A stretch of 64,000 nt of DNA from an uncultured Clostridia bacterium (GTDB lineage: Bacteria; Bacillota; Clostridia; TANB77; CAG-508), in contig CANQCG010000003.1 of the NCBI GenBank assembly GCA_947589645.1, positions 3,891 through 67,890 of the forward strand. The letters run 5' to 3'. Of this stretch, positions 1-64,000 are shown piece by piece. Numbering within the stretch: position 1 is the stretch's first letter; the number at the start of each line of letters is the position of its first letter. The position numbers and the translations under genes are program-made. The notes beneath the pieces were generated by a model. The model made no database searches, was not told the DNA's origin, and worked only from the letters and a program-made list of their open reading frames with translations.

Positions 1-1451
1 ATGTTATTTTCTACCCAGTTGCATCCTGCAGTTGTTCCTGGAGTATCATTTGAGCCTCCAACTTGGTCATAGCCCATAAATACTATATAGTCTGCTGAAT
101 TTGCAATTACTGTTCTATCAAAACATAAAGACCAATTTGGTGAGCCATCTGGCGCAGTTACATCTACAGATAATACCTTGCCTATTCTTTGCATGTTTGG
201 CTGTAATTCTATAATAAATCTAGAGAATAAATCTTTGTCTCTTTCATACATATATTCAAAATCTATATTTATTCCGTCTAAATCATATTGCTCACAAGCA
301 TTTACGATATTATTTATCAATTCTTTTCTTAATTTATAACTATTCATTATTTGTGATGTTACTTTTAAAATATTTGATGATCCGCCAATGCTTGAAGCTT
401 CGGTATTTGATATCATAGCCCATACTTTATAGTTGTTTGTATGTGCCCACTTAATGTAATCTACACCTTCTTGTCCTACTTTATCTTGAAATTTTGCTTT
501 TCCATCTATATAGAAAAATGTTGGTGAAACTACATTTACTCCTTCTATTTCTTCTCCCTCTCTATCTGGAGCAGTTCTATATTCTGAGTAATAGTCCCAG
601 AACATATTTATTTTTCCTTCAACTTGCTTTTTTATAACTTCTTCCTCTCTAACTATTACTTCATTTTGTAATATATTTGTTTTTACAAATCCTATTTTTC
701 CATTTTGAGTTCTTACTTTTGTCCAACCATCATCTCTTTTTGTTACTATAATTACGCTATCTCCACTTTCTATTTTATCAACTGTTCTAGATAATATCCT
801 TGCATATCGTTTAACTGATATATCTTTAGAAACTTCTGCTTTTACTTGCTCTTTTTTTAAAGAATCCATTGTTACAATATCTGTCTCTTTAATATATTCT
901 AATTCTATATTATAAACATTTGTCATTTCTGATATAGGTAAATAGATTACATCATTTCTTTCTATCGCTACAGCTTTTACTCTTTTAGTCGTGTCATTTA
1001 TACTAATAGAGTTCCCTGTAAAGCCTACTTCTGCAATATTATCATCATAAGTTGTTATTATCATTTGTTCATCTTTTTCTTCGTAAATATATTTATCAAA
1101 GAAATTTTTAATGTCGCTCATAGACATAAATATTACATCATTTTCTATTATTAGATCTTTCTTTACTCTTGCAGTTACATTATTGTTGTTTATGATTAAA
1201 TTTGTTCTGTCTGTTATGTCATCATTTTTATAATATTTTGAAGTATCTAAAACGAATACTGCTATTAATAGCAATATTGCTACTATAATAATTCTTATAA
1301 CCCAGGTAAATGCTGAATTTTTTTTCTTCTTTGAGTCCTTTTTTTCCTCTTTTTCTAAACCTACTGTTGACCAAGAACTTTCTTTTTTCTCAGTTTGTTC
1401 TGTTTTTAATTCTTCTTGTAATTCTTGTTTTTCATTATCTTTTGCTTCCAT
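1..1451 (-). CDS. Glycoside hydrolase family 18 protein (YaaH/YdhD-like) with N-terminal membrane anchor and SH3b domain; the 3' end of the gene lies beyond the window start
   Basis: Absent from the ORF track because it is open to the window edge. Own translation from ATG 1451: MEAKDNEKQELQ.... TM segment WVIRIIIVAILLLIAVFVL; SH3b-like GDSVIIVTKRDDGWTKVRTQNGKIGFV; GH18 catalytic motif DGINIDFE; MGYDQ. SD GGGGA 5 nt upstream. Confidence 0.8.
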   Translation of the reverse strand, partial: MEAKDNEKQELQEELKTEQTEKKESSWSTVGLEKEEKKDSKKKKNSAFTWVIRIIIVAILLLIAVFVLDTSKYYKNDDITDRTNLIINNNNVTARVKKDLIIENDVIFMSMSDIKNFFDKYIYEEKDEQMIITTYDDNIAEVGFTGNSISINDTTKRVKAVAIERNDVIYLPISEMTNVYNIELEYIKETDIVTMDSLKKEQVKAEVSKDISVKRYARILSRTVDKIESGDSVIIVTKRDDGWTKVRTQNGKIGFVKTNILQNEVIVREEEVIKKQVEGKINMFWDYYSEYRTAPDREGEEIEGVNVVSPTFFYIDGKAKFQDKVGQEGVDYIKWAHTNNYKVWAMISNTEASSIGGSSNILKVTSQIMNSYKLRKELINNIVNACEQYDLDGINIDFEYMYERDKDLFSRFIIELQPNMQRIGKVLSVDVTAPDGSPNWSLCFDRTVIANSADYIVFMGYDQVGGSNDTPGTTAGCNWVENN

Positions 1452-1461
1452 ATTTTTCCCC

Positions 1462-1493
1462 TATGCTAGTTATAAACTAACATATCTCCTTTC
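1462..1493 (-). promoter_or_regulatory. SD+hairpin leader module, copy 1 (def/GH18 junction)
   Basis: Minus-strand RNA: GAAAGGAGA-UAUGUUAG-UUUAUAA-CUAGCAUA-GGGGAAAAAU-AUG(1451). 8-bp stem with one U.G pair. Confidence 0.6.
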
Positions 1494-1514
1494 AATTTTA
1501 GTTTAAATTTTGCT

Positions 1515-2003
1515 CTATTGCTTATTATTTTTATTAGGGTCTACATACTCTAAAGTTCCAGGCACTATCTTATCTATAAATACTTCCCCATTTAAATGAT
1601 CTATTTCGTGACTAATTGCTTGTGCTAGAAGTTCTTTTGCTTTTATTTTATGAGTTTTTCCTTCTCTATTTAGTGCTTCTATTGTTATTTCGGCTGGTCT
1701 TATTACCTTAGCAAACTTATTTGGAAAACTTAAGCAACCCTCTTCAACCTCTTGCTCTCCTTTTTGCTTTAATATTTTTGGGTTTATCAAAATATATGGC
1801 CCGCTTCCATCTTCTATATCTATTACAATTACTTGTTTTAACACACCAACTTGTACAGCTGCTAAGCCAACTCCATTTGCTTTATACATGGTATCTAGCA
1901 TGTCGTCAATCAATTCTTGTATTTTATCATTTATTTCTTCAACCGGCCTTGATTTTTTCTTTAGAATTTCGTCTCCTTCTTCTCTTATTTTTCTAATTGC
2001 CAT
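1515..2003 (-). CDS. def: Peptide deformylase
   Basis: 162 aa. Three PDF motifs: GVGLAAVQ, EGCLSFP, HEIDHLNG. Confidence 0.95.
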   Translation of the reverse strand: MAIRKIREEGDEILKKKSRPVEEINDKIQELIDDMLDTMYKANGVGLAAVQVGVLKQVIVIDIEDGSGPYILINPKILKQKGEQEVEEGCLSFPNKFAKVIRPAEITIEALNREGKTHKIKAKELLAQAISHEIDHLNGEVFIDKIVPGTLEYVDPNKNNKQ

Positions 2004-2012
2004 ACTTTTTCT

Positions 2013-2043
2013 ATGTTAGAAGATGTCTAACATGTCTCCTTTC
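2013..2043 (-). promoter_or_regulatory. SD+hairpin leader module, copy 2 (priA/def junction)
   Basis: AGAAAGGAG-AC-AUGUUAGA-CAUCU-UCUAACAU-AGAAAAAGU-AUG(2003). Perfect 8-bp stem. Confidence 0.6.
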
Positions 2044-2129
2044 TATATAAAATCTACTAAAATTTTATATTTTTAATGTTTTAAAATAAAATAATTACTT
2101 ATGTAAGCTACCTATGATAGATTTTAAAA

Positions 2130-4415
2130 TTATACCATATTGTTTGGGTTAACATCTGCCCATACTTTCGTATTTTTAATGCTTTTGCTATATACATTTG
2201 CTAAACATTCATTTATGTCTTCATAAGCCTTTGCTGTCATTTTTCCCTTTATTATCATTCTCCATCTAATTTTGTTTTGTATTTTATCAATTGGAGAAGG
2301 TACTGGTCTAAATATGCTAAATTTCTGCTTGTCCATTTTATTTTCAAGATATTTATATACATATTCGCTTGTCGAAATTAATTCTTTTTGATTTGTTCCT
2401 GTAAAACTAATTACAATTATATCGCAAAAAGGTGGATATTTCAACTGCTTTCTTAAGGCTATTTCAATATTATAGAAGTCTTCGTAATTCTGCTTTTGAG
2501 CTAAATCTATACTAAAATTGTCTGGATTATAAGTTTGAATTATTACTTTTCCTTTTATTCTTTCTCTTCCTGCTCTTCCTGCTACTTGTGTTAATATTTG
2601 AAACGTTCTTTCATTTGCTCTATAATCATCTATATTTAAACTGGTATCTGCTGCAATTACTCCTACTAATGTAACATTTGGAAAATGATGTCCTTTTACT
2701 ATCATTTGAGTTCCAATTAAAATGTCTATGTTGTCATTTTTAAATTTTTCTAATATTTCTTCATGTGAATTCTTTTTAGTTACAGTATCAACATCCATCC
2801 TAATTGTTGTTGCATTTGGAAAAATTTTATTAACTTCCTCTTCAATTTTTTGAGTACCAGTTCCAAAATATCTTATTTTATTACTATTACAATTTGGGCA
2901 AGTGGTTACCACTTTTTGTTCGAAACCACAATAGTGACATTTTAATTTATTTTCAAATCTGTGGTACGTCATACTTATATTGCAGTTTTTACATTTTACA
3001 GTATACCCACATTCTCTACACATTATAAAGGTTGAAAAACCTCTTCTGTTTAAAAATAGAATTGTCTGCTTTTTATCTTGTAAGTTTTTTTGCATAGCTT
3101 CATATAAAGAAGTACTTAATACTCCTCTATTACCTTGTGCTAATTCTTGCTTTAGGTCTACTATTTCTACTTCTGGCAAACTAGCATTGTTTGCCCTTTT
3201 GGTTAGAGTAAGTAATGTTATGTTTTTATTTATTGCATTATTCTTATTATTTGAGTCTGATGATATTGTTTTTTCTGTTTGCTTGCCGGCTGTTGCTTTA
3301 TAAAATGTTGATATATCTGGTGTTGCACTTCCTAAAACTACTGGAAAGTCTCCATGCTTTCCTAGTATGCTTGCTATTTCTTTTGCATTATATCTTGGGC
3401 TAGATTCTGATTTATATGAACTATCATGTTCTTCATCTATTATTATGATTCCTATATTTTCAGTTGGTGCAAATATTGCAGACCTTGCTCCTATTACAAT
3501 ATTTGCTTTTCCTTCTTTTATTTTATTCCATTCATCATATCTTTCGCCTATTGATAACTTGCTATGTAATACAGCTATTTTTTCTTTTCCGAACCTTGAT
3601 ATGAATCTATTTATTGTTTGTGGAGTTAGAGAAATCTCTGGCACTAGCATTATTGCAGTTTTCTCTTTTTCTAATACCTTTTCTATTAACTGTAAGTATA
3701 CTTCTGTTTTTCCAGAACCAGTTACTCCATAAAGTAAAAATTCTTCATATCGATTTTCTTGTATTGAAGCATTTATTTTATCAAAGGCTATTTTTTGTTC
3801 TTCTGTTAATTCTAATTTTTGCGTTTTTTCAACTTCTTTATTTTCTAAAGGATTGCGCTCTATTTTTTTCTCTACAAATTCTATATAACCGTTTTTTTCA
3901 AGTGTTTTTAAAATCGCATTAGAACAATCTGTAAACATTTCTACTTCTCCTACAGTTGCTCCTTCATTTTCTTTTAAAAATTCTAATGCTCTTTTTTGTT
4001 TTTCAGATTTTATTTTTCCAGAATGTATTTCAAATTCTATTTCTTCAATGTCTTTTGCTAAATATATTGAATTTATCGTCTTTTCTTTTACTTCATTTTT
4101 TCTTTTACTTCCTGGAGCTGACATTAACTTAATACATTCAGAAACATTACAGAAGTATTTTTTTGACATCCATTTTGCTAACCTAATTTGTTTTTCTGTA
4201 AGATTATGCTTTACTTTTGCTATGTCTTTTACTTCAAAATTGGTGCTTTGCTTTATTCCTACAACATATGCTTCTTCTAGTGTTTTAGCATTTCCAAATG
4301 GCACTAATACTGTACTTCCAATAATAACTATGTCTTCTATTTCTTTTGGAATGTTGTAGTCAAAAGTTCTATTTAGTTTTTTTGATGATCTATCTATTAT
4401 TACTTCTGCTATCAT
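2130..4415 (-). CDS. priA: Primosomal replication restart helicase PriA
   Basis: 761 aa. Walker A GVTGSGKT; DEEH box IIIDEEHD; Cys-rich Zn-binding insert CRECGYTVKCKNC...CHYCG...CPNC. Confidence 0.95.
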   Translation of the reverse strand: MIAEVIIDRSSKKLNRTFDYNIPKEIEDIVIIGSTVLVPFGNAKTLEEAYVVGIKQSTNFEVKDIAKVKHNLTEKQIRLAKWMSKKYFCNVSECIKLMSAPGSKRKNEVKEKTINSIYLAKDIEEIEFEIHSGKIKSEKQKRALEFLKENEGATVGEVEMFTDCSNAILKTLEKNGYIEFVEKKIERNPLENKEVEKTQKLELTEEQKIAFDKINASIQENRYEEFLLYGVTGSGKTEVYLQLIEKVLEKEKTAIMLVPEISLTPQTINRFISRFGKEKIAVLHSKLSIGERYDEWNKIKEGKANIVIGARSAIFAPTENIGIIIIDEEHDSSYKSESSPRYNAKEIASILGKHGDFPVVLGSATPDISTFYKATAGKQTEKTISSDSNNKNNAINKNITLLTLTKRANNASLPEVEIVDLKQELAQGNRGVLSTSLYEAMQKNLQDKKQTILFLNRRGFSTFIMCRECGYTVKCKNCNISMTYHRFENKLKCHYCGFEQKVVTTCPNCNSNKIRYFGTGTQKIEEEVNKIFPNATTIRMDVDTVTKKNSHEEILEKFKNDNIDILIGTQMIVKGHHFPNVTLVGVIAADTSLNIDDYRANERTFQILTQVAGRAGRERIKGKVIIQTYNPDNFSIDLAQKQNYEDFYNIEIALRKQLKYPPFCDIIVISFTGTNQKELISTSEYVYKYLENKMDKQKFSIFRPVPSPIDKIQNKIRWRMIIKGKMTAKAYEDINECLANVYSKSIKNTKVWADVNPNNMV

Positions 4416-4438
4416 TTGGTTTCCTTTCTTGCATTTCT

Positions 4439-4467
4439 AAAAAGAAGCTTATAAAAAAATAAGCCTC
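4439..4467 (-). terminator. Intrinsic terminator after the CMP-kinase-like gene
   Basis: GAGGCUUAU-UUUUUU-AUAAGCUUC followed by UUUUU. Confidence 0.55.
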
Positions 4468-4475
4468 CTATTTTA

Positions 4476-5039
4476 TTATTCAGTTTCTAACCATTTGAAG
4501 TATTCTCTTTTTATTATTTCGGCGACTTCTTGTGGTGTAAGTTTTGTCGTATCTATTACTAAATCATAGTTTGACATATCTTCTTTATGAACATGATATA
4601 ATTTCCAATATCTTTCATTTTCTAAGTTAAATCTTGTGATTAAGTCTTGTTTTTGTTCTTCAATACTTGAGAACTCTTCAGTTCCCTTTCTTTTTTCATC
4701 TTCAAAAGCTCTTTTTGCAGCCTCATCAATATCAACTCTTAAATATACCTTAAAAGATTCTGGTACCGCATACCATCCAAGCCTAGCATCTATTATAAAG
4801 TTGTCATGCTCTTTGGCATATTCAGTTGCGCTTTTTTCTATTTTCATATCAATTTCAGGGTGTTCCCCTAGATATGCATTAAAACTTGTTATATTAAGTC
4901 CCATATCTCTTGCTAATTTTCTAGCATATTCACCATTTCTATAAATTCCATAGTTTAAATCTTTTATTAATATATCCGAAACGGTTCCTTTTCCTGCTGC
5001 TAAATCTCCTGATAATGATATTATATTTTTTTTAGTCAT
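4476..5039 (-). CDS. Cytidylate-kinase-like (Cytidylate_kin2 / archaeal-type CMP kinase family) P-loop kinase
   Basis: P-loop GDLAAGKG. Overall resemblance to the CMP-kinase-2 family is by eye only. Start moved from 5054 to ATG 5039 (GGGGAA 7 nt upstream); ATGACTAA overlaps the rpoZ stop, suggesting translational coupling. Confidence 0.6.
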   Translation of the reverse strand: MTKKNIISLSGDLAAGKGTVSDILIKDLNYGIYRNGEYARKLARDMGLNITSFNAYLGEHPEIDMKIEKSATEYAKEHDNFIIDARLGWYAVPESFKVYLRVDIDEAAKRAFEDEKRKGTEEFSSIEEQKQDLITRFNLENERYWKLYHVHKEDMSNYDLVIDTTKLTPQEVAEIIKREYFKWLETE

Positions 5040-5295
5040 TTTTGTTTTCCCCATTCATTTCTTCGTTTGCTTCTTCAGTTGTATTTGTGCTTTCTTCTTC
5101 ACCTTCTCTTATTATTCTTACTTTTCCTTCTGCTATTTCATTAGCTGCTAATGTTACTGGTGATACTTCGTTAACATCTGTTAGTTTTGGGTCTCCATTT
5201 GCTATTTGTCTTGCTCTTTTTGACGTTGCTATTACTAGTTCATATCTATTTTGGGCTTTTGTTAATAATTCAATTACACTTGGTTTTACCATCAT
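5032..5295 (-). CDS. rpoZ: DNA-directed RNA polymerase subunit omega
   Basis: 87 aa. Omega core NRYELVIATSKRARQI; SD AAGGAG upstream. Confidence 0.85.
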   Translation of the reverse strand: MMVKPSVIELLTKAQNRYELVIATSKRARQIANGDPKLTDVNEVSPVTLAANEIAEGKVRIIREGEEESTNTTEEANEEMNGENKND

Positions 5296-5312
5296 AATAA
5301 ATCATCTCCTTC

Positions 5313-5567
5313 TTATTCTAATTCATCTGCTATATTTTTATCTATTCTTCCTGCTACTGTTTCTGGTTGCACCGCTGATAATATTATATTGCCAGAATCC
5401 ATTATTAAAACTGCTCTTGTTCTTCTTCCACATGTAGCATCTACTGCTGTTTTATTGTCTTTTGCTTCTTGCACCATTCTTTTTATTGGTGCAGATTCAG
5501 GACTTACTATTGCAATTATTCTGTCTGCTGAAACTATGTTTCCAAATCCTATATTTACTAATTGCAT
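5313..5567 (-). CDS. remA: RemA/YlzA (DUF370) regulatory protein
   Basis: 84 aa. [24 protein letters not shown]...GRRTRAVL is typical of the RemA family. Confidence 0.85.
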
Positions 5568-5611
5568 AAAATTTCCTCCATTTCAATATTTTTACGCTTT
5601 TTAATATTTTA

Positions 5612-6145
5612 CTACTTTTTTCTCTTTTTAGCAACCTTTTTTATAGGTTTTTCTTCTTTTACTATTTCTGAAATATCTGAAAGCTGTTTTAATTTTCTTC
5701 TTGTTTCTTTTGTTTGGATTATTACTGCTTTTAATACATAATATACTGGCCATATAATTGAAGTTATTAGAATATATGAATTATTGTTTACCTTAAATAA
5801 GGTTATTGTTCTTTCTAATAATAATGTGTGTATGGCTAAGCACAAAACCTCTATTCCTGATATTAAAATTTTTTTATTTTGTTTTTTATAAGATATTTCA
5901 AACATTACAACTGATATTAGTATTAATACCATATATGATATTTTTACATATATATCAAATGCTTTAGTTATATTTAAACCTACAAAATATGCTTCTATTA
6001 TTATGGCATATATTAAACATATTAATAAGTCTATTTTGTATTTTTTTCTTATTTTTTGCTCTTCCTCCGGAACTATTTGTTTCTTTTCTTTTTCTGAATT
6101 TTTTAAATGTCTAGGAGATTTATTTCTCATTTGTTTTTCCTCCAT
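5612..6145 (-). CDS. Membrane protein of unknown function
   Basis: 177 aa. Lys-rich termini flank about four hydrophobic segments. No family recognised. Abuts the rsmE stop. Confidence 0.5.
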   Translation of the reverse strand: MEEKQMRNKSPRHLKNSEKEKKQIVPEEEQKIRKKYKIDLLICLIYAIIIEAYFVGLNITKAFDIYVKISYMVLILISVVMFEISYKKQNKKILISGIEVLCLAIHTLLLERTITLFKVNNNSYILITSIIWPVYYVLKAVIIQTKETRRKLKQLSDISEIVKEEKPIKKVAKKRKK

Positions 6146-6901
6146 CTACTCAAGTTCGTACATTATTATACTTAACACATTTAATGCTACTGTTTCTGTT
6201 CTTAAAATTCTGCTACCTAATGTTACTATCTTTATTCCTTTTTCTTTGGCTTTTTGTACTTCCTCCCCAGCAATTCCGCCTTCTGGCCCTATTATTACTG
6301 CTACTTTTATTTTTTCTTTTTGCTCTCTTAACCTTTTTAGGTTTTCTATCTCATTTCTTAATTTATTTTCTTGTTCATTTTCATAAGCTAATATTAATGC
6401 ATCATACTCATTTGCTTTATTTAATATATCATTAAAATTACATACATTATTGATTTTAGGGATTATGTCCCTTCCAGATTGCTTTGCTGCAACCTCTGAA
6501 ATTTTTTGCCATCTTTCAACCTTTTTTTGTGCATCTTTGTCACTTAACTTTACTATACATCTTGACATATTTGTTGGAGTAATCTCTGAGACTCCTAATT
6601 CTACTGACTTTTGTATTATAAGTTCCATTTTGTCTGCTTTTGGTAGTCCCTGATAAATGTGAACATAGGTATTTGTTTCAGTAGGTGTGTTTTTTAATTT
6701 TTCAATTATTTTACATACTATTTTGTCTTTTTCTATTTTTTGTATCTCACATAAAAAATTTAAACTATTTTGCGCGTCACATATTTCAATAGTGTCTTTT
6801 AATTTTTTTCTTAAGACATTTTTTATATGATTTACATCTTCTCCTACTATTATTATTTCTTCATTATTTATGTTTTTTGAATCTGCAAAAAATTTTGGCA
6901 T
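6146..6901 (-). CDS. rsmE: 16S rRNA (uracil1498-N3)-methyltransferase
   Basis: 251 aa. C-terminal SPOUT knot motif IGPEGG...LGSRILRTETVAL. Canonical promoter upstream. Confidence 0.85.
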   Translation of the reverse strand: MPKFFADSKNINNEEIIIVGEDVNHIKNVLRKKLKDTIEICDAQNSLNFLCEIQKIEKDKIVCKIIEKLKNTPTETNTYVHIYQGLPKADKMELIIQKSVELGVSEITPTNMSRCIVKLSDKDAQKKVERWQKISEVAAKQSGRDIIPKINNVCNFNDILNKANEYDALILAYENEQENKLRNEIENLKRLREQKEKIKVAVIIGPEGGIAGEEVQKAKEKGIKIVTLGSRILRTETVALNVLSIIMYELE

Positions 6902-6930
6902 ATCTTATTCCTTTCTTTTATGATATGTTT

Positions 6931-6959
6931 ATTTTACTATATATATTGTTTTTTTTCAA
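6931..6959 (-). promoter_or_regulatory. Sigma-A type promoter upstream of rsmE
   Basis: TTGAAA - 17 nt - TAAAAT on the minus strand. Confidence 0.5.
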
Positions 6960-7038
6960 GGAAATGATTTTAAAGTTAACTTGTTTGTTTTTATAAAAAT
7001 ATTTTTTAGTAAGTTATTGATTTTCCAATTAAATAATT

Positions 7039-8142
7039 TTAGCTTAAATATTTTCTTGTTATTCTTTTTCCAATCGTACTTAGTATTTCATAATTTATTG
7101 TATCACATAAATTTGCTATTTCTTCAAGAGTTATGTTTTCGTTGTCCCAAATTATAACTTCATCTCCGACTTTTACATTTGGTATATCGGTTACATCTAC
7201 CATAAAATCATCCATACATACTGTACCTACTATTGGAGCATATTTTCCATTTATATAAACTCTTCCTTTGTTTGATAAACATCTTCTTATTCCATCTGCA
7301 TATCCTACTGGAATTGTTGCTATTACAGATTGTCTTTCTGTTACATATTTTCTTCCATAGCTTATTGATGTTCCTTTCTCTGCGGTTTTAATAAATGCTA
7401 CTTTTGATTTTAATTTGGCCGTTGGTTTTACTCCTATTTTATTTTGTGCATTCTCACATGGCATGTATCCATAGGTTATTATTCCTGGTCTAACCAAATT
7501 TGCTTTGGCTTTATCCAAATAATTTAATATTCCACTACTAGCTGATAAATGAATATATTTGAATTTTATTCCTTGCTTTTCTAACTTTTCGACTGTTTCA
7601 TTAAAAATTTCAATTTGTTTTTTTGTAAATTTCTCATCACAGTCTGCTGATGCAAAATGCGTAAATATTCCTTCTAAATTTAAATTTTCTAATTCTTTTA
7701 TTTGCTTAACATATTCTTCGGTTTCGTTTGGCTTTAGCCCCGTTCTTCCCATCCCTGTATCAATTTCAATATGTATATCTACAATTTTATTTGCACTTTT
7801 TGCTAGGTCATTTAATTTTTCTGCTATTGCATAAACAGATATTCTCGGAGTTAAATTATATTTAATTATATCTTCTAAATCTGAATATAATGGCTCATTT
7901 AAAACTAAAATTTTTTGATTGAAACCTTTGTTTCTTAAAATAATTGCTTCATCTGTTAAAGCAATAGCAATTATTTTAATATTATTTTCCTCTAGTATTT
8001 CTTTAAAATGCTCTGCACCTTCTCCATACGCATCTGCTTTTATAACTGGTGCTATCTCTACGTTTTCTCCAACGAATTTTTTTATCTTTTGTAAGTTTTT
8101 TGAAACTTCTTTTAAATTGATTTCAAGGCATGAATCTCTCAT
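7039..8142 (-). CDS. alr: Alanine racemase
   Basis: PLP-Lys motif PVIKADAYGEG; C-terminal VSYGR..., PVGYADG. Start moved to ATG 8142 (AAGGAGGG 5 nt upstream) rather than the track start 8181. Confidence 0.9.
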   Translation of the reverse strand: MRDSCLEINLKEVSKNLQKIKKFVGENVEIAPVIKADAYGEGAEHFKEILEENNIKIIAIALTDEAIILRNKGFNQKILVLNEPLYSDLEDIIKYNLTPRISVYAIAEKLNDLAKSANKIVDIHIEIDTGMGRTGLKPNETEEYVKQIKELENLNLEGIFTHFASADCDEKFTKKQIEIFNETVEKLEKQGIKFKYIHLSASSGILNYLDKAKANLVRPGIITYGYMPCENAQNKIGVKPTAKLKSKVAFIKTAEKGTSISYGRKYVTERQSVIATIPVGYADGIRRCLSNKGRVYINGKYAPIVGTVCMDDFMVDVTDIPNVKVGDEVIIWDNENITLEEIANLCDTINYEILSTIGKRITRKYLS

Positions 8143-8172
8143 TTTGCCCTCCTTAATATTGATGTTTATAAT

Positions 8173-8201
8173 ATTATACATTTATATTTTTATTTTGTAT
8201 A
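8173..8201 (-). promoter_or_regulatory. Candidate promoter upstream of alr
   Basis: TATACA - 17 nt - TATAAT, with TG immediately upstream of the -10. Confidence 0.4.
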
Positions 8202-8217
8202 CTTTCATTTTTAGGAT

Positions 8218-8314
8218 TTTTATATATCTTTTTCAAAATGAGGGCTTTTCTACAAGCTAGCATTATAATTTTACATAAAAATAAAATGCTAGCTTGTAGA
8301 AAAGGGGTGTTTTT
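8218..8314 (+). repeat. 97-bp dispersed palindromic repeat, copy A
   Basis: Matches the reverse complement of 41152-41248 with 3 mismatches (hand alignment). Perfect 20-bp arms 8245-8264 / 8285-8304 (CTTTTCTACAAGCTAGCATT / AATGCTAGCTTGTAGAAAAG); 20-nt AT loop. Confidence 0.85.
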
Positions 8315-8385
8315 AGAAAAGAATAATATTTTTCTTGTCATTTTAAATTAAATATAGTTCTTGCAATCGGTAAAAATGTTTTTTT

Positions 8386-8500
8386 CCAAAAAATAAACGA
8401 GCTTAAGATTCTCCTAATGCATAACTTATCTGTAATTCACTTTGTTCATACAGCTAAGCAATCTATCAAATGCAAATTTTAAGAAAATCTAAGGCTCGCC
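8386..8500 (-). other. Rod-like imperfect hairpin of about 115 nt ending in a U-tract (complex terminator or small structured RNA)
   Basis: Minus strand: GGCGAGCCUUAGAUU...UGCAU...CUUA-G-CUGUA-[14-nt loop]-UACAG-A-UAAG...AUGCA...AAUCUUAAGCUCG-UUUAUUUUUUGG. Starts 25 nt after the GGGtGRT stop. Confidence 0.3.
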
Positions 8501-8525
8501 TTTTATAATTCTATTAATTTAATAA

Positions 8526-9530
8526 TTAGTTTTTCATAGCTTCTTCTACAGCTACTGCAACTGCTACTGTTGCGCCAACCATTGGGTTGTTACCCATTCC
8601 TATTAATCCCATCATTTCAACATGGGCTGGTACAGATGAGCTTCCTGCAAATTGTGCGTCTGAATGCATTCTTCCCATTGTATCTGTCATACCATAAGAA
8701 GCTGGTCCAGCAGCCATATTGTCTGGATGAAGTGTTCTTCCTGTTCCACCACCTGAAGCTACTGAGAAATATTTCTTTCCTGCTTCTATTCTTTCTTTCT
8801 TGTATGTTCCTGCTACTGGGTGTTGGAATCTTGTTGGGTTTGTTGAATTTCCTGTAATAGAAACATCAACATCTTCTAACCACATGATTGCTACACCTTC
8901 TCTAACATCGTTTGCGCCATAGCATCTTACTTTGCTTCTTTCTCCATCAGAATAAGGTATTTCTTCAACAACTTTTACTTTTCCTGTGAAGAAATCAAAA
9001 TCTGTCTTTACATATGTAAATCCATTTATTCTTGAAATTACTTGTGCTGCATCTTTTCCAAGTCCATTTAAAATTACTCTTAATGGTTCTTTTCTTACTT
9101 TGTTAGCTGATTTTGCAATACCAATTGCTCCTTCAGCTGCTGCAAAACTTTCATGTCCTGCTAAGAATGCAAAACATTTTGTTTCTTCTGATAATAACAT
9201 TGAACCTAAGTTTCCATGTCCTAATCCTACTTTTCTATCATCTGCTACTGAGCCTGGTATACAGAAAGCTTGTAAACCTTCTCCTATTGCTTTTGCAGCA
9301 TCTGCAGCTTTTGTACATCCTTTTTTGATTGCTATTGCTGCTCCTAAAGTATATGCCCAAGCTGCATTTTCAAAACAAATTGGTTGAACTCCTTTTACTA
9401 TTTCATAAGGATTAAATCCTTTGTCTGTGCATATTTTTAATGCATCTTCAAAATCTTTTATTCCGTATTTTTCCATTACTGGTTTAATTTGATCTATTCT
9501 TCTTTCATAACTTTCAAATGTTACTGCCAT
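8526..9530 (-). CDS. GGGtGRT family protein (function unknown)
   Basis: 334 aa. Contains the eponymous motif ASGGGTGRTLHPDNM. Confidence 0.85.
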   Translation of the reverse strand: MAVTFESYERRIDQIKPVMEKYGIKDFEDALKICTDKGFNPYEIVKGVQPICFENAAWAYTLGAAIAIKKGCTKAADAAKAIGEGLQAFCIPGSVADDRKVGLGHGNLGSMLLSEETKCFAFLAGHESFAAAEGAIGIAKSANKVRKEPLRVILNGLGKDAAQVISRINGFTYVKTDFDFFTGKVKVVEEIPYSDGERSKVRCYGANDVREGVAIMWLEDVDVSITGNSTNPTRFQHPVAGTYKKERIEAGKKYFSVASGGGTGRTLHPDNMAAGPASYGMTDTMGRMHSDAQFAGSSSVPAHVEMMGLIGMGNNPMVGATVAVAVAVEEAMKN

Positions 9531-9623
9531 TTTTATTCCTCCTTCATTTTTAAGCTTTATAATTCTTTCGAATTGCTTGTAATATATGGTTTTTATAACA
9601 TAATTCTATTATTTACATATATT

Positions 9624-10316
9624 TTATTGTTTTCTTGGATCAATTTTCTTAACTGCTTCGTTAAATCTTCCATAAGTTCCTGAAGCTTTTTCAATTGCTT
9701 CTGTTGGTTCAATTCCTTTTTTGATGTTATCCATCATTTTTCCTAAATGAACATATTTGTAACCTATTATTTGGTCATCTTTGTCTAAACCTAATTCTAC
9801 TATGTATCCTTCTGCTAGATTTAAATATCTAGGTCCTTTTAATGTGCTTGAATAAATTGTTCCAACTTGGCTTGTATGTCCTTTTCCTAAATCTTCAAGT
9901 CCTGCTCCTACTGGAAGTCCTCCTTCTGAGAAAGCAGTTTGGCTTCTACCATATACTATTTGTAAGAATAATTCTCTCATAGCAGTATTTATTGCATCAC
10001 ATACTAAGTCTGTATTTAATGCTTCTAATATTGTTTTTCCTGTAAGTATTTCGCCTGCCATAGCTGCTGAATGTGTCATTCCTGAACATCCAATTGTTTC
10101 AACTAATGCTTCTTGTATTATTCCTTCCTTAATATTTAATGTTAATTTACATGCTCCTTGTTGTGGTGCACACCATCCAATACCATGTGTTAAACCTGAT
10201 ATGTCTTTTATTTCTTTTGCTTTTACCCATTTTCCTTCTTCTGGAATTGGTGCTGGTCCATGGTCTACTCCTTTAGCAACATGACACATTTCTTCTAATT
10301 CTTTTGAATAAATCAT
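9624..10316 (-). CDS. NifU/IscU-like iron-sulfur scaffold domain protein
   Basis: IscU-like block CKLTLNIKEGIIQEALVETIGCSGMTHSAAMAGEILTGKTILEAL. Start moved to ATG 10316 (GGGAGGAG 8 nt upstream) rather than 10364. Confidence 0.7.
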   Translation of the reverse strand: MIYSKELEEMCHVAKGVDHGPAPIPEEGKWVKAKEIKDISGLTHGIGWCAPQQGACKLTLNIKEGIIQEALVETIGCSGMTHSAAMAGEILTGKTILEALNTDLVCDAINTAMRELFLQIVYGRSQTAFSEGGLPVGAGLEDLGKGHTSQVGTIYSSTLKGPRYLNLAEGYIVELGLDKDDQIIGYKYVHLGKMMDNIKKGIEPTEAIEKASGTYGRFNEAVKKIDPRKQ

Positions 10317-10451
10317 TTTTATTACTCCTCCCATTGTTTTATTTATATCTAAAATTGATTGCATATATTAAACTTTCTTCACTACCACTTAATATGTAGC
10401 AAGCTTTTAACTAAATTTAAGATTATTACACACATTCAATTTGATATTTAA

Positions 10452-11117
10452 CTACTTTTTATACAGAATTTGATTAGTTGCTGATTTTTCGTCTTTACTA
10501 GATACATATTCAGCATTTTGAATGCTCTCATACCCAGCGGTTTCATAATCAACAATGTTTTTTATATTTTTTATATAAACTCCTTCTTCATAAATTTCTT
10601 CATCATCTAATTGTTTAGGGCCATTTAAATATCTTTGCAAAATGTTTCTTTCTTCCTTGTTACAACATTCTATTCCCTGACCTAAATATTTATATCTCCA
10701 AATTATATGCTTTTCATAATTATTGTATATGCTATTTTGCAAATTATCATAATTATATATAATCTTAAATTTAGATTTTTTAATTATAATAGTGACATTA
10801 CTCCAAACATGCTGATTTGATCTTTTAAATTCTTCCCTTAGCTCTTTAATATTTTTATATAATATTTCTACTAATTTTAAATATTCTTGCTCCTCAATAT
10901 TAAATTTACTAGGAATTTCATAGACATTTATTGGTTTTCGTTTCAATAAACCTTTGGGTACATAATAGAAGAATAGTTCACCAGTTTCAAGTGAGCCTAG
11001 TCTTTCTATTATAGAAGCATATAAATATACTTCATCCCATTTTTCAGGAATCATATAAAATAACTTTCTCTGTATTTCTTCATACTTTTTTCTTATATTT
11101 TTAGTATTTTTTAGCAT
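10452..11117 (-). CDS. YezG-like (DUF600/TIGR01741) immunity-type protein with a C-terminal extension of about 70 aa
   Basis: 221 aa. MIPEKWDEVYLYA...ELFFYYVP...VWSNVTIIIKKSKFKIIYNYDNL...IIWRYKYLG matches the YezG immunity family pattern by eye. Confidence 0.6.
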   Translation of the reverse strand: MLKNTKNIRKKYEEIQRKLFYMIPEKWDEVYLYASIIERLGSLETGELFFYYVPKGLLKRKPINVYEIPSKFNIEEQEYLKLVEILYKNIKELREEFKRSNQHVWSNVTIIIKKSKFKIIYNYDNLQNSIYNNYEKHIIWRYKYLGQGIECCNKEERNILQRYLNGPKQLDDEEIYEEGVYIKNIKNIVDYETAGYESIQNAEYVSSKDEKSATNQILYKK

Positions 11118-11179
11118 ATGTTATTCCCTTATTTTCTAAATATTTTCCATATACTTATTCAAACTTTATTTTTGCGACC

Positions 11180-12715
11180 TTACTCTTTTATTAATAAGCT
11201 TTCTCCCGTCATTTCGGCAGGTTTTTCTATGCCCATTAATTCTAAAAGTGTTGGTGCTAAATCAGCTAATTTTCCTTCTTTAATTTTATAATTTTTATTG
11301 TTTGATATTAATACAAGAGGTACTGGGTTTGTTGTATGAGCTGTATGTGGATCTCCTGTTTTATAATCTATCATTTGTTCTGCATTTCCATGATCTGCAG
11401 TCATTAATATTGTTCCATCTTTTTTAAGAATTTCTTCTGATATTCTACCAACACATTTGTCTACTGCTTCTATTGCACTAATTGCTGCATTTAGATTTCC
11501 TGTATGGCCTACCATATCTGGATTTGCAAAATTTAAAATTATTGTATCATATTTGTCTGCTTGAATTGCCTCGATTACCTTGTCTGTTACTTCATAAGCG
11601 CTCATCTCTGGCTTCATATCATATGTTTCAACTTTTGGTGATGGTACTAATATTCTATCTTCGCCAGGGTATTGCTTTTCTTCTCCACCATTGAAAAAGA
11701 ATGTAACATGTGCATATTTTTCGGTTTCTGCAATTCTTAATTGTGTTAAACCATTTTTTGAAACTACTTCTCCAAATGTGTTTACTATTGGCTCCTTTTT
11801 AAATGCGATTTTTACATTTGGCATTGTTTCATCATAACTTGTGAAACATACAAAATATAAATCTAAAGGTTTGGTTTCAAAACCATCAAAGTTTCTATCT
11901 ACTAAACTTCTGGTTATTTCTCTTGCTCTATCAGGTCTAAAGTTAAAGAATATTACAGAATCATGATTTTCTATTGTAGCAATTGGTGTGTCTCCATTGC
12001 ATATTACAGTTGGCTCTACAAATTCATCAAATACTTCTTTTTGATATGAATTTTCGATTGCCTTTAGTGCTGAGCCTGCTTTATTTCCTTCACCATTTAC
12101 TAGTGCATTATAACATTTTTGCACTCTTTCCCATCTTTTGTCTCTGTCCATTGCGTAAAATCTTCCTGATAGACTTGCAATTTTTCCTACACCTTTTTCT
12201 CTCATTTTGTTTTCTAACTCTGCTACAAATTCGTCAGCAGATGAAGGTGGGGTATCTCTACCATCTAAGAAACAATGTACAAATACATTTTCAAAGTCTC
12301 TTCTTTTTGCCATTTCTAATAAACCGTATAAATGACGATTATGACTATGAACTCCTCCATTTGAAACTAATCCCATTATATGCAACTTAGAATTGTACTT
12401 TTTACAATTTTCAATTGCCTCTATAAATTCTGGTATTGAAAAGAAATCTCCATCTTCTATAGATTTTGTTATTCTAGTCAACTCTTGGTATACTATTCTT
12501 CCTGCTCCTATGTTTGTATGTCCTACTTCTGAGTTTCCCATTTGTCCTTCTGGTAACCCTACATCCAAACCACTAGTATGACCTATTGCAGTTGGATATT
12601 TTTTCATTAGTTTGTCTATATTAGGTTTCTTGGCAAGTGCTACTGCGTTAGCATCACTATTTTCGTTAATACCAAATCCATCTAATATCATTAGCATCAC
12701 TGGTTTTTTGTCCAT
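11180..12715 (-). CDS. gpmI: 2,3-bisphosphoglycerate-independent phosphoglycerate mutase
   Basis: 511 aa. MLMILDGFG, NSEVGHTNIGAGR, ADHGNAE motifs. Confidence 0.95.
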   Translation of the reverse strand: MDKKPVMLMILDGFGINENSDANAVALAKKPNIDKLMKKYPTAIGHTSGLDVGLPEGQMGNSEVGHTNIGAGRIVYQELTRITKSIEDGDFFSIPEFIEAIENCKKYNSKLHIMGLVSNGGVHSHNRHLYGLLEMAKRRDFENVFVHCFLDGRDTPPSSADEFVAELENKMREKGVGKIASLSGRFYAMDRDKRWERVQKCYNALVNGEGNKAGSALKAIENSYQKEVFDEFVEPTVICNGDTPIATIENHDSVIFFNFRPDRAREITRSLVDRNFDGFETKPLDLYFVCFTSYDETMPNVKIAFKKEPIVNTFGEVVSKNGLTQLRIAETEKYAHVTFFFNGGEEKQYPGEDRILVPSPKVETYDMKPEMSAYEVTDKVIEAIQADKYDTIILNFANPDMVGHTGNLNAAISAIEAVDKCVGRISEEILKKDGTILMTADHGNAEQMIDYKTGDPHTAHTTNPVPLVLISNNKNYKIKEGKLADLAPTLLELMGIEKPAEMTGESLLIKE

Positions 12716-12740
12716 GTTTTTTTACCTTCTCCCTTTGCTT

Positions 12741-13493
12741 TTATTTGTTATAATTTACGATATTTGAGAATTCTTCTGCTTTTAGACTTGCACCTCCAAC
12801 AAGGCCTCCATCTATATCAGACATTTCAAATAATTCTTTTGCATTTGCAGCTTTTACGCTACCGCCGTACTGTATTATAACTCTATCTGCTGTCTCTTGT
12901 CCATATTTTTCAGCAACTTTTTGTCTTATTTGTTTTACTGCTTCGTTTGCATCTTCTCTTGTTGCTGTTTTTCCTGTTCCTATTGCCCAAATTGGCTCAT
13001 AAGCTATAATTACTTTTTCTACATCTGCTGGCTCTAGTCCATCTAAGGCTTTTTCAGTTTGAGTTGTGATGATTTTAGCTGTAACACCTTGCTCTCTTTG
13101 TTCTAAAGTTTCACCAACACATACAATTGGTTTTAGTCCAACTGATAATGCCTTTTTTAATTTTTTATTAACTGTTTCATCTGTTTCAGCAAAATACTGT
13201 CTTCTTTCAGAATGTCCTATTATTACATATTCTACTCCTACAGCTTTTAACATCTCTGCTGATACTTCGCCTGTATATGCTCCTTTTTCTTCCCAATGCA
13301 TATTTTGTGCACCTATTTTTATGTTAGTACCTTGTGCATTTAATACACTATAAAATATGTCTGTGTATGGAACACATAAAACTACTTCATTTTCTGTGTC
13401 TTTAACTTTTTCAGATAATTCTTGAATGAAGCTTATTGCTTCGTTTGGAAGCATATTCATTTTCCAGTTTCCTGCTATTACTTTTCTACGCAT
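12741..13493 (-). CDS. tpiA: Triosephosphate isomerase
   Basis: 250 aa. AGNWKMN, IIGHSERR, AYEPIWAIGTG. Confidence 0.95.
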   Translation of the reverse strand: MRRKVIAGNWKMNMLPNEAISFIQELSEKVKDTENEVVLCVPYTDIFYSVLNAQGTNIKIGAQNMHWEEKGAYTGEVSAEMLKAVGVEYVIIGHSERRQYFAETDETVNKKLKKALSVGLKPIVCVGETLEQREQGVTAKIITTQTEKALDGLEPADVEKVIIAYEPIWAIGTGKTATREDANEAVKQIRQKVAEKYGQETADRVIIQYGGSVKAANAKELFEMSDIDGGLVGGASLKAEEFSNIVNYNK

Positions 13494-13519
13494 TTTTTTC
13501 TCCCTTCTTTTAAAAGAAA

Positions 13520-14386
13520 TTATACAAGAACTACATCATTTAGAGCTTTAATAATGTCTTCTACACTTTTATTTGGAGTTGACGCCCCTGCCATAATTCC
13601 TATTTTTTGAAATTTTGATATTTTTTCTATGTCAATATCATCTTTGTTTTCTGCAAAAATAACATTTTCACAATTTTCGCATGATATATCATACAATTTA
13701 TTAGTATTTGAACTATTTTTTCCACCTACTATTATCATTAATTCTACTTCTTTTGAAATTTTTTCTGTTTCCTTTTGCCTTAGTTCTGTTGCTAGACAAA
13801 TTGTATTTTTAACAATTATATCTATGTTCTTTGGCACTTTATTTTGTATTTCCTCTACAATTTCTTCAAAAGTCTTCATATTGTATGTAGTTTGAGCAAT
13901 AATTAAAACGTGTTTTATTTTAGATTTTTTTACTGCTTTAATCGCTTCTTTTATTTCTTCTTTTTGAGATATTACCTTATGGTTTTTTCCACAAAAGCTT
14001 GCCGTTCCAATAATTTCAGGATGTTGCTTTTTCCCTATTAAAAATATGTAATAATCTTTTTGGCAATACTCTTTTGCTATATCATGAATCTTAAGAACAT
14101 TTGGACATGTTAAATCTACCAATTCTATATTTCGTTTTTTAGCTTTTTCATAGATTTGCTTTGGCACGCCATGTGCTCGTATTATTAGCTTTCCACTTGC
14201 TTCATCTATGTTTTCTACAAAATTTAGTCCCTTATTTTTTAGTGCTTCTGTTACTTCTTTGTTGTGAACTAATTCCCCTAAGCAATAGACTTCTCCATTT
14301 GTTTTTAATAATTCTTCTTCAGATTTTTGTACTGCATTTTTTACTCCATAACAAAAGCCGCTTGTTTTTCCTATCTTAATTTCCAT
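13520..14386 (-). CDS. ispH: 4-hydroxy-3-methylbut-2-enyl diphosphate reductase (stand-alone, not fused to S1)
   Basis: 288 aa. GFCYGVKNAV, RAHGV, LTCPNV, IVGGKNSSNT. Confidence 0.9.
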   Translation of the reverse strand: MEIKIGKTSGFCYGVKNAVQKSEEELLKTNGEVYCLGELVHNKEVTEALKNKGLNFVENIDEASGKLIIRAHGVPKQIYEKAKKRNIELVDLTCPNVLKIHDIAKEYCQKDYYIFLIGKKQHPEIIGTASFCGKNHKVISQKEEIKEAIKAVKKSKIKHVLIIAQTTYNMKTFEEIVEEIQNKVPKNIDIIVKNTICLATELRQKETEKISKEVELMIIVGGKNSSNTNKLYDISCENCENVIFAENKDDIDIEKISKFQKIGIMAGASTPNKSVEDIIKALNDVVLV

Positions 14387-14475
14387 ATTTTTTCACCTAT
14401 AGCATCAAATTTTACATTCTTTTAGTAAAATTTATCTATTTATTTTATTATAAAGTTTATATTAAATTCTACTAT

Positions 14476-15534
14476 TTATTGTTCAACCATTTTTAATATC
14501 TCTTCTTTTAAGCAATTTACTAAATCTTCTTCTTTTACCTTTTTAATTATATTTCCTTTTTTAAATAATAGTCCCTCTTTTATTCCACCTGCTATTCCTA
14601 TATCAGCCTCTTTTGCTTCTCCTGGTCCATTAACAGCACAACCCATTACAGCTACTGTTATATCTGAATTTATATTTTGTAAAAATTCTTCCATTTCTTT
14701 AGCCATTGGTATTAAATCTATTTGTGTTCTTCCACAAGTAGGACATGATACCAAAGTTGGCACTCCAGAATATAGATTACAATTTTTTAATATTTCTTTT
14801 GCTACTTTTATTTCTTTTACAGGGTCATCTGATAAAGACACCCTAATTGTATCTCCTATTCCTTGCCTTAACAATATTCCTAGACCTATGCTAGATTTTA
14901 TTGTTCCTCCAAACTCAGTACCCGCTTCTGTTATACCTAAATGTAATGGGTAGTTAAACTCCTCACTTGCTTTTTGATATGCTTCAATACATAAATCTAA
15001 ATTAGATGCTTTTAGAGATATTGCTATATCATAAAAGTCTAACTTTTCTAGTATCTCAACATGTCTTCTTGCACTTTCTACCATAGCTTCTGCTGTTGGT
15101 TTACCATATTTTTCTAATAAATCTTTTTCTAATGAGCCCGCATTTACTCCTATTCTTATAGGTATGCCATTTTTCTTACAAGCCTCTACTACAGCTTTTA
15201 CTTTTTCTTCGTCTCCTATATTTCCTGGATTTATGCGTATTTTATTTACTCCGCTATTTATTGCTTCTAATGCAATTTTATAGTCAAAGTGTATGTCTGC
15301 AACTATTGGTATGTGTATTTGCTTTTTTATTTCTTTTATAGCTTTTGCATCCTCTAGATCCAGACATGCCACTCTTATTATTTTGCAACCTGCATTTTCT
15401 AATAAATTTATTTGTTTAACGGTACTTTCTACATCTTTTGTTTTGGTATTTGTCATTGATTGGATGACAACTTTATTTTGCCCTCCTATTTTGACATTAC
15501 CTACTGTTATTGTTCGTGTTTCAGTTCGTTTCAT
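14476..15534 (-). CDS. ispG: 4-hydroxy-3-methylbut-2-en-1-yl diphosphate synthase (flavodoxin)
   Basis: 352 aa. [42 protein letters not shown]. Confidence 0.9.
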
Positions 15535-15574
15535 ATTACTTTCCTTTTTATAATAAATTTATTGATTAAGTAGA

Positions 15575-16762
15575 TTATTTATCTTGTAAACATTCAACAC
15601 CTGGTAATTTTTTGCCCTCTAAGAATTCTAATGAAGCTCCTCCACCTGTTGATATGTGTGTCATCTTACCAGCTAAGCCTGCCTTTTCAACTGCTGCTGC
15701 TGAATCTCCACCACCAATTACTGTTGTTGCTCCTTCTAATTCTGATAAAGCTTTTGCTATTGAGTTTGTTCCAACTGCAAATTGTTCAAATTCGAATAAG
15801 CCTACAGGTCCATTCCAAATTACTGTTTTAGCTCCTTTTAGATTTTCTTTGAACAATTCTATTGTTTTTTCTCCAATATCAAATCCTTCCCAGCCATCTG
15901 GTATTTCTGTCCATGCAACTGTTTTACTTTCTGTGTCTGGTTTAAATTCTTTTCCAACTCTTGTATCTACTGGTAAAACGAATTTTACTCCTCTATCTTT
16001 AGCTTTTTGCATTGCTGCTAATGCTAAATCCACTTTGTCTGGCTCACATAGAGAATTTCCTACACTATAACCTTGAGCTTTGAAGAATGTATATGCCATT
16101 CCTCCACCAATCATTAATGTATCTACTTTTTCTAATAAGCTATCTATTACACCTATTTTGTCAGATACTTTTGCTCCTCCTAAAATTGCTACAAATGGTC
16201 TTACTGGGTTATCTAGTGTTGTTCCTAAGAAGTTTAATTCTTTTTCCATTAAGAAACCTGATACAGCTGGTAAATATTCTGCAATTCCTGCTGTTGAGCT
16301 ATGTGCTCTATGAGCTGCTCCAAATGCATCGTTTACATATATTTCTGCCATTGAAGCTAACTCTTTTGCAAATTGTGGGTCGTTATCTGTTTCTTCTTTG
16401 TGGAATCTTACATTTTCAAGAAGCATTGCTTCTCCTTCTTTTAAGTTTTCAGCTTTTGCTTTTGCATCTGGTCCTATTACATCTTTTGCAAGAATAACTT
16501 CTTTTCCAAGTAAACGAGATAATTCTTTTGCAACAGGTGCTAGAGAAAATTCTGGCTTAAATTCTCCTTTTGGTCTTCCTAAGTGTGATGCAAGTATTAC
16601 TTTACAATTATTTTCTAATAAGTATTTAATTGTTGGTAATGCTGCAACAATTCTTCTGTTATCTGTTATGTTTTTGTTTTCGTCCATTGGTACATTGAAA
16701 TCACATCTTAAAAATACTTTCTTTCCCTTTAAATCTATATCTTTTACTGTCTTTTTATTCAT
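15575..16762 (-). CDS. pgk: Phosphoglycerate kinase
   Basis: 395 aa. [38 protein letters not shown]. Confidence 0.95.
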
Positions 16763-16851
16763 TAAAATTTCCTTCTTTCTTTATTTTAAAGTTTTGTTTT
16801 ATATTTTAGGAAAATCGTTGCTTAAAATTATAGACTTTCCATTTTCTTACA

Positions 16852-16884
16852 AATAGGAAAAACTTATAATAAGCTTTTCCTATT
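16852..16884 (-). other. Intercistronic stem-loop between gap and pgk
   Basis: AAUAGGAAAAGCUUAU / AUAAGUUUUUCCUAUU, about 13-15 bp with one G.U pair. No U-tract follows, so more likely a processing or stability element than a terminator. Confidence 0.4.
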
Positions 16885-16937
16885 GTTAAGTCTTATTTTT
16901 ATTAAATCTATATAAATTTTAACTTAGTATTTTTTAT

Positions 16938-18020
<1,083 letters not shown>

Positions 18021-18022
18021 CT

Positions 18023-18051
18023 ATTCTATAACAAAAAAGAAGACTTTTCAA
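18023..18051 (-). promoter_or_regulatory. Candidate promoter of the gap operon
   Basis: TTGAAA - 17 nt - TAGAAT. The leader to ATG 17948 would be about 65 nt. Confidence 0.45.
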
Positions 18052-18090
18052 GTACTCTTAAGAAGATTTTTTAATACTTTTGCATAATTA

Positions 18091-18123
18091 AACCTCCTTT
18101 GTGCAAATGCACTTAGGAGGTTC
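18091..18123 (-). terminator. Strong hairpin downstream of the GH15 gene (probable terminator; the better U-tract is on the plus strand)
   Basis: AACCUCCU-U-GUGC-AAAU-GCAC-UU-AGGAGGUU. Plus strand is followed by CGCUUUUU; minus strand by UAAUUAUGC (the first U of the run is the last stem base). Confidence 0.4.
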
Positions 18124-18185
18124 GCTTTTTAAACTTGCCATAAGCTATATTAATTTTTATAAGTTTTTTATAAAATTTTCTGCTC

Positions 18186-20114
18186 TTATTCTTTTTCAGC
18201 CTTTTTCATTTTTTCTAATACTAAAATGAACATTGCATGTGACCATCCAAGTCCCATTACCCAGTTTGGCTTTAGAGTAGCATTATCGATTTGTTCACTT
18301 AAGAAGTAATGCTTTCCAACTGTTTTTAATACAAAGTCAAATGTTTCTTTTGCATTTTTCTTTTTGCCTTTTTCTAAATAGTATAGAGTCATCCACAAAT
18401 TAGATATTACCCATGGATTACAATTCATATAATGGTCTTGCTCGAATCTTTGGTAACCACCTGTATATGTACGAATAGTTAAATTTATTCTCTCTACAGT
18501 ATTTATTACTCTTTTCTCTTTTGGAGCAAATACTTTAAATGGTACAACTGCCCCTAAAATACTTATGTCCATTTTTTTGTCTTCTTCATTTCTTACATAA
18601 GAACTTTTTGTTTCATCATATAAATTTTCGTTTATGTATTTTTTAATTCTTATTTGTAAACTTTCTATCTCTTTTGAAGATTTTGCAACCTTCTCATTTT
18701 TTAATCTGTTTCCACCTTTAAAGTCTGAAACATTTTTGCCAAGCACTTTGTAAATATTTAATATTGCTTCAAAAGCTGCATATATGCTTGATAGAGAATA
18801 TAAATGTATTCCTTCATGCATTTCCCATAAATCATAGCTTACATGATATTTACTTTCGTATTCTGGGTTTTCCTTTTTTTCAAATATTTCTTTTATATAT
18901 CGTTTTAAGAAATCAACTGCTTTTTCGCACATTTGCAGATTATCTTTAAGGAACTTTTCACTTTTTGTGTACAAATAGTGCATATATACACCATAAACTA
19001 CACTTGCTGTTTCATCTACCTGATAGCCCCAGCAAGGTGCTAATCTGCCATCTGTGTAAAATCTTTGCTCCCACATTCCATTTTTGCTTTGTGTTTTTTT
19101 GCAAAATACACTGTAAAATTTTTCTGCTTCTTTTTCCATTTTCAAAATATCTAATGCACGCGTAATAAACACTGCATCTCTTGGCCAGCAATATCCATAC
19201 CTTCCACAATGGTTTAAATCTTCATCAACCTCTGGTGCAGATATTATTCCTCCTGTAGTTTGATTTGTTAATAGTGGGAATAATAAAATACTTCTTATAT
19301 AGATTTCTAATATTTTTTGTTCATATTCTGTTTTTGGTTCTTCTAAATTTAGTCCATCATGCTCTTTTACATATTTTCTCCAAAATGATTTTGTATCATG
19401 ATATTCTTTTTGTAAATCTATTTTTTTAATTCTTTCAATTTCGTTTTCTACTTCTGATATTGATTTTTTATTATCATTTAATAATATGCATATTTCGATT
19501 TCTTTTTTCTCGTTTGGCTTAAGTGTGCCTAAAGCATAACTTATGCTTGAATCTTTTGACATACCAATATAATCTTTATCTTTAATTATTCCTGTGCCAA
19601 TGGTTTCTTTTGAATTATTTAATTGATGGCTATGTAACTTTTCATTTTTTGAAAATATTGAAACTGAAAAGTCATGTGCATATTGTAACATACCTCCATC
19701 AATAACTTTTGAACCCACAAAATTATTTTGGTCTGATAAAAGTTCTGAATGTATTAAAAAATTTATATCTAGCGGAATTGTGTTTTCGTTTATTAGTGTA
19801 TATTTTTTTACAATTACATCATCTTTTAACATTGCAAAATCGGTTTGCAAAATTTTTATTTCAAAATATGTATTTGATATTTCAGTATTTAGTATATTTG
19901 TATCTGTATCATAATATTGTTTATATGAATTGTTTATATCATCATGCAAATAAATTATGTTAGAATCGTTTATTTTTAGCCCTACATGTAGAAAATTTAA
20001 GTATTGCCTATTATCTCTACTTGGGTACAAAAGCCTTAGCATTTCTCCTTTTGCTGAAAAAGTTGCTAATATATTTTTATTTCCTATTATTGCTTCATTT
20101 AGATATTTTTCCAT
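18186..20114 (-). CDS. Glycoside hydrolase family 15 (glucoamylase/glucodextranase-like)
   Basis: GH15-type motifs YGYCWPRDAVF and SYDLWEMHEG. Start chosen at ATG 20114 (GAAGAGG 6 nt upstream); the track start 20129 has no SD. Confidence 0.75.
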   Translation of the reverse strand: MEKYLNEAIIGNKNILATFSAKGEMLRLLYPSRDNRQYLNFLHVGLKINDSNIIYLHDDINNSYKQYYDTDTNILNTEISNTYFEIKILQTDFAMLKDDVIVKKYTLINENTIPLDINFLIHSELLSDQNNFVGSKVIDGGMLQYAHDFSVSIFSKNEKLHSHQLNNSKETIGTGIIKDKDYIGMSKDSSISYALGTLKPNEKKEIEICILLNDNKKSISEVENEIERIKKIDLQKEYHDTKSFWRKYVKEHDGLNLEEPKTEYEQKILEIYIRSILLFPLLTNQTTGGIISAPEVDEDLNHCGRYGYCWPRDAVFITRALDILKMEKEAEKFYSVFCKKTQSKNGMWEQRFYTDGRLAPCWGYQVDETASVVYGVYMHYLYTKSEKFLKDNLQMCEKAVDFLKRYIKEIFEKKENPEYESKYHVSYDLWEMHEGIHLYSLSSIYAAFEAILNIYKVLGKNVSDFKGGNRLKNEKVAKSSKEIESLQIRIKKYINENLYDETKSSYVRNEEDKKMDISILGAVVPFKVFAPKEKRVINTVERINLTIRTYTGGYQRFEQDHYMNCNPWVISNLWMTLYYLEKGKKKNAKETFDFVLKTVGKHYFLSEQIDNATLKPNWVMGLGWSHAMFILVLEKMKKAEKE

Positions 20115-20195
20115 TTTAACCTCTTCCATTTCTTTGGCACAAATAGTTTGGAAGGAATATATTCAAACTACCCTTCTACAATATTTAGAATTTTA

Positions 20196-21839
20196 CTAAC
20201 CTTCAACTACATTTAAAATATTTTTTTCTAATTCCTTCATTTTCTCGTTAATTCTAAACATGTCTGCTTCTTTTAAATTATGATTTTCTACATCCTGCTT
20301 TACAAAGTCTTCCATTTCTACTAGTTCTTGTTTTATTTGATTTAATCTATATAATATTTGCTGTCTTAAATCAGTTGGTTTTTCATAAGAAATTTGATTT
20401 ACAAGCTCTGTTTCGCCATCTAAATCATATGTTTCTCCCCAATCTGGTATTGTAACAGCTATTCCAGTTTCCTCTACAATCTTTTCTTTTAATACTTCTT
20501 GAGCTTCTTCCTCGCCATGTACTAAAAATATGTGTTTTGGCTTTTCAATAAATGAATATATAAAGTTCATAAGCCATTCTTGGTCAGCATGGCCTGAATA
20601 ACCTTCTATATATTCAATTCTAGCATTTACACTGATTTCTTCTCCAAATATTTTTACTGTTTTAGCTCCATTTACTATACTATAACCCAATGTGCCTGGT
20701 GCTTGGTACCCAACAAATAATATTGTACTTTTTGGATCCCACAAATGATGTTTTAAATGATGTTTTATTCTTCCTACTTCGCACATGCCACTTGCAGATA
20801 TTATTATAGATGGCTCTTTACTTTGGTTTAATGCTTTTGACTCATCTGCTGTTTGTGCAAATTTTAGACCCGGAAATTCTAATGGATTATCTCCCATTGA
20901 TATTCTTGCTTTTGTTTCATCATCAAATAATTCCATATTATCGTTGAATATTTGTGTTGCTGATATTGCAAGTGGACTATCTACATATACTGGTGCCTTC
21001 ATTAATGTTTGATATTCTTTTCGAAATTTTTCGTCTGTTCTTTTTTCTTTTAAATTATTTATTTCATATAGTATTTCTTGAGTTCTGCCTACAGCAAATG
21101 ATGGTATTACTACTGTTCCACCATTATCTAAAGTTTCTGATACAATATCTAGGAAGAGTTCTGCTTTTTCTAAGTTTTTGTTATGCAATCTACTTCCATA
21201 GGTTGACTCCATTACTAGAATATCTGCATTATCAATCATGGTTGGCTCTCCAAGTAATGGTATATCATTATTTCCTAGGTCTCCTGTAAATACCGCTTTT
21301 GTTTCTTTTCCATTTTCATTGGCCCAAATTTCTATAATGCTAGAGCCTAACATGTGTCCAGCATCATTAAATCTAACATGTATATCTTGATCTATTTCTA
21401 TTAATTCGTCATATTGTACTGGATGAAATATTTCTAAACAATCTATAGCATCTTGTGCTGTATATAATGGTTCTAATGGTTCTTCACCTTTTCTTTGTCT
21501 TTTCTTGTTCTTCCATACAGATTCCATCTCTTGTATATGTCCACTATCTTGCAACATTATTGAGCATAAGTCACATGTTGCTTTATGAGCAAATATTGGT
21601 CCCTTGAAACCATCTTTATACAATTTTGGAATTCTTCCTGAGTGATCTATATGTGCATGTGTAAGTAGCATAAAATCTAATTCAGCAGGGTTATATGCAA
21701 AAGGCTTATAATTTTGTGCCTCGGTATCGCCTCTTCCTTGGAACATACCACAATCTACTAAAAATTTTTTGCCTGCTGCTTCCACCAAAAAATTTGATCC
21801 TGTAACTGTTTTTGTTGCTCCTAAAAATGTAATTTTCAT
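20196..21839 (-). CDS. MBL-fold beta-CASP family hydrolase (RNA-metabolising type) with a C-terminal coiled-coil extension
   Basis: 547 aa. HAHIDHSG motif, later D/H motifs (GDLGN, SGHAD). The C-terminal region of about 90 aa is helical. Confidence 0.8.
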   Translation of the reverse strand: MKITFLGATKTVTGSNFLVEAAGKKFLVDCGMFQGRGDTEAQNYKPFAYNPAELDFMLLTHAHIDHSGRIPKLYKDGFKGPIFAHKATCDLCSIMLQDSGHIQEMESVWKNKKRQRKGEEPLEPLYTAQDAIDCLEIFHPVQYDELIEIDQDIHVRFNDAGHMLGSSIIEIWANENGKETKAVFTGDLGNNDIPLLGEPTMIDNADILVMESTYGSRLHNKNLEKAELFLDIVSETLDNGGTVVIPSFAVGRTQEILYEINNLKEKRTDEKFRKEYQTLMKAPVYVDSPLAISATQIFNDNMELFDDETKARISMGDNPLEFPGLKFAQTADESKALNQSKEPSIIISASGMCEVGRIKHHLKHHLWDPKSTILFVGYQAPGTLGYSIVNGAKTVKIFGEEISVNARIEYIEGYSGHADQEWLMNFIYSFIEKPKHIFLVHGEEEAQEVLKEKIVEETGIAVTIPDWGETYDLDGETELVNQISYEKPTDLRQQILYRLNQIKQELVEMEDFVKQDVENHNLKEADMFRINEKMKELEKNILNVVEG

Positions 21840-21896
21840 AACTTGTTTCCTTTCTCGTTTAAATAGTTTAAGGCTATAGCTTAATTTAACATTAAA

Positions 21897-23495
21897 CTAA
21901 TTTAAGATTTTGTTTTTCTTGTTTAACCTTACATTTAAGCTGTGTTTTTTTAAATCTTTTATTTCAAATTTTTCTTCATAAGTATTTTCATTATTTTCGG
22001 AAAGTTCAACAAAATATTTGTCTTTTTCCTTGATTACAGCTATATAAATATCATCTAATGAAATAATATTTGTTTTAAAAATATATTGCAATAGTTTAAG
22101 ATTTTCTTCTATATTATCAGAAGGTGTAAAAACTATTTTATTTTCAATAGCTTTTTTTAGTAATGCATTTTGTACTTCTTTTAGGTTCTGCTCTAGCTCT
22201 ACATTTTGATATATATCTATTTGCTCGTTAAAAGGCAAAAGATTATAATATCTAAAAATATAAATTAAGTCTATTATTTTATCTTTTGTATCTTCAGCAT
22301 CTATAATTTTTAAAAAGCATTTTAAAAATATTTTTTGCAAATCCTCTAGCATATGCTCGTTTAAGTCGTGATTGTCTTTTTCATTTGCAAATTGCAAAAG
22401 TTCTGCAATTTTCTCTAACTTTGATTTTTCCTTAACAAATTTTTTAGGGTTTAACCATTCATTTTTTTCTTCTAGTTCTTCTAACAAATTTTGCTTTTGA
22501 GATTTTATATTATTTTCTAAAACTTTTATGCTAAATATTTTTTGCTCTAGTGGTTTATTTTCATTTATCTTAGCATATTCTTTGTTTAATAATTCCTTGC
22601 TAGATAATATGTTGTCTAATTTTTTTATTTTTTTGTTTATTTGTTTCTTTTGCTCAGTTAATTCTTCTATAAGTTTTTGTTTGTCATTAAATATTAATAA
22701 TTTTTCTTCGTTTTCTTTTTGTAATTTACTCAAACTTTCTGCATATTTTGAATTTATTTGTGCCTCTATAATTATTGACAATTTTTCTAAAGTGCTAATA
22801 AATCTTTCTGCCAATTTACTTCCATATTTTTCAGTTAACTCATTTATAAATTCATCATAATAATCTATTACATATTCAGTATTTGAAAGCCATGAATTTA
22901 AGAATTCCTCTCCAAGCAGAATTCTTAAATTTTGATATATTAAGTTATAGGGAATATTTTCTATTTCTTTTTTTACTATAAGCCATGACCAACCATTAAA
23001 ATCTCTTAATGGTTCAACTGTATTTATGTTATTTCCAATATTAAGCATATCTGATATAGTTTTACTTATTAAAAAATATTTACTTTTAATAATTTCTTCT
23101 TGTTTTCCTATTTTTGCAATACAATATAATAATTTTCTTTCAATTGGAAAGCAAATTATAGATTTGTTTTGAATATCTACTAAAAATGTTCTATTTTCTA
23201 AAATTTCTGCTTCTTTTGAGTTTGGTTTTATAACTTTTATAGTATTACAATTGTTTTCTATAGTTTTTATAATTCTTTCTGTATAATTCTGTTTTGATTC
23301 CACATTTCTTTTTACTTTTTTATAGTCATTATATGATACATCAATTTTATATAAAATCTCAAGAAGAAGGTTCTTTACATTTTCATCAAAGTCTTTAGTT
23401 TCTAATACTTTTTCTAGTTCATTATTATAGTTTTTTTGAACTATTCTTCCTAAAAGTTTTTCCTTTTTCTTTGGCAAAGTCCTTCTCCTTTCCAC
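21897..23495 (-). CDS. Hypothetical K/E/N-rich protein, central coiled coil, no recognisable domain
   Basis: 532-aa ORF, uninterrupted, same strand and spacing as its neighbours. Start is ambiguous: GTG 23495 or TTG 23477 (AAAGGAG 7 nt upstream of the TTG). Confidence 0.5.
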   Translation of the reverse strand: MERRRTLPKKKEKLLGRIVQKNYNNELEKVLETKDFDENVKNLLLEILYKIDVSYNDYKKVKRNVESKQNYTERIIKTIENNCNTIKVIKPNSKEAEILENRTFLVDIQNKSIICFPIERKLLYCIAKIGKQEEIIKSKYFLISKTISDMLNIGNNINTVEPLRDFNGWSWLIVKKEIENIPYNLIYQNLRILLGEEFLNSWLSNTEYVIDYYDEFINELTEKYGSKLAERFISTLEKLSIIIEAQINSKYAESLSKLQKENEEKLLIFNDKQKLIEELTEQKKQINKKIKKLDNILSSKELLNKEYAKINENKPLEQKIFSIKVLENNIKSQKQNLLEELEEKNEWLNPKKFVKEKSKLEKIAELLQFANEKDNHDLNEHMLEDLQKIFLKCFLKIIDAEDTKDKIIDLIYIFRYYNLLPFNEQIDIYQNVELEQNLKEVQNALLKKAIENKIVFTPSDNIEENLKLLQYIFKTNIISLDDIYIAVIKEKDKYFVELSENNENTYEEKFEIKDLKKHSLNVRLNKKNKILN

Positions 23496-23521
23496 CTTTA
23501 TTTTTATGTAATTTTTATATG

Positions 23522-25996
23522 TTATTCTTCATTAACTGATTCATCTTCTTGCTCTTGTTCTACTTCTTCTTCCACTGGCTCTAATTCTTGTATAGGTTCT
23601 ACTTCAGAAGTAGACATTTTTAGTTCTTGCCATCTCTCTGGAGTCATAAGAACTTGTCTTGGCTTACTTCCTTGATAGCCTGAAATAATTCCTCTTTCTT
23701 CCATTTGATCTATAATTCTTCCTGCTCTTGCATAACCTACTTTGAATTTTCTTTGTATATATGAAGTTGAGGCCTGTCCTGATTCTACAACTTCTTCTAT
23801 AGCTTGCATTAAGAATGGGTCTGTGTCATCGTCTTCTTCTTGCTCTGACGCTACTTCCTTGTCTGTTTTATTCATATTTTCTATTTTTTCTATTATGTCT
23901 GTATTATATTTTACTTCTCCATTTGATTTTATGAAGTCTACTATTTTTTCTACTTCGTCGTCTGAAACAAAAGCGCCTTGCACTCTTGTTGGCTTTGGAC
24001 TTCCTGATGGATAGAATAACATATCTCCTTTGCCTAGTAATTTTTCTGCTCCTGCCATGTCTAAAATTGTTCTTGAATCTACTTGTGAAGATACAGCAAA
24101 TGCTATTCTAGATGGGACATTTGCTTTAATTATTCCTGTTATTACATCTACAGATGGTCTTTGTGTGGCGATTACTAAATGCATTCCTGCTGCTCTTGCT
24201 TTTTGTGCTAACCTACATATAGCATCTTCTACATCTTTAGCTGCTACCATCATCAAATCTGCAAGCTCATCTATTATTACTACTATTTGTGGTAGTTTAC
24301 CACATTTTTCTTCATCTTTTTTATTTTGATTTTCTTTTTCTATAATGGCATTATAACCTTTTAAATCTCTTACACCTTTTGATGCAAATACTGTATATCT
24401 GTTTTCCATTTCTTGTACTGCCCAAGCTAGTGCTCCTGCAGCTTTTTTAGGATCTGTTACAACTGGTATTAATAAATGTGGTATACCATTATATACTGAT
24501 AATTCAACTATTTTAGGGTCTACCATTAATAGTTTTACTTCACTTGGCTTACTATTATATATTATGCTTGTAATTATTGTGTTTATGCAAACACTCTTTC
24601 CTGAACCTGTTGCTCCTGCAATTAGTACATGTGGCATTTTTCCAATATCTGCTATCATAGTGTTTCCTGCAACATCTTTTCCTAGAGCGACACTTAATTT
24701 AGATTTATTATTTTGGAATTCATCACTTTCTAATACATCTCTTAAATGTACTGTTTCTTTTTCTGTGTTTGGCACTTCAATACCTACTGCTTGTTTTCCA
24801 GGTATTGGTGCTTCTATTCTTATCGTCTCTGCTGCTAAATTTAGAGCAATATCATCTGCTAAATTTGCTATTTTGCTTACACGTACTCCTTCTGCTGGTT
24901 TTAATTCATACCTAGTAATAGCAGGTCCTACAGATACATTCTCAACTTTTGCTGATACCCCAAAACTATATAGAGTTTTTTGAAGCTTAGTTGCAACATC
25001 TGCTAATGCCTTTGCTCCTCCTTTTATAGCTTTTTGGCTTCCCAAACTTAATATTTCTAAAGGTGGATATTCATAATGTTCTTCTTCTACTGCTATTGCA
25101 TGTTCTAATTGTAATACCTGTTTTGTTTTGTCTTCCTTCTTTTCTTCTTCTTGCTTAAATAAATTACTTTCAAGAACATTTGGTGATGCTACTTGCCTAT
25201 TTGTAGCACTTTTATTCATTCCTAATGGTACTAAATCATCATCTTCATATTTATATTTTTTCTTATCATTATTTTCATCAACAAGTCTTCCATTTAAATT
25301 AATTTTTATTTGTTCTTCATTAAGATCTTCTAAAGCTTCCTTTGAGTTTTTCTTTTGTTCTTTTCTGCTTTTCTTTTCTTCTTTTCTAGCTTCTCTTTTT
25401 TGTCTTTGCTCAAGGATTTCTTCTAAGTTTTCTTGTTGTGTTTCTTTTAATTTTTCTATATATTCACTTATTATTGCTGTTATATCTATTCCAAAGGTTA
25501 CAACAAATAATGCTATAGAAGCTCCTATTCCTAATATTATAGAACCTGGTTTTCCAAGACTTTTTGTTAATGGTACTGCAGCTAAAGCCCCTAATGCTCC
25601 TCCACCTGCTGAATGTGTAGCACCCTCATTATATGCGACTTTTAATACTTCTGATAATTCTTGGTTTACACTTATTTCTCCTGTTATAACTTGAAAAACG
25701 CTTGCTACTACTGAAACAAAAAATATAAACACCAAATACTCTGTAAGTTTTGATGATAAATATCCTTTTTTCTTGCAAGCTAAATTAATGGCAATTATGA
25801 ACATTCCAATTGGTAAAATATATTTTAGCCATCCCATCATTCCACCTAAAAAGCTACTTAGAGCTTCTCCAATATTTCCTGATTTGGTATATATTAGAAC
25901 GGCTAAAAGTATGCTTATTACTATTGTTACAATAATTGCCATATTTATATTATTACTTGTTTTCTTTCTTTTTTTATATTTTCTTTTTTTGGCCAT
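23522..25996 (-). CDS. ftsK: DNA translocase FtsK/SpoIIIE
   Basis: 824 aa. N-terminal TM helices; Walker A GATGSGKS; Walker [11 protein letters not shown]; gamma winged helix [22 protein letters not shown]. Confidence 0.95.
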
Positions 25997-26010
25997 TGTA
26001 CAACATCCCT

Positions 26011-26514
26011 CTATTTTAATTCTTTTCTACTATTTTGTACTGTTTTTATTATATCTTCAAGTGACATTTCCATTAAATGTGATGCTTCTTCCATGCTCTT
26101 TCTTAACTTGTCTAGGGTAGTTGTTAATACTTCTTCTGTTGAGTTTAATAAGTTATCTGCGTATTCTTTTGTTCCTTCTGAAATTTCACGTGACATATCA
26201 TTTGCTGATTCTATAATTTCATTTTTTTGCTCATAAGCTTTTCTTGTAATTTCATGTTCATCAATCATTGAAATTATTCTATTTTCAGCTTCTTTTACAA
26301 TTCCATCAGCTTCTTTTTGTGCCTCAAGAAGTATTCTTTGTCTTTCTTCTTTGATCCATTTAGCTTGTTTTAATTCGTCTGGTAATTTTAGTCTTATCTC
26401 TTTTATGATATCTAAAATTTCACCCTTGTCCACTATACTTTTTTGTGAAAAAGGTACTCCTCTACTTCTTTCTAAAATATCCTCCAATGATTCTAATAAT
26501 GTAAAAATCTCCAT
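26011..26514 (-). CDS. Coiled-coil protein of unknown function
   Basis: 167 aa, heptad-rich (ATP-synthase-b / V-ATPase-G-like composition only). Preceded by leader module copy 3. Confidence 0.45.
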
Positions 26515-26521
26515 TTTACTT

Positions 26522-26552
26522 CATGTTAGTATATACTAACATGCCTCCTTTC
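26522..26552 (-). promoter_or_regulatory. SD+hairpin leader module, copy 3 (rsmD/coiled-coil gene junction)
   Basis: AGAAAGGAGG-CAUGUUAGU-AUAU-ACUAACAUG-AAGUAAA-AUG(26514). Perfect 22-nt palindrome directly abutting GGAGG. Confidence 0.65.
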
Positions 26553-26558
26553 TTGGTT

Positions 26559-27110
26559 TTAGGCATTCTTTCGTAAAAATATTATATGTGCAATACCATA
26601 TTTTCTTTTATCAGTTATCTCATATTTTAGTTCTTGCAACTCGTTTAATATTCTTTGCTCATCATTTGTTTCTAATATTATTATTGTTTCTTCATTTATA
26701 AATTCACTATTTTGCAATATTTTCAAAGCTTTTTGTATATAATCTGTTTCATATGGTGGGTCAATATAAATTATATCAATATGCTCTTTTAAAGTTTTTA
26801 AGATTTGCTCAAAATCGCTATTATAAACCTCTACTTTTTCTTCTGAATGTGTTTTTTCTTTGTTTTTGTTTATTATATTAATTGCTTCTTTAGATTTATC
26901 GCATAATATAGATTTTTTAGCACCTCTGCTTACTGCTTCTAGTCCTATTGCTCCACTTCCAGAAAATAAGTCTAAAAATACACCGCCTTCGATTTCTTGC
27001 TGTATTATATTAAATACTGATTCTTTTACTCTATCTAATGTTGGCCTTGTGACTTTTCCCTCTAGAGTGAATAATTTGGTGCCTCTAGCTGTTCCTCCTA
27101 TTATTCTCAT
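26559..27110 (-). CDS. rsmD: 16S rRNA (guanine966-N2)-methyltransferase
   Basis: 183 aa. SAM motif LDLFSGSGAIGLEA and IYIDPPY. Confidence 0.85.
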   Translation of the reverse strand: MRIIGGTARGTKLFTLEGKVTRPTLDRVKESVFNIIQQEIEGGVFLDLFSGSGAIGLEAVSRGAKKSILCDKSKEAINIINKNKEKTHSEEKVEVYNSDFEQILKTLKEHIDIIYIDPPYETDYIQKALKILQNSEFINEETIIILETNDEQRILNELQELKYEITDKRKYGIAHIIFLRKNA

Positions 27111-27146
27111 AGGTTCTCCTAATTTAGATATTTTTTCTATAATACC

Positions 27147-27174
27147 ATTTTATTCCTTTTTCGCCTATTGTCAA
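27147..27174 (-). promoter_or_regulatory. Sigma-A type promoter upstream of rsmD
   Basis: CTATTGACAA context: TTGACA - 16 nt - TAAAAT. Confidence 0.5.
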
Positions 27175-27256
27175 TAGTATTAATAGAATTGTAATATACA
27201 TTTAATAGTTTTGTAACATAGTGTTTTCTAAGAAATATATAACTTTTCTACAATAC

Positions 27257-27288
27257 CAAAAAAGACTATCTTTTAAGATAGTCTTTTT
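27257..27288 (-). terminator. Intrinsic terminator after divIVA
   Basis: AAGACUAUCUU/AAGAUAGUCUU stem followed by UUUUGG. Confidence 0.65.
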
Positions 27289-27296
27289 GTTTAGCT

Positions 27297-27746
27297 TTAT
27301 TCTTTATTAACATCTTTTAATAATTCTAATTGTGATATTAATAGTGATTCCATTTTAGCTTTATATATATCAAATTGTTTTTTCATGTCATCTAATTCTA
27401 TTTGTTTCATTTTTATTTGTTGTTTTAAATCTTCAACTGTTTGCTGAGCAGAAGCTTGTGCTTCTTTTATTATTTGGTCGGCTTGTTGCTTAGCTAACTT
27501 CTTTGTCTCTTCTGCTGTTGATTGAGCCATTAATAAGGTATTTTGAAGAGTTTCTTCTATGGTTTTATAATGTGCTAAACTTTTTGTTAATTCTTCTACT
27601 TTCTCTGATAGTTCTGATACTTCTTTATAGTTTTTAGAATAGTCTACTGCTAATTCATCTAAGAAATCATCTACTTCTTCAACACTATAACCATTCATTC
27701 TTTTTCTTGAGAATCTTTTTTCTTCTATTTCTAATGGTGTAATCAT
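27297..27746 (-). CDS. divIVA: DivIVA domain protein
   Basis: 149 aa. N-terminal ITPLEIEEKRFSRKRMNGYSVEEVDDFLDEL followed by a coiled coil. Confidence 0.85.
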   Translation of the reverse strand: MITPLEIEEKRFSRKRMNGYSVEEVDDFLDELAVDYSKNYKEVSELSEKVEELTKSLAHYKTIEETLQNTLLMAQSTAEETKKLAKQQADQIIKEAQASAQQTVEDLKQQIKMKQIELDDMKKQFDIYKAKMESLLISQLELLKDVNKE

Positions 27747-27776
27747 TTCTATCTCTCCTTTTAAGTGTAAATTCGA

Positions 27777-28253
27777 CTAATTTATACTATTATTTTTTAA
27801 CCAAGATACAGAAAGTTTATTTTTTATTTCTTCTCTTGCCATTTCATTTGTTATTTCATAATTTACTGGTGCTATTAAAAATATTGAATTAGATATTTTT
27901 TGTATATGTCCATTTAGTGCATATACTCCACCACTTATAAAATCTACTATTCTTCTAGCAACATCTTTATTAACATATTCTAAGTTAACTATAACTGACT
28001 TTTTCTCTTTCAAAAAGCTACAAATTTCCTCTGATTGTTCAAAGGTTGTTGGTTGAGATATTACCATTTTTACAGATTGATTTTGTGGCATTGCTAATAT
28101 CTTGCTTTTCTTTCCAAATAATTTTTTATCTTCGTATTGTTCCTCTGGCTCCTCTTCTGCTAAATCATATACATTTTCTTCTTCATCGTCTTCTGGCTCT
28201 GCTTGATCCATTCCAAATAATCCCCATACTTTATCCATTATTGCTCCTGACAT
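27777..28253 (-). CDS. sepF: Cell division protein SepF
   Basis: 158 aa. DUF552 core SVIVNLEYVNKDVARRIVDFISGGVYALNGHIQKISNSIFLIAP. Confidence 0.85.
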   Translation of the reverse strand: MSGAIMDKVWGLFGMDQAEPEDDEEENVYDLAEEEPEEQYEDKKLFGKKSKILAMPQNQSVKMVISQPTTFEQSEEICSFLKEKKSVIVNLEYVNKDVARRIVDFISGGVYALNGHIQKISNSIFLIAPVNYEITNEMAREEIKNKLSVSWLKNNSIN

Positions 28254-28378
28254 AAAAAAACCTCCTAAATATTTTTTCTTTAAGTAATGCGCTTATAGTA
28301 TCTATCTTTTTTTATAAATTGTCAATAGTTTTTTGATTTGTAATTTAAACTTAACACTTTTGTAATTTGTTTGTAATA

Positions 28379-29656
28379 TTATTTTAAATTTTCCTGTGAT
28401 GGAAATAATAAAATTTCATCATATAATTTTATTTTTTTATAAGATTTTATCTCATCTTGCGATAAACCTAATTCTGTTAATTCCTCTGTACTATATGGCG
28501 AAACTATTGAATAATTTTCATTTTTATTAACTATTTTTACTAATAGTTTTGTCATATTTGATCCTGTTCTTATTAAGTAAGACAAACCTTTTTCGTCTTC
28601 GATTATGGCTTTATTTGGCACTTTTAGTCCCGAATCACTCCACCATATTAGTTCAAATGATATTTTTCGATAATTTATAAGTTTTTCTGTCATTCTATCT
28701 ATTTTTAGTATTAAAACTCTTCTATTTTCTTCTTCGTTTATATGTGCAATTTCTGATTTTATTTCATCATTTGTTGATAGTCTTATTGTTACTTTATCTC
28801 CAATTTTTGCATTCATAGCTTCTGTTGAATCTACAGATGTAGCTATATAATAAATAAAATTGTCTATAACTTTTCCTGCTTCTCCACTCGTTGCTATTAT
28901 TTGTCCTGTTTTTAAATTCAAATTTTCTAAGTAAGCTGTAGTAAGCTTATTAAAATCTTCTGTGGTTAACTCATCTTCTAAATTATCTACCCTATAAGAT
29001 ACTACTCCACTTATTGGTGCAGTAAGATATTTTGTGCTATTTCGTATTTGCTGGCTTAATGAATTACGTTCATTTATTAACTGTTTTAGTTCATTTGTGG
29101 TACCAGTTATTTCTCCTAATGTAGATATTTTCTTTTCTAACAAATTTTTAATTGTTTTACTATATTCCGTTATTTCTTGAATATTATTTAGTTTTCTTAA
29201 AGTTTCTAGTTGACTTTCTATTTGATTTTCTATTAATTTTATATCTGAGTTTGATGCTATTTTTTTGTCTTTTAATTGTTCTTGTATTTGTAAATCTATT
29301 TCATCTATTTTTTTTGATATTTCTTTTGTTTCATCACTATAATATTGAAAAATGGCTTCATCCTTATGTACCTTTTCTCCCTCGCCTGCTATTTGTACAA
29401 TTCCGTTTTGATATTCTTCATTTTTTATTACTTTTTCGTTTCTTATAATGTAGCCCAGTACACTTTCCTCTTCGTGTATAGTTCCTTGCTCAACAAAAAA
29501 TGTGTCTGTGCCATCCGCATTTAGCAGTAATACTGCATATAATATATAGCCAATGGCTGCAATTATTATTAATGCAATAAATACTTTATTTCTGTTTATT
29601 TTTGAGTGTGAGCTTTTTTCTCCTTTAGCTATTTTTTTCTTACTTTTTTCTTTCAA
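28379..29656 (-). CDS. HlyD-like membrane-fusion/adaptor-type protein (architecture only)
   Basis: 425 aa. N-terminal TM VFIALIIIAAIGYILYAVLLL, long coiled coil, beta-rich C-terminus. TTG start with GGAGG 6 nt upstream. Confidence 0.45.
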   Translation of the reverse strand: MKEKSKKKIAKGEKSSHSKINRNKVFIALIIIAAIGYILYAVLLLNADGTDTFFVEQGTIHEEESVLGYIIRNEKVIKNEEYQNGIVQIAGEGEKVHKDEAIFQYYSDETKEISKKIDEIDLQIQEQLKDKKIASNSDIKLIENQIESQLETLRKLNNIQEITEYSKTIKNLLEKKISTLGEITGTTNELKQLINERNSLSQQIRNSTKYLTAPISGVVSYRVDNLEDELTTEDFNKLTTAYLENLNLKTGQIIATSGEAGKVIDNFIYYIATSVDSTEAMNAKIGDKVTIRLSTNDEIKSEIAHINEEENRRVLILKIDRMTEKLINYRKISFELIWWSDSGLKVPNKAIIEDEKGLSYLIRTGSNMTKLLVKIVNKNENYSIVSPYSTEELTELGLSQDEIKSYKKIKLYDEILLFPSQENLK

Positions 29657-29689
29657 TTTAAGCCTCCAATTAGATTTTTAAACTTCTTA

Positions 29690-30610
29690 TTAGCTCATAT
29701 AACTTATTATTTGACTTACATTGTATTCTTTGTCTTTCGTTGCGTCTAGCCATATTGTCTGCTTGTTTTTTCTAAACCATGTTAATTGTCTTTTTGCATA
29801 TCTACGTGTTTCCATTTTTATTTTTTCTATCATTTCTTCTTTTGTTACTTTTCCTTCAAGGTATTCTACTACCTCTTTATAGCCTAGACCTTGCATCGCT
29901 GTTGGAAATTTATTATATTTTTCTTTTAGCTTTTTAACTTCCTCTATAAGCCCTTTTTCTATCATTTGGTCTACTCTAAGGTTTATTCTATTATATAGAA
30001 TTTCTCTTTCCATGTTTAATGCAAAAACTTTATAATCGTATTTAACGCCTTTTTTTCTTGATTCTACTTCTTGCTCGGTTTTGGTTTTACCTGTTGCTTT
30101 GTAAATTTCAAGCACTCTGCATATTCTTTTTCTATCGTTTGGGCTTATCTTTTGCATAGCTTGCTTATCTATTTTCAAAGCCATTTCGTATAATTTTTGA
30201 GTTCCTTGTTCTTGTGCTATTTTGTCTAGCTCGTTTCTATAGTCTTCATCTATTTGCATATCAGTATATTCTATACCATATATAAGTGCATCTATATATA
30301 AGCCTGTACCACCTACTATTATTGGAGTTTTTTTCTTTTTCAATATTTCTTCTATTGCATTAGTCGCATCCATTTTGTATTGTGCTACACTGTATCTGGT
30401 ATCTGGCTCTACAAAATCTAATAAGTAATGCTTAATTCCTTGCATTTCTTCCCTATCTGGTTTTGCTGTTCCAATGTCCATATCTTTATAAATTTGCATT
30501 GAATCTGCTGATATTATTTCCCCATTTATTTTTTTGGCAAGCTCAATTGATAATACTGTTTTTCCTGATGCAGTTGGCCCGCAAATCACAATTACTTTAG
30601 GTTTTTGCAT
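29690..30610 (-). CDS. miaA: tRNA dimethylallyltransferase
   Basis: 306 aa. P-loop GPTASGKT, IVGGTGLY, RQLTWFR. Confidence 0.95.
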   Translation of the reverse strand: MQKPKVIVICGPTASGKTVLSIELAKKINGEIISADSMQIYKDMDIGTAKPDREEMQGIKHYLLDFVEPDTRYSVAQYKMDATNAIEEILKKKKTPIIVGGTGLYIDALIYGIEYTDMQIDEDYRNELDKIAQEQGTQKLYEMALKIDKQAMQKISPNDRKRICRVLEIYKATGKTKTEQEVESRKKGVKYDYKVFALNMEREILYNRINLRVDQMIEKGLIEEVKKLKEKYNKFPTAMQGLGYKEVVEYLEGKVTKEEMIEKIKMETRRYAKRQLTWFRKNKQTIWLDATKDKEYNVSQIISYMS

Positions 30611-30621
30611 AGTTCTTCCTC

Positions 30622-32679
30622 TTATTTTCTCGCAAATTTTCTTTCTATCTCATACTTTGTCATTTTAATTGAAGTAGGTCTTCCATGTGGGCAAGTAAAT
30701 GGATTTGGTAACTCTAATAATTCATCCATTAAACTCTTTACCTCTTTTTCATCTAATGCCATATGTGCCTTTACTGCTGCTTTGCATGCTACTGTTGCTA
30801 TAAATCTTTCTTCAATTTCCTGTTTTGCTGTTCTACCTAGTGCTGTTATTTCATCTAGAGTTTCTAAAAACATTTCTTTTGTTTCTAAGTCTAAACACAT
30901 TTCAGGTACACCTGATAATTTTATTGTGTTTTCTCCGAATTCTTCTACCATAAAGCCTGCTTTTTCGAACATATCCATATTTTCTTTTGCTACTTCCATT
31001 TCCTTATGTGTAAGTGTAATTATGTCTGGTAAAAGCATTAGTTGTGATTCTTTTTCTCCACCACTATAATAATTTTTCTTTACTTTTTCGTATAAAATTC
31101 TTTCGTGTGCTGCATGCTGGTCTATTATGTACATTTCGTCTTTAATTTCTATTATTATATATGTATTAAACACAATTCCTACAATTTTGTACTCTGGTTT
31201 TTGATATTCTGGCATGTTTTCGAATATGTTTGCATTGTTTTCTTCTATATTTTTATATGGTAGTGTTCCAAATGCTTTTACATACATTTCTTCATATGTA
31301 TATTCTTTTTCTTCATTTGCTTCACTTATTACAGATGAATTTTCTTCGCTCGTTTCTTGGTTTTCTGGATATTTATTTTCATCATCTATTGTTTGAATAT
31401 TTTCTGCTGTCTCTTGATTCTCAGAAGATTCATTTTCTAAATCTACTTGCTCTGTATTAATTGCTTCATCCTCATTTAAAGTATTGTTTTCGTCGTTTTT
31501 ATCCTCATTTTCTTTTACAGCTTTTGGTTTCTCAAATTTTTCTGTAATAGCTTGCAAATAGCCTTCTTTTGGAAATTGAAATTTTAATCCAAAAGGCTTT
31601 TTAGGAATTGGTGGTATAGTAGATTCTACTATATTTTCATTTTGTGATACTACATTTTCTGTTTTTTGATATAATGAATTGTTTTCAAAACTTCCTTTTA
31701 ATAAGCTATCTTTTATTGCATGATATACTGCTTTAAAAATTTTGTCTTCATTTTCAAACCTTACCTCTAATTTGGCTGGATGAACATTAACATCTACTTG
31801 ACTAGGATTCATTTCAATATTTAAACTTAAAAATGCAAATTTTCCTATTGGAATTGAGCCTTTAAATGCTTGTTCTGTTGCAGCTTGTAAGGTTCTATCT
31901 TTTATGTATCTTTTATTTATAAAAAATATTTGATTAGACCTATTAGATCTTGCTATTTCTGGTTTTCCTATTACACCAGTTATTTTTATATCATCATACT
32001 GATAATCAACATCTATAAGCTTGTCCGAAATATCTTTTCCATATATACTGTATATTACAGTTTTTAAGTCTCCGTTTCCATTTGTTTGTATTATTGTTTT
32101 TCCTGTATTTATTAGTTTTATAGCAATCTCTGGGTGTACTTGGGCTATTCTATCCATGGTTTCTTCTATATAGCCTGATTCTGTATAATCTTTCTTTAGA
32201 AACTTATATCTAACAGGCGTATTATAAAATAAATTTCTTACAGTTATAGAAGTACCTGTTGGGCATCCTTCTACATCTTTAGATAGTACATTACCACCTT
32301 CTACAACAACCTTATCGCCTATATCTTGGTCCGCTGTTTTTGATATTAGTTCTACATTTGCTATTGCTGCAATACTTGCTAATGCCTCACCTCTAAACCC
32401 CATTGATTTTACAACATCTAAATCGGCAGCTGATCTTATTTTGCTTGTTGCATGCCTTTCAAAAGCCATTTCTAAATCATCTGAAGCTATACCCTTTCCA
32501 TTGTCTGTAACACGAATATATGATATACCACCATTTTTTATTTCAACAGTTATGTTTGTGGCTCCAGCATCTATAGAATTTTCTACCATTTCTTTTACTA
32601 CGGAAGCAGGCCTTTCTATAACTTCACCTGCTGCTATTTTATTTATTGTAAGCTCATCTAATAATACTATATTTCCCAT
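30622..32679 (-). CDS. mutL: DNA mismatch repair endonuclease MutL
   Basis: 685 aa. GHKL N-terminus VVKEMVENSIDAGA; endonuclease motif IIDQHAAHERILYE; C-terminal CPHGRP. Confidence 0.95.
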   Translation of the reverse strand: MGNIVLLDELTINKIAAGEVIERPASVVKEMVENSIDAGATNITVEIKNGGISYIRVTDNGKGIASDDLEMAFERHATSKIRSAADLDVVKSMGFRGEALASIAAIANVELISKTADQDIGDKVVVEGGNVLSKDVEGCPTGTSITVRNLFYNTPVRYKFLKKDYTESGYIEETMDRIAQVHPEIAIKLINTGKTIIQTNGNGDLKTVIYSIYGKDISDKLIDVDYQYDDIKITGVIGKPEIARSNRSNQIFFINKRYIKDRTLQAATEQAFKGSIPIGKFAFLSLNIEMNPSQVDVNVHPAKLEVRFENEDKIFKAVYHAIKDSLLKGSFENNSLYQKTENVVSQNENIVESTIPPIPKKPFGLKFQFPKEGYLQAITEKFEKPKAVKENEDKNDENNTLNEDEAINTEQVDLENESSENQETAENIQTIDDENKYPENQETSEENSSVISEANEEKEYTYEEMYVKAFGTLPYKNIEENNANIFENMPEYQKPEYKIVGIVFNTYIIIEIKDEMYIIDQHAAHERILYEKVKKNYYSGGEKESQLMLLPDIITLTHKEMEVAKENMDMFEKAGFMVEEFGENTIKLSGVPEMCLDLETKEMFLETLDEITALGRTAKQEIEERFIATVACKAAVKAHMALDEKEVKSLMDELLELPNPFTCPHGRPTSIKMTKYEIERKFARK

Positions 32680-32682
32680 TTT

Positions 32683-34173
32683 TTAAAAATGTTTCCCTTT
32701 CCTTTTCTCTCTTTTTGGTTTATCTTCTTCCTCAAAGATATCTCCTTCTAATGCGTTATTTTCATCAGTATCTTGCTCTGCTACATTTTCTTGCGTAAAA
32801 TCATCTTGCATAAAGTCTTCTTGCATCACACTTCTTTGAATAGGGTGTTCCATATTATTTGTATCATCTAAGTTTTGATTTATATCATCATCTATACTTT
32901 CATTTGTAATATCGTCTACATTGTAATTCATATCTTGGTTTATATATTGATTTGTGTTTTGTGGCATTGGTGTATCTGGGTATGCACCAAAATCATAGTC
33001 TTCATCTTCTTCATCGTATTCTTCATATTCATTTCTGTGTTTCAATATTAATACTACTATTAATCCTATAACTGATACTGCAAGTATAACAGCAAATATT
33101 ATTACCCCTCTTGTTGCTGCTTTGTTTCCAGCTTTTAGCATTTCATCTGTTTTGGTTAAATCTGCTGTGTTTTTAAATGTTGTAATTTGATATGTAGCCA
33201 CTTCATTTATAGAATTATATACAGTTATTGTTATTAAATTTTCGCCTTCTTTTAAATTTTCATTTCCTGCTATTGATATCTTTCCATCTTCTGTAAGTGC
33301 TACTGCATTTATGTCTAAAGCACTTATGTCTTCTTCTACTATTACTCTATATTCATATACATTTGGAGTAAATTCTGGTGTTAATGTTAGTCCTGCAATT
33401 TCTAAACTTTTTAAGCCATTGGTTATATCTATTGGTCCGTCTTCATTTGTCTCTGTTGGGTCCTCTTGCTTAGGCTCTTCTGTTGTTGGTTGTTCTTGCA
33501 CTGGTGTTTCTACCTGTGGCTTTTCTTCAGCTGGTTTGGTGGTGGTTAATAATGAAGAGCTAATATATGCTATTTTTCCATTATATATTACTCTACTCCA
33601 TCCGTTATCACCTTTTCCCGTTCTTGTTAAAGAAGTTCCTTTATTTAAAATGCCTATGCTCTTACTAGAAGTACTATAACTCTCTCTTACATTAACACCA
33701 TTTCCATTAATATATACTGTCTCATTTACGTTAGTAAACTTTGGTTCTACAGGCTTTGGATCTATAGGCTTTTGTGGATCTTGTGTTGTTGGTGGAGTTT
33801 CTACTTTGTTTACTTTAACAGCAACAGTAGTATTTACTTTATCTACCTTTTGATTAACATCTGTAATATCACCTTCAAGAATAAAATTTAAATTTCCTTC
33901 TTGCGTTGCTTTATAATTAGCTGTTATTGTTTTAGTTATATTGCTTTCGTAATTATCTAATTCTGATGAAGTCGCTAGTGTAGTTCCATTTAAAGTTATT
34001 TTTAAATCCCATTGAGCAGCTGTAACTGTTGCTGTAACTGTTATCGTATCTCCTACATTTACTTCTGAGCTGTTTGGTTTAAAATTTACATTCGCTGCCT
34101 CTACTTTATTTTGCATACCTAATAACGCAATGATAATTATTAATAAAATTATAAATTTAAATGTTTTCTTCAT
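32683..34173 (-). CDS. Type I membrane surface protein: signal peptide, Ig-like region, SH3b, cadherin-like beta-sandwich, TM, acidic cytoplasmic tail
   Basis: 496 aa. Signal MKKTFKFIILLIIIIALLGMQNKVEA; SH3b VNVRESYSTSSKSIGILNKGTSLTRTGKGDNGWSRVIY; LSLEIAGLTLTPEFTPNVYEYRV (cadherin-like); TM GVIIFAVILAVSVIGLIVVLIL. Confidence 0.6.
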   Translation of the reverse strand: MKKTFKFIILLIIIIALLGMQNKVEAANVNFKPNSSEVNVGDTITVTATVTAAQWDLKITLNGTTLATSSELDNYESNITKTITANYKATQEGNLNFILEGDITDVNQKVDKVNTTVAVKVNKVETPPTTQDPQKPIDPKPVEPKFTNVNETVYINGNGVNVRESYSTSSKSIGILNKGTSLTRTGKGDNGWSRVIYNGKIAYISSSLLTTTKPAEEKPQVETPVQEQPTTEEPKQEDPTETNEDGPIDITNGLKSLEIAGLTLTPEFTPNVYEYRVIVEEDISALDINAVALTEDGKISIAGNENLKEGENLITITVYNSINEVATYQITTFKNTADLTKTDEMLKAGNKAATRGVIIFAVILAVSVIGLIVVLILKHRNEYEEYDEEDEDYDFGAYPDTPMPQNTNQYINQDMNYNVDDITNESIDDDINQNLDDTNNMEHPIQRSVMQEDFMQDDFTQENVAEQDTDENNALEGDIFEEEDKPKREKRKGKHF

Positions 34174-34223
34174 TGTTTTTATTCCTCTTTATAAATTTAG
34201 ATTTATTTATAAATCTATAAACT

Positions 34224-36023
34224 TTACTTTTGTAACGAAATATATTTAACATCTTTTATATGTTGTTTTGCTATTAAAGAATCTCCTGAGTTTACTTCTC
34301 CATCTCCATTAATATCTGCTGCCTCTATATATACTTCTTCTGAAAATTTTTTTACTTCTTTAATATGCTGTTTTATTGCTAAAGTATCTCCTGAATTAAC
34401 TTCTCCATCTCCATTAACATCCCCAAGCATTACTACTGTATAAGTTCCATTTATTTTGCATCCTGTACCCATGTGTGCATTTTTGTCTAATTTATTTCCG
34501 TCTTTATCTGTAATTGTTACATTGTCTCCTACTAAATTAAGAATTTCCTCTACTGTAGCACTTGGAGTTACTGTTACTTGCTTTACGTCTTCTTCTATTT
34601 TTATTTTTTCTTCACTTCCACTTGGCAATTTTTCGCCTGGCTTAAATGGATTATCCATTGGTGGCTCAGGGTCTTGCTTTGGTGGTTCTTCTGGTACTGT
34701 TGGTTCTTGTGGAATTGAATCTAAACTTGTGTTCCTTTCTGCAACCGGGATCAAATATAATTTATATTCTGATTCATAATCATACGTTTCTCTAGCCACA
34801 TATGCAATTGTTCCGCTTGATTTCATTACTTTATCCCAATATGTACCATTTACTTTTTGTGTTGCTTGTTCTAATCTTGTTACTATTTCGTTTGCATATA
34901 GGCTCGTGCCAGAAATAACTTCACCAGCTGGTGATTTTCTTAATGCTATAGTTTGCCTTACATTTACTCTAACTAAATCTGTTATTAAAGTATTTATTGT
35001 TTTTGTAGTTGAAGGCTTTCCCTGCGCTACTTTTGGTGTGTTCTCATAAAGTGGTATTATAAAAGTATAGTTTGAATCTATTGCATTTATGTCTTCAAAT
35101 GCTTTTCTAATTGTTACTCCTTCGTTTTGAGCTGCTAATATGTTTTGTTGATATTGATGCCAGTATAATTGTCCATCTGAGTTTTCTACGTCGAATTTTT
35201 TAAAATATAAAGTGTTTTGTCCTCTTCCTAAATAACTTTTAGATATTTGTTGTACTCCTCCATCAATTGATTTTTCTAGAGTGTCCCAACCTTTGTTCTT
35301 TGCATAAGAAAGAGCATTTCGTATTATAGTGTCATTACCATTTCCGCTTGCATTTATATTAAATACATTATAGTATCCTTGATAACCTGGGTAATTTCCA
35401 GAAGCCGTTGAGCTTCCTCCTCTTCCTTGTTCTTGTATTCCTAATGCTACAATATAATATGGACTTACATTATAGCTTTTTCCTGCTGATATTATAGCAT
35501 TTATATAACTTTCTCTGTCTAAAAATGTACCTGCTACCATCTTTTGAATGTTCTCATAAGTTGCTTCTTGATATGTTAATTCCATAAATTGAAATACATC
35601 TGAATTATTTATAGAATTCCTTGCATCCATCATATATTGTATTGTTGTTTCTGATGCACAACGCCAAGTACCATTATCATAATACCTATCTCTTCCACAA
35701 GATAAACATATCCAATCTCCTTCACACTTTGCGGTTGCTGGCACTAAATTTTTTGGTGAACCTTCGTGTCCCATATATTCATAAGCTATTACTTCTTTCC
35801 AATTTAAACCTGTGTAAAGTATTTTAAAATTCCAGTTTGGGTGGTCTCCTTTTAACTCTTGCAACATTTTCTTTACTCCTGGATATTTTTGCTCATTTAT
35901 ACTTTCTATGTCTGTGCTTACTATTTGATTTACAGCTTGTACAGGTTTTGTCATTATTAAATTAATTCCTATTAATGTTAATATAAATATTGCTGTTAAT
36001 ATTAACTTTTTCTTCAATTGCAT
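34224..36023 (-). CDS. Secreted glucosaminidase-like (GH73-type) peptidoglycan hydrolase with SH3b-like region and C-terminal type I dockerin
   Basis: 599 aa. Signal peptide. Glucosaminidase-like block YNVSPYYIVALGIQEQGRGGS. Duplicated dockerin Ca-binding segments DVNGDGEVNSGD and DINGDGEVNSGD. Confidence 0.65.
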   Translation of the reverse strand: MQLKKKLILTAIFILTLIGINLIMTKPVQAVNQIVSTDIESINEQKYPGVKKMLQELKGDHPNWNFKILYTGLNWKEVIAYEYMGHEGSPKNLVPATAKCEGDWICLSCGRDRYYDNGTWRCASETTIQYMMDARNSINNSDVFQFMELTYQEATYENIQKMVAGTFLDRESYINAIISAGKSYNVSPYYIVALGIQEQGRGGSSTASGNYPGYQGYYNVFNINASGNGNDTIIRNALSYAKNKGWDTLEKSIDGGVQQISKSYLGRGQNTLYFKKFDVENSDGQLYWHQYQQNILAAQNEGVTIRKAFEDINAIDSNYTFIIPLYENTPKVAQGKPSTTKTINTLITDLVRVNVRQTIALRKSPAGEVISGTSLYANEIVTRLEQATQKVNGTYWDKVMKSSGTIAYVARETYDYESEYKLYLIPVAERNTSLDSIPQEPTVPEEPPKQDPEPPMDNPFKPGEKLPSGSEEKIKIEEDVKQVTVTPSATVEEILNLVGDNVTITDKDGNKLDKNAHMGTGCKINGTYTVVMLGDVNGDGEVNSGDTLAIKQHIKEVKKFSEEVYIEAADINGDGEVNSGDSLIAKQHIKDVKYISLQK

Positions 36024-36210
36024 CTTTTTCTCCTTTACTTTTGTATTTTTTTGCCAATTTTACATTATAAGTATATCATTTATAAATTTTATAAGTCAAT
36101 ATGATTTAATTGTTTTTATATTAAATTTTTATGACAAAATATGCTGTTTTTTGTAATATTTTATTAATTTCATATGGTAAATTTGTTAGAAAACTTTTTG
36201 CAAAAGCTCC

Positions 36211-36234
36211 AAAAATAGGTGCCCATTGGGCACC
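36211..36234 (-). terminator. Intrinsic terminator after fabI
   Basis: GC-rich stem GGUGCCC-AAU-GGGCACC followed by UAUUUUUGG. Confidence 0.7.
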
Positions 36235-36252
36235 CTCTTTTTATTTTAATTA

Positions 36253-37026
36253 TTATATTCCCATTATGTTATATCCATTATCTGCATATATTACCTGACC
36301 TGTTATACTATCAGACATTGAGCTTAATAAAAATGTTGCTACATTGCCAACTTGCGTAGTTGTAACATTTTTGTGTAATGGGGCTTTTTCTTCTATTACA
36401 GTTAAAATAGAATTAAAATCTTTTATTCCCTTTGAAGACAAAGTCTTTATTGGTCCTGCTGATAAAGCATTTACTCTTATTCCATCTCTACCTAGATTTT
36501 CTGCTAAGTATCTTGTACTTGCTTCCAATGCTGCTTTTGCTACTCCCATAACATTATAGCCTTCTAATACTTTTGTAGATCCATGATATGTTAATGTTAC
36601 TAAACTAGCGTTTTCATTTAGCATATCTAACTCTTTAGCCATTCTTGCCACTAAAACAAATGAATAGCTACTTACATCACATGCATGTGCATAACCTTCT
36701 TTGCTTGTATAGATAAAATCGTTATGCAAATCTTCTGTATTTGCATGCGCTATTGCATGTACTATTCCATCTATTTTTCCATTTTCTTCTTTTATTTTTG
36801 TAAATACTTCTTTTACTAACTCATCTTCTGAAGCACCATCTAACACATAAGCTTTGCTTCCTTTGAATTCTGATATTAGTTCTTCTATTTTAGACTTATT
36901 TTCCTCACCCATATATGTAAATAATAATTCTGCTCCATTTTCATAAGCTGATTTTGCTATTCCAAATGCAATACTCCATTTATTTCTAATTCCCATTATT
37001 AATATTTTCTTTCCTTTTAATAGCAT
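36253..37026 (-). CDS. fabI: Enoyl-ACP reductase (NADH), FabI type
   Basis: 257 aa. GKKILIMGIRNKWSIAFGIAKS; Tyr/Lys catalytic region YNVMGVAKAALE. Confidence 0.85.
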   Translation of the reverse strand: MLLKGKKILIMGIRNKWSIAFGIAKSAYENGAELLFTYMGEENKSKIEELISEFKGSKAYVLDGASEDELVKEVFTKIKEENGKIDGIVHAIAHANTEDLHNDFIYTSKEGYAHACDVSSYSFVLVARMAKELDMLNENASLVTLTYHGSTKVLEGYNVMGVAKAALEASTRYLAENLGRDGIRVNALSAGPIKTLSSKGIKDFNSILTVIEEKAPLHKNVTTTQVGNVATFLLSSMSDSITGQVIYADNGYNIMGI

Positions 37027-37098
37027 TTTTTACCTCCTAATATTTTTTATTTAAGCAAGTACTTTGTAATACTATTTGTCACTTGCTAAAGTACATAG

Positions 37099-37909
37099 TT
37101 ATATAATTTTTTTGTTTATTAAAGCATTTTCTCCCATCATTCTAAATTTGTTATATCTATCTTCTACTATTTCTTCTCGTGATAACTTTTGCATTTCTTT
37201 AGTTAAATTTGTAATTTCTTTTCTTAACTCTTTTGATATTTTATCAAATGCTCCATCTCCCCTTGGCTCTTTTATTATTTTATCTATAATTTTTAAATCA
37301 TACAAATCTTTAGCTGTTAACCTCATTTTTTCTGCCGCTTCTTTTGCCTTAGATGAATCTTTCCATAAAATGCTTGCATAACCCTCTGGAGATAATATTG
37401 AGTAAATGGCATTTTCTAACATCAATACTTTGTTTCCAACACCTATTGCCAATGCTCCTCCACTTGAGCCTTCTCCTATAACTATTGATATTATTGGAAC
37501 TTTAAGTCCTGCCATTTTTAGCATTGAACTTGCAATTGCTTCTCCGTTGTCCTCTTTCTTCTGCACCAATTCCTGGGTATGCTCCTTTTGTATCTATAAA
37601 AGTTATTACTGGTCTTTTAAATTTTTCTGCCTGACTCATAAATCTTATTGCTTTTCTATAGCTTTCTGGGTTTGGCATTCCAAAGTTTCTTTCTATATTT
37701 TCTTTGGTTGTTCTCCCTTTTTGCTCTGCTATTACTGTAAAGTTTTGTTTTCCGATTTTTGCTAAACCACATACCATTGCTTTATCATCTTTAAAACATC
37801 TATCTCCATGTAATTCTATAAAGCTATCAAATACATTTTGTATATAGTCAAGTGCAGTTTTTCTAGTTTGACTTCTTGCAATTTCTACTTTTTGCCACGC
37901 TGTGTTCAC
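37099..37909 (-). pseudogene. accA: Acetyl-CoA carboxylase carboxyltransferase alpha subunit, interrupted by a +1 frameshift near 37546
   Basis: Two overlapping ORFs. 37502-37909 ends ...[11 protein letters not shown] then goes out of frame. 37099-37569 continues [35 protein letters not shown]. Minus-strand DNA reads GGA CAA C GGA GAA GCA, so one extra base lies between the conserved ERGQ and EAIA blocks. Confidence 0.8.
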
Positions 37910-37960
37910 TTTCTTTTCTCCTTTCTGTTTATTTTTTATGATTTATATTGCTTCTTACAT

Positions 37961-38797
37961 TTATTTGTGATATTGAATTAACTCATATAAAGTATCTTTT
38001 AAGTCTTTTCGTTCTACTATTTTGTCAATAAAACCATGTTCTAGCAAAAATTCTGATGTTTGGAAACCTTCTGGCAAAGTTTCACCTATTGTTTGCTCGA
38101 TTACTCTTTGTCCTGCAAATCCTATCATTGCTCCTGGCTCTGCTAAAATTATATCAGCTATACTAGCAAATGAAGCTGTAACTCCTCCATAAGTTGGATC
38201 TGTTAGAACTGATATGTATAATAGCCCTGCTTCGTTAAGTTTTGAAATTGCTGAAGTGGTTTTCGCCATCTGCATTAGAGATATTATTCCTTCTTGCATT
38301 CTAGCTCCTCCAGAAACGCAAAATATTATTATTGGAAGTTTTAATTCTATTGCTTTTTCTATTGCATAAGTGATTTTTTCGCCAACTACTGCTCCCATAC
38401 TTCCCATTAAAAATCCACTGTCCATTACGCAAATTACTACATCTTCGCCTTTTATTTTTCCTTGTCCACATGCAACCGCTTCTTCTAAACCTGTTTTTTC
38501 TCTCAAAGCTTTTATTTTTTTAGGATAATCTTCTAAGTCTAAAGGATTTGATGTATCTATATTTAAATTAAATTTTTTGTATGTTCCTTCATCAAGTACC
38601 AAATCTAATCTTCTATTTATATGCATTCTAAAATATGCTCCACAATTTGGACAAATATTATAATTGCTTCTTACTGCTTCTTTATATAATATTTCTTTGC
38701 ATTTATCACATTTTACCCATTGTCCAACTGGTATGTCTACTTTTTTTGTGATTTTTTTTGCCGTAGGCTCTCTTTTCTTAATTTTGTCTACTATCAT
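37961..38797 (-). CDS. accD: Acetyl-CoA carboxylase carboxyltransferase beta subunit
   Basis: 278 aa. N-terminal Zn ribbon CDKCKEILY...CPNCG; GGARMQEG. Confidence 0.9.
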
Positions 38798-38800
38798 AAT

Positions 38801-40150
38801 CTATACCTCTTTTTTTAATATTTCATTTTCTATAAATGATGTGTCATATTCTCCTCTTATAAAATTATGATTTGTTATTATATTAAATAAAAAATCTATA
38901 TTGGTGTCTACACCTTCTATTACAGTTTCTTCTAATGCTCTTTTCATTTTACTTATTGCTTCATTTCTCGTTGTACCATGTGAAATTATTTTTGCAAGCA
39001 TTGAATCATATGTAGGTGGAACTGTATAGCCCTCATATATTGCAGTATCAACTCTTATGCCATTTCCCCCTGGCAAATTTAGACCTGTTATTGTACCTGG
39101 GCATGGCATAAAGTTTTTAGATGGGTTTTCTGCATTTATTCTACATTCTATTGCACAACCTCGAAATTCTATATCTTTTTGCTTTAATTTTAATTTTTCT
39201 CCACCTGCTATTTTTATTTGTTCTTTGACTATATCTATTCCTGTTCTTTCTTCTGTTATTGGATGTTCAACTTGTATTCTTGTGTTCATTTCCATGAAAT
39301 AAAAATTTTTTTCACTATCTACTAAAAATTCTATAGTTCCACAGCTTGTATAACCAGAAGCTTTCAATGCTTTTATAGCTGCTTCTCCCATTTTTGCTCT
39401 TGTTTTATCATCAATTGCAGTTGATGGTGTTTCTTCTATTATTTTTTGATGTCTTCTTTGCACGGTGCAATCTCTTTCTCCTAAATGAATGACATTTCCA
39501 TATTCATCAGCTAAAACTTGTATTTCTACATGCCTTGGATTTTTTATGTATTTTTCTAAATAAATTTCATCATCATTAAAAGATAGTTTTGCTTCTTGCT
39601 TTACTAAGTTATAATTTGCTTCTAATTCTTTTTCATTATTTGCAATTCTTATTCCCTTGCCTCCGCCACCTGCTGCCGCTTTTATCATAACGGGATAACC
39701 AATTTTTGAAGCAATATTTATTGCATCTTTCAAGCCTTTTACGCTTCCGTTTGAGCCTGGAATTACTGGCACTCCAGCAGATTTCATTAATTCTTTTGCA
39801 TTAGATTTGTTTCCCATTAATTCAATTACCTTATATGAAGGTCCTATAAATTTTATATTTGATTCTTCACATATTTTTGCGAATTGACTGTTTTCAGATA
39901 AAAAACCAAAACCTGGATGTATACTATCTGCTGATGTTATGTTAGCGGCTTCTAATATATTTTTAAAATTCAAATAGCTTTTTGATGAACTTGCTGGTCC
40001 TATACATATTGCTTCGTCTGCCAAACGTGTATGCATTGCATCTTTATCAATTTCAGAATATACTGCTACGGTTTTTATGTTCATTTCTTTACAAGCTCTT
40101 ATTATTCGAACTGCTATTTCTCCTCTATTTGCAATTAAGATTTTATTCAT
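38801..40150 (-). CDS. accC: Biotin carboxylase
   Basis: 449 aa. KILIANRGEIAVR; ATP-grasp GGGGKGIR; EMNTRIQVEHPITE. Confidence 0.95.
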   Translation of the reverse strand: MNKILIANRGEIAVRIIRACKEMNIKTVAVYSEIDKDAMHTRLADEAICIGPASSSKSYLNFKNILEAANITSADSIHPGFGFLSENSQFAKICEESNIKFIGPSYKVIELMGNKSNAKELMKSAGVPVIPGSNGSVKGLKDAINIASKIGYPVMIKAAAGGGGKGIRIANNEKELEANYNLVKQEAKLSFNDDEIYLEKYIKNPRHVEIQVLADEYGNVIHLGERDCTVQRRHQKIIEETPSTAIDDKTRAKMGEAAIKALKASGYTSCGTIEFLVDSEKNFYFMEMNTRIQVEHPITEERTGIDIVKEQIKIAGGEKLKLKQKDIEFRGCAIECRINAENPSKNFMPCPGTITGLNLPGGNGIRVDTAIYEGYTVPPTYDSMLAKIISHGTTRNEAISKMKRALEETVIEGVDTNIDFLFNIITNHNFIRGEYDTSFIENEILKKEV

Positions 40151-40211
40151 CTTAGAAATTTCCTTTCTTAGTTTTGTTATAAAATATCTTTTATTTCTTT
40201 TTTAAATATAA

Positions 40212-40637
40212 TTAATTTACAACTGCAAAAGTTAATTCTCCCTTTGCCACCACTTTTCCATCCACTGTTGCTAATGCCTCTCCAACTCCTATTGGTCCTT
40301 TTTGCTTTATTATTTTTACTTCTAACTTTAATGTATCACCTGGTACTACCATTTTTTTAAATTTCATTTTGTCTATCCCACCAAATAAAGCATTTTTCCC
40401 CTTGTTTTCTTCTAAGCTTAAAATTGCAACCGCTCCTGTTTGTGCTAAACTTTCGGTTATTAATACTCCTGGCATTATTGGGTTACCTGGGAAATGACCT
40501 TTAAAATACCATTCTTCTTCATTTACATATTTATAAGCTACTGCACTTTCTCCTGGTTTAAATTCTTCTACCTCATCTATCATTAAAAAAGGTTCTCTTT
40601 GTGGGATTATGTTTTTTATTTCTTCTTTATTTAACAT
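40212..40637 (-). CDS. fabZ: 3-hydroxyacyl-ACP dehydratase FabZ
   Basis: 141 aa. HFPGNPIMPGVLITE hot-dog motif. Confidence 0.9.
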   Translation of the reverse strand: MLNKEEIKNIIPQREPFLMIDEVEEFKPGESAVAYKYVNEEEWYFKGHFPGNPIMPGVLITESLAQTGAVAILSLEENKGKNALFGGIDKMKFKKMVVPGDTLKLEVKIIKQKGPIGVGEALATVDGKVVAKGELTFAVVN

Positions 40638-40660
40638 TGTTTATCTCCTAAAATTTTTAT

Positions 40661-41122
40661 TTAAACTATTTTAAATAGTGGTTTTCCGTATTCAACCATT
40701 TCGCCGTCTTTTACTAAAACCTCTTTAATTTCTCCATCAAATTCTGATTCGATTTCATTCATTAATTTCATAGCTTCAATTATGCAAAGTATATCTCCCC
40801 TTTTCACTCTTTTTCCTACTTCTACATAGTTTTCACTTGTTGGAGATGGTTTTGCATAAAATGTTCCAACCATTGGAGATTTTACTATATTACAATTTTT
40901 TGTTTCAATTTTTGTATTTTGTTTTATATCTTCATTTATATTCTCTTTTAATTGTTCTACTCCTCGAGCTGGCTCACCTGTGTGATGTTCTGCATTTTTT
41001 GCAACTTGTTTTTCGTCTTTTTTCATACTTATTTTTGTTCCATCTGGAAAGTCAATTTCAATTGAGCTTAATTTTGAATTTCCCATATCTTCCATTAATT
41101 GTTTAATTTTTTCGAATTCCAT
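40661..41122 (-). CDS. accB: Biotin carboxyl carrier protein
   Basis: 153 aa. Biotinylation motif IIEAMKLMNEIE. Confidence 0.9.
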   Translation of the reverse strand: MEFEKIKQLMEDMGNSKLSSIEIDFPDGTKISMKKDEKQVAKNAEHHTGEPARGVEQLKENINEDIKQNTKIETKNCNIVKSPMVGTFYAKPSPTSENYVEVGKRVKRGDILCIIEAMKLMNEIESEFDGEIKEVLVKDGEMVEYGKPLFKIV

Positions 41123-41151
41123 TTTTCATCCTCCTAATATATTTCTTTTTA

Positions 41152-41248
41152 AAAAACACCCCTTTTCTACAAGCTAGCATTTTATTTTTATGTAAATTTA
41201 TAATGCTAGCTTGTAGAAAAGCCCCTATTTTGAAAAAGATATATAAAA
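41152..41248 (-). repeat. 97-bp dispersed palindromic repeat, copy B (between fabF and accB)
   Basis: Reverse complement is near-identical to 8218-8314. In this copy the hairpin followed by GGGGTGTTTTTT reads in the sense direction of the fab genes. Confidence 0.85.
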
Positions 41249-41266
41249 CTATTATATTATTTTTCT

Positions 41267-42505
41267 TTATTTTTGAAACTTTTTTAATATAATACTTGCA
41301 TTGTGACCACCAAAGCCTAAAGAATTAGACATTACAATATCTAGTTTTGCATTTCTTGGCTCATTTGGAACAATATCTAAATCGCATTCTTCATCTTTTT
41401 CTTTATAATTTATTGTTGGAGGTACAATTTGCTCCACTATAGCTTTTACGCAAATTACTGCCTCAACTCCTCCTGCTGCTCCCAATAAATGTCCGGTGTT
41501 TCCTTTAGTTGAACTAACCATTACAGTATTTGCAGCTTCTCCTAGAGCTGTTTTTATAGCCATTGTTTCTAAAGAGTCATTTAAATGAGTTGATGTTCCA
41601 TGTGCATTTATATAATTTATATCTTTAGGAGTTATTTTTGCATCTTCAATAGCTCTTTTCATTGCTCTTGCTCCCCCTTCTCCCTCTGGTGCTGGTGAAG
41701 TTATATGATAAGCATCTGAAGTTGCTCCATAACCTATTACTTCTGCATAAATTTTTGCATTTCTTTTTTTAGCATGTTCTAATTCTTCTAATACAAGAAT
41801 TCCCGCTCCTTCTCCCATTACGAAACCGTTTCTTTCTTTATCAAATGGAATACTTGCTCTTGTTTTGTCTGTGGCAGACGATAAAGCTTTCATATTTTCA
41901 AAGCCTGCAATTCCTACTCTACATATTGCAGCTTCTGTTCCTCCGGCTAAGATTACATCTTCTGATCCATATTTAATTGTTTTATATGCTTCTCCAATTG
42001 CATGTGTGGCTGATGCACAAGCTGAAACTATTGATATAGATTCGCCTTTTGCTCCTAATTCGATTGTTATATTTCCAGCTGGCATATTTGCAATTGACAT
42101 TGGTATAAACATTGGAGATACTCTGTTATGCCCTTTTAAGCAGTTTATTTTGCATTGTTCCTCAATAGTTTTAAAGCCTCCTATTCCAGAACTTACAAAT
42201 ACACCTACCCTTTCAAAATCAGTATTTTCTTTGTTTATTTTACTATCTTCAAATGCTTCTTTTGCAGCAATTATTCCAAATTGTGAGGATCTATCTAATC
42301 TTTTTGCTTGCTTTATATCAAAATATTTTAATGGGTCATAATCTTTTACTTCTCCTGCTAAACTAGTTTTGTAACCCGTACAATCAAATAGTGAAATCTT
42401 ATCTATTCCACAAACTTTTGCTTTTATGCCTTTCCAAGTTTCGTCTGCATTATTTCCTATTGGAGTTATTGCTCCTATTCCTGTGATTACTACTCTTTTT
42501 TCCAT
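41267..42505 (-). CDS. fabF: 3-oxoacyl-ACP synthase II
   Basis: 412 aa. Active-site Cys in IVSACASATHAIG; HGTSTHLND; GHLLGAAG. Confidence 0.95.
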   Translation of the reverse strand: MEKRVVITGIGAITPIGNNADETWKGIKAKVCGIDKISLFDCTGYKTSLAGEVKDYDPLKYFDIKQAKRLDRSSQFGIIAAKEAFEDSKINKENTDFERVGVFVSSGIGGFKTIEEQCKINCLKGHNRVSPMFIPMSIANMPAGNITIELGAKGESISIVSACASATHAIGEAYKTIKYGSEDVILAGGTEAAICRVGIAGFENMKALSSATDKTRASIPFDKERNGFVMGEGAGILVLEELEHAKKRNAKIYAEVIGYGATSDAYHITSPAPEGEGGARAMKRAIEDAKITPKDINYINAHGTSTHLNDSLETMAIKTALGEAANTVMVSSTKGNTGHLLGAAGGVEAVICVKAIVEQIVPPTINYKEKDEECDLDIVPNEPRNAKLDIVMSNSLGFGGHNASIILKKFQK

Positions 42506-42542
42506 TTTAATTTTCCTTTCTTTATGGTATACATCAATTATC

Positions 42543-43277
42543 TTACATTAGCATTCCGCCATCTATATTTATAACTTGCCCTGTTATATAAGAACTGTCT
42601 TCTGATGCTAAAAATTTAACAACATTTGCTACATCTTGAGCCTTTCCCATTCTTTTTAATGGAATACTTTTGGCAATTTCTTCTTTGATTTCGTCTTTTA
42701 ATACATCTGTCATATTTGTTTCTATAAAACCTGGTGCTACAGCATTTACTAAAATATTTCTTGAAGCAAGCTCTTTTGCTAAACTTTTTGTAAAACCAAT
42801 TATTCCCGCTTTTGATGCAGCATAATTTGCTTGACCGCTATTGCCAGAAATACCTACTACAGATGAGATATTTATTATTCTTCCACTTCTTGCTTTTAAC
42901 ATATAGGTACTTACATTTTTAGTCATATTGAAGGTGCCAACTAAATTAACATCTATTACTTGCTCGAAATCTTCTTTTTTCATTCTTATAAGCAACATAT
43001 CTTTTGTTATTCCTGCATTATTTACAAGCACATCTATTGAGCCAAATTCGTCAAATACTTGTTTTGCAATTCTTTCGCAATCTTCAAAGCTTGATACATC
43101 CCCTTGAACACATAAGCATTTAACTTTTTCTTTTTCTATCTCTATTTTTGTATTTTGCATATCTTCATTTTCTTTTCTATAATTTAAAGCTATATTATAA
43201 CCTTCTTTAGCAAGTGTAATTGCTATTTGCCTTCCTATTCCGCGAGTTCCTCCTGTTATTAAAGCTACTTTATCCAT
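42543..43277 (-). CDS. fabG: 3-oxoacyl-ACP reductase
   Basis: SDR motifs TGGTRGIG, NNAG, YAASKAG. Start moved to ATG 43277 (AAAGGGTGA 5 nt upstream); the track GTG 43286 lies inside the SD. Confidence 0.9.
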   Translation of the reverse strand: MDKVALITGGTRGIGRQIAITLAKEGYNIALNYRKENEDMQNTKIEIEKEKVKCLCVQGDVSSFEDCERIAKQVFDEFGSIDVLVNNAGITKDMLLIRMKKEDFEQVIDVNLVGTFNMTKNVSTYMLKARSGRIINISSVVGISGNSGQANYAASKAGIIGFTKSLAKELASRNILVNAVAPGFIETNMTDVLKDEIKEEIAKSIPLKRMGKAQDVANVVKFLASEDSSYITGQVINIDGGMLM

Positions 43278-43374
43278 ATTTTTCACCCTTTCTTACCTTT
43301 TCTTGTCGGCACAAAGTTCTTTTTTTAGCCGTTACATTTTAAAAATTTTTGTCTTGATATTAGTGTTTATTTTA

Positions 43375-44313
43375 CTAGTTACTTTTTATAAATTCTATTG
43401 AGCTTTCTAATGTTTCCACATTATTTATATTTAAAATATTAACTGGCATTTTAGTTTCCATTCTTTTTACAAAACCTGATAAAGTTTTGCCTGGTCCTAT
43501 CTCAATAAAAGTATCTATTCCCATATCTAACATAGTTTTTAGACCTTTATCAAACCTAACTGGACTTATAATGTGTTTTGCTAAAATATCTTTTATATCA
43601 TCTTGCTTTAAATAGATCTTGCCATCCAAATTTTTAATTACTTCTGTTTCAAATTCATGAAATTCTATATTTTGCAATTCATTTCTTAATGCTTCTGATG
43701 CCTTAACTAATTTTTCTGTATGGAATGGTCCAGATGTTTTTAATTCTCTTACCTTTTTTGCACCTTCTTCTTTTGCAATTTCTTCTGCCTCTTGTACGCC
43801 TTGCTTATCTCCTGAAATTACAATTTGCCCTATGCAATTAAAATTAACTGGAACTACAAATCCTTTTTTTACCTCGCTACATATTTTTCTTACTTGCTCC
43901 TCATTCATTCCTAAAACGGCTGCCATTAACCACTCTCCATCTGGAACTAAATTTTGCATATATTCTCCTCTTTTTTGCACTAGCTTTACACCATCATCAA
44001 AGCTTAAGGCTTTGCTATATATTAGGCTTGAATATTCACCTAAACTTAATCCACTTGAGACTTCTGCCTTTATGTTATTTTGCTTTAATATTTCTAAAAT
44101 TGATAAGCTCATGGTTAAAATACAAATCTGCGTATTTTTAGTTTGATTTAATTCTTCCTCCCTACTTTCAAATGATATTTTGGCTACATCAATTCCTGTT
44201 AATTCTTGTACCCTTTTATATGTATTTTTAACTGAGTCATATTTTTCATATAAATCTTTTCCCATTCCAACGCTTTGAGAACCCTGCCCTGGAAATAAAA
44301 ATGCTATTTTCAT
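43375..44313 (-). CDS. fabD: Malonyl CoA-ACP transacylase
   Basis: FPGQGSQ, GLSLGEYS. Start moved to ATG 44313 (AGGTG 6 nt upstream), 1 nt after the stop of the birA-like gene. Confidence 0.9.
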   Translation of the reverse strand: MKIAFLFPGQGSQSVGMGKDLYEKYDSVKNTYKRVQELTGIDVAKISFESREEELNQTKNTQICILTMSLSILEILKQNNIKAEVSSGLSLGEYSSLIYSKALSFDDGVKLVQKRGEYMQNLVPDGEWLMAAVLGMNEEQVRKICSEVKKGFVVPVNFNCIGQIVISGDKQGVQEAEEIAKEEGAKKVRELKTSGPFHTEKLVKASEALRNELQNIEFHEFETEVIKNLDGKIYLKQDDIKDILAKHIISPVRFDKGLKTMLDMGIDTFIEIGPGKTLSGFVKRMETKMPVNILNINNVETLESSIEFIKSN

Positions 44314-44314
44314 T

Positions 44315-44893
44315 TTATACACCTATCCTTTTTATTATTTTTGGCTCTATTAAATTAACAAATTTGCTAATTACTTTTGAATTATCAATTTTTATTTTGA
44401 ATTCTTTGCTCACGGAAGTAGCTAATTCGTTTATTTCTTCATTAAAATTAGACTTATTTGTGTTAATTCCAATTCCTATTACAACATCTTTAATTTTTTC
44501 GCCAAATGACTTGGTTTCCGTAAGTATTCCTCCAATTTTTTTACCAAAATACACAATATCATTTGGCTGTTTAATTTGAAGTTCTATTTTATATAATTTT
44601 TGAAATACTTCTACTATTGTTTCTGCTATTTCCCTAGTAAATCCTTCCATTTTAATTGCGTTACAGTTTGCTTCTATATAAAGCGAAAATGCTATGTTAT
44701 TTTTTTCGTCTGTATACCAAGTTTTACCATGAGTTCCTACTCCTTTTGTTTGAATGTCTGCTATAATTAGATCTCCATTTTTTATAGTTTTGTTTTTTAT
44801 TCTTCTCCAAACCTCGGCTTGCGTAGAATCTATAGCCTCAAAGTAAATTATATTTCTTGCCAAAAAATTAGTATTTAAATTTTGTAATTCCAT
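44315..44893 (-). CDS. Short biotin-protein ligase catalytic-domain protein (no HTH, no C-terminal domain)
   Basis: 192 aa. BPL motifs IDSTQ, KQPNDI, KKIGGILTE, GIGINT. The biotin loop reads KGVGTHGKTW instead of GRGRxGRxW. Confidence 0.7.
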   Translation of the reverse strand: MELQNLNTNFLARNIIYFEAIDSTQAEVWRRIKNKTIKNGDLIIADIQTKGVGTHGKTWYTDEKNNIAFSLYIEANCNAIKMEGFTREIAETIVEVFQKLYKIELQIKQPNDIVYFGKKIGGILTETKSFGEKIKDVVIGIGINTNKSNFNEEINELATSVSKEFKIKIDNSKVISKFVNLIEPKIIKRIGV

Positions 44894-44904
44894 TTATTTT
44901 GCTT

Positions 44905-44930
44905 TGCTAGATACTAGCTAGCATCTCCTC
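44905..44930 (-). promoter_or_regulatory. SD+hairpin leader module, copy 6 (acyl-CoA ligase 3' end / birA-like start)
   Basis: GAGAGGAG-A-UGCUAG-CUAGUAU-CUAGCA-AAGCAAAAUAA-AUG(44893). The SD and 5' arm are the last codons (EEMLASI*) of the upstream ORF. C-G replaces U-A at stem position 4. Confidence 0.45.
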
Positions 44931-46667
44931 TCTTCCTGCACTTTGCTCATTTATTATTTGTTCTAAATTTTTTTCTCTTTTAATTTTATTCGTGGTAGTT
45001 TTTATTAATGGCGTTTGGGTAAAAATTGTTCCTCTAATAGCTTTATATTTTGGCATCGTTTGGTTTATTTCTTTTACTTTTTGATTTAGTGCAGAATATA
45101 TTTCCTCTGTAGTTTCTACTTTGTATGCATCTTTTACAATTTCTTCATTGTATACTATTTTTGCAAATATTTTGATATCTTCTTTATCTTCTGACATTTG
45201 CTTTCCAAATATAAATGATTCTTCTACACCTTCAATTTTGTTAAGCAAATTCTCAATTTCTTCTGGGAAGATGTTTTTTCCATTTTTTAGAACTATTACA
45301 CTCTTCTTTCTTCCACAAATAAATATGTAGCCTTCATCATCTATTTTTGCTAAATCTCCTGTGTAAAACCAACCATCTACCAATGCCTTTTTAGTTGCTT
45401 CTTTGTTTTCAAAATACTCTAACATTACATTCGGTCCTTTTACAACTAACTCTCCCATGCCGTCTTTGTCTGTATTTACTAATTTTGCTTCAACACCAGG
45501 TATTGCTTTTCCAATAGAGCCTACCTTATAATATTTTTTTGTTCCTATTGCTACAACTGGTGACGTTTCTGTTAGCCCATAACCTTGAACTAAATTTAGT
45601 CCTAAGTTTCTATACCTTTGCTCTATTCCTGCATCAAGACTTGCTGCTCCACTAATTAGAATTTTTACATTTCCTCCAAGCATTTGATGTATATTGTCAA
45701 ATACTTTTTTCTTTATTTCCATGCTTTCTTCTTTGTACTCTTCTTCTTTTTGCAAAATTTCTTCTAAATTTCCTTCTTTTTCTATTTGTTTTCTAATTAT
45801 TTTAAAAATTCTTTCGTATATTGCTGGGACTGATGCCATAACTGATACTTTATATTCTCTCATATTTTCTGGTATATGCCTTATTCCATCACAAAATACG
45901 GTTTCGGCACCTTTATATAGAGAAAATAAAAAGCCGACTGTACATTCAAATACATGATGCAATGGTAAAAATGATAAAAATATATCATCTGAATTTACAT
46001 CTAAAATAGATGCAAGTGCCATCAAGTTTGAGCATATATTTTTGTGTGATAATGCAACCACTTTAGAAATTGATGTGGTTCCTGATGTAAATAGCATTAT
46101 ACTCATTTTTGAGTTATCTATTTTAGATTTTATAAATTCCTTATTTCCTTTTTTAATTAAACGTCTTCCCATTTGTATTAATTCTTTTTGTGAATAAATT
46201 CCATCTTTATGCTCTTCTAAATCCATTGATATTAAATGCTTTAATTTTCCTACGCCTTCTAGTTTTGCTTTTATTAGTGTTTGTTCATATTTGGCAGAAT
46301 AAAATATTGCTTCTACTCCAGAACGTTTTATTAAATCTTTTAACTCATTTTCTGGCAGTGATTTGTCTAGTGGTACTACAATTCCTGTCCCACACACTAT
46401 GCTTAAATAGGCTATTTGCCATTCGTATCTGTTTTCTCCAATAACTGCTATTTTCTTACCCTTTAGTCCCATGTTTATTAGCATTGTTCCTAAACAATCT
46501 ATCATTTCTCTTACTTGTTTATGTGTTATTTCTTTGTATTTTCCATTTTCTATTCTTATTTTATATGCGATTTTTTCTCCATATTCTTCTCCAGATTTTT
46601 TTAACATGTCTTTTAAGTCTCTTATTTTTGTATATTCATATACTCTCTCGCTCATCTGTACCTCCAA
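44907..46667 (-). CDS. Long-chain acyl-CoA ligase (AMP-forming)
   Basis: 586 aa. AMP-binding motif LFTSGTTSISKVV; GYGLTETS; YTGDLAKIDDEGY. Confidence 0.8.
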   Translation of the reverse strand: MEVQMSERVYEYTKIRDLKDMLKKSGEEYGEKIAYKIRIENGKYKEITHKQVREMIDCLGTMLINMGLKGKKIAVIGENRYEWQIAYLSIVCGTGIVVPLDKSLPENELKDLIKRSGVEAIFYSAKYEQTLIKAKLEGVGKLKHLISMDLEEHKDGIYSQKELIQMGRRLIKKGNKEFIKSKIDNSKMSIMLFTSGTTSISKVVALSHKNICSNLMALASILDVNSDDIFLSFLPLHHVFECTVGFLFSLYKGAETVFCDGIRHIPENMREYKVSVMASVPAIYERIFKIIRKQIEKEGNLEEILQKEEEYKEESMEIKKKVFDNIHQMLGGNVKILISGAASLDAGIEQRYRNLGLNLVQGYGLTETSPVVAIGTKKYYKVGSIGKAIPGVEAKLVNTDKDGMGELVVKGPNVMLEYFENKEATKKALVDGWFYTGDLAKIDDEGYIFICGRKKSVIVLKNGKNIFPEEIENLLNKIEGVEESFIFGKQMSEDKEDIKIFAKIVYNEEIVKDAYKVETTEEIYSALNQKVKEINQTMPKYKAIRGTIFTQTPLIKTTTNKIKREKNLEQIINEQSAGREEMLASI

Positions 46668-46737
46668 TTTTTATCTTACTTTTTATATCATATTTTTTGT
46701 AAAATGTTATTAGACTGGAAGGTCAGTACAACAATAT

Positions 46738-46768
46738 AAAAAAAGTGGCATACTTTTGTATACCACTT
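46738..46768 (-). terminator. Intrinsic terminator after the symporter gene
   Basis: AAGUGGUAUAC-AAAA-GUAUGCCACUU followed by UUUUUUU. Confidence 0.7.
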
Positions 46769-46874
46769 TAAATAATTATTTGTACTACTATTATTTTTAT
46801 TATCTTTTAATATTATTTTCTACTATTATTTGTTCTGTTTTTATTATTTTTTATTTGAATATTATTGTTGTATT

Positions 46875-48119
46875 TTATTGTTTGTTCTGCCAGTCTTTTC
46901 CATCAACAAATCTTGCTACCAACATTGATGCTGCACTGTCTCCAACTGAATTTAGTACAGTTGCAGGTGCATCTATTATTGTTGCTATTATTGTTAATAT
47001 TGGAAGTGCGGCTACTGGGAATCCCATCATTGTAATTATAAACATTTCTGAGATAGTTCCACCTCCAATTGGAACTGCTGTAACTAATAAATTAGCTACT
47101 AATGCTATTCCAAGTGCTCCAAAAATTTGTGCAGGTGTAGTCATTTGCATTCCAAATAATGATACTAAGAACATTAATTTAAATACTGATCCAATAATAC
47201 TTCCATCTTTGTGGAATGATGTTCCTAGTGGAATTGTGGTTTCTGCTATATCATCAGAAACTCCCATTTGCTTTGCGGCTTTAATGTTCGTTGGAATTGT
47301 TGCTGCACTTGAGCATGTTGCTAATGCTGTTACAATTGGTGGTATAATGTTTTTCCAGAATACTTTTATTCCTTTTGTTCCTCCTGCAATGAATGCATAT
47401 AATGTATAAAATACTACAAAGAATGCTATTGACACAACTGTATAAATTACGAAAGTTTTAGCATAACCTATTGCTATTGTACTACCAAATGTTCCTACCA
47501 TTGAAGCCATATAGCATCCAAGACCAATTGGCGCATAATACATTACTATTTTTAATACATTTTCAACTACATTGTTTAATGAATGTACTAACTTTTTTAC
47601 TTCTTCTCCTTTTTCTCCAGACATTCTAATTGCTACTCCAAATATTATTGCAGCTACTAATAATGCTGTTATATTATCTTTGGTAAATAATTTTGGAAAA
47701 TCATTTACTGTAAGTAAATCTACTGTTCTTTCTAAGATGTTTACTTCTTCCTCTTCTTCTTCATCTACCTCTTCTAAAGAACTTTTAATTGCTTCTCCAT
47801 CTTCGCTGTTTACTAAGTTTGCTTTAAAAGTTGTAGCAAATCCTACTAGAACAGAAATAAGTGACATCACTAAAAATACTGCTATAATTAATCCTATGAT
47901 TTTTCCCATTCTTTTTGGGCTTTGCATTTTTGTAATTGCTGTTGTTATGTTTAGAAAAATTAGTGGAACAATAATAACTAATAGTAGATTTAAAAATATG
48001 TCCCCAAAAGGACTAAGTATAGTTGCTTTTTCTTGGAAAATAAGTCCAATAAGAGTACCAACAATTATAGCAACTAAAAGAATAATTGTTGTTTTGTAAT
48101 TTGATAAAAATTTTTTCAT
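46875..48119 (-). CDS. Dicarboxylate/amino acid:cation symporter (DAACS family)
   Basis: 414 aa polytopic. CSSAATIPT and FHKDGS-type motifs. Confidence 0.8.
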   Translation of the reverse strand: MKKFLSNYKTTIILLVAIIVGTLIGLIFQEKATILSPFGDIFLNLLLVIIVPLIFLNITTAITKMQSPKRMGKIIGLIIAVFLVMSLISVLVGFATTFKANLVNSEDGEAIKSSLEEVDEEEEEEVNILERTVDLLTVNDFPKLFTKDNITALLVAAIIFGVAIRMSGEKGEEVKKLVHSLNNVVENVLKIVMYYAPIGLGCYMASMVGTFGSTIAIGYAKTFVIYTVVSIAFFVVFYTLYAFIAGGTKGIKVFWKNIIPPIVTALATCSSAATIPTNIKAAKQMGVSDDIAETTIPLGTSFHKDGSIIGSVFKLMFLVSLFGMQMTTPAQIFGALGIALVANLLVTAVPIGGGTISEMFIITMMGFPVAALPILTIIATIIDAPATVLNSVGDSAASMLVARFVDGKDWQNKQ

Positions 48120-48148
48120 AATACTACCCCTTTTTGTTTAGGTGGTAA

Positions 48149-48172
48149 CTCGAAATATAATTATATTTCGAG
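48149..48172. promoter_or_regulatory. Perfect 24-bp palindrome in the symporter leader (operator or 5' stem-loop)
   Basis: CTCGAAATATAA|TTATATTTCGAG. Lies 13 nt downstream of the predicted -10 and 29 nt upstream of ATG 48119. Confidence 0.5.
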
Positions 48173-48185
48173 GATTTTCATCGAC

Positions 48186-48214
48186 ATTATATGACATTTT
48201 TTTAAAAATAGCAA
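48186..48214 (-). promoter_or_regulatory. Sigma-A type promoter upstream of the DAACS symporter
   Basis: TTGCTA - 17 nt - TATAAT. Confidence 0.55.
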
Positions 48215-48220
48215 CATATT

Positions 48221-48256
48221 TAAAAAAACATATATATTTATTAAAATATATATGTT
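48221..48256 (-). terminator. AT-rich hairpin terminator after recG
   Basis: 13-bp AACAUAUAUAUUU/AAAUAUAUAUGUU stem followed by UUUUUUAAA. Confidence 0.45.
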
Positions 48257-48261
48257 AAAAA

Positions 48262-50307
48262 TTAAATTTCAATACTAGTTTTAAATTTTTCTTTTACTGC
48301 TTTTTTTAATTTTTTATTTTTTGATAATTCTAATTTACTATCTTCTGATAAAATTTGTAAGGCTAATTTTTGTACCTCTTTTAATAATGGCATATCTTCA
48401 AATAAATTTGCTACTTTTAGTTCTGGAAGCCCATGCTGTGCTGTTCCAAAAAAGTCTCCCGAGCCTCTTAGCTCTAAGTCTTTTTCAGATATTATAAACC
48501 CATCATTTGTATTGCACATTACTTTCATTCTTTCACGAATGTTTTCACTATTTCCTTCATATTTTAATATACAATATGATTTGTATTCTCCTCTTCCTAC
48601 TCTTCCTCTTAACTGGTGTAACTGTGCTAGTCCAAATCTTTCTGCGTTTTCGACAATCATAAGGCTTGCATTTGGCACATTTATTCCAACTTCTATTACT
48701 GTTGTAGAAATTAAAATATCTATTTTGCCTTCTTTAAAGTCCTCCATTATTTGTTCTTTTTCTTTAGGCTTCATTTTTCCGTGTAAGTATTCTACGCGAT
48801 AATTACTAAATATTTCTGTTTTATATTTTAGGGCAAGACTTGTTACTGCTTTTAAATCGTTTTCTTCGTCTTCTTCAACTAATGGGCAAACTATGTACGC
48901 TTGTCTTCCTTCAGCTATTTGCTGTCTTACAAAATTATTTACGCGTTCCTCCATATTTTTTCTAACTGCAAATGTTTCTATTTTCTTTCTATTTGGTGGA
49001 AGTTCATCTATTATTGATATATCCAAATCTCCATATAAAATCAAGGCTAAAGTTCTTGGAATTGGTGTTGCTGACATTACTAGTACATCTGGATTTTGGC
49101 CCTTTTCTTTGATTTTTGTTCTTTGCCTTACTCCAAATCTGTGTTGCTCATCAGTTACTACAAATCCCAAATTTTTAAATTCAACATTTTCTTCCAAGAT
49201 AGCATGTGTTCCAATTAAAATGTCTATTTCTCCGTTTTTTAGTTTTTCTCGTATTTCTTCTTTTCTTTTTTTAGTCGTACTAGACACTAATAATTCACAG
49301 TTTATGCCTTTATTGTTTAAAATTTGTGTAAAGCTTTCCATATGCTGGCTAGCAAGTATTGCTGTAGGAGCCATTATTGCTACTTGGTAACCTGATTTTA
49401 CAGCCTTATATGAAGCTAAAATTGCTATTACTGTTTTTCCTGAGCCAACATCTCCTTGTAGTAATCTATTCATTCCTTTACTACTTTCCATGTTAAGTTC
49501 AATTTCTTCTAATACTCTTAGCTGTGCCTTTGTAAGTCTGAAAGGCAATTCGTTTATCAATTCTGAAATATTTACATTTTTATCAAATGCTATTCCTTTA
49601 TTTTCGCTTAGATAACTATTTTTTAATTCTAACAGAGCAAGTTGCATTATTAGCAATTCTTCAAATGCCAACCTTTTGCGTGCATTTTCAAAATCTTCTA
49701 ATTTGCTTGGAAAGTGAATTTTTTTGATAGTTTCATTTAAGCCCATTAGATTATATTTTTCTAGCAAATATTCTGGAAGTGTTTCTTCTAGCTCGTCTTC
49801 AACCTCTGATAGACCTAATTCTATTATTTTTCTTAATACATTTTGTGTTAAATTCTTAGTTAGTGGGTATATTGGAATTATTTTGCCTGTATTTTTTGTT
49901 TCACTTGCTTTTTCAAATATCGGCGAAGCAATTTCTACTCTGCCATATTGACTTGAAATTTTTCCATAAAACTTATACTTTTCGCCTACTCTAAATATAT
50001 TTTTTAAATAAGATTGGTTAAACCATAGTGCTGTGCATGTTCCAGTTTCATCCCTTAACTGTAATTTATACATTGACTTGTTTCTCATTCTTATTTCGAC
50101 AATTCTTGAAACCGCTACTCCTTCAATTAATGCTACTTCTCCATCTATGCATTCACATATTTTCTTTACTTTTCCCCTGTCCTCATATTCTCTTGGAAAA
50201 TATGTTATTAAGTCTTTTAATGTAAATACTCCTAATTTGTTTAATAATTCTGCACGATTTGGTCCAACTGTTTTTATGTATTGTACTTGTTTTTCTAAAT
50301 TTACCAT
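48262..50307 (-). CDS. recG: ATP-dependent DNA helicase RecG
   Basis: 681 aa. Wedge/OB N-terminus; Walker A GDVGSGKT; DEQH box VVTDEQHRFG; QLHQLRGRVGRG. Confidence 0.95.
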   Translation of the reverse strand: MVNLEKQVQYIKTVGPNRAELLNKLGVFTLKDLITYFPREYEDRGKVKKICECIDGEVALIEGVAVSRIVEIRMRNKSMYKLQLRDETGTCTALWFNQSYLKNIFRVGEKYKFYGKISSQYGRVEIASPIFEKASETKNTGKIIPIYPLTKNLTQNVLRKIIELGLSEVEDELEETLPEYLLEKYNLMGLNETIKKIHFPSKLEDFENARKRLAFEELLIMQLALLELKNSYLSENKGIAFDKNVNISELINELPFRLTKAQLRVLEEIELNMESSKGMNRLLQGDVGSGKTVIAILASYKAVKSGYQVAIMAPTAILASQHMESFTQILNNKGINCELLVSSTTKKRKEEIREKLKNGEIDILIGTHAILEENVEFKNLGFVVTDEQHRFGVRQRTKIKEKGQNPDVLVMSATPIPRTLALILYGDLDISIIDELPPNRKKIETFAVRKNMEERVNNFVRQQIAEGRQAYIVCPLVEEDEENDLKAVTSLALKYKTEIFSNYRVEYLHGKMKPKEKEQIMEDFKEGKIDILISTTVIEVGINVPNASLMIVENAERFGLAQLHQLRGRVGRGEYKSYCILKYEGNSENIRERMKVMCNTNDGFIISEKDLELRGSGDFFGTAQHGLPELKVANLFEDMPLLKEVQKLALQILSEDSKLELSKNKKLKKAVKEKFKTSIEI

Positions 50308-50314
50308 ATCTACT

Positions 50315-50350
50315 ATATGCTAGTTTTTGCTTACTAACATATCTCCTTTA
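50315..50350 (-). promoter_or_regulatory. SD+hairpin leader module, copy 4 (recG 5' UTR)
   Basis: GUAAAGGAG-AUAUGUUAGU-AAGCAAAA-ACUAGCAUAU-AGUAGAU-AUG(50307). 10-bp stem with one U.G pair. Confidence 0.65.
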
Positions 50351-50372
50351 CTAAAACCTCTTTGCATTTTTT

Positions 50373-50400
50373 ATTTTATCATACTGTTTTTCTTTGTCAA
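50373..50400 (-). promoter_or_regulatory. Sigma-A type promoter upstream of recG
   Basis: TTGACA - 16 nt - TAAAAT, with an extended -10 TG (TGATAAAAT). Confidence 0.6.
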
Positions 50401-50463
50401 TGCTTTTGGTTTGCAGGAAGATTTAGATTATAAATTTTATTTAATTAGTTATATAGTTAACAT

Positions 50464-51588
50464 CTAGTTATTACTTTGTTGTATTTTTTCTATTTCTTCC
50501 TTCGACATTTGTGTTACTTGCTCTATTGTTTCTATGTTTATGCCTAAGTTTAGCATGTTTTTTACTATCGTTCTTATTCCTTGTTTTACCCCTTGTTTTA
50601 TGCCTTGACTTATTCCTTGACTTATTCCTTGACTTATTCCTTGACTTATTCCTTGACTTATTCCTTGACTCATCCCTTGGTTTATGCCTTGTTTCATTCC
50701 TTTATTTATTCCTTTTTGCATAGCTTTTTGTGCAATTTTTAATCTCTCTTTTCTATCATTTCTTTTTATTCTTTCAATAAAAGCTTCCATATTATATTCC
50801 TCCTCTTTACTTTGTATTATTTTTTCTATTTTTTCTGAATCTTCTTTATTTAAAGTTCTGTTTAAGATATATTTTGCTATATTTTTTAGTTTATCTAATT
50901 TTTTCTCATCCTGTGTATTATTTATGATTTTTCCTAAATTTGTAACTAGTTCAGCAGTATTATTACTATTTTCTATTATCATAATATTAGCTAACATTGT
51001 GCCTAAGCTTAAAAGCTCTTCAGTCTTAAAACTGTTTGCCTGAACTAAATTATATTTTACATTTAGTCTTCCCTCCTCATAACCTTCAACTGTTTCTTGA
51101 TTTTGAGAAATGTAACCATTTGAATGCCATTTTCTTTTACCTGTATAGATTATTATCGGTATAACTATGGGCATTTTCTTGTTTTCTTTAATATTTGTAG
51201 TTCTTAATATTTCGGTGTAATATTCTATTAACCTAAATGGCATATTCCTATCTATTTTTGATTGATGCTCAATTAATATAAATGCATTCTTTTGCTTTAT
51301 TTTGTAGACAACATCCGCTTCTCTATTTTGATATTTGCTGGTTATAAAGCTTGTGTTATATGCTTCTATATCATCTGTATTTATTGTATTATTTAAATTT
51401 ATAAAATCTTTTAAAAAACATACTATCTCTGCTTTATCGGCTAAAATATCTCTAAAACATTTGTCGTGTATATTATTAACATCTGCATAATATGCTTCTT
51501 CTTCCTCACCACATAATAGAATAGAAGTATTCTCAAAACATTTTACATACAATAAATAATCGCTATATGTAAGTACTTCCAATAGCAT
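50464..51588 (-). CDS. Rpn-family (YhgA-like) PD-(D/E)XK recombination-promoting nuclease / putative transposase
   Basis: 374 aa. Core ADVVYKIKQKNAFILIEHQSKID; C-terminal tetrapeptide repeat array and helical tail. The N-terminal 40 aa are poorly Rpn-like, so the true start is uncertain. Confidence 0.7.
   Translation of the reverse strand: MLLEVLTYSDYLLYVKCFENTSILLCGEEEEAYYADVNNIHDKCFRDILADKAEIVCFLKDFINLNNTINTDDIEAYNTSFITSKYQNREADVVYKIKQKNAFILIEHQSKIDRNMPFRLIEYYTEILRTTNIKENKKMPIVIPIIIYTGKRKWHSNGYISQNQETVEGYEEGRLNVKYNLVQANSFKTEELLSLGTMLANIMIIENSNNTAELVTNLGKIINNTQDEKKLDKLKNIAKYILNRTLNKEDSEKIEKIIQSKEEEYNMEAFIERIKRNDRKERLKIAQKAMQKGINKGMKQGINQGMSQGISQGISQGISQGISQGISQGIKQGVKQGIRTIVKNMLNLGINIETIEQVTQMSKEEIEKIQQSNN
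50572..50715 (-). repeat. In-frame 12-bp tandem repeat array encoding about 13 (K/Q)-G-(I/M/V)-x tetrapeptides in the Rpn gene
   Basis: Five perfect CCTTGACTTATT units at 50603-50662 flanked by degenerate units. Protein reads KGIN KGMK QGIN QGMS (QGIS)x5 QGIK QGVK QGIR. Confidence 0.9.
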
Positions 51589-51757
51589 TCCTCCCTAAAT
51601 ATAAAATTTTATTGATTTATAAATTTGAATTAATTCTTTGAAAAAAAGATTATTTTGCCTAACCTAAGTTGATTTTGAATCTATATAATTAATAGCATAA
51701 TTTTAAACAATTTGCAATACTTTTTTGAAATATTTTCGTTTGTTATTTGCTTTCAAT

Positions 51758-51815
51758 TCAAAAAAGAATTAATATTTTTTAAAGTTTAAATACTTTAATA
51801 AAATATTAATTCCTT
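51758..51815 (-). terminator. Long-loop hairpin terminator candidate after the metallophosphoesterase gene
   Basis: 15-bp stem AGGAAUUAAUAUUUU/AAAAUAUUAAUUCUU (one G.U pair), 21-nt loop, then UUUUGAA. Confidence 0.35.
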
Positions 51816-51819
51816 TTGT

Positions 51820-52524
51820 TTAGTCTATTTTATATAATTTAAAGTCTAAAGCGTCTGCACTTACTAGTTTAAATTGTATTCCTTCATATTCTCCCTCAAA
51901 TGCCTCTTTTATGGATGTTCCGTGTAAGTGACCATAAAAGCATTTTTTTACATTATATTTTTTCATTAATTCAATAAATTTGGCTTCGTTTTCATTTAAA
52001 GACATATTATTTGTAATTGGTGGATAATGCATAAATACAATTATTTCTTTTTCATCATTTGCTTTTTGCAAACCGTTTTTTATTGATGTTTCTAATCTTG
52101 CAAACTCTCTATTTATTATCTTTTCATCTTTTTCTTCTGATAAGTTCCAACCTCTTGTACCAGCTATGATGTAATTTTCAAATTCAAAACCATCATTATA
52201 TACAAAATCTATATTCTCAAAATTTTTTTCTTGCAAGAATTTTTTCATTTTTGTAATTGTATTCCACCAGTAATCATGGTTACCTTTTAGAAGTAATTTT
52301 TTACCTGGAAGACTATTTAAATATTCAAAATCTTTTTCAGTATCTTCTAAACTCATTGACCACGAAAAATCTCCAGGCAATACTACTAAATCGTTGTCAT
52401 TTACTTTTTCGAGCCAATCTTTTTTTATTTTTTCTTCATGCCCACACCAATTATCTCCAAATATGTCCATTGGCTTATTCTCATTAAATGATAAGTGTAG
52501 GTCTGCTATTACATATATTGACAT
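51820..52524 (-). CDS. Metallophosphoesterase (calcineurin-like)
   Basis: 234 aa. Motifs IADLHL, PGDFSW, GNHDYWW, GHLHG. Confidence 0.75.
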   Translation of the reverse strand: MSIYVIADLHLSFNENKPMDIFGDNWCGHEEKIKKDWLEKVNDNDLVVLPGDFSWSMSLEDTEKDFEYLNSLPGKKLLLKGNHDYWWNTITKMKKFLQEKNFENIDFVYNDGFEFENYIIAGTRGWNLSEEKDEKIINREFARLETSIKNGLQKANDEKEIIVFMHYPPITNNMSLNENEAKFIELMKKYNVKKCFYGHLHGTSIKEAFEGEYEGIQFKLVSADALDFKLYKID

Positions 52525-52533
52525 AGTTAATTT

Positions 52534-53526
52534 TTATTCTCCTAATTTTAAATTTGGAACTGCATTTAAGGTTAAATCAGAAATATCTCCATTTTTGAAT
52601 CTATAATATCCTGCTGCTCCTATCATTGCTGCATTATCTGTACATAATTTTAAGTCTGGCATATATATTTTTATGCCTTGATCTTCTAGTTTTAAAAATT
52701 CTTTCCTTATATAGCTATTTGCTGAAACTCCTCCCGCTAATGCTACTTTTTTTACTCCTGTTTGCTCTATTGCTTTTAATACATTTTGCAATAAAACCTC
52801 AGATACCGTTTTTTCGAAACTAATGCATAAATCTGCTTTGTTTATATCTGGATTTTTATGATGCAAATTTATTACTGCTGTTTTTATTCCACTAAAGCTA
52901 AAGTCTAAATTGTCTAGGTGTATTTTAGGAAGTTCAATATTAGGCTTGCCCTCTTGTGCAAGCTTGTCTATCTTTGGTCCTCCTGGGTAACCAAGCCCTA
53001 TTACTCTTGCTACTTTGTCAAAGGCTTCCCCTATTGCATCATCACGAGTTTTGCCTAATACTTCGAAATTGCAATAATCTTTTACATATCCTATTTGAGT
53101 GTTTCCTCCTGATGTCATCATACATAAAAATGGAGGCTCTAAATCTTTATGTGTTATATAATTTGCCGCTATATGACCTTCTATATGATTTACACCAACT
53201 AGTGACTTTTTTAATGCATAGCTTAAGGCTTTTCCATAAGAAAGTCCAACTAAAAGTGCACCAACTAATCCAGGTCCATATGTTGGTGCTATTACATCTA
53301 TGTCTTTAAAATTAAGACCCGCTTCTTTTAATGCATTTTCTACAACTCTTGTAATCGCTTCTATATGATTTCTTGATGCTATTTCTGGGACTACTCCACC
53401 GTATTTTTCATGTATTTTTATTTGAGTATCTATTATATTAGATAAAACTTCTCTGCCATTTTTTATTATGGCAGCAGAAGTTTCATCACAACTTGATTCT
53501 ATTCCTAGTGTAATTATATCTTTCAT
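52534..53526 (-). CDS. tsaD: tRNA N6-adenosine threonylcarbamoyltransferase
   Basis: 330 aa. [22 protein letters not shown]. Confidence 0.95.
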
Positions 53527-53562
53527 TACTTCTCCATTCTTTTTTACTTAAACGCGCAAATT

Positions 53563-54306
53563 TTATAGTCTAAATATGAATTGTCCAAATGTTAATATTT
53601 GATTTGCTATAAAATCTATTGCTGGTGATATAAACCTTCCAGCTAGACCTGTAACCCAAAGTGCTAAAAATACCATATAAAAGATATGTTCATTATTTAC
53701 AAACCAATATTTAACTTTTGATGGTAATATTGGTAAAAATACTTTTGAGCCATCTAGTGGAGGTAATGGTATTAAATTAAATACTCCTAAACCTACATTT
53801 ACTATAATAGCATAAAATATTATAGTTAAGGTTACACTACCTGCTGTTGTCATATAAAATGCTGCTCCAAACTTTACAATTGCACAATATATTAATGTTA
53901 AAACAATAGCTAGTATAAAATTCATAATTGGTCCTGCAATAGATACAATTGCATCTGCTACTTCCATGCTAAATCTTCTATCATAATTTCTAGGGTCTAC
54001 TTGTACTGGTTTTCCCCATCCAATATGCACAAATATTAACATTAATATTCCAAGTGGATCTATATGATCCATTGGATTAAGGCTTAAACGTCCTTGCCTT
54101 CTAGGTGTATCATCACCTAGTTTATCTGCTGCATAGGCATGTGCAAATTCATGGAATGTTATTGCTATTAATACGCCTGGTAATGTGAATAATAAACTTA
54201 GTAATGCTCCTTGTGATGATGTTGCATAATTTAATAATGTTATTATTGCCATAGCAATTATAATTCCATAAATTATTTTTCTGTTTGAATTATACATTTT
54301 TTTCAT
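53563..54306 (-). CDS. Site-2 protease family (M50) membrane metalloprotease
   Basis: 247 aa polytopic. HEFAHAYAA zinc motif; LIPLPPLDGS. The start may be the second ATG, at 54297. Confidence 0.8.
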   Translation of the reverse strand: MKKMYNSNRKIIYGIIIAMAIITLLNYATSSQGALLSLLFTLPGVLIAITFHEFAHAYAADKLGDDTPRRQGRLSLNPMDHIDPLGILMLIFVHIGWGKPVQVDPRNYDRRFSMEVADAIVSIAGPIMNFILAIVLTLIYCAIVKFGAAFYMTTAGSVTLTIIFYAIIVNVGLGVFNLIPLPPLDGSKVFLPILPSKVKYWFVNNEHIFYMVFLALWVTGLAGRFISPAIDFIANQILTFGQFIFRL

Positions 54307-54411
54307 TCCTTTCTCTTTTATCTTTCTTATTAATGTCCATGTTTTCTCTTTTCTCTGTTAATGTTATGTACATACTTTCTTATTTTTTACTCTTTTACCA
54401 TCAGAAAATGA

Positions 54412-54978
54412 TTAATCTCTATTATAATCTAATGTATCTTTTGAACGATATTTGTTTAATAAATCTATAACTGTTTTATCATCACTTGCAATATTATAAC
54501 TCAAGCTCACATCTTGGCCAGTGAAATTTTTTGCATAAACTTTGTCTAGCATTGTTAATAATTCATTAAAGAAGCCTGTTTCATTATATATAACAATTGG
54601 TTTATCAAATTCTTTACTTCTTTTCATTTCAATAGCAGTAATTAATTCATATAAAGTACCAATTCCTCCTGGTAAAAACAATAACATATCTGAATTGCTT
54701 ATAAGTGCACTTGTTCTATCATTAACATTTTTAGTTAAAATTTCTGTATCACATTCTAGTTTTTTAAAATCGTCCTTATATATTTCAGGTGCTATTCCTA
54801 TAACACTTCGATTATATTGCTTTGCTAATCTATAAGCAACTCCCATTATACCACTATTCATTGCTCCAAAAACTAAATTATTATCTTGTTTAAATATTTG
54901 ATTTAATAATAGCTTTGAACTTTCTAAGTATTTCTTATCTATATCATTTGATGATGAGCAACATACTGCAATGTTCAT
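54412..54978 (-). CDS. LOG family (TIGR00730) nucleotide phosphoribohydrolase
   Basis: 188 aa. PGGIGTLYEL motif. Confidence 0.8.
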   Translation of the reverse strand: MNIAVCCSSSNDIDKKYLESSKLLLNQIFKQDNNLVFGAMNSGIMGVAYRLAKQYNRSVIGIAPEIYKDDFKKLECDTEILTKNVNDRTSALISNSDMLLFLPGGIGTLYELITAIEMKRSKEFDKPIVIYNETGFFNELLTMLDKVYAKNFTGQDVSLSYNIASDDKTVIDLLNKYRSKDTLDYNRD

Positions 54979-55014
54979 ATAAATCTCCTTTTTATACCAA
55001 ATTATTAGAATTAA

Positions 55015-56514
55015 CTAGTTCAATGGCTTCATCGTTGGGAAGAATAATACATCTCTTATTGATGCTGAATCTGTAAATAGCATAATCATTCTATCTATTC
55101 CGATTCCAAGTCCGCCAGTTGGAGGCATACCATATTCTAGAGCTGTAATAAAATCTTCATCCATCATATTAGCTTCTTCGTCACCTGCATCACGTTGCTT
55201 TAATTGAGCTACAAATCTTTCATATTGGTCTATTGGGTCATTTAATTCTGAATATGCATTTCCATATTCACGTCCTCCAATAAAACATTCAAATCTTTCT
55301 GTTAATCTTTTATCAGATGGCTTCTTTTTTGTAAGAGGTGATACATCTACTGGGTAGTCACACACAAATGTTGGTTGTATTAATGTCTCTTCAACAAATG
55401 TTTCAAAGAATGCATTTATTATGTATCCTCTTGTTTTTTTGCTTTCTTCTATTTCAACACCTTTTTGTTTTGCAATTGCTACCGCTTCTTCGTCAGTATC
55501 TATTTTATTAAAATCTACCCCTGTTACTTCTTTTATTGCGTCTATCATGGTTGTTCTTTTCCATTTTGTTCCTAAATCAATTTCTGTTCCTTGATAATTT
55601 ATTACTGTTTTTCCTAAAACTCTTTCTGCAACTGTTCTAAATATTTCTTCTGTTATGTCCATCATATCATGATAATCTTGATATGCAGCATATAGCTCTA
55701 TTGCAGTAAATTCTGGGTTATGCCTTATATCAATTCCTTCGTTTCTAAAGTTCTTACCAATCTCATAAACCTTATCAAAACCACCTACTATTAGTCTTTT
55801 TAAGTATAGTTCTGTTGCTATTCTTAAATACATGTCCATATCTAGTGTATTGTGATGTGTTATAAATGGCTTTGCTGCTGCTCCTCCTGCTATGGTATTT
55901 AATGTTGGTGTTTCTACCTCTAGGTATCCTTTGCTGTCTAATATGTTTCTTATTTCACTTATTATTTTACTTCTTAATATAAAAGTGTCTTTTACTTCTG
56001 GATTTACTATTAAGTCTAAATATCTTTGCCTGTATCTTAAATCGACATCTTTTAAGCCATGGAATTTTTCTGGTAAAGGTCTTAATGATTTTGAAAGTAA
56101 AGTTACCTCTTTTGCATGTACAGAAATTTCTTCTGTTCTTGTTTTAAATACAAAACCTTTTATTCCTATAATGTCACCAATATCAAATGTTTTAAAAGCT
56201 TTGTAAGATTCCTCTCCTAAGTCGTTTATGCTTACATAGCTTTGTATTTTTTCATCTGAGTCTAGTATTGTGCAAAATGATGCCTTTCCCATTATTCTTT
56301 TTGCTATTATTCTTCCTGCAACAGCTACGTCTTTTTGCTCAAATTTTTCATAATTTGATTTTATTTCCCCTGCTGAATTTGTTCTATCAAATTTTGTTAT
56401 TTCAAATGGATCTTTTCCTGAAGATTGTAATTCTTCTAATTTTTCTCTTCTAATTTTCATTAATTGATTTAAGTCTAATTCTTGTTCTTGATTTTCCTCA
56501 TTATTTTCTTGCAT
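55015..56514 (-). CDS. lysS: Lysine-tRNA ligase (class II)
   Basis: 499 aa. OB N-terminal domain; [15 protein letters not shown]; [12 protein letters not shown]. Confidence 0.95.
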
Positions 56515-56586
56515 TTTACATTTCTCCCTTATTGATAATTTTAAATATCTTGTTTGATATTTTGAACAATAGTCTTATATAATTAC

Positions 56587-56661
56587 TGGCTGGGGTACTG
56601 TGATTCGAACACAGGAATGTCGGAGTCAGAGTCCGATGCCTTACCGCTTGGCGATACCCCA
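56587..56661 (-). tRNA. tRNA-Gln (anticodon CUG), CCA encoded
   Basis: Hand-folded cloverleaf: acceptor UGGGGUA/UACCCCA; anticodon stem UCGGA/UCCGA with loop CUCUGAC; T arm CUGUG-UUCGAAU-CACAG; discriminator G + CCA. 75 nt, close to E. coli tRNA-Gln. Confidence 0.9.
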
Positions 56662-56796
56662 ATATAATGCTACTTATATATAATAACATATTTTTTCCAG
56701 TTATTCCAGTCTTTTTTAGAAAAAAACATACATATTAAAAAACGAACCTAACATTTTTTTGCCAAATGCAAAATTAACATATGCACAACTTTCCTA

Positions 56797-56835
56797 AAAT
56801 ATAAAAAACTTATAGTTGTTAACTATAAGTTTTTA
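56797..56835 (-). terminator. Intrinsic terminator after the YgjP-like gene, upstream of tRNA-Gln
   Basis: AACUUAUAGUU-AAC-AACUAUAAGUU followed by UUUUAUAUUUU. Confidence 0.6.
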
Positions 56836-56842
56836 GGTTTTT

Positions 56843-57355
56843 TTATGCTGCATATTCGAATTTTTGGTATTGTGGCATTGCTTTTTTTACTAGTTCCCAG
56901 AAGCCTTTTGAATGTGTTTTATATTTTAGATGGCAATATTCGTGTAATATCATGTATTCTACAGTTGGCATATCATATTTCATTATGTATGGGTTTACAA
57001 CTATCTCTTTTGAATTATTGCACTTTGCCATAGCATTTTTGATAAAAGCTATTTTATAATCTTCTGGTGCAAATTTTAATTTGCTTCTTATTTTTTCCAT
57101 TATTGCTTCTACTTCTTTTTTAGCTATTTGCTCATACATTTTGTTTAGTATTATATTTAATATTTTTGTTATATCTTTATTTTTATATTTTAATGGAAGC
57201 ACTATTTTTACTTCTCTGTTTTCAAAGTTGAGTTCTGTAACTTTTACATTTTTATATGCTACCTTTACCTCAAATGTTGCTCCTAATATAATAATATCAG
57301 CTACCTTTGTATATACTGTTTTGATTTCTTTAACTTTTGTTCTAAAAATGTTCAT
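56843..57355 (-). CDS. YgjP-like (DUF45) zinc metallopeptidase
   Basis: 170 aa. HEYCH (HExxH) near the C-terminus. Consensus promoter upstream. Confidence 0.75.
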   Translation of the reverse strand: MNIFRTKVKEIKTVYTKVADIIILGATFEVKVAYKNVKVTELNFENREVKIVLPLKYKNKDITKILNIILNKMYEQIAKKEVEAIMEKIRSKLKFAPEDYKIAFIKNAMAKCNNSKEIVVNPYIMKYDMPTVEYMILHEYCHLKYKTHSKGFWELVKKAMPQYQKFEYAA

Positions 57356-57415
57356 AATAGTTACCTCCGTTTGAATTTTTGTTCTGCAAATTCTTGTTCG
57401 TTTTTTGTTGTACTC

Positions 57416-57444
57416 ATTTTACATTCATTTTTATTTTTTGTCAA
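57416..57444 (-). promoter_or_regulatory. Sigma-A type promoter upstream of the YgjP-like gene
   Basis: CTATTGACAA context: TTGACA - 17 nt - TAAAAT. A/T-tract UP-like region upstream. Confidence 0.6.
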
Positions 57445-57502
57445 TAGATTTTTTAAAAATTTTTAAAATTTTTCGAACATTTTTTCGAACGGCTTTTTTT
57501 AA

Positions 57503-58381
57503 TTAAATTAAAATAATTTCTCTCTTTAATAAATGTGAATTTACACTTCCAATACCAATAAAATTATTTTTTTCATCATACAATTTATATATATCATCAT
57601 TTAAATTAAATGAAAGCTTTACTCCATTTAGTAAATGTTTTAATCTGTTTTCTGGTATTGTAATACTTTGTTTATCTTCAAAAAATTTTTCTATTGAAAC
57701 AAAGTGTTCGCTTATGAATTGCACATTATTAAAATTTTCTTCTAGTTCTTCAATTGTTATTGCATTTTGTATACTAAATTTTCCTACTTTTGTTCTATTT
57801 AGCTCTTTCATATAACCAACTGTATTTAATTTAGTAGCAATATCTTCACATAGGCTTCTAATATATGTTCCTTTTGAGCAATGTACTGTAAAGTAAATTT
57901 CTTTTTTACCTATGTCTATTTTATTTAATTTACATTCATAAATTTCTATTGCTCTTGGTTTTAATTCTATGCTTTGTCCCTTTCTTGCATATTCATAAAG
58001 CTTTTTGCCATTTACCTTTATTGCAGAATACATTGGTGGTATTTGAAGCTGTTTACCTACAAAACTATTTAATACCTTTTCTACATTTTCTTTAACCAAA
58101 CTAGAATTTTGAACTGTTTTTTCTTCTATTACATTTCCCTCGATATCTGCTGTATCAGTTTTTATTCCTAATTTTAGTACAACTTCGTAGATTTTATCAT
58201 GCTCCATTAAATAGTTAGAACACAAAGTTCCTTTTCCAATTAGCAAAGGAAGAACTCCAGTTGCGTTTGGATCTAAAGTTCCTGTATGGCCTACTTTTTC
58301 GTTTACTATTTTCTTTACTTTAGATACAATATCATGTGAAGTTCTTCCCTTAGGTTTATTTATTATTAAAATTCCATCCAT
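57503..58381 (-). CDS. truB: tRNA pseudouridine55 synthase
   Basis: 292 aa. GHTGTLDPNATG catalytic Asp motif. Confidence 0.95.
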   Translation of the reverse strand: MDGILIINKPKGRTSHDIVSKVKKIVNEKVGHTGTLDPNATGVLPLLIGKGTLCSNYLMEHDKIYEVVLKLGIKTDTADIEGNVIEEKTVQNSSLVKENVEKVLNSFVGKQLQIPPMYSAIKVNGKKLYEYARKGQSIELKPRAIEIYECKLNKIDIGKKEIYFTVHCSKGTYIRSLCEDIATKLNTVGYMKELNRTKVGKFSIQNAITIEELEENFNNVQFISEHFVSIEKFFEDKQSITIPENRLKHLLNGVKLSFNLNDDIYKLYDEKNNFIGIGSVNSHLLKREIILI

Positions 58382-58391
58382 AAAATTTTCC

Positions 58392-59348
58392 TTATTTTAG
58401 TACTTTTTTTATTTCTTCTAATATTTTTTGCTTTACTTCTTCTACTGTTCCTTGCAAGAAACATCCTGCTGCTCTTATGTGGCCTCCACCACCTAACATT
58501 AAGCAAACATCTGCAACATTTACATATTCTTTTGATCTTAAAGAAACTTTATAACCATTTGCACCTTCTTTTTCACGAATAAATATTGATACTTCTACGC
58601 CTTCAATATTTCTTCCTATGTCTACTAAGCCCTCGTGATCTCCTTCTTCTGCTCCTGCCTTTTTTTCATCTTCTAAATTTATGTATGTAAATGTAACTTT
58701 TCCATCTTCCAAAAATTCCATTCGGTTTGATGCTAATCTGCTTAATTCAAAATTTGCTTTAGTTTTTGTGCTTAAAACTCTAGTGTAAACATTTGATATA
58801 TTTACACCCTTTTGTAAAAGCTCTGCTGCAAATTCAAAAGTCTCGGCTGTAACACCTGAATATTGAAAACCACCAGTATCGGTAATTATACCTGTAATTA
58901 TGCAAGTTCCTAGTTCTTGCGTTATTTCTATTCCAAAATATTCAAACATTCCTATTAATATTTCGCAACATGCTGGTGCAACTGGATTTACAAAATTATA
59001 ATCTCCAAACATAGTATTAATACTATGATGGTCTATTTCTATTTTTGTTTTAGCAGTTTCAAAATACTCTTCTCCTTTTGCTAACCTTTTTAAATCGGCA
59101 CAGTCAACTGAAATTGCTAAGTCATATTTTTTTAAACTTGAATCTTCTTTAATTTCATTTGCTCCTGGTAAAAAGCTAAAAATTCTTGAATATTTTGGTA
59201 TTATTACATCAGCCTTTTTGCCTAATTCTTCTACTGCTATTTTCATTGCTAAACTACTTCCAATGGCATCTCCATCAGGTGTTTCATGTGTTAAAATTAC
59301 TATAGTTTTTGCTTTTTTTATTTCTTCTAATATATTGTCTAGAGTCAT
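58392..59348 (-). CDS. nrnA: DHH/DHHA1 phosphoesterase (NrnA-type oligoribonuclease/pAp phosphatase)
   Basis: 318 aa. DGDAIGS, EIDHHS, GGGGHIRAAG. Confidence 0.8.
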   Translation of the reverse strand: MTLDNILEEIKKAKTIVILTHETPDGDAIGSSLAMKIAVEELGKKADVIIPKYSRIFSFLPGANEIKEDSSLKKYDLAISVDCADLKRLAKGEEYFETAKTKIEIDHHSINTMFGDYNFVNPVAPACCEILIGMFEYFGIEITQELGTCIITGIITDTGGFQYSGVTAETFEFAAELLQKGVNISNVYTRVLSTKTKANFELSRLASNRMEFLEDGKVTFTYINLEDEKKAGAEEGDHEGLVDIGRNIEGVEVSIFIREKEGANGYKVSLRSKEYVNVADVCLMLGGGGHIRAAGCFLQGTVEEVKQKILEEIKKVLK

Positions 59349-59394
59349 ATAAATTTACTCCTTATCTATCTATTTTTCTTTTGGCAAAGATAGA

Positions 59395-59748
59395 CTAATC
59401 TTTAATTATATTTTTTAAAATATTATCTATCTTTGCACCATATTCTAAAGAATCATCTACTACAAATGATAATTCTGGTGTATATCTTAAATTTATTCTT
59501 TTAGCTAATTCTGCTCTTATATATCCTGCAGACTTTTTTAAACCTTCTAAAGTTTCTTCTACACTTTTGGCATTTAAGATACTTACCCACACTTTAGCAT
59601 ATCTTAAGTCTGGTGTAACTTTTACCCTAGTCACACTTACCATTCCTGTTACTTTAGGCTCTTTTAATTCATAACTTATGATATTGCTTATTTCTTTTTT
59701 GAATTCTTCATCAATTCTTCCTAGTCTATTTTCGTTTTTATTTGGCAT
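59395..59748 (-). CDS. rbfA: Ribosome-binding factor A
   Basis: 117 aa. Position after infB. VSVTRVKVTPDLRYAKVWVS. Confidence 0.9.
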   Translation of the reverse strand: MPNKNENRLGRIDEEFKKEISNIISYELKEPKVTGMVSVTRVKVTPDLRYAKVWVSILNAKSVEETLEGLKKSAGYIRAELAKRINLRYTPELSFVVDDSLEYGAKIDNILKNIIKD

Positions 59749-59756
59749 ACTTGTTC

Positions 59757-59790
59757 ATGTTAGCTTTATAAACTAACACTTCCTCCCTTC
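59757..59790 (-). promoter_or_regulatory. SD+hairpin leader module, copy 5 (infB/rbfA junction)
   Basis: GAAGGGAGG-AA-GUGUUAG-UUUAUAAAG-CUAACAU-GAACAAGU-AUG(59748). 7-bp stem with a G.U closing pair. Confidence 0.55.
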
Positions 59791-59838
59791 ACTTGTAAGC
59801 TATATTTAATATGTCGATTTTTGTAGTTTTTATACAGA

Positions 59839-62814
59839 TTATCTTTTTACTTCTTCCATAATAAATGCCTCTATAATGTCTCCTTCTTTGATGTCATCAT
59901 ATTTTTCAATTTGAATACCACATTCAAAGCCTTTAGAAACTTCTTTAGCGTCATCTTTGAATCTCTTTAATGATGCTAGTTTTCCTTCATGAATTACTAC
60001 ATTGTCACGTAATATTCTTACTCCTGCATTTCTTTCAAGTTTTCCGTCTAATACATAAGCTCCTCCTATTGTACCAACACTTGAAATCTTAAAGGTTTGC
60101 CTTATTTCTGCATTTCCTATTACTTTTTCTATATATTTAGGTGCAAGCATTCCCTTCATAGCAGATTCTACATCATCTATAGCTTGATATATTACTGAAT
60201 ATTGTTTTATTTCTACTTCTTCTTTTTCAGCCATATCTTTTGCAGTTGGAACTGGTCTTACATTGAATGCAATTATAATTGCATTTGATACTTTTGCAAG
60301 TGTAACATCTGATTCTGTAACTGCTCCTGCTGCACTGTGTATTACTTTTACAGTTACTTCTTCATTTGACAATTTTTCAAGAGATTGTTTTACTGCTTCA
60401 ACTGAACCTTGAACATCTGCTTTTACTATTAAGTTTAATACTTTTAAGTTTCCTTTTTCTATTTGGTTAAATAAGTCATCTAAACTTACTTTTGTATTAG
60501 CATTTATTGCTTTTTCTCTTGCTTGACGTTTTCTTCTTTCAATTAGGTGTTTTGCTGTTTTTTCATCTTCTACTTCATAGAAGGTATCTCCAGCTTGAGG
60601 TACTTCTGTTAATCCTAAAATTTCTACTGGTGTAGAAGGTCCAGCTTTTTTAACTTTTTTACCTTTTTCGTCTGTCATAACTCTTATTCTGCCTATTGAT
60701 GAGCCAACAACTATTTCGTCTCCTACATCTAGAGTTCCTCTTTGTACAAGCATTGTTGCTATTGGTCCTTTGTTTTTATCAAGTCTTGCTTCTATTACAA
60801 CACCTTTTGATTGTTTATTTGGATTAGCTTTTAAATCTAATACATCTGCTTCAAGTAATACCATCTCTAATAATTGATCAATGTTTAGATTATTTTTTGC
60901 AGAAATTGGTACAAAGATTGTATCTCCTCCCCATTCTTCTGGGACTAATTCATAGTTCATCAATTCTTGTTTTACTTTATCTATATTTGCATCTGGTAAA
61001 TCTATTTTGTTAATAGCAACTATTATTGGAATTCCTGCAGATTTAGCATGGTTAATTGCTTCTACTGTTTGAGGCATTACTCCATCATTTGCAGCAACTA
61101 CAAGTATTGCTATATCTGTTATTTGTGCACCTCTTGCTCTCATTGCTGTAAATGCTTCATGACCTGGTGTATCTAAGAAAGTTATTTCTCTATCATTTAT
61201 TTTTACTTTATATGCACCTATATGTTGAGTTATTCCTCCTGCTTCTCCTTCTATTACATTTGTTTTCTTAACTGCGTCTAGAAGTGAAGTTTTTCCATGG
61301 TCTACGTGTCCCATTACTACAACTACTGGTGGACGTGGCTGTAAATCTTCTTCTTTATCTTCTGTCTCGTCAAATAAGATGTCTTCTTCTGTAATTGTTT
61401 CCTTTTTCTTTGCTTCTACGCCAAATTCTTGTGCTATTAAGTATGCTGTATCAAAGTCCACTTCATTATTTATAGTTGCCATTACACCATATCCTAATAA
61501 TTTTTTCATTACATCTGATGTTGTCTTTTTTAATTCAGCTGCTAAGTCTTTTACAGTTATAGATTCTGGTATTGTTATTTCTGTTAATTGGAAGATTTTT
61601 TGTTTATTACGTGGCTCTTCTTCTTTTTGAGCTTTTCTCTTACCTTTTCTTCCTCTTTGTGTAGATAAGTCGTAATAATCAAGCATTCCACCTTCTTGGT
61701 CTTCAAACATATTTGATAATCTATCTGCTCTTTTTAAGCCTTTTAATTTCCCTTCATTTATTTCAGAATCGCCTAAATTACGTCTTGATTTTTGTGCTTT
61801 TTTAGTTGCTCTAGTATCATCAAATTTGCTATTTGCCTTTTGCTTATCAATATTTTTGTTATATTCTCTAACATTTTCTTTTTCAGTATTCTCAACTGAC
61901 ATTATGTTCTTTATGTTTTTCTCTATACCTCTTTCATCAAGAGGGCGCTTTCCAAATCTATTATTGGTTTGATTATTGTCTCTATTATTAAATCTATTAT
62001 TTCTATCAAAATTGTTTCTATTTTTAAAGTCTTGATTATTATTTCTAAAGCCATTCTGATTATTTCTAAAATTATTTTGATGATTCATATTTGAAGAATT
62101 ATAGCCATTTGAATTTTCACTATTATAACCATTTCTACTTGGCACATTTTTTCTATAATTATTTTGTCCCCATTCTCTGTTTTGATTATTTTGTCTATAA
62201 TCATTTTGATTATTATAGTTATTTTTATATGATTGCTTTTCTTTATTAAAATCATCATTTGACTTACTTGAATCTTGCAAATTCTTTTCTTCAGCCTTAG
62301 TATTTTGAGAAACTGGCTTCGTTTCTGTTGTTTTTTCTTCTACTGCTGCCTTTTTTGCTTGATTTTCGTCTTTTGATTTGCCAATACCAAATAATTCACT
62401 TACTGTCATAGGTTTAGAAGGTCTATTTCTATATACTATATTATAGTCATTTTGTTTTCTCTCAACAAAGCCTACTTTTTCTTGTGTTTTTTCTTCTACT
62501 TTCTTTTGTTGCTCTTTTTTCTTATTTTCAGCTTCTGTAATTATTACCTCTCTTCTAATAATTACTGGTGTATCGTTTTTTTCTTTTGCTGCTGGTTGAG
62601 CTTTTGAAGTTTTTTCTTCCTTCTTTGCTGAAGATTGCACATCTTTATTATTTTTCAAACTCTCTTCTATTTTTTTAGCATCTTCTTCATCAATGTTACT
62701 TAAATGACTTTTTGCTTCAATTTTAAGCATTTCCGCTCTTTCTAAAACTTCTTTACTTGTTAAGTTTAATTTTTTTGCTATATCATATATTTTTACTTTA
62801 CCCAATAATATCAC
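59839..62814 (-). CDS. infB: Translation initiation factor IF-2 with an Asn-rich low-complexity insert
   Basis: G domain [17 protein letters not shown]. Track start GTG 62814 lies inside the SD GGGGGTGA; TTG at 62805 (6 nt after the SD) is the more likely start. Confidence 0.95.
61954..62229 (-). repeat. Asn/Gln-rich low-complexity insert in IF-2 (residues about 196-287)
   Basis: Translation: [28 protein letters not shown]...[41 protein letters not shown]. Confidence 0.85.
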
Positions 62815-62817
62815 CCC

Positions 62818-63075
62818 CTACTTTTCTATTCTTTCTCTTAATTTTTCGTAAATTTCATTTGGTATGTCGGCCTCTAGCGCTCTTTTTAATGCTTTACTTT
62901 TTAATTCTTTTTCAAGACATTCTATACTATCACAAATATATGCACCTTTTCCCTGTTTTTTTCCACTTTCGTCTATAATTATTTCATTTGTTTGATTTTT
63001 AACAATTCGTATTAATTCGTTTTTGTCTTTTTTTGTTCTACAAACAACACAGCTTCTTTGTGGTATTTTTTTCAT
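62818..63075 (-). CDS. rnpM: YlxR/RnpM (DUF448) RNA-binding protein
   Basis: 85 aa. PQRSCVVCR...KGAYIC. Lies between nusA and infB. Confidence 0.85.
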   Translation of the reverse strand: MKKIPQRSCVVCRTKKDKNELIRIVKNQTNEIIIDESGKKQGKGAYICDSIECLEKELKSKALKRALEADIPNEIYEKLRERIEK

Positions 63076-63097
63076 TATATAATCCCCTCTTATTTTT

Positions 63098-64000
63098 TTA
63101 TGCTTCCTCGTTTTGAGCTAGCATTTCTCTAAATTGTGTTTCAGATTTTATATCAATTTTCCAATTTGTTAATTTTGCAGCTAACCTAACATTTTGACCT
63201 GCTTTTCCTATAGCTAGTGATAATTGGTCATCTGGTACAATTACTTGTGCAAATTTTTCTTCTTCTTTTATATCTACTGCTAATATTTTAGCTGGCAATA
63301 AACTTGATGATATAAATATTGCTGGATCTGCATCCCATTCTATTACATCAATTTTTTCTCCATTTAACTCATTTATAACATTTTGTATACGTATACCTCT
63401 TTGCCCTACACATGAGCCAACTGGATCTATATCTGGATTTTGTGAATATACTGCAACTTTGCTTCTATACCCTGGATCACGAGAAACACTTTTAATTTCT
63501 ATTAAGCCTTCGTATATTTCTGGTATTTCAAACTCTAATAGTTTTCTTACAAAATCAGGATGACTTCTAGATACTATAACTTGTGGTGCTCCTTTTTCTC
63601 CTCTTTCAACATCTAATACATAACCTTTTATTTTTTGGTTTACACTATATTTTTCAGTTGGAATTTGTTCTTTTGGAGGCATTATTCCTTCTAGTCTTCC
63701 TAAATCCATTACTACAATATTTTTATCTGCCTTTTGAATTATTCCTGATACAATTTCGCCTTTTCTATCATTAAATTCTGCAAAAACTATGTCTCTTTCT
63801 GCCTCACGTAATTTTTGAATTATTACTTGCTTTGCTGTTTGTGCAGCAATTCTTCCAAAATCTTTTGGTACAATTTCTACATCTACAGTGTCACCAACTT
63901 TTAAGTCTTTATTTATTTTCTTTGCTTCTTCTAAACTTATTTCTAAAGCATCATCATTTGCCTTTTTCATTACTTCTTTGATAGCATATACATGTGTTGC
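63098..64000 (-). CDS. nusA: Transcription termination/antitermination factor NusA (5' end beyond window)
   Basis: S1 and two KH domains (GRIAAQTAKQVI, GSCVGQRGIRIQ, AIGKAGQNVRLA). The reading frame stays open upstream of the track Met to position 64000. Confidence 0.9.
   Translation of the reverse strand, partial: ATHVYAIKEVMKKANDDALEISLEEAKKINKDLKVGDTVDVEIVPKDFGRIAAQTAKQVIIQKLREAERDIVFAEFNDRKGEIVSGIIQKADKNIVVMDLGRLEGIMPPKEQIPTEKYSVNQKIKGYVLDVERGEKGAPQVIVSRSHPDFVRKLLEFEIPEIYEGLIEIKSVSRDPGYRSKVAVYSQNPDIDPVGSCVGQRGIRIQNVINELNGEKIDVIEWDADPAIFISSSLLPAKILAVDIKEEEKFAQVIVPDDQLSLAIGKAGQNVRLAAKLTNWKIDIKSETQFREMLAQNEEA

Follow-up and report, generated by a model that had tools for sequence, protein, structure and literature searches.

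A recurrent hairpin between Shine-Dalgarno sequence and start codon: a candidate family of split ribosome-binding sites in low-GC Clostridia

Apart from isolated cases in two genes of phage T4, we know of no ribosome-binding sites (RBSs) that are split and bridged by a hairpin. The split initiation regions of T4 genes 38 and 25 were reportedly described by Nivinskas et al. in 1999 and by Malys and Nivinskas in 2009. In gene 38 the hairpin cuts the distance from the Shine-Dalgarno sequence (SD) to the start codon from 22 nt to 5 nt, and in gene 25 from 27 nt to 11 nt (PMC3014915). Hairpins of another kind, the REP sequences (REP/BIME in enterobacteria, REPIN in Pseudomonas, SMAG in Stenotrophomonas), are short repeats of 20-40 nt whose stem is conserved and whose loop varies. 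Most are found downstream of a gene or where two genes converge, frequently as inverted pairs, and they are associated with RAYT transposases. Larger palindromes of 100-150 bp occur as Rickettsia palindromic elements (RPEs), which insert in-frame in coding sequence, and as the Correia elements of Neisseria, which are intergenic and have a TA duplication. The STAB-SD of Bacillus thuringiensis cry3A has extended complementarity to the 16S 3' end and sits well upstream of the start, separate from the RBS of the gene and not used for initiation.

The element described here occurs six times in the window, which is the whole 64-kb stretch of DNA that was analysed. A direct check verified all six copies at the coordinates proposed in an earlier sequence-only reading, each on the minus strand, which is the coding strand. 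The parts come in a constant order: an SD, 0-2 nt, a 7-bp hairpin with the consensus arms AUGUUAG (5') and CUAACAU (3'), a spacer, and the gene AUG, which is the sole plausible start at each copy. The spacer between 3' arm and gene AUG measures about 8-11 nt, close to the 7-11 nt first given. The loops measure 6-10 nt when a 7-bp stem is assumed, and the 4-9 nt reported earlier presupposes extra pairs. The pattern GGAG-N0-3-RTGYTAG-N3-12-CTARCA matches the window six times, each time on the coding strand, whereas 100 dinucleotide-preserving shuffles give an expectation of 0.00. A covariance model searched against the window with filters off returns precisely the six copies (24.6-43.6 bits; runner-up ~19 bits). 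Folding gives the hairpin as the minimum-free-energy structure of every copy. The start codon stays mostly free of pairing, and five of the six SDs are unpaired; the exception is copy 3, whose SD is able to pair with AUGCCU further upstream. The sole Rfam match in the window at the gathering threshold is a tRNA-Gln and the element is unmatched, in agreement with the view that this is a real recurrent family outside the named RNA classes. A permissive Rfam search of positions 1400-2100 gave only two chance-level matches, elsewhere in def, and a scan of 1400-2250 for promoters and terminators gave no hit on the gene strand. We know of no complementarity between the stem arms and the 16S 3' tail or the initiator tRNA.

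Copy 1 (1449..1493, minus strand, 43.6 bits) forms the leader of a gene with a GH18 domain. Its SD, GAAAGGAG (1493-1486), is followed by the 5' arm ATGTTAG (1483-1477), the loop TTTATAA (1476-1470), the 3' arm CTAGCAT (1469-1463) with U.G at pair 4, and an 11-nt spacer before the ATG at 1451-1449. Copy 2 (2001..2043, minus strand, 37.4 bits) is the leader of def and has the same SD, GAAAGGAG (2043-2036), with the 5' arm ATGTTAG (2033-2027), the loop ACATCTT (2026-2020), the 3' arm CTAACAT (2019-2013), a 9-nt spacer, and the ATG at 2003-2001. It is set in a 126-nt AT-rich spacer between priA and def that is missing from relatives with 82-88% Def identity. Copy 3 (26512..26552, minus strand, 37.8 bits) leads into a 167-aa DivIVA-like coiled-coil gene, and the stop codon of an rsmD-like gene lies upstream of it at 26559-26561. 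It comprises the SD GAAAGGAGG (26552-26544), the 5' arm ATGTTAG (26542-26536), the loop TATATA (26535-26530), the 3' arm CTAACAT (26529-26523), an 8-nt spacer, and the ATG at 26514-26512.

Copy 4 (44891..44930, minus strand, 24.6 bits) is the leader of a gene of the biotin/lipoate ligase family (birA-like). The SD GAGGAG (44930-44925) adjoins the 5' arm ATGCTAG (44924-44918), and the loop CTAGTAT (44917-44911), the 3' arm CTAGCAA (44910-44904; C-G at pair 4, A.A at pair 1), a 10-nt spacer, and the ATG at 44893-44891 follow. The 3' arm contains the stop codon (TAG, 44909-44907) of the upstream AMP-binding-enzyme ORF. Copy 5 (50305..50350, minus strand, 37.5 bits), the leader of recG, has the SD AAAGGAG (50349-50343), the 5' arm ATGTTAG (50340-50334), the loop TAAGCAAAAA (50333-50324), the 3' arm CTAGCAT (50323-50317; U.G at pair 4), a 9-nt spacer, and the ATG at 50307-50305. 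Copy 6 (59746..59790, minus strand, 29.0 bits) stands at the infB-rbfA junction as the leader of rbfA, with the SD GAAGGGAGG (59790-59782), the 5' arm GTGTTAG (59779-59773; G.U at pair 1), the loop TTTATAAAG (59772-59764), the 3' arm CTAACAT (59763-59757), an 8-nt spacer, and the ATG at 59748-59746. At stem pair 4, three copies (2, 3, and 6) have U-A, two (1 and 5) have U.G, and copy 4 has C-G, and the earlier tallies at pairs 1 and 4 were correct. The extended SD ascribed to every copy is present in copies 1, 2, 3, and 5 and lacking in copy 4 (GAGAGGAG) and copy 6. Pfam assigns the element genes to GH18, Pep_deformylase, BPL_LplA_LipB, RecG, and RBFA, and finds no match for the coiled-coil gene.

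An exact-pattern scan over 185,579 species genomes gave 113 matching stretches, of which ~95 show the SD-hairpin-start arrangement and come from low-GC Clostridia MAGs, and 5 lie in Izemoplasmatales-type Bacilli. On these matches the family appears to be lineage-restricted, with carriers among gut Clostridia MAGs of low GC and a few Izemoplasmatales. Representative MAGs have at most ~5 exact-pattern matches apiece. The module precedes genes of 61 different families with no obvious common function, and growth-related carriers comprise infA, rbfA, def, pth, valS, lysS, miaA, rsmE, recG, topA, and divIVA-like genes. Full-text literature searches turned up no account of the motif. A phage origin was rejected on just 2 exact matches among 2.9 million viral contigs.

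The SDs of the element are stronger than ordinary SDs of the window, with a mean pairing energy of -13.6 against -9.0 kcal/mol (Mann-Whitney p = 6e-4), calculated with a canonical anti-SD tail. The window contains no rRNA gene. A second SD, defined as GGAG, GAGG, AGGA, GGGA, or GGTG within 7-16 nt of the start, is absent in five of the six element genes, and only copy 1 has an extra GGGGA in its spacer. The lack of a second SD in copies 2-6 had been recognised from the sequence, whereas the accompanying statement that nearly all other genes have a canonical SD is true of 37/51 at 7-16 nt. In most of the remaining genes, the SD lies just beyond these limits or the start call is doubtful.

The spacing is constrained on both sides of the hairpin throughout the family. 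The gap from GGAG to hairpin is always 0-3 nt, usually 1-2, and the distance from 3' arm to start peaks at 9-12 nt (77/103 copies). Among 81 copies, the linear distance from the end of GGAG to the start is 29-38 nt (mean 33), against 6-9 nt in ordinary window genes, and the unpaired gap plus the arm-to-start distance amounts to 11-13 nt in 63. This unpaired spacing shows no correlation with the length of the loop (4-10 nt), and the geometry fits the analogy with T4 genes 38 and 25 drawn earlier. The effective spacing of 11-13 nt is about 4 nt above the ordinary window spacing, which counts against pure looping-out, since that predicts an equal or shorter distance. No other type of SD-hairpin-start arrangement recurs. 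Operon junctions and longer leaders are both seen as settings, as had been proposed, and ~30% of copies lie 20 nt or less from an upstream stop codon.

The stem varies in the manner of an RNA helix. Over 88 aligned copies, 99.4% of stem cells are paired and double changes occur at three pairs, a combined result that none of 500 shuffles matched. Compensatory changes were found at four stem positions overall, and non-ascertained variants include AAGUUAG/CUAACUU, AUAUUAG/CUAAUAU, and UUGCUAG/CUAGCAA. The orthologous def copies differ at pair 4, which is U-A in the window and C-G in the related locus L208 (ATGCTAG/CTAGCAT). At least seven independent wobbles were counted; read on the sense strand, each is G.U and never C.A. 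The compensatory changes, the occurrence of G.U but never C.A, and the loop-independent outer spacing point to selection of the stem as an RNA helix on the mRNA strand. The compensatory changes support the preference of the sequence-only reading for helix selection over a fixed-spacing operator. A protein operator in double-stranded DNA was rejected on the half-site spacing of 4-10 nt and the strand-specific wobbles.

The inner UUAG/CUAA pairs show zero variation in the 88 aligned copies and in the ~18 non-ascertained ones. Their near-invariance exceeds what pairing needs and hints at sequence-specific recognition of the stem. Most of the ~95 external copies come from a search whose pattern fixes the arms, and arm conservation is therefore partly due to ascertainment; the unbiased set comprises only ~18 copies. 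The AUG within the stem, which had been taken as a feature of the hairpin, is incidental, since AAG, AUA, AGG, or UUG replaces it in non-ascertained copies and the loop length has no reading-frame bias.

The hairpin is gained and lost among orthologues. Copy 1 has orthologous copies in loci L196/L197 and L198/L199, is missing in L200/L201, and is shortened to ATGCT/AGCAT in L208. Copy 3 is present in L206 (92% identity) and L014 (79%), and in L207 (89%), L202 (87%), and L203-L205 the same locus has a canonical GAAAGGGGA-N7-9-ATG instead. The leader in the window and L206 consists of GAAAGGAGGC, the hairpin, and GAAG..ATG, and the GAAAGG SD is already there in the relatives that have no hairpin. 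In L042, where RecG is 91% identical, the orthologue of copy 5 differs in its loop and has CTAACAT as the 3' arm. Empty sites also occur at def, GH18, miaA, divIVA, and rnj. The lysS gene is possibly a further empty site, and its leader in the window may be a remnant. The hairpin behaves as a discrete insertion or deletion of ~20-22 nt in ordinary RBSs of unrelated genes, since orthologues in close relatives have an ordinary RBS and no hairpin. The suggestion of a small dispersed repeat thus stands as far as presence and absence in close relatives are concerned, but not in the claim that the repeat carries its own SD, since GAAAGG also occurs without the hairpin at the copy 3 locus.

The density is six copies per 64 kb in the window and 1-2 per 20 kb in three close relatives. 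No copy occurs in L202-L205 (80 kb) or in the more distant def loci (430 kb). The copies of one genome have different loops and thus give no hint of a recent burst. Longer, MITE-like flanks were rejected, as similarity between copies and across all fetched loci ends at the SD-to-start block of ~30-45 nt. No convincing target-site duplication of 1-4 nt was found (a 2-nt match is marginal, p about 0.02-0.04), and no transposase is linked to the copies. A Pfam scan of ten window proteins revealed one YhgA-like/Transposase_31 protein, which is not a Y1 transposase. We infer a common origin of the copies by copying.

The element is best read as a hairpin repeat inside RBSs that is either tolerated or used as a split RBS in the style of T4 genes 25 and 38. 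It probably represents a lineage-restricted family of split RBSs, built by a small stereotyped palindromic repeat in the spacer between SD and start. The 30S subunit would bind the unusually strong, unpaired SD, and the 7-8 bp hairpin, which begins 1-2 nt past the SD, would fold and loop out. This would leave an effective 11-13 unpaired nt between the SD and a start codon that is 29-38 nt off in linear sequence, and so put the start codon within reach of the P site. Translation would probably start through this looped-out geometry and would require the stem to stay paired. Such a requirement would account for arms that are conserved and covary beside a drifting loop, and for empty sites that miss the hairpin as a whole block and not in a decayed form. 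The AUG of the 5' arm would go unused and be dispensable, being unusable at 0-3 nt, usually 1-2, from the SD. At the DNA level, the hairpin behaves as a dispersed repeat that is inserted or deleted as a unit. A bolder version is possible but doubtful: a mobile or copy-pasted hairpin of ~20 nt colonises SD-to-start spacers and is looped out, and the host, a clade of uncultured gut Clostridia, may have recruited it through a stem-reading factor as a genome-wide handle on housekeeping initiation.

It is unlikely that the hairpin is a translational operator, bound by a putative lineage-specific trans-acting factor (an RNA-binding protein or small RNA) that controls many housekeeping genes, with the looped-out geometry as the translation mode when the factor is absent or present. 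The stem is conserved in sequence and not in pairing alone in the 88 aligned and ~18 non-ascertained copies, many growth-related genes carry the module, and its position next to the SD is ideal to occlude or assist 30S binding. However, the sequence invariance is owed largely to the search pattern, no candidate for the factor emerged, and little can be read from a short A-form stem with a loop free in length and sequence. Moreover, the 61 gene families have no evident function in common, and gain and loss at 87-92% protein identity is fast for regulon membership.

Less probable still is a purely selfish or neutral DNA repeat in the style of REP/RAYT or IS200/IS605, mobilised as single-stranded DNA, targeted 3' of GGAG, and without an RNA role; its location in RBSs would merely be where the target lies and insertion is tolerated. 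This explanation shares its origin with the split-RBS reading and differs only by denying constraint at the RNA level. The combination of conserved stem and variable loop is that of REP-type repeats (REP/SMAG elements), the indels between close relatives are discrete, the density among related genomes is very uneven, and the insertion is invariably 0-3 nt past GGAG. The genes are nearly all co-oriented, and the lagging-strand template, which such transposases use, would here be the sense strand. Yet G.U but never C.A on the mRNA strand and the compensatory changes between orthologues argue for selection at the transcript level, and the spacing to the start codon is constrained. In addition, a Y1-transposase gene such as RAYT was not seen among the ten scanned window proteins, a target-site duplication is not clear, and essentially no copies lie off SDs.

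An mRNA stabiliser, in which a STAB-SD holds the 30S subunit and the hairpin blocks 5'-to-3' decay or marks processing at operon junctions, is very improbable, although stabilisation may be a side-effect of the element. The SD of copy 3, GAAAGGAGG, equals the STAB-SD consensus of cry3A, and the ~30% of copies close to an upstream stop codon are in a plausible place for polycistronic processing. Nevertheless, the STAB-SD reading offered earlier does not fit: the element SD is the only SD of the gene and lies at a usable effective distance, so it must serve initiation, and a tight 9-12 nt from arm to start would be unexpected. A leader mini-ORF, in which the AUG or GUG of the stem starts a peptide of 5-13 codons with its stop in the 3' arm (UAA/UAG) and termination-reinitiation follows, agrees with in-frame arm stops in four of the six window copies (MLVYN*, MLDIF*, MLASI*, MLVSKN*) and with AUG/GUG, UUA/CUA, and UAA/UAG variants that keep start, Leu, and stop, but it has next to no probability and is effectively refuted by a loop length modulo 3 of 35/35/33 (103 copies), by the swap of AUG for AAG, AUA, or AGG with a compensating change in the opposite arm, and by an SD-to-AUG distance of 0-3 nt that is too short for SD-directed initiation.

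If the split-RBS reading is true, split RBSs would be routine for cellular genes across a bacterial lineage, including the essential infA, def, rbfA, and recG. The ~100 natural variants, with their loops, spacings, and compensatory changes, would form a data set on the structure that the 30S subunit tolerates between SD and P site. The family also raises the question of the route by which RBS spacers acquire copies of one stereotyped 20-nt palindrome. Gene callers sometimes place the start at the hairpin AUG, which gives a spurious N-terminal extension, such as MLEKNSSMKRK-MAIRK in the deformylase, and start prediction based on the RBS will misjudge genes that bear the element.

When compared to the described systems, the element shares with the STAB-SD an SD of the GAAAGGAGG type that has extended 16S complementarity and is well upstream of the start. 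It differs in that this SD is the sole one, at a constrained effective distance, and the downstream gene has no RBS of its own in five of the six copies. Like RPEs and Correia elements, it is a palindrome tolerated or adopted in constrained sequence, but it is only ~20 nt long and specific to the RBS spacer. The resemblance to REP sequences extends to a tetranucleotide just 5' of the stem (GTAG in REP; GGAG, equal to the SD, in the element), to a copy number that varies between relatives, and to transcription of the hairpins into mRNA. In contrast to REP/RAYT elements, which have no fixed relation to start codons, occur in both orientations, and are often paired, the element is found solely between SD and start codon, always single and in sense orientation. 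In the T4 split RBSs and in the element alike, a hairpin shortens an excessive SD-to-AUG distance, here from 29-38 to 11-13 nt with no other SD in five of six copies, and the natural compensatory variants are consistent with a stem requirement of the T4 type. Gene 25 further shares the intercistronic junction and an element that arose within one sub-lineage. Genes 38 and 25, however, have single, unrelated hairpins, whereas the element, with its putative split-RBS function, is one stereotyped hairpin that is gained and lost as a unit, in many species and before dozens of cellular genes that are unrelated to each other.

The module consists of a Shine-Dalgarno (SD) sequence, a gap of 0-2 nt, a 7-bp hairpin (arms AUGUUAG and CUAACAU), a spacer, and the start codon. 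The six minus-strand copies listed by the sequence-only reading, before the GH18 gene (1462-1493), def (2013-2043), a coiled-coil gene (copy 3, 26522-26552), a birA-like gene (copy 4, 44905-44930), recG (50315-50350), and rbfA (59757-59790), are all present at these positions, and its base-pair tallies are correct on recheck. The pattern GGAG-N0-3-RTGYTAG-N3-12-CTARCA matches six times, always on the coding strand, and never in 100 dinucleotide-preserving shuffles. A covariance model (R1), built on 88 members of the family and with its structure set to the 7-bp stem, recovers exactly the six copies at 24.6-43.6 bits in a window search with filters off; the next match scores ~19 bits. No other recurrent SD-hairpin-start arrangement was found in the window. 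The reported lack of a second SD also holds, as five of the six element genes have no SD-like sequence 7-16 nt from the start, while copy 1 has an additional GGGGA inside this zone. Among the other window genes, 37 of 51 have an SD-like sequence there, and the rest mostly have an SD slightly outside it or an uncertain start call. Pairing energy with an anti-SD tail assumed to be canonical averages -13.6 kcal/mol for element SDs vs -9.0 kcal/mol for ordinary SDs (Mann-Whitney p = 6e-4).

Predicted folding of the six leaders gives the hairpin as the minimum-free-energy structure in all six, with the SD unpaired in five. In copy 3 alone, the predicted structure sequesters the SD (probability of being unpaired, 0.05); AAUGCCU at the end of the rsmD-like gene (26553-26580, minus strand) can pair with the SD region AGGAGGCAU, and this predicted pairing may couple translation to the upstream gene. 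In copy 4, the 3' arm contains the stop codon of the upstream ORF. Directly upstream of the recG copy lies a YhgA/Transposase_31-family (Rpn-like) gene (50464-51588, minus strand) with a GISQ/GIKQ repeat run in its C-terminal part, and no link between this gene and the hairpin repeat was established. An ATGTTAG-GCT-CTAGCAT hairpin without SD lies in coding sequence (21337-21353, minus strand), inside a 547-aa RNase J-like ORF; its 3-nt loop and single occurrence suggest chance.

Most copies outside the window were ascertained with a pattern fixing the arm sequences. Copies found without fixed arms include compensated stems, AAGUUAG/CUAACUU (trkA, relative locus L196), AUAUUAG/CUAAUAU (L043), and UUGCUAG/CUAGCAA (L044), and the uncompensated AGGUUAG with G.A at pair 2 (L200 rsmE and L034). 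At pair 4, the def copy has U-A in the window and C-G in its L208 orthologue. Full double substitutions occur at four of the seven stem positions in total. The 88-sequence alignment has 99.4% of cells paired and double changes at three pairs, which 0 of 500 shuffles reach. The ~18 copies not chosen by arm sequence have at least seven independent non-Watson-Crick pairs of the G.U kind, read on the mRNA strand, and none of the C.A kind, an asymmetry expected under selection on the transcript but from neither a DNA palindrome nor a cruciform. The half-sites are variably spaced, which argues against a site for a dimeric DNA-binding protein. A mini-ORF (AUG/GUG, Leu, UAA/UAG), first suggested by the window copies, is rejected on three results: loop length modulo 3 is evenly spread (35/35/33), the stem AUG is merely 0-3 nt (usually 1-2) from the SD, and other triplets replace AUG in copies found without fixed arms. 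Judged from these sequence patterns, the module is an RNA helix, neither a mini-ORF nor a DNA operator.

The distance from 3' arm to start codon has a sharp peak at 9-12 nt (77 of 103 copies), and 63 of 81 non-redundant copies have an unpaired total (the gap after GGAG plus this distance) of 11-13 nt. Loop length (4-10 nt) is uncorrelated with the 3' arm-to-start distance, so the linear SD-to-start distance spans 29-38 nt. The spacing does not register the loop, which is what looping-out of the hairpin would predict. An upstream stop codon overlaps the element or lies within 20 nt of it in about 30% of copies, and is 21-400 nt away in the others; operon junctions and longer leaders thus both carry the element.

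The window (29% G+C, essentially every gene on the minus strand) has a gene content typical of low-GC Clostridia (priA-def, infB-rbfA, recG, mutL-miaA, sepF-divIVA, ftsK), and its nearest relatives in public data are MAGs of uncultured gut bacteria that carry the label 'Clostridia bacterium' or 'Candidatus Scatovivens'. Orthologues of the copy-3 gene, anchored on proteins rather than motif, read GAAAGGAGGC-[hairpin]-GAAG(N4-6)-ATG in the window and L206 (protein 92% identical). In L207 (89%), L202 (87%), and L203-L205 (78-71%), the flanks match but the hairpin is missing, and the sequence reads GAAAGGGGA-N7-9-ATG. The hairpin is present again in L014 (79%), so at least two events are required. 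For def, an AT-rich priA-def spacer holding the module is common to the window and L208 (86%), while in relatives at 82-88% identity and 38 inspected metagenomic orthologues (<=76%) the priA stop is followed directly by a canonical SD. This spacer (2004-2130, minus strand) is 126 nt in the window and L208 and 18-20 nt in the 82-88% Def relatives, which indicates that the def module came alongside, or as part of, a larger insertion; no origin for this insertion was found. The GH18 gene has the module in the window, L196, and L198 (G.U at pair 7, loop evolved to extend the stem), a shortened ATGCT/AGCAT form in L208, and a canonical ribosome-binding site (RBS) in L200 and L201. Conversely, miaA, divIVA, the RNase J-like gene, and lysS bear the module in other MAGs and an ordinary RBS in the window. 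The ordinary RBS of the lysS-like leader (56514-56545, minus strand), AAGGGAGAAATGTAAAATG, includes GGAGAAATGT, the beginning of the module, which could be a deletion remnant or coincidence; the L087 orthologue has the full hairpin. Copy density is six per 64 kb in the window and one or two per 20 kb in three close relatives, with none in 80 kb of L202-L205 or 430 kb of more distant def loci.

A scan of 185,579 species (one genome each) with AGGAG-N1-2-ATGTTAG-N4-10-CTARCAT gives 113 matching stretches, against ~120 expected by chance on a rough estimate with uniform base composition, yet their content is non-random. About 95 come from low-GC Clostridia MAGs of gut origin (rabbit, mouse, human, ruminant, and chicken), and every one of these has the layout (G)AAAGGAG, 1-2 nt, hairpin, A, and a start codon a few nt later. 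Five are from Izemoplasmatales or 'Bacillales UBA' genomes, each at the same permease gene, and the others are unrelated, e.g., terminators of high-GC genomes. Downstream genes of family copies belong to 61 families, including nuoE-like (13 times), infA (10 times), recG, miaA, pth, topA, valS, ackA, ychF, divIVA, and ftsE. Viral contigs have just two pattern matches, Rfam has no matching family, and no description was found in the literature. In public gene calls, some genes with the element begin at the hairpin AUG or the AUG at the 3'-arm end, which adds spurious N-terminal extensions, e.g., MLEKNSSMKRK-MAIRK (deformylase) and MKRK-MEIFTL; mis-started genes are L208 80-598 (P0014), P0038, P0094, P0048, P0066, and P0122.

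Three features are not those of a simple mobile element. The copies resemble each other only within the module, target-site duplication is not clearly seen (a 2-nt match is marginal, p ~0.02-0.04), and loops within one genome differ, so there is no sign of a recent burst. A second, unrelated repeat (8225-8330 and 41140-41245, ~106 nt, 93% identical, opposite orientations) has a near-perfect 20-bp inverted repeat, CTTTTCTACAAGCTAGCAT ... ATGCTAGCTTGTAGAAAAG, a -36 kcal/mol fold, and T/A-run flanks, and resembles a bidirectional terminator or MITE. Its inner stem has the heptamers of the RBS hairpin, CTAGCAT/ATGCTAG, in reverse order, and it is absent from every fetched locus.

A structured initiation or mRNA-stability element and a dispersed repeat with its own SD had been proposed as alternatives; the best-supported reading combines both, as a stereotyped ~20-nt palindrome recurring inside otherwise ordinary RBS spacers. 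Folding of the hairpin on the mRNA would keep the genes translatable and set the strong SD and the start codon at an effective 11-13 nt. After insertion, the stem would be maintained or the entire hairpin lost, which would explain why the arms are conserved and the loops drift, why changes are compensatory, and why the empty sites of relatives are clean. Looping-out alone leaves two features unaccounted for: the effective spacing is ~4 nt longer than normal, and the inner UUAG/CUAA stem pairs show no variation. The invariant pairs leave room for a translational operator, in which a sequence-specific factor reads the stem, and likewise for copying at the DNA level by a REP/RAYT- or IS200-type enzyme, which would insert directly 3' of GGAG on the lagging-strand template. 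As the module SD is the sole SD of the gene, a main role as a STAB-SD-type stabiliser is unlikely. The looped-out hairpin proposed here would be the same solution as in phage T4 genes 38 and 25, in which hairpins bridge the spacing from 22 to 5 nt and from 27 to 11 nt, respectively (PMC3014915).
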